Source of the DNA: Paraspadella gotoi
Lineage: Eukaryota; Animalia; Chaetognatha
DNA: 13,233 nt
Direction of reading: 5' to 3'
NCBI GenBank assembly: GCA_051294375.1
Contig: JBJCIZ010000496.1
Span: forward strand, 1-13,233
Shown: one piece after another, positions 1 to 13,233 of the stretch
Position numbering within the stretch: position 1 is the stretch's first letter
How the letters are laid out: every line of letters begins with the position of its first letter
The notes under the pieces: model-generated
Seen by the model: only the letters and a program-made list of their open reading frames with translations
Database searches by the model: none
What the model was told of the DNA's origin: nothing
Program-made: the position numbers and the translations under genes

Positions 1-906
1 GTTGCAGATAAAAAAGTTTTTATCAAAATAATTTACATTCAATTATAGATGATAATTTGCTTCCTTTAGTGATATCAGATTTGTACTGTGACTCTTTATT
101 AAAGTGTGCTTACTTTTTTGTAGATACTTCCTGTCCAGACTGCTTTAAGGGAAAAAAATTTAGTAACAATCATAACAACTGTAGTCGGGAATTACAATAT
201 GTTCAAACTGCCTATAAGCATTAAGCATGTTAAGTGTGAGGACTGAGGACAATGTTTGGGGCATGAAAAACCCTTAAGCCTAGTTACAAGCTCAGTACCC
301 GTTCTATGGCTACGAGAGGGTGTTAAAAAAGATTGACTGATTTACAAAATTGGAAACTTCAGATTATTTTTCCAGACTTTTTTTCTTAATATGTTAATAT
401 TTGTTTTATTGTTATTATATCGGCGGTGGCGAACGGCGCCGTAGGGGGAGACGGCGAAACGTTCGTCAGCTGAGCAATGTTCTCCACCTTGAATTCCGTA
501 TAAAATATTATAACTTTTCTCTTACAACTCTCTCTCCCTCTCTGTCTCTCTTCATCAAAATGTTTGGCAAAATTTTTGTAAATTCATATTGATCTGAAAA
601 AAGACTAAAAAAAGATATGGATAAAAAAATATACAGATGGATGGATGGACATACATCGATAGTTTTGAATAACATAATAATTAAATGTTCTGACATGATC
701 TCAGCGACTTACCGACAAGATTTTTGGGTAGGACCGATGGACCCCTTAGCTTTGAACAATAATTACTGAGTAAATAGAGAGATTCATTTAAAATTTTGTA
801 GGTATGTGGTGTGATTGAAGTAGATGATTAAGCTGTAAATCAAGTTTCAATGGAATTATCCAAGTGGAAATAAATTTCAAATAGAAAAAATCCGAAAAAA
901 AGAATG

Positions 907-1074
907 ATTGATGTGATAACGAATTATTGGAATAATAGTAATTGATTGATGTAATAGTAATTGATTATTGATGCAATGATAACCAAATATTGATGCGATG
1001 ATAGTCATTCATTGAGGCGATGATCGTCTTTCATTGATACAATGATAGTTATTCATTGATGCGATGAGTCATTC
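907..1074. repeat. 22-bp degenerate minisatellite (ATTGATGCRATGATAGTYATTC)
   Basis: Units start at 945, 967, 989, 1011, 1033 and 1055, with a decayed copy at 907. Confidence 0.85.
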
Positions 1075-1108
1075 ATCGTAAATAAAACCAACAAATACAT
1101 GTATGAGT

Positions 1109-1196
1109 GAGAGAGAGAGAGAAAAAAAGAGAGAGAAAAAAAGAAAAAGAGAGAGAGAAAGAAAAAAGGAGAGAGAGAGAGAGAAAGAAAGAGAAA
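1109..1196. repeat. Purine-only (GA)n/A-rich microsatellite tract, 88 nt
   Basis: Only G and A on the plus strand throughout. Confidence 0.95.
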
Positions 1197-3804
1197 TAAA
1201 GCTGGACAGTTGCTGTAGAGCTTGCGGCCATTTAGAGCGAATTCTAGTGTTACTAAATAAAGCTTTAAAATAAAGTCAAAGCCTTTTGTTTCCTTTTAAT
1301 TTCCGCCACTGACAAAAGAGGTCAAACCACCAATTTCAAATATTTTCCCCAATTGTTTTCTTTAACTGATTTCAATTCTAATTCATGCAATCTTGTTTTT
1401 GATCTGAAATAAAATGTTCTGTCAAAACATTTCTCAATATTGTTTTTATCTTCTTAACAATGTAACAAACTACATTATCAAATAAGAAACTAAGTGAAAC
1501 AGACCTGCAACCAATTTGTATTGAGAACCAAACAATTGAAATGGAAACAAATTGTCTCTGAGGTTGAGTGACTTACTTTCCCTGCGCCACACTTACTCTT
1601 AAGTCAATCGTCACGCTCGCTTAGAACCGCACTACGCAGTTGCCTCGGCTTTCGTCATGCTTTAACGCCACTCAAGACCGTGCCACACTTAACTCGTTTT
1701 TAGACGAATCAGAAGAAGCAGTGACGGAAAAAACAAAGAGAGAGAGGCGACATAATAATATAAAAAGGAAAGAGAGAAGAGAGCAGAGAGCTGACATATA
1801 TTTTGAAAAGGAGAGAGAGATAGTGAGATTCTGAACAGCCCGCTGGCCAGGAAGCGCTTTTTTTGAAAGTGCACTCTTATATATATAAAATATTGTTTCT
1901 GAATATAAAAACAAAACAATGGGAGGCTAGAGGTAATATGAATCATAAACAATTTAAAAGGCCGGCAATGATGAGAAGCCCATTATCTAAATTTTTACGC
2001 TTTTTATGTTTATAACACTTGGAGCTTTATGTTTGCAATGGTTAAAAACAGTCATGGATAACTTGAGCTACGAGCAAAACGACCAACAAGCAACACAAAG
2101 TAAAGGCACGATACATAATATGGGTTACCGTACGGCCCAGAAAGCCGCCAATAAGCTAACATAAATAGACATCAATATGGAACGCATAGTAGTTTTTATA
2201 TAGGAATCCAAGGATTTTTTAGCACCAATGATCGTGATAATGAGCGACGCTCGTCTGAGTATTTGGCAATTTAATCTTTTCTTTTTAAAAAATGAAATCT
2301 TATGGCCAATTTATTTGTGCCAATCTTATTTAACATTTACCGTCCGATTTAGCCCGCGATTTAGGAAAAAACACGCTTGGCCTTGACCAATATTAAAAAC
2401 CCCTAGTTTGCACAAACTACGGCCCGACGAATAAAGCGCGTCCGATCCCATGCTGAGGCATAGAAAAATTAGCAATTTTGGTTATACACCTTTGGTGTAA
2501 GACAGAATTTAAGGTTAAATATTAGAATTGAGAAATTAAGATCAGGGTGATTAAGAAAAAGCAGAAAAGGTTTGCTTTTAGAAAAAAACGAGCCAAAAAA
2601 AGAAATATAAACTGAAAGCGGTGGATTCGTTTTTTTCATTGTACAAATGACTTACATTTAATAGTTATATGTATATGCAGGAGTTTTTTGTCACTTAGTA
2701 ATGAATTTAAAGTCAATAATGAATTATTGAATAATGTTGTTCACAAAAGTTTGTGGTTTGGTTACTGAAATTTTGTGTTACCAGTCTGGACGAGAAGTAT
2801 CGTAGCAAAAGTAAGAACATGGCTTTAATAAGAGTCAACTTAGCAACTGTTGGTCGACATCCTGCCAACAAAATTGAAGAATGCCTCCGACTGAGCCTCT
2901 GGCGATTGGTGGCTTATAAAAATCAGTGATTGAATTAGTAAACCTAGAGGTTTTTATATCACTAATAAAGCCAATTTTTTGATGCCATATCACTGTTTTA
3001 TTTTTTTATATTTCTGTGTGTGTTATAAAAAATTTTTTTTAAAAAATTCTTATAAGACAGGGATATCTTAAAAAGTAATTTTGCTCAAATCAAGGTAATA
3101 ATTTATCGCGTGCATTGGTAATTATACTATGGGGCTGCTCTAGCATAATTAAACCTATAGCAAATCATATATTTAAATAAATATTTTGTATATAATTTTA
3201 TTTTGTAAAGAGAATCTGTGCAGCGTATTTTATCCTCCAGGTATGTAGGGCACACATCAATTTTTTTAAAAATAGTGTACTATTCAATTAGAAAAGGAGC
3301 CACTCTATTTATGAATAAAAACTGGTACTAGACAAATTTTTTCATAGTACCTGCTAAAACACAAGAAGATATGGTAACGATAGTATTGGGCACTGACCGC
3401 TGGTGCACTGGCAGCTTTGTCGGATGCTTGTTGTTGGATCCCGCATAAGAAGTAGTTGCGAATTCTAAATTTTAATAGAACAAAACTTACTGCAGCATTC
3501 GTTTAACTAATAAATTAATTTGGCGCAGAGTCAAATCTCTCATACTTTTAGACACAGTGAAGGGGACTGATGTGAAAGGTGGTGCACTAAAAATTCCTTA
3601 CAAGGAAGAGGTACTGGCTAAAGGGCGTCGTTGGACATCGGAATTTGAATGAACGATTGGTGCAAACCTATTTTTCTTTTAGGCCATGCCGCCGCACTGT
3701 CGTGATTTAAAGTTCTGCGTGAAGATACAAACAACTTTTGGATTATGACAACAACACCTAGTGGGCAACCTTCCATAAAATAAGTTTTTGCAGAAGTGCG
3801 TCAA

Positions 3805-3829
3805 NNNNNNNNNNNNNNNNNNNNNNNNN
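3805..3829. other. Assembly gap (25 N)
   Basis: Run of 25 N. Sequence character changes from gene-dense to non-coding across it. Confidence 0.99.
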
Positions 3830-3975
3830 ATTCAGCTCACAAGATTAGTTCTTTATGAGGTCAAAGCATTTCTCACACAATCGGAGCTTCACTATTTAAG
3901 CTCCTCAGTTCGTTTTATAATAAATTCCCGGAAATCTTTAAAACGGTAAGCTAAATATCCGCAATAGTCCTGCAT
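3830..3975 (-). CDS. Accessory ORF G2, 5' fragment running into the assembly gap; probable paralog of G1
   Basis: U-rich tract plus CATCATTAG (3992), ATG at 3975. Reads MQDYCGYLAYRFKDFREFIIKRTEELK / (I)VKLRLCEKCFDLIK with one A restored, versus G1 FKRRKTDELEGRLPGSVKRCIELMQ. Confidence 0.5.
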
Positions 3976-4041
3976 TATGTTCGAGCAATTCCTAATGATG
4001 AAGCATAATAAATAAACAAAGTAAGTTTAAAATTGAGATAT

Positions 4042-4391
4042 CTATGACAGGATTTTAATCTCTTCCTGTCTTTCCTCGATGAGTTCCTCAATCATCTTGT
4101 AGATTTCATTATAAGTCTCGGCCTTTTCCTTTTTATGAAATTTAAGCATCACGGCCGTTTTTCTCCATCCTACTGCATTACGAACGTCTTCTTCTGCAGC
4201 CCTTTTTAGTTTCAATCTGTAATCCTCGGGAAGTTCTTGAACCATTCCGGATGCCGTTTGATTTTGGCTTTCTGTTCTCTTACGTTGAGGTTTCTTCCGA
4301 AATGTTTATTCTCGATCTTCTCTTTGTTTTGTAAAAGATGCTCCCACTTTGCAGGAATCGTGCGCCGCGCGCCGCCCACCGGATCGGACAT
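4042..4391 (-). CDS. Accessory ORF F2 (about 116 aa; one missing G near 4242), paralog of F1
   Basis: GCTAAT branch-like motif plus TCTTACCAG|TTCAAAATG. The track ORFs 4212-4475 and 4042-4245 join as ...KIKRHPEW|VQELPED..., matching PDWVQ in F1. Confidence 0.75.
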
Positions 4392-4496
4392 TTTGAACTG
4401 GTAAGAATTAGCTTGAAAATAAATTTGATCAAGTAATCGTAACTTCAAGACGATAAATTGATATTTGTTAGCCAATTTGAAGTTTTTGTTATAATT

Positions 4497-4877
4497 TCAC
4501 ATTACAGCAAATCCAACAATTTCAACAGTTTCTTTTGGAGAGATTTTGTCTTTCACTGATTCCAGACTCTCGTGATTGAAAATGCAGCCTCTGCTCAGGT
4601 AAATTTCTTTCCACCTTTCTAATGTCGGAAACTCTTCCTCCAATGCTTTTATTTTTTCGGCAAATTCTCTTACATTTGCTGTGGGATTTTTTGCTCTTTC
4701 CTTGGCGATGGATTCCCGGATTTTCTTGATCTTTGAAGCATGGTCCTGCATTAGTTCGATGCATCTTTTGACGGAACCCGGAAGTCTTCCCTCCAATTCG
4801 TCTGTCTTTCTTCGTTTGAAGGCGCAAAGCTCCAGGTGCTCCCTCGAGTAGATCGTAGATATTAATCCGTTTTGCAT
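4497..4877 (-). CDS. Accessory ORF G1, intact, 126 aa, charged and probably helical; function unknown
   Basis: ATCTGTTTAG acceptor (4891), then ATG at 4877. MQNGLISTIYSREHLELCAFKRRKTDELEGR...VGFAVM-TGA is uninterrupted. Confidence 0.75.
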   Translation of the reverse strand: MQNGLISTIYSREHLELCAFKRRKTDELEGRLPGSVKRCIELMQDHASKIKKIRESIAKERAKNPTANVREFAEKIKALEEEFPTLERWKEIYLSRGCIFNHESLESVKDKISPKETVEIVGFAVM

Positions 4878-4955
4878 TCTAATTCGAAAACTAAACAGAT
4901 ATAGATAATTATCACACAAGTTAATCTACATTATATTGAACGTAATTTATACACT

Positions 4956-5297
4956 TCATTCATGTAAATTTTTTAGAATAGTCTCCTGGTTTTCAATACG
5001 TTCCTGCATCATTTTGATTATGGCTTCGAAAATCTTGGATCTTTTTGGCTTTTCCCTTTTCAGGATCTCCGCCGTTTTCATCCAATCCTTCGTGAGACGA
5101 ATCGTCTTTTCGGCTTCGGCTTCCGGACCCCTGCCCTCGCCCAGGAGGATCCTCTGTACCCAATCAGGTTTATAAGAAATATTTGCTTCTGCTTCACGAA
5201 GCATTACGTCCAAGATCTTCTAATTTATATGTTCGCTTTCTTTCTGGAGTTTTAAACTTCTCCAGTCATCCCATAACCACACGACTTTGTTGGCCAT
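4956..5297 (-). CDS. Accessory ORF F1 (113 codons, one in-frame TAG at 5220-5222), paralog of F2
   Basis: TTTATTTCAG|TTCAG acceptor (5346 or 5341), then AAAATG at 5297. Reads MANKVVWLWDDWRSLKLQKESEHIN*KILDVMLREAEANISYKPDWVQR...KNLHE-TGA. The ungapped match to F2 spans the internal stop. Confidence 0.75.
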
Positions 5298-5381
5298 TTT
5301 CGTCGGGAGAATTAAAATAAGTTCGTTCAATAAGAAAGGTCTGAACTGAAATAAATTTTGTTTATATTAAACAAGGATTAA

Positions 5382-5585
5382 TTAAGAGTTTTTTGTCGAA
5401 TTCTTCATCCGAACTTTTGGTCTTTTGCTTAAGGATAGTGTCTTAACGACCATCTTTTTGCTTTTCAAAAGAATCAAAGACCGTTTCCGCGCTTGGTCTT
5501 CTGGATCGGAAAATGAAACCTTGTGAATTTCATCATAACAAATGCCAAATTTGCCATACATATAACCATTAAATGAGCCATTTTC
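5382..5585 (-). CDS. Accessory ORF or exon E (about 67 codons): either a separate small gene with ATG at 5581 or the last exon of D2
   Basis: CTGAT branch-like motif plus TTTGTTCCATTCATTCAG (5586), followed by GAAAATG. The phase-0 frame ENGSFNGYMYGKFGICYDEIHKVSFSDPEDQARKR... is open to TAA at 5382-5384. Confidence 0.4.
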   Translation of the reverse strand, partial: ENGSFNGYMYGKFGICYDEIHKVSFSDPEDQARKRSLILLKSKKMVVKTLSLSKRPKVRMKNSTKNS

Positions 5586-5616
5586 CTGAATGAATGGAAC
5601 AAATAAATATCAGAAT

Positions 5617-5990
5617 TCAATATTTCAATAATTTGCAAGTCGATTGATAAATATTTGATGAGGCAACTTTAATATTATGATTTTCTTTCGCAATAAGCTC
5701 GTCACTCAGTTCGCAGTTGATCACGGAGAACAAAATCCCGAATGACAGAGTAGATTCTTCCAAAGCTTCTCGCTGCATGTCGGCGTATTTTTCCATTGAT
5801 TCTGTAGGAATACGGCCCATGGGAAGACTTTGTTATCGTCTTTGTGCCACTGCCTCGTTCAACTTCTTTTCTGTTCGTCTTTCCATCGTCCATATTCGAT
5901 CACGAATTCGTCTTTATAGTGCGTCGGGATGTGCTCGAGGAGGATTCGCATGTGGAGCTCTCCTTCGATTTCAACGTAATCTCCAGACAT
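5617..5990 (-). CDS. Accessory ORF D2 (about 124 aa; one frameshift and one in-frame TAA)
   Basis: CCTAAT branch-like motif plus TTGTTTACTTTCAG (6009), then AAAATG. Reads MSGDYVEIEGELHMRILLEHIPTHYKDEFVIEYGRWKDEQK / KKLNEAVAQRR*QSLPMGRIPTESMEKYADMQREALEE...KLLKY-TGA. Confidence 0.6.
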
Positions 5991-6023
5991 TTTAATATAA
6001 ATATCAAACTGAAAGTAAACAAA

Positions 6024-6303
6024 TTAGGCGATTCGAGCGTAAATAAATCCAATTGATGACATAATATCACTTTTCAGCTCTATCTCGCAAGTCATAATGA
6101 TTTCCTTTAGTTTCTCCCTTCTTTCTCCATAATAAATTGTATTAAGAATTCTTTGCTTGTCTCTGACAGATTCAAAGATTCCGCTTGATCCATCTTGATC
6201 ATCGTCTCGTCGTACCAACGATTGTATCTGTCGTAGAACTCGGCCAAATGTTCCATTGGAATAGATCAATCATCATATTGAAGAGAACTCGACGAGATGA
6301 CAT
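6024..6303 (-). CDS. Accessory ORF D1, paralog of D2, with about two frameshifts
   Basis: After TTTCTTTCGTAG (6321): MSSRRVLFNMMID / SIPMEHLAEFYDRYNRWYDETMIKMDQAESL / ...YYGERREKLKEIIMTCEIELKSDIMSSIGFIYARIA-TAA. Similarity to D2 supports the repaired frame. The start codon is uncertain. Confidence 0.55.
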
Positions 6304-6573
6304 CCTTCGTCAGACGTTCTCTACGAAAGAAATGCGGTACTTCATATAAAGGTTCAAGTTGCTAAATAAAAGTGTTATTATTATTTGTTGATTTTTAAAT
6401 CATCACCAGTGTGTGGTTGGATCGTCGCTTCCAATTGAGTTATTCTCCGCGTTAGGTAAGTGATAATTTTCTCGTTACTGAATCGAAGGTGAGTATGAAA
6501 TGCACTGAGATTAATTTGAACGAAAATAGACAAAATTTGATTATTGATAAAAATATCGAGTTATCTTTGTTCA

Positions 6574-6889
6574 TTAAACTACAACGGAGATCTGCAATAG
6601 TTTTCCGCTGACATAATGTGGGTGGAATAATAAGGGATGGAGGTTCAATTCTCCTCCTTGGACAAGGGTGGCGCCGAATGACGTCGAGGTGCGGACATTT
6701 CCACCTCCAACGGACGTGAGTCTTGATGACGACGCCTTATGTAAATTTAGATTCAGTTGAGGCGAGTAGTGTTAATTTATTTACACTTTACTTCTTACTT
6801 AAATTTATTTAACTCACCTTTTTCTCGATTTCTTCGAGACGGTATATGTTCGGAGCGGCTATTTCATTTGAATTCGATCGTCGTGACAT
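6574..6889 (-). CDS. Accessory ORF C, spliced (exon 6889-6818, intron 6817-6736, exon from 6735); 3' structure uncertain
   Basis: Acceptor-like TTTTTAG (6933) or CCATAG (6901) precedes the ATG. MSRRSNSNEIAAPNIYRLEEIEKK ends at a perfect AAG|GTGAGT donor, followed by an AT-rich 82-nt intron and a GC-richer exon open to TAA at 6574-6576. A further candidate exon at 6504-6407 could extend it or join it to ORF D1. Confidence 0.5.
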
Positions 6890-6945
6890 CGTAGCAGCTT
6901 CTATGGTCGAGGATCGAAACTTTATATTCTACCTAAAAATTATTT

Positions 6946-7272
6946 ATCACAACAAAGGACGTTTGACTGATTTTAGAAAATCACTTTATTACATCAAGAA
7001 GTGACTGTTATCACCTTATATCAAAGAATTCGACTGATACAATTATAGTTTTATTAACTATCGGATCACTACACATTGAAGAAGTTTGACTATTACAATG
7101 ACGGATCTATTTTTATTGGATCACTACACGTTGAAGAAGCTTGACTGTCATAATAACAGTTCTATTGTTATCGGATCACTACACATTGAAGAAGCTTGAC
7201 TGTTACAATAACAGTTAAATTCGATAATTTCGTTGTTCGTCGGATCACTGCACATTGAAGAAGTTTGACTGT
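6946..7272. repeat. About 55-bp tandem repeat (core GGATCACTACACATTGAAGAAGYTTGACT), 4 good copies plus about 3 decayed, in the 3' flank of ORF B
   Basis: Copies start at 7062, 7117, 7172 and 7241. Degenerate tcac...gactg copies occur near 6946, 6981 and 7011. Confidence 0.9.
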
Positions 7273-7279
7273 TTCCTGG

Positions 7280-8834
7280 CTAATATGGGAGCCACCCCAG
7301 CCTCTGCTTAGCCGGAATGCGTGGTCGGTGGCGGTCCTCGTCCCTCAGGCGTCTGCGAGAGAGAGACTCGCGAAGGTCTCTCATGACCAGCTCGACGTTG
7401 CGAGTGATCTCGCGTGCGTCCTGCGATTCGCGCCTTGTGGTCCTCGCGCGAGGGTCCGATTCCCATAAGACCTCCTAAAAATAGTATGTGTTTACTGGCA
7501 TTTCTCTATAATAAATTTTTATTGTAATTCAATTTTTACCACTTCTTCGTCTTCGTAGACGTTCAGCGGTGGGTAAAAGGGTCGGCTTCTGATTGGAGTG
7601 CTTGTTGCTGGGGGCAGAAATAGTTCTCGAGGAGGACTTCCCGTAGACGACGGCGGCCGGATCGGGCTCACTACTCGTGGGCGTAGTGGTTGAGTTGCGG
7701 TGGCGCGACCAACCGTTGACGAGGGTGGGGCTGTGACGCGGCCCATTGGAGGAACCACACGCACGTGATCGCGGCCCATTGGTGGAGAGATTGAAGGCAC
7801 TACGTGGTCGCGGCTCATTGAAGGAACCACGCGCACGCGACCGCGGCCTACTAGAGATGGAGAGATTGACGAGGACGGCACCGCAACGCGGCCGCATTGA
7901 AGGAACCACACGCACGCGACCGCGGCCCACTAGAGACGTAGAGATTGACGAGGAAGGCGCCGCAACGCGGCCCATTGAAGGAACCACGCGCACGCGACCG
8001 CGACCCACTGGAGGCGGAGAGATTGACAAGGATGGCGCCGCAACGCGGCCCATTGAAGGAACCACACCGCACGCGACCGCGGCCCACTGGAGGCGGAGAG
8101 ATTGACGAGGATGGCACCGCAACGCGGCCCATTGAAGGAACCACACGCACGCGACCGCGGCCCACTGGAGGCGGAGAGATTGACGAGGATGGCACCGCAA
8201 CGCGGCCCATTGAAGGAACCACACGCACGCGACGCGCCCACTAGAGACGAGAGATTGGCGAGGATGGCACCGCAACGCGGCCCATTGAAGGAACCACACG
8301 CACGCGACGCGGCCCACTGGAGGTGGAGAGATTGACGAGGATGGCGCCGCAACGCGGCCCATTGGAGGAACCACACGCACGCGACCGCGGCCCACTGGAG
8401 GCGGAGAGATTGACGGCGGAGGGGCGGCGAGTCCTCTCCCGGTGGAGCCGGTTCCGGCGTAGATGGCGCCGTATGAGCGCGGCCCATTGAAGGCGGGAAA
8501 GTCGGGACGTCGACTCCTGGTGGCGCCGGTTCTCCTGGAAGGGAGATGGTTCGCTGGGGTTGACGTCGAGCAGGTCGTCGCCGCCATCGCCCTCGCTCGC
8601 TTGGCGGCTTCCTCCTGGTTTTAATATTTTGAAATATTTGTCAACGATTTTCATTTATTAATATATGGACATGTTTCGACTCTTTATTTCGAGTACTTCA
8701 ATGAAGCCGAAAGGATTAGCACAATGGCTATCAAAATAACATTATGCTTTATAAATAAGTATATCTAATGTTTATAGCTCTCGTTCTCTTACTAGAAATA
8801 TTTTGTAGTCGCGGGTGGCCTGCGCGTCCGACAT
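7280..8834 (-). CDS. Accessory ORF B: three-exon Arg/Ser/Pro-rich repeat protein (exons 8834-8793, 8614-7540, 7474-7280)
   Basis: CCACCATG start. Intron 1 GTAAGA...CCAG (8792-8615, 178 nt) and intron 2 GTAAAA...TTTTTAG (7539-7475, 65 nt) are both phase 0 and AT-rich against GC-rich exons. Joins read MSDAQATRDYKIFL|EEAAKRARAMAATT... and ...YEDEEV|EVLWESDPRAR...RIPAKQRLGWLPY-TAG. Small indels break the frame inside the repeat. Confidence 0.75.
7738..8420. repeat. GC-rich 78-bp tandem repeat, about 9 copies, coding MGRVA(A/V)PSSSISPPPVGRGRVRVVPS on the minus strand
   Basis: The cccattg anchor recurs at 7971, 8049, 8128, 8206, 8281 and 8358 (spacings 78, 79, 78, 75, 77), with more diverged copies down to about 7740. 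Confidence 0.97.
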
Positions 8835-8990
8835 GGTGGAATGTTTTTTTTTTTTTTTTGTTTTCTTTTTTGTATTAAGGAAATTGCCCTGGGAAAAAGT
8901 ATCGAACGGAAATAATCAGTAAATTAAACGGATCGATGAAATTATCTTGAACATTGTAATTTGATAGTGTATTCTCTATTTAAAGTTCTT

Positions 8991-9569
8991 TCATATTTTC
9001 CATTTCATGGATTTTTGCGAGAAGGGCGCGATTCCTTTTGTCCTTTTTAATCTTTCGATTTCCTCTCGTAATTTCTCTTTCAATCTTCTTTCTTGCTCGC
9101 ACTGGATATCCTCTCGAAGACGAGCGACTTCTTTCTTCCAAGTTTGAAAGCGTTTTCTTGCTTCTCTTTTCTTACGTTGTTGACGAAGAAATTCGTGTTT
9201 CCTCTCTTTATCCCATTTCTCTTGTAATTCAGCGAAACATTCCTCGCTGGTCGACTTTGTTAAAAATAATTACTTCGTCTTCCTCTGATGACGAAGAGGA
9301 AGATGACGGTGCCCATTTCGATACTTCTAAAATCTCGATCACGTCCTCTGGTTTTACTTCCGCAACTGATGCGGGACTTGATGGTGGAGCAGCTTCCGAT
9401 TCCGGCTGCGACGAAAATGTTGGGGAAGCTGGTGGTGACGACCTTTCTGGTGAAGCAGATGACGAGGATCTTTTTCAGAGGGGTCTTCGACTTCCCTGTG
9501 AGCATGTTGAAACTCGTCAGGGCTTGACAATTCTTCCTCAATTACGATAGTGTCTATGCAATCCGTCAT
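8991..9569 (-). CDS. Accessory ORF A: acidic, Ser/Pro-rich N-half plus charged, probably coiled-coil C-half (about 185-190 aa, two frame breaks)
   Basis: GCCATG start 23 nt after CTCTTTTTCTTTACTCAG. Reads MTDCIDTIVIEEELSSPDEF..., then after a shift in an A-run near 9472 SSSASPERSSPPASPTFSSQPESEAAPP...SSSEEDE, then after a break at 9255-9273 STSEECFAELQEKWDKERKHEFLRQQRKKREARKRFQTWKKEVARLREDIQCEQERRLKEKLREEIERLKR...MKWKI-TGA. Confidence 0.65.
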
Positions 9570-9592
9570 GGCTGAGCGTTAAACAAGTGGCT

Positions 9593-9612
9593 CTGAGTAA
9601 AGAAAAAGAGTA
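9593..9612 (-). promoter_or_regulatory. Strong 3' splice acceptor at the head of the accessory cassette
   Basis: Polypyrimidine tract CTCTTTTTCTTTACT followed by CAG, 23 nt before the ORF A start. This is the position of an env-type subgenomic acceptor after pol. Confidence 0.6.
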
Positions 9613-10109
9613 ACGGTAATGTTTGATACATGTCATAAAGACTTTAATATTGACAGACTAGTGCAATTTTATTCAAATAATTATTCGAATTTCGATGTAA
9701 ACATCATTCGAAAGTTTGATGCATTTTGCGCACTTTTTATAAACAACGGAACAATTGAATATGAGTCCGAATGATGAAATAATACTAACTAACTTAATAA
9801 GTCCCAGACTCGTCTTAACGAATTCTCTTTAAGACAATAGCTTGCTGATAATAACTCGTTATTTGAATTCGCTTGAGTGACTTTTCAGTAAATAAATGAC
9901 CAAGTACTATCCTGGTCAAAAAATTAAATAATAGCAATTTGACTTTAAATAAGGTTTCTGATCAATTCTTTAAAATAATGATCGGGTTGTGTGATGAATT
10001 ATAACATCCAACAATTAGTGGTGAACAAATATTCAAGAGATATTTTCAAATTTGTTTACAGTAATATAAATGGTTTTTTCTCAATTATAGACAAAGCGAA
10101 AAAGATGTT

Positions 10110-11200
10110 TCAAAGGTTCACCTTTTTTCTAATCAATTCCAGTTTGATTAAAGTTTTTACATGCCGACGAATCTCCTTCTTGTTCGGAGTTTTCACGATC
10201 GCTTCGCGTTTGTGAATGTCTTCTCCACTAGTTTTGAAATTCGACCAACTCTCCAAATGTCTCGAGGTGTGTTCTCTTCCTCGATTAGTACGATATCTCC
10301 TGCTTTGAGGTCATCGGAAGAAGTTGTCCATTTCTTTCGACAGCGAAGAGTCGTGAGGTACTCTTGTTTCCAACGGATCCAGAATCTGTCTGCCGTATCG
10401 CGGACGATTTTCCAAGATGCTCGTAAAGTGTCGCCAACTGTAGGAGTGTAAGGAAGGAGAGTTAAAGCTGTAGAGGCATGTAAATAAGGGTATAAAAAAT
10501 TTTCAGGACTCAATGCTATGATTTCGTTCGGATTTGCTGGAGCCTGAGTAATTGGTCTTCTGTTTAATATAGCAGAGATTTCACATAAAATAGTAACGAA
10601 AGTATCAAGGTCAGGTTCCTTGGGTAAGGAAGTTGTTATATGCTTTTTTGTACTTTTTACGAGACGCTCCCATACTCCCCCCCAATGAGGGGTGTGCGGA
10701 GGGCCGAAGTCCCACCTGATATCGTTCGAGGCGATGAACTCTGTAAACTTTTCATCTTGACGAATTGTTTTCAGTTGCCTTTTTAATTCGTTGTCGATGC
10801 CTCTGAAATTTGTTCCATTATCCGAAACAAGTCGCTCCAAACCTGGGAAATGTGAGCGGAACCTTATCAATGCTGATATAACTGACATACTTGACATGTC
10901 TTTTAAAACTTCGAATACTACGGCTCTTGTAGTCATGCAAGTAAGAAGTAGAACATGTTTATTATTGTAACTTTCCGCGTTTTTCTTTTGTTGGGACCGA
11001 GACATCGCTCCCGTGGTTTTTAAAGGGATGGCTGTTCACTCGAATTCGGGGGAGGTCGCTTTTTGTGGGGGTTTGGGTCTTGTGTGCCTTTTGGCATTGT
11101 AGACATTTCCTATGAGTTATCCCGTTTGCTCGTCTCCTTATAGCAAATTTCTTTTAGGAGTGAAGTGTGCGAGAACCGCCCGCATGTTTCAATGTCATGG
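10110..11200 (-). CDS. Integrase: HHCC remnant, DDE core (clean ORF 10193-11005) and DUF5641-type C-terminus
   Basis: H....HAG near 11180-11205, CLQCQK, DLP..RV...PF.TTG.D just upstream of 11005, TCMTTRAVVFE, SDNGTNF, PHWGGVWERLVKSTK, LNRRPI, FWIRWKQEYLTTL, GDIVLI, WRVGRI. After a frameshift near 10232 the frame reads SGEDIHKREAIVKTPNKKEIRRHVKTLIKLELIRKKVNL with TGA at 10110-10112, the expected end of this domain. Confidence 0.93.
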
Positions 11201-11729
11201 AATGCTCTAATTATAGAAATTTACTTTTTCATCATTTTTTGTTAAGACCAGGGTGTGTTTGTGTTTCGGATGATATCTTTTTGGCTTTGCCAAGTCTGGC
11301 CCGTGCTCTATACTTTCTCGATAATGACGTGGACCTTTGTTAGCGAAATTCTTTGTTGAAATTTTAGTTTGAGTCTCTTTTTGTTCGGAGACAAAATACC
11401 ATTTTAATAATTCTTTGATTTCTTTTCAATTGAGATCGTGAATAGCTTTATTAATTTTTCCTCGCGTGGTTTGTTTCGGGTAAGTAAAATGTTTTAACTG
11501 TTGTAGCCTATTTCCCTTCTTTTTTGTGTTAAAATCCAGTTCTTAGTATTTTAGACGGAGGAGGTGTTGGTACGCAAGTGCATTGCGGGCTACATTCTCG
11601 GGGGTGGTTGCAGTACTCGTCGGATCGGCGGCCAAATGGACTTCTTGTTGGTATCTTCGTGAGCGTTTGGAAGTCTCCTTTCTGGTAGGATTTGATGGGT
11701 ATTTTTGACGGTTCGGCCTTGCTTTTGGT

Positions 11730-12430
11730 TGTGAAGCCAGCGGGACTCTGTGGAAGAATGGTGCATTTACTTGTCATTCGCGTCGGGCCCTAGAGGTGAA
11801 GCGGCGGGGATTTTCCTTTCTTGCGCGGTGCCGCTCTGTATGGAGTAATTTCGTTAGTTGTTTTGAGGTCTATGTGTCGAAGGTGTTTAATCTTTTAGTA
11901 TATTTTATGCATTTAATACTGTATTCGTCTGTGGCATCTTGTTTGCTAGAAATTTTTCCAGACTCTCTATTTATATCTTGAGTGAGCTGCAGTCTTGCTG
12001 CATTTTAATTCTAACGAGGCATATCTCTTCAGGTGATCCTCTTGTTTCTGGTGATCATGTTCTTTGCTTTGCAATGGAACACATGGAGATTTTCGCTCGT
12101 AATAAGGACATAACATTTCGTCTTATTTGTTATCTTTTTTTAAATATGCGACGGGGGTTGCCGTAACGTAGACGATTGCATCTGCAAAGAATAATTATTG
12201 CGTCTTGCAAGTTTAGGCCCGATATGGATGTCCATGAGGAAATGCCATCTTTTCAGCTTTGTCCATCTCTCGTCTCCATTTGGTCAAATTTTGAAAGTAT
12301 TCTGATTTCTGTCCAGTTGTTGCTCATTTTGTTGCTTTTTGGAAATGAACCTTCCTTTTAATATGTATGGTGACACCCAGTGATCATGCGCTTGCTACTA
12401 GTTTCAAAAATTCGGCTGGTATTGCTCCTT
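11730..12430 (-). pseudogene. Pao 'Peptidase_A17' / RNase H region, heavily indel-disrupted
   Basis: Remnants in the expected order: EFLKLVASA.D.LG..SPYI, IIFADA...YG..VAYL, LLRAK.S.V.P, MPRLEL.AA, TD..TVL, NPA...SR, P.WL. Read by eye with frame repair. Confidence 0.8.
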
Positions 12431-12910
12431 TTTTGCGCGTTTTCGTTTATAGGACAAAATAATCTTTCTCAGTATTGAACCTTCCTAAATTCTTACTTTT
12501 TGGTTTCTGTCGCCATCTTGGGCTTCGGTGCGGGAAGCATTTCGGCATTTTCGGGTCATGCGAGTTCGTTCAGTTTCCTGAGATCGATTGGAGCACGTCA
12601 GTCTGAGATAGGATTCGTCTTTGAGGCCCGGGAGTGCTGAACTCTTTAAACTTGCAGTTCAAGCTCGCGCTTGAGTGCTGTCGTGAGTCTATTCTCAGCG
12701 TTTGTGCTTCCTGGGGGTATTGAGTGAGTCCATAATGTCATGTAAGTTGGAGGAAAATAGAAGAAGCTTAGTGGGACTTGGTCCTTTTTCTGTTTCATGT
12801 GATATTTAATGACCGTTTGCGACAGCCGGCGCTACCAGAGCCGCCAAAATCGTGACATGTAGATTGGTGGGTCTCAGCTTTGTTGCTTTAGTCGGCTTAC
12901 CAAAAAACTC

Positions 12911-13228
12911 TTAAAGGCACGCTCGATCGGCGGGGTTCGTTTCTATGTTGATGAAAGGCCTTTTTATGTCCCGCAGGACGAGTGTTCTTTTTTTCCTCGA
13001 ACCTCGATTTACGCCCAGTAAAGGAGTCAGGTTGTCAGGGCCAGCTATTAAATGCTGGTTTAAAAATGTACCTCGGGTTTTCGAGGCTGCGTCCTGACAA
13101 ATTCGGAATTTTCCGGGTTTGTCGGGGCGCGTGACAATGTGCAATGGAGTATAATATTCTGGCAATTCGCCATTTAAATTTTCAATTTCTACTTTACTTG
13201 AGAAACCGACCTCCATGCATTCGCGCAT
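12911..13228 (-). CDS. Reverse transcriptase N-terminal part (BEL/Pao type); continues in broken frames to about 12600
   Basis: YYTPLHIV..PDKPGKFRICQDAASK..G.FLN..L..GPD.L..L and DIK..F..I...P.DR match the BEL/Pao RT pattern Y.PH..V......TK.R.VFDAS......SLN..L..GP.L and DI.K.F.QI...DR. Confidence 0.9.
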   Translation of the reverse strand: MRECMEVGFSSKVEIENLNGELPEYYTPLHIVTRPDKPGKFRICQDAASKTRGTFLNQHLIAGPDNLTPLLGVNRGSRKKRTLVLRDIKRPFINIETNPADRACL

Positions 13229-13233
13229 TGTTT

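What the first reader, a model, noticed from the sequence alone, without database searches (positions are those of the whole stretch)
3830..9612. BEL/Pao retrotransposon followed by a cassette of about 10 non-env accessory genes
Seen: after the pol stop (10110) come co-oriented ORFs A, B, C, D1, D2, E, F1, G1, F2 and G2, packed head to tail, mostly 35-160 nt from stop to next start. None has an evident signal peptide or transmembrane segment. Established: BEL/Pao elements normally encode one gag-pol ORF, and a few add a single env-like region (C. elegans Cer7/Cer13, Ascaris Tas, Drosophila roo). Inference: this is a 'complex' belpaovirus-like element with a virus-style accessory region, possibly for host-defence evasion or RNA handling. 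I do not recognise any of the proteins and know no description of this layout, but I could not search.
Basis: partly seen in the sequence, partly recalled or inferred. Interest (0 to 1): 0.9.

Follow-up and report, generated by a model that had tools for sequence, protein, structure and literature searches.

The report
Retrotransposon carrying ten unknown small genes
The end of a BEL/Pao-type jumping gene runs directly into about ten small reading frames for which our searches found no relatives, and diverged sister copies keep pieces of them; they likely ride inside the element and would be made from spliced RNAs, like the accessory genes of complex retroviruses.

Summary
Largely confirmed; mechanism inferred. 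A BEL/Pao-type pol (integrase plus DUF5641) ends at 10110 on the minus strand. About ten GC-richer reading frames follow, separated by AT-rich spacers. Only G1 is unbroken in this indel-rich copy.

Contigs from three studies bridge the pol end and ORF A. One diverged contig (integrase 83%) keeps the pol-A order and spacing. No polypurine tract or LTR start follows pol. All 19 listed blocks from 77-83%-like contigs fall in the frames, in the same order. The cassette continues past the N gap, so no 3' LTR is seen.

New here: two in-phase GT-AG introns, and a YAG acceptor before 10 of 10 starts (a stricter motif test failed). F1/F2 are paralogues; G1/G2 is unsupported. The G1 and F1/F2 searches found no relatives or telling folds.

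Best reading: a complex-retrovirus-like BEL/Pao clade with spliced accessory genes, one likely exporting unspliced RNA. LTRs, target-site duplication, expression and function are untested.

The parts
10110..13233 (-). BEL/Pao-type pol, 3' part: RT start (12911-13231), zinc-binding region (about 11000-11420), integrase core (10193-11035) and C-terminal piece to the stop at 10110; heavily frameshifted in this copy
   Evidence: Pfam rve E 2e-5 (below its cut-off) and DUF5641 E 2e-18; 124 hits up to 46%; tblastn with the canonical Pao polyprotein of L001; zinc region 0 of 1000 shuffles
9570..10109 (-). pol-to-A spacer, 540 nt, GC 0.29; no PPT+TG; AATAAA at 9673, acceptor at about 9593; holds an ATG-less hydrophobic frame (9676-9828)
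   Evidence: bridged by contigs X3 rec 3, X4 rec 9 and X8 rec 26
8991..9569 (-). ORF A: acidic and Ser-rich first half, K/R/E-rich second half; broken in this copy; candidate nuclear RNA-handling factor (inferred)
   Evidence: block 9354-9463 matched by the diverged integrase-bearing contig X3 rec 4
7280..8620 (-). Gene B: exon with a 78-nt (26-codon) Ser/Pro/Arg-type repeat array (7736-8415), intron 7475-7539, Arg-rich last exon 7280-7474
   Evidence: the reading frame of the repeat was not resolved
7032..7272 (.). 55-nt tandem repeat (3-4 copies) in the B-to-C spacer
   Evidence: folds no better than shuffles (z +1.26)
6574..6889 (-). Gene C: short first exon, intron 6736-6817, second exon whose frame and end are uncertain
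6024..6358 (-). ORF D1, broken; opens right after an acceptor at 6362; one contig class lacks 6319-6415
   Evidence: diverged contigs match about 6185-6260; joint 6318-6416
5617..5990 (-). ORF D2, broken; probable paralogue of D1
   Evidence: 1 of 1000 shuffles
5382..5585 (-). ORF E, broken
   Evidence: diverged contigs match about 5515-5577
4956..5297 (-). ORF F1, one in-frame stop in this copy; C-terminal part predicted as a two-helix hairpin; the piece most often matched by diverged contigs
   Evidence: pLDDT 79; four contig depth classes at 5196
4497..4877 (-). ORF G1, 126 aa, unbroken, predicted all-helical at low confidence, no relatives found
4042..4391 (-). ORF F2, broken; paralogue of F1
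   Evidence: (z 9.1, 0 of 1000)
3830..3975 (-). ORF G2, broken and cut by the gap; kinship to G1 not shown
3804..3829 (.). N gap; the cassette goes on for at least 470-578 nt inside it
   Evidence: X3 rec 1 and X8 rec 18 lay only in part

Best explanation
This is a BEL/Pao-type retrotransposon pol followed directly by a cassette of about ten small genes that likely lies inside the element and would be expressed from spliced sub-genomic RNAs, with at least one product predicted to help the unspliced genomic RNA leave the nucleus. SHOWN: pol identity; pol joined to ORF A in three studies; the same pol-A order in one diverged contig; conservation confined to the frames; two in-phase GT-AG introns present in the DNA; F1/F2 duplication. 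INFERRED step 1: pol and cassette are copied as one RNA by Gag-Pol, giving an element of roughly 12 kb or more, with a few copies in each of at least four subfamilies. INFERRED step 2: each gene is opened by splicing onto the YAG in front of it, either from one upstream donor (my slight preference, about 55:45) or by a trans-spliced leader. INFERRED step 3: the introns survive in a multi-copy family, so the packaged RNA is unspliced and needs an export helper, as Cer1 uses CERV; the basic half of A or the Arg-rich tail of B are the candidates. INFERRED step 4, the weakest: the small duplicated helical proteins (D, F, G) bind host proteins and blunt silencing.
For: LINKAGE: X4 rec 9 spans 8372-10277, X3 rec 3 spans 9238-10277 and X8 rec 26 spans 9437-10277 (three studies). 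X3 rec 4 matches integrase with 126 differences over 729 letters and A with 25 over 110, with 763 letters between against 774. NO LTR START: no purine tract plus TG lies between pol and the gap, apart from two look-alikes inside gene C. The canonical Pao control L001 has one gag-pol frame with a purine tract plus TGT about 50-60 nt after its stop (read by eye). DEPTH (X3, per contig): integrase 346.6, cassette 344.4 and 334.4. At F1 the classes are 344.4, 434.2, 217.6 and 86.4, summing to 1082.6, against 1460 at integrase. CODING CONSTRAINT: 19 of 19 listed diverged blocks are at least 75% coding; merged, 10 of 10 places, reached by 715 of 100000 random placements. Matches end at stops and starts (4494, 4955, 5299). 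9 of 18 listed substitutions in cassette frames are synonymous (p 0.011 against all changes). SPLICING: YAG lies within 50 nt of 10 of 10 starts (369 of 20000 shuffles; 5 of 10 on the opposite strand); two phase-0 introns of 65 and 82 nt. STRAND BIAS: the minus strand is A-rich in pol and cassette but not in the flank. PRECEDENT: Cer1 CERV (PMC10309623, abstract).
Against: No LTR, PBS, PPT or target-site duplication is in the window, and no own genome is held. No listed contig spans pol to D-G; only the window joins them. Only one diverged contig is shown to link pol with a cassette gene. Other integrase-like contigs turn unlike at 10137 (loose ends), and one (X3 rec 5) runs about 1.4 kb past pol with no listed cassette match. 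Depths do not all agree: 266.4 at the pol-A junction in X3, and integrase 44 against cassette 29-39 in X4. The tool warns that depth is no copy number. The stricter acceptor motif stood before only 3 of 10 starts (1036 of 5000 shuffles), and the looser test was run after that failure. The synonymous excess is not significant against transitions only (p 0.10) and rests on 40 rows shown of 586. Blocks from one contig are not independent, and AT-rich spacers may align worse anyway. The A-rich strand could come from K/E/R-rich coding alone. Steps 3 and 4 have no direct support.
Confidence: 0.55

Rival explanations
1. Same element, but the cassette works as an operon: one long transcript is cut by polyadenylation and spliced-leader trans-splicing into single-gene mRNAs, as in host operons. 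This is the alternative branch of step 2 rather than a different object.
For: The six distal spacers are 31-105 nt and AT-rich, and each ends near a YAG. AATAAA lies 80, 44 and 57 nt upstream of the acceptors of A, B and C (noticed after the fact). Most starts carry their own ATG just after the acceptor.
Against: No AATAAA in the C-D1 spacer or the six distal spacers, only TATAAA twice and ATTAAA once; AATAAA is common in AT-rich DNA. The host is unidentified, so trans-splicing is not known to exist in it. Internal polyadenylation would cut the genomic RNA.
Confidence: 0.3
2. The spacers are ordinary introns and the ten frames are exons of two to four larger genes.
For: Every start has an acceptor upstream and two introns are evident. 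G1 ends with a GTAATG in phase with the acceptor before F2. D1 opens after its acceptor without an in-frame ATG in this copy.
Against: 5 of 9 cassette ends have no GT-purine donor in their last 45 nt. Diverged contigs match up to stop codons and ATGs. Most frames have an ATG right after the acceptor.
Confidence: 0.15
3. The cassette is a separate unit (a host gene cluster or another element) that lies beside a truncated pol and was duplicated with it by segmental duplication.
For: No LTR is seen, retained introns are typical of DNA-level copying, and the left flank is a patchwork of repeats. Some integrase-like contigs turn unlike right after pol.
Against: pol runs to a normal C-terminus with no LTR after it. 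A contig 17% diverged in integrase keeps pol-A order and spacing. At least four depth classes of diverged cassette contigs keep the gene order.
Confidence: 0.12
4. The region is decayed or non-coding 3' filler of the element, and the frames are chance.
For: Most frames are broken in the window, and no relatives were found for G1 or F1/F2.
Against: GC step between frames and spacers, conservation confined to frames, F1/F2 protein-level paralogy without a DNA-level match, and in-phase introns.
Confidence: 0.03

Closest known systems
Belpaoviridae / Semotivirus (ICTV profile PMC8742986, whole text read)
   Same: RT lies before integrase, and the integrase carries DUF5641 as nearly all its listed hits do.
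   Different: [quoted passage not shown] Here 9.4 kb run from the RT start to the gap with about ten extra genes, and more lies unseen. The integrase groups with five unnamed metagenome proteins (100/99) apart from all named animal hits (long branch, no outgroup).
env-carrying BEL/Pao elements: roo and mosquito Chuviridae-like glycoprotein elements (PMC13524379, passages); Atlas virus (PMC9094657, search listing only); Tas, Cer7 and Cer13 (env status recalled)
   Same: Extra coding sequence in the sense direction between pol and the 3' end.
   Different: Those carry one glycoprotein. Here there are many small charged proteins with no transmembrane stretch in the named frames. I recall that Cer7 was described as complex-retrovirus-like with a small extra ORF; I did not see that paper (one search did not list it).
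Cer1 CERV of C. elegans (PMC10309623, abstract)
   Same: An LTR element with splice sites whose genomic RNA must stay unspliced, and a novel accessory protein made from a spliced mRNA.
   Different: Ty3/gypsy type (recalled), one accessory protein, function shown by experiment. No sequence link was tested here.
Additional ORFs after pol: bdelloid ORF3s (PMC5408684, abstract), plant aORFs and Retand (PMC7264820 and PMC11963269, abstracts), Burro, Terminons and fish foamy-like ERVs (PMC6431247, passages)
   Same: Long pol-to-LTR regions with extra ORFs; Retand also has tandem repeats there (2.9-6.6 kb).
   Different: As far as I read them, these have one or a few ORFs, often enzymes or antisense, and none is described as BEL/Pao. 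Many-ORF cases are Penelope-like Terminons or true retroviruses.
MDG1-group sORF1 and sORF2 (bioRxiv 10.1101/2025.03.14.642691, passages; supplements not seen)
   Same: Small non-env accessory ORFs in an LTR element, one of them nuclear.
   Different: Two ORFs upstream of gag. sORF2 is a transmembrane fusogen-like protein, and no named frame here has such a stretch.

Membership tests
Belpaoviridae (BEL/Pao) | Integrase downstream of RT in pol | tested here: met
   RT start 12920-13228 (E 2e-9) and integrase 10229-10969 (E 1e-42) against the L001 polyprotein
Belpaoviridae (BEL/Pao) | RNase H between RT and integrase | tested here: inconclusive
   Best frame 186 of 1000 shuffles; the stretch is badly frameshifted and poorly covered by contigs
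Belpaoviridae (BEL/Pao) | Pao-type integrase with C-terminal DUF5641 (association recalled) | tested here: met
   DUF5641 E 1.9e-18; nearly all of the 120 listed hits carry it
Belpaoviridae (BEL/Pao) | Placement inside the family on a pol tree | tested here: inconclusive
   Integrase-only tree of 55 rows (54 drawn from P0001-P0040, 17 named hits and L001, after a 190-residue filter); no Ty3/gypsy outgroup; long branch
Belpaoviridae (BEL/Pao) | Paired LTRs, PBS, PPT and target-site duplication | not testable with these tools
   The 5' end lies beyond 13233 and the 3' end in the N gap; no genome held
Belpaoviridae as described by ICTV | One to three genes, 4.2-10 kb | tested here: not met
   About ten extra genes and 9.4 kb from the RT start alone. 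It is therefore not filed as a canonical member; it works like one by its pol.
env-carrying BEL/Pao elements | Long glycoprotein ORF with signal peptide and transmembrane anchor after pol | tested here: not met
   None in 3830-10110; the part inside the gap is unseen
Complex-retrovirus-like organisation | Accessory proteins made from spliced sub-genomic mRNAs | not testable with these tools
   Only sequence signals; all laid runs are contigs
Complex-retrovirus-like organisation | Rev- or CERV-like export factor and its RNA element | not tested
   A is K/R-rich (0.23); the two spacers folded are no more structured than shuffles
sORF2/FAST-like fusogens | Short ORF with a single transmembrane helix and a basic tail | tested here: inconclusive
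   Absent from the named frames; two other frames reach hydropathy 1.86 and 1.91 without an ATG in this copy

The most novel reading that the evidence does not exclude
A whole clade of BEL/Pao elements has become a complex virus-like genome. It carries an operon-like array of ten or more intron-bearing orphan genes, opened one by one by host splicing (possibly spliced-leader trans-splicing). The array includes its own export factor and a duplicating set of small proteins that counter host silencing.
Probability: 0.3. Interest if true: 0.87.

Novelty: new variant of a known kind. Interest (0 to 1): 0.7.

Why it matters
BEL/Pao elements are described with at most three genes and 10 kb, and their replication is called poorly understood (PMC8742986). 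A family with about ten conserved, spliced, non-env genes would move complex-retrovirus organisation into this group. It would show how an LTR element keeps introns while copying through RNA. It would also supply a set of orphan proteins in which to look for new export or anti-silencing factors. The host has several sequenced samples, so the main claims can be settled with existing kinds of data.

Tried and rejected
OWN GENOME: none held.

PROTEIN RELATIVES
- G1: 0 of 18 candidates at E<=10, lengths 69-221 only; 0 in 1.84 billion representatives.
- F1+F2 profile: 0 of 8 candidates; one PDB row at E 1.
- Pfam on 22 pieces gave only the integrase families; the other rows were E>=0.04. PHROGs on 11 pieces gave only E>=0.048.
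- Atlas first hits were 0.85 and 0.88, leads only.
- A, B, C, D and E were scanned only against family libraries, in pieces. They were not searched in the large protein sets.

FOLDS
- G1 model pLDDT 52.7; no Foldseek match at E<=0.001.
- F1 hairpin: generic coiled-coil matches only, best Z 9.7, below the level the tool asks for helices.

LOCI
- Nothing confirmed in viral or prokaryote contigs.
It gave only L001 (38%, canonical layout).

RNA
- No RNA holder was listed. X8 covers spacers and behaves like DNA. This is no evidence on expression.
- Rfam 0 matches, tRNA 0. Spacer folds were no better than shuffles.

TESTS THAT FAILED OR WERE UNINFORMATIVE
- Strict acceptor motif, G1/G2 kinship, RNase H detection.
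- Codon-position test on the 78-nt repeat: 6 of 9 units kept, confounded by indels.
- The PPT regex also missed the tract in the control L001 (seen by eye), so its blank in the window is weak by itself.

OTHER
- Holes in contig cover at 11366-11679 and in the left flank prove nothing.
- The host taxon was not determined.
- Ten literature searches listed no BEL/Pao element with this layout. Subscription journals, Repbase and Dfam are not covered, and I saw none of the supplements, including the 7,861 element sequences of PMC3118150.


Full report
WHAT IS IN THE WINDOW. No whole genome is held for this window. The work therefore rests on the window, on contigs of public runs laid on it, and on database searches. 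The right end is the 3' part of a retrotransposon pol on the minus strand. The frame 10193-11035 hits rve (E 2e-5, below the Pfam cut-off) and DUF5641 (E 2e-18). It has 124 relatives at up to 46% identity, nearly all of the listed ones with DUF5641. A canonical single-ORF Pao polyprotein from metagenome locus L001 matches an RT start at 12920-13228 and the integrase, and the zinc-binding region by shuffle test. RNase H did not reach significance. The C-terminal piece ends at 10110 and is matched by P0002. On an integrase tree the window groups with five unnamed proteins (100/99), away from named fish, mollusc, insect and Trichuris hits. The branch is long and there is no outgroup. The host is unidentified; an invertebrate is likely, since the family is metazoan.

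THE CASSETTE. Between 9569 and the N gap lie ten coding-like pieces on the same strand. Their GC is 0.35-0.65, against 0.15-0.33 in the spacers and introns. Six of nine gaps between genes are 31-105 nt; the others are 215-390 nt, and pol-to-A is 540 nt. Only G1 is unbroken. Contigs of four runs differ from the window by single-base indels at full or most of their depth (12 of 160 rows shown), so many breaks are likely errors or private changes. With X at each break, F1 and F2 align at z 9.1 (0 of 1000 shuffles) and D1 and D2 at 1 of 1000 among 45 pairs. G1 and G2 do not align significantly (137 of 2000). No named frame has a transmembrane-like window, but two other frames do.

IS IT PART OF THE ELEMENT? 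Nine runs of one organism in three studies hold the stretch; four were laid. X4 rec 9 (8372-10277), X3 rec 3 (9238-10277) and X8 rec 26 (9437-10277) bridge the pol stop, the spacer and A. One of these studies may be the window's own source. X3 rec 4 is a diverged relative: integrase with 126 differences in 729 letters, then 763 unlike letters (774 in the window), then 110 letters of A with 25 differences. No purine tract plus TG follows pol. That regex also missed the tract that is visible about 50-60 nt after the stop in L001, so this blank is weak alone.

Per-contig depths in X3 are 346.6 for the exact integrase contig and 344.4 and 334.4 for the cassette, but 266.4 at the junction. Many other contigs sit at 86-92 or 49-51. 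If 86 is single copy, this subfamily has about three to four copies (inference; the tool warns that depth is no copy number). In X4 the integrase is 44 and the cassette 29-39. X3 rec 1 and X8 rec 18 run 470-578 letters past 3831 without fitting the left flank. So the gap hides more cassette, and the 3' LTR is not in view. Against this reading: no listed contig spans pol to D-G, several integrase-like contigs turn unlike at 10137, and X3 rec 5 shows no listed cassette match in 1.4 kb after pol (tables were cut).

IS IT KEPT AS CODING SEQUENCE? Seven diverged contigs or depth classes give 19 matched blocks in the listed rows (some block lengths are minimal estimates from joints, and not all rows were shown). 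All 19 are at least 75% inside the frames. Merged, 10 of 10 places are, which random placement reaches in 715 of 100000 trials. The order is colinear in the listed joints, and several matches end at stops or starts. At F1 four classes add up to depth 1082.6, against 1460 at integrase. This suggests that much of the clade carries the cassette (inference). Blocks were seen in A, D1, E, F1, G1 and F2, and none was listed in B, C, D2 or G2. Among listed substitutions between window and majority contigs, 9 of 18 in cassette frames are synonymous: p 0.011 against all changes and 0.10 against transitions only.

HOW IT WOULD BE EXPRESSED. Two GT-AG introns join open frames in phase: 7475-7539 in B and 6736-6817 in C. 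X4 rec 8 (6416-7893) carries both in DNA. A YAG lies within 50 nt upstream of 10 of 10 starts (369 of 20000 shuffles; 5 of 10 on the opposite strand). A stricter motif tried first was met in only 3 of 10 (1036 of 5000), so this signal is suggestive, not proven. Five of nine gene ends lack a donor, which argues against one multi-exon gene. AATAAA precedes the acceptors of A, B and C by 44-80 nt but is absent from the other spacers.

I infer sub-genomic mRNAs made by splicing onto each acceptor, from an upstream donor or a trans-spliced leader. If the copies arose through RNA, retained introns mean the packaged RNA is unspliced. Cer1 solves that with CERV, a novel protein from a spliced mRNA (PMC10309623, abstract). 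The basic half of A (K+R 0.23 overall) and the Arg-rich tail of B are the candidates here. An anti-silencing role for the duplicated helical proteins is a guess from their size, duplication and lack of relatives.

WHAT THE PROTEINS ARE. G1 has no relative in either large protein set and the F1/F2 profile none among 8 candidates. Family libraries gave nothing for the cassette pieces, and Atlas hits were under 0.9. G1 folds at low confidence as helices with no match. The F1 C-terminal part is a confident two-helix hairpin with generic matches only. A to E were not searched in the large sets.

COMPARISON AND NOVELTY. ICTV describes one to three genes and 4.2-10 kb (PMC8742986, whole text). Extra ORFs after pol are known in LTR elements: PMC6431247 (passages), PMC5408684, PMC11963269 and PMC7264820 (abstracts). 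In BEL/Pao the passages I read name only env-like genes (PMC13524379; PMC3118150). Two small accessory ORFs occur in MDG1 elements (bioRxiv 10.1101/2025.03.14.642691, passages). Ten searches listed nothing with this layout; the library lacks most subscription papers and Repbase, and supplements were not read. My recollection that Cer7 was called complex-retrovirus-like comes from no call. Earlier notes of this scan show single extra ORFs in Gypsy elements of other genomes (unchecked) and nothing for this place or sequence.

VERDICT. A new variant of a known kind. The cassette is real, joined to pol and conserved as coding sequence across subfamilies. I put about 0.8 on it lying inside the element and about 0.55 on the full reading with spliced expression and an export helper. 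Interest 0.7.

Noticed in passing
window 3157-3800: High-depth repeat just left of the gap (X3 bins 848-2845, against about 340 in the cassette). It could be an LTR with many solo copies or an unrelated repeat; no contig was shown to link it to the cassette.
   Followed up: partly
window 1564-1740: Very high-depth repeat (X3 bin about 19,000) with many loose ends at 1691 and 1733, next to GA-rich tracts.
   Followed up: no
window 8647-8730: A short stretch in the A-B spacer, holding two AATAAA and a TATA-like run on the minus strand, is shared by many otherwise unlike contigs in all four runs (loose ends and a depth spike). It may be a conserved cis element or a small repeat; a poly-T run at 8834-8877 adds to the spike.
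   Followed up: no
window 6319-6415: One contig class in all four runs lacks this stretch, which holds the acceptor and start of D1 (X3 depth 91.9). It looks like a copy-specific deletion.
   Followed up: partly
window 11050-12900: pol is far more frameshifted and less well matched by contigs here than in the integrase core (0 differences over 722 letters), which suggests a low-accuracy stretch of the assembly.
   Followed up: partly
window 922-1076: 19-nt and 22-nt tandem repeats in the left flank.
   Followed up: no
L001 3-5318 and 6150-6806: A canonical single-ORF Pao element is followed, about 830 nt after its stop, by another open frame that may be the start of a second gag, as in a tandem pair sharing an LTR.
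   Followed up: no
P0001-P0004, P0007: Five unnamed metagenome integrases form a supported group with the window's. Their contigs are short and could not be read here; longer ones would show whether the cassette extends to other hosts.
   Followed up: partly

Follow-up and report, generated by a model that had tools for sequence, protein, structure and literature searches.

A candidate leader-spliced gene array behind a decayed Bel/Pao pol

How might about ten short genes on one strand, each starting just behind a splice-acceptor-like AG of its own, be expressed? Such an array, here called the cassette, occupies 5.7 kb of the minus strand after a pol gene in the 13,233-nt stretch of DNA that we analyzed (the window), and most of its genes are broken. 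Judged by its sequence, the upstream neighbor of the cassette is a decayed Bel/Pao pol.

10134 to 13233, minus strand: decayed Bel/Pao pol (Pfam rve and DUF5641; tblastn matches to P0003-P0008)
12896 to 13228 and 10229 to 10987, minus strand: the parts of pol, an RT fragment and the integrase with DUF5641, broken between
3805 to 3829, no strand: assembly gap (N) at which the element's 3′ end is lost (from the sequence)

The pol shows the Bel/Pao hallmark, a Pao-type RT and an integrase with DUF5641. Pfam E values were 1.8e-18 for DUF5641 and 2.1e-5 for rve, the latter under its curated cutoff. By tblastn the gene is collinear with P0003 (RT at 13228-12896, a weak middle match at 12479-11976 and IN at 10987-10229), and the PR-RT-RH-IN order holds within the window, PR falling outside it. 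Its decay is seen in the 23 to 26 stops per frame that separate RT from IN. There are 406 homologs, with Pao domain sets in those listed, and pol is a separate ORF of 1320 to 1430 aa in the nearest relatives. In the integrase tree its clade is without any named member, and the ten closest integrases are all metagenome proteins; the main-text passages of PMC3118150 and PMC6238403 gave no named Bel/Pao superfamily for this clade. The relatives from locus scans are all distant (79 metagenome loci at 30 to 40%, 1 viral and 3 genome), and neither the cassette blocks nor the window DNA matched 80 relative loci. No LTR was identified in the window; the element's 5′ end lies outside it and the 3′ end falls at the N gap, and all results describe a single decayed copy. 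The CpG observed/expected ratio of the flank is 0.86. The sole public run with window sequence (share 0.47), X1, is guessed to be RNA and consists of contigs, not reads, and two further runs, X2 and X3, placed no sequence on the window; one of these (record 7, 9437-10277) joins the integrase end to gene A. We infer that the cassette is part of the element. Its components are as follows.

9734 to 9741, minus strand: TATA-like motif upstream of gene A, a possible internal promoter (pattern match only; 10 such patterns on the minus strand and 5 on the plus strand)
8980 to 9594, minus strand: gene A, acceptor G at 9593, ATG at 9569, stop at 8982 (ORF and acceptor scan); frameshifted ORF with an acidic start and a charged helical end
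7280 to 8890, minus strand: gene B/C, acceptor 8889, A-run leader, ATG 8834, donor 8792, last exon 7474-7280; array of 78-nt repeats with a Pro/Arg/Gly-rich 26-codon unit
6970 to 7290, minus strand: C/D1 spacer, 55-nt tandem repeats, CAGTC and GTGAT motifs (motif and repeat scan)
6381 to 6934, minus strand: gene D1, acceptors 6933 and 6901, ATG 6889, donor 6406; perfect donor at 6817 and putative internal acceptors at 6735 and 6505
6024 to 6322, minus strand: gene D2, acceptor 6321, ATG 6303, broken ORF, paralog of E
5617 to 6010, minus strand: gene E, acceptor 6009, ATG 5990, broken ORF
5362 to 5587, minus strand: block F1, acceptor 5586, ATG 5581, frame uncertain; possibly an exon of E
4956 to 5347, minus strand: gene F2, paralog of G2, acceptor 5346, ATG 5297, 113 codons interrupted by one stop
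4497 to 4892, minus strand: gene G1, acceptor 4891, ATG 4877, open 126-aa ORF
4042 to 4399, minus strand: gene G2, acceptor 4398, ATG 4391, one frameshift, paralog of F2
3892 to 3993, minus strand: block H, 27 codons from ATG 3975 behind acceptor 3992; a possible last exon of G2

An earlier note had proposed that nearly every one of these ORFs has its own acceptor just before the ATG. All 11 AGs and all 10 ATGs that it listed lie where it placed them, and each ATG is the first after its AG. The distance from stop to acceptor is 15 to 99 nt in eight of nine cases and 347 nt in one. Its claim that the short spacers contain no AATAAA was likewise borne out, the signal being absent from eight of nine; three copies (7117, 7055 and 6990) lie in the 347-nt C/D1 spacer. 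The U-rich tracts described at the acceptors emerged again from a blind segmentation in 40-nt windows (T ≥ 40%, G ≤ 15%) over 5831 nt. This gave 14 T-rich, G-poor runs covering 1362 nt (23% of the cassette), with the acceptors of the ten units falling in ten different runs; of the other four runs, two hold putative internal-intron acceptors and two are unexplained. The branch-like motifs, also in the earlier note, proved to be at chance level (3 of 10 versus 1.5 expected; with relaxed motifs, 6 of 10 versus 4.8), and branch-point enrichment at the acceptors was rejected. The 55-nt repeats were considered as structured or spliced-leader-like RNA and rejected (z of 0.09 to 0.99, no covariation, no Rfam match); an Rfam scan of the window gave no match.

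Nine of the ten first ATGs have A at −3 versus 27 of 70 other minus-strand ATGs (Fisher p = 0.004, for a comparison set that leaves out the GC-rich repeat and with a p value not free of the earlier note's own selection), and none of five do after putative internal acceptors. AG is rarer from −40 to −3 before the acceptors (4 versus 10.8 expected; 27 of 5000 shuffles). Units made of an acceptor and an ATG with a purine at −3 numbered six on the minus strand, versus 1.2 ± 1.1 in block shuffles (0 of 300), and three on the plus strand, versus 2.9. Raw acceptor-like counts are without strand bias (9 versus 9), and three of the nine minus-strand ones lie in one tandem repeat. Among 355 AGs a heuristic ranked 9593 first and 5346, 6933 and 6901 only 48th to 52nd, its limits being apparent from acceptor 7475, which is used in X1 and ranks only 62nd.

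Two pairs of units are paralogous, F2/G2 (z = 13.5) and D2/E (z = 6.0; 0 of 1000), and each copy has its own acceptor and ATG. Weak likenesses of E/G1 (7 of 1000), G2/H (13 of 1000) and G1/H (53 of 1000), among 21 pairs tested, were not counted as paralogy. In-depth homology searches, made for three cassette proteins, came back empty; those with G1 and F2, and with an F2/G2 profile against 1.84 billion proteins, gave no match. Pfam on seven cassette pieces returned just two matches, both below cutoff, and a repeat motif had no match in the viral contigs scanned. AlphaFold models were all helical (pLDDT of 53 for G1 and 75 for the F2 piece); F2 is a predicted helical hairpin, for which Foldseek gave no match at E ≤ 0.001 in viral or PDB libraries. 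We found no Env-like membrane glycoprotein after pol, the top 19-residue hydropathy being 1.27 in 11 pieces (gene C repeat part and D1 middle left out). Small, charged, helical and without an Env-like membrane segment, the cassette proteins are probably accessory factors.

Splicing in the cassette is real: the X1 joints show this RNA to be a substrate of the cis spliceosome. The X1 results cover 8 of the 397 pieces, 6 of the 95 loose ends (none of these six in the cassette) and 14 joints. Two of the joints are GT-AG, and the cassette therefore also has ordinary short introns.

7475 to 7539, minus strand: 65-nt GT-AG intron inside gene C (X1 joint 7473/7539, depth 6.18, short side 26 letters)
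6321 to 6406, minus strand: 86-nt GT-AG intron from D1 to the D2 acceptor (X1 joint 6321/6416, depth 3.36, short side 20)
10116 to 10124, minus strand: candidate donor AAG/GTGAAC (GT at 10121) just 3′ of pol, a possible leader donor (rank 6 of 300, heuristic)

Removal of the gene C intron keeps the frame (phase 0), and 64 codons follow. At joint 6321/6416, eight of the nine letters between match window positions 6408-6415, by our own reading of the joint table. Depth in X1 differs between pol and cassette, and X1 record 5 ends at 7102, just after the AATAAA at 7117; neither is taken as evidence here, the contigs being uninformative on ends or levels.

These splices bear on whether the layout is a by-product of decay, most of the AGs never having functioned in AT-rich spacers and the cassette not necessarily being the element's. 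Real DNA can give comparable raw unit counts: at least six units occurred at 2 of 16 control loci 3′ of other Bel/Pao integrases (53 at one), and five in the window's own 3.8-kb flank. The chance-level branch motifs, the lack of homologs for G1, F2 and the F2/G2 profile, and the absence of an LTR or second copy point the same way. Nonetheless, we consider such an origin extremely unlikely in view of the strictly alternating composition of the cassette, the paralogous units, the two real splices and the contig that ties gene A to the integrase.

The earlier note had also found no matching donor nearby. When 300 GTs were ranked (background median score −2.1), this held for eight of the ten acceptors, whose best GT 50 to 115 nt upstream scores −2.0 to −7.4 and ranks 73 to 248. 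It did not hold for 6321, which has donor 6406, or for 6933, which lies downstream of AAG/GTGATA at 7014 (rank 11). Internal donors 6817, 6406, 8792 and 7539 rank 1, 7, 12 and 35. The internal cis introns, the local use of 6321 and the candidate leader donors 10121 and 7014 had escaped the earlier note.

Could the T-rich spacers then be short introns with weak donors, making the blocks exons of fewer genes or of one spliced polycistronic RNA? The 6406-6321 join is of this kind, and the T-rich stretches before most acceptors (about 55 to 110 nt, beginning near a GT) resemble the two introns seen. E-F1, F1-F2, G1-G2 and G2-H can be joined in frame, as can D1-D2 with a stop three codons on, and a 67-codon ATG-less frame opens at acceptor 5586, longer than the doubtful ORF from ATG 5581. 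However, on rough per-junction odds, chance alone would put five of seven joins in frame in about 25% of cases, the donors at those joins are poor, and for A, F2 and D2 no local GT would let the frame continue into that of the following block. The contrast in A at −3 between first ATGs and those after internal acceptors also argues against this possibility, as does X1 record 4, which keeps both spacers 5′ of 6009 and 5586; yet the putative 8792 intron is retained in X1 too. Stops lie 15, 31 and 16 to 36 nt 5′ of acceptors 6009, 5586 and 5346, distances too short for an intron after them. Exons of fewer genes, or of one spliced polycistronic RNA, are unlikely. Rather, the paralogous units, these stops and the weak local donors at eight of ten acceptors support the view that most blocks are genes in their own right, each preceded by an unpaired acceptor. 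This much of the earlier idea that one transcript is resolved into about ten mRNAs stands; neither the cis nor the trans route was itself observed.

Each gene might instead have a small promoter, some "acceptors" being initiator elements. The initiator consensus is TCAGT-like, and YYAGTT occurs at 6009, 5346, 4891 and 4398, TCATTC overlaps 5586, and TCAGTC is found at 7037 and 6970. Excerpts of PMC4402516 describe internal env promoters in Tor3b and Tor4b. On the other hand, 9593 and 8889 have long pyrimidine tracts and no initiator motif, 6321 is used as an acceptor, initiator motif counts are hardly strand-biased (12 versus 8 and 9 versus 7), no TATA or downstream element is consistent by eye, and X1 contigs cross several sites. 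Separate promoters are therefore very unlikely.

The reading we prefer, at a probability of roughly 45%, is that the array is expressed through cis-splicing, in which a single short leader derived from the element can be joined to any of the acceptors. Each spliced RNA would carry a different gene first, that gene alone would be translated, and the unspliced RNA would be the genome. We infer that this leader exists; its source would be the 5′ LTR region, which lies outside the window, or else an internal promoter using donor 10121 or 7014, good unpaired donors upstream of each array half. A layout beyond that of shuffles, eight of ten acceptors without a local donor, each 5′ of a start codon, and the working of 6321 as an acceptor in X1 all favor it. 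Oikopleura and C. elegans are hosts that have spliced leaders. Excerpts report cis-splicing in an element of each: a donor near gag serves Tor3a env in Oikopleura (PMC4402516), and the cerv mRNA of Cer1 in C. elegans is assembled in cis from five exons (PMC10309623). Against a cis leader, the sole listed acceptor seen in use, 6321, took a local donor; most leader splicing would be expected at 9593, the strongest acceptor; and the absence of AATAAA from eight of nine spacers would leave upstream genes with 3′ tails of several kilobases. The 14 X1 joints listed include no leader-to-acceptor or spliced-leader junction, and the listed contigs pass unspliced through 9593, 6009, 5586, 4891 and 4398.

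A leader could also be supplied in trans. The element would then be a virus-like Bel/Pao element with a ten-gene operon, grown by duplication of spacer, acceptor and ORF, and the host would add its spliced leader to each unpaired acceptor to give capped single-gene messages. The eight acceptors without a good local donor are in keeping with this, and the same-strand genes and short spacers without AATAAA have the form of an operon. TTTCAG is the C. elegans type of acceptor, and only 2 of the 10 acceptors end in it, so the array is not of that type. As described in excerpts of PMC12582326, operons are delimited at ≤300 bp, a limit that eight of the nine cassette spacers fit, and these spacers resemble the abutting Ciona and SL1-type operons; the same source reports acceptors used both in cis and in trans (20 to 95%) and SL addition inferred for retrotransposon transcripts. 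The all-metagenome neighbors of the integrase fit a little-studied host. However, none of the 6 of 95 X1 loose ends listed has an SL sequence, the genomic RNA would not survive trans-splicing at any of the ten sites, and 6321 is cis-spliced, contrary to the strong prevention of cis-splicing at operon-resolving acceptors in those excerpts. We regard the trans route as rather doubtful.

Bel/Pao elements are described as simple. An array of ten orphan genes, each with its own splice acceptor, would put this lineage on a par with lentiviruses in the complexity of its gene expression and would show a modular route of gene gain for an LTR element. It raises the question of how the genomic RNA, with its ten acceptors and several short introns, gets out of the nucleus unspliced. 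Were the leader the host's SL, this would be a retroelement operon, of which our literature searches found no description.

Complex retroviruses (HIV-1, HTLV-1) and the adenovirus major late unit use one leader and many suboptimal acceptors to make nested messages; they belong to another lineage, and a Rev-like factor and alternative poly(A) families are not established for the cassette. Belpaoviridae, with one to three genes in 4.2 to 10 kb, share with this locus the RT-RNase H-integrase order and the Pao-type DUF5641 end (PMC8742986). The locus differs in that gag, protease, LTRs and an Env-like protein are all missing from the 9.3 kb in view, which hold about ten additional genes; if the cassette is the element's, the roughly ten extra ORFs in 5.7 kb after pol depart from the family's gene number and size, the number lying far above that described. 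Cer1, likened here from its description in excerpts of PMC10309623, is an LTR element that makes, beside unspliced genomic RNA, an accessory mRNA (cerv) spliced in cis from several exons, and encodes a single accessory protein versus ten here. The Oikopleura elements Tor3a, Tor3b and Tor4b, in excerpts of PMC4402516, likewise express a gene downstream of pol, through an LTR leader splice or an internal promoter, but this is one env gene only. Planarian Burro/GYPSM1 and bdelloid Vesta/Juno are invertebrate LTR elements with accessory ORFs, and the excerpts of PMC6431247 and PMC5408684 do not describe an acceptor-per-gene array for them; Burro is gypsy-like and has most of its extra domains within a single polyprotein, and the rotifer Vesta/Juno have an enzymatic ORF3. 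Finally, the spliced-leader operons of tunicates, nematodes and flatworms in the excerpts of PMC12582326 share the same-strand genes, spacers under 300 nt and unpaired acceptors of the cassette, but they are made of host genes rather than mobile-element genes.

The acceptor AGs that the earlier note had placed on the minus strand of the cassette, the 5.7-kb gene array that follows pol, are all present (9593, 8889, 6933 or 6901, 6321, 6009, 5586, 5346, 4891, 4398 and 3992), as are their ATGs, each the first one after its AG. A blind scan of the cassette for T-rich, G-poor runs, which ignored AG and ATG, returned 14 runs covering 1362 of 5831 nt; ten coincide with one listed unit each, two with putative internal acceptors, and the remaining two lack an explanation. 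An A at position -3 was found at 9 of 10 listed starts versus 27 of 70 ATGs outside the list (p = 0.004); none of the five first ATGs behind putative internal acceptors had it. AG was rarer upstream of the listed acceptors (4 versus 10.8 expected). Combined acceptor and start units numbered 6 on the minus strand versus 1.2 in block shuffles (0/300), with no excess on the plus strand; the acceptor scores are our own heuristics rather than a host splice model, and the way the sites were first chosen biases towards such outcomes. Raw counts of acceptor-like sites were unexceptional (9 versus 9 by strand), and at least 6 units occurred in 2 of 16 real-DNA control loci, the window's own flank giving 5. 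That the layout is a by-product of decay is the least probable reading considered here. AATAAA is missing from 8 of 9 spacers, in line with the earlier observation, and the branch-like motifs reported near the acceptors occur at chance level only. The leader of gene B has a long A run (minus strand) that lies between its acceptor and its ATG (window 8844-8871).

Upstream of the cassette lies a decayed Bel/Pao pol (13233 to ~10134, minus strand), with the following features:

13228-12896, minus strand: RT (tblastn, collinear with the Bel/Pao-like homologous proteins P0003-P0008)
11005-10196, minus strand: 270-aa ORF with DUF5641 and rve, the latter below its curated cutoff (Pfam)
10987-10229, minus strand: integrase (tblastn, collinear with P0003-P0008)

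Between RT and integrase there are 23 to 26 stops per frame. From adjacency, strand and one contig spanning 10277-9437 in X1, a public sequencing run matched to the window, we infer the cassette to belong to the Bel/Pao element. No LTR was seen in the window, where an N gap (3829-3805) masks the 3′ end of the element; its 5′ end lies beyond the window. A tree was built from 49 integrase rows: the window and 48 of 120 listed hits, comprising the top ten, the named ones and a sample of the others. There the window integrase falls in a supported group numbering 10 (100/99), its other members being, without exception, unnamed metagenome proteins with identities of 52% or less. In its clade relatives, pol forms an ORF of its own, 1320-1430 aa long.

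The Bel/Pao clade of P0003, P0006, P0007 and P0008, which has no named member in the tree, has pol as a separate ORF, and in P0003, P0006 and P0008 pol starts at a Met directly ahead of the protease motif; pol of this clade may therefore be expressed via splicing or its own start. X1 joints at window 10971-11218 lack GT-AG ends and leave out 96 and 105 nt; they probably reflect a diverged copy. Bel/Pao integrase matches at three loci (L081, L083 and L082) within records labelled Wolbachia and Dysgonomonas are probably host DNA in assemblies, or insertions.

X1 comprises contigs of one study, its RNA nature being only guessed; the display covered 8 of its 397 pieces and 6 of its 95 loose ends, with no loose end from the cassette. 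Among the 14 joints listed, two in the cassette are GT-AG, each in one contig. The first removes 7539-7475 (65 nt) in frame within gene C. The second connects donor 6406 with 6321, one of the listed acceptors (86 nt), with a short side of 20 letters and a depth of 3.36, in a contig that has one letter more than the window. From these joints it follows that splicing has acted on the minus strand of the cassette or a relative, and that 6321 functions as an acceptor, although paired with a local donor. The displayed contigs are unspliced across 9593, 6009, 5586, 4891 and 4398, and across a putative intron at 8792. No leader or spliced leader (SL) junction is among the listed joints, the six displayed loose ends lying outside the cassette.

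The joint at 6321 is what ordinary local introns would produce. By heuristic score, the donors of internal introns rank 1, 7, 12 and 35 among 300 GTs, and the claim that the acceptors lack a matching donor nearby held for 8 of 10, whose best local GT comes in at ranks 73-248, roughly equal to or lower than the background median; it failed for 6321 and 6933. Local introns are an unlikely general explanation. Stops lie 15-36 nt upstream of three acceptors. F2 and G2 align over almost their full length (z 13.5), and the D2/E alignment spans 27 residues close to their starts (z 6.0; 0/1000 shuffles for both, breaks read as X), similarities which indicate that the array grew partly via joint copying of spacer, acceptor and ORF. 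Counting against wholly separate genes, in-frame local joins exist at 5 of 7 testable junctions, by our rough odds a ~25% chance event. F1 may well be an exon of E, and H of G2, so that the array holds eight to ten genes; of the proposed ten or so mRNAs from one transcript, the mostly separate genes stand, and the number is softened by F1 and H.

Homolog searches detected no relatives of G1, F2 or an F2/G2 profile; other cassette pieces were screened solely against Pfam or fetched loci. Structural models of G1 and an F2 piece were all-helical and uninformative. No membrane segment appeared in any of the 11 cassette pieces examined, and the array is therefore not env. Gene C encodes a Pro/Arg/Gly-rich repeat from a 78-nt array, its frame broken in the window copy. 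This array (window 7736-8415; GC-rich, 7.8 copies, 92%) encodes a low-complexity Pro/Arg/Gly/Val repeat that is possibly RNA-binding.

As the acceptors are unpaired and lie ahead of start codons, a 5′ exon would have to be supplied from elsewhere. We favour an element-derived leader spliced in cis, at roughly 45%, because it needs no special host, because good unpaired donors are found at 10121 and 7014, and because the two LTR elements of SL-bearing hosts for which evidence was consulted use cis splicing, for Tor3a env in Oikopleura (PMC4402516) and for Cer1 cerv in C. elegans (PMC10309623). The two donors precede each half of the array; 7014 lies 23 nt past a TCAGTC motif, near three AATAAA. 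Host SL trans-splicing, a distinctly weaker candidate, suits the very short spacers and missing poly(A) signals; flatworm data include acceptors common to cis and trans splicing, though such shared use is lowest at operon-resolving sites (PMC12582326). Separate promoters for each gene are highly improbable. Near donor 7014, 55-nt tandem repeats (window 7032-7290, with degenerate copies on to ~6945) have a conserved 30-nt core and a variable spacer; they were rejected as structured RNA, being unstructured, and may be promoter elements. The cis leader, like any route to these acceptors, is an unproven candidate mechanism, and the evidence comes from a single decayed copy plus a single public run.

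Elsewhere in the window, 922-1194 and 1687-1830 contain a high-copy host repeat (22-nt minisatellite and GA microsatellite; summed X1 contig depth >5000). At 430-480 (plus strand), a stem followed by GAAAC-GTTC-GTC resembles a Penelope-like element's hammerhead end in degenerate form; Rfam gave no match there. A GTAAGT donor and TTGCAG/TTTCAG acceptors 70-100 nt apart (1575-1300, minus strand) are possibly remnants of a host gene.

In the ICTV profile, Belpaoviridae have one to three genes in 4.2-10 kb (PMC8742986). Extra ORFs are described for rotifer (PMC5408684), planarian (PMC6431247) and Drosophila MDG1-group elements (bioRxiv 10.1101/2025.03.14.642691). In mainly non-subscription main texts, excluding Repbase, we found neither an acceptor array spanning multiple genes in any Bel/Pao element nor a retroelement operon resolved by SL. 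The architecture is real and unusual, and the cassette-bearing LTR element looks organised like a complex retrovirus.
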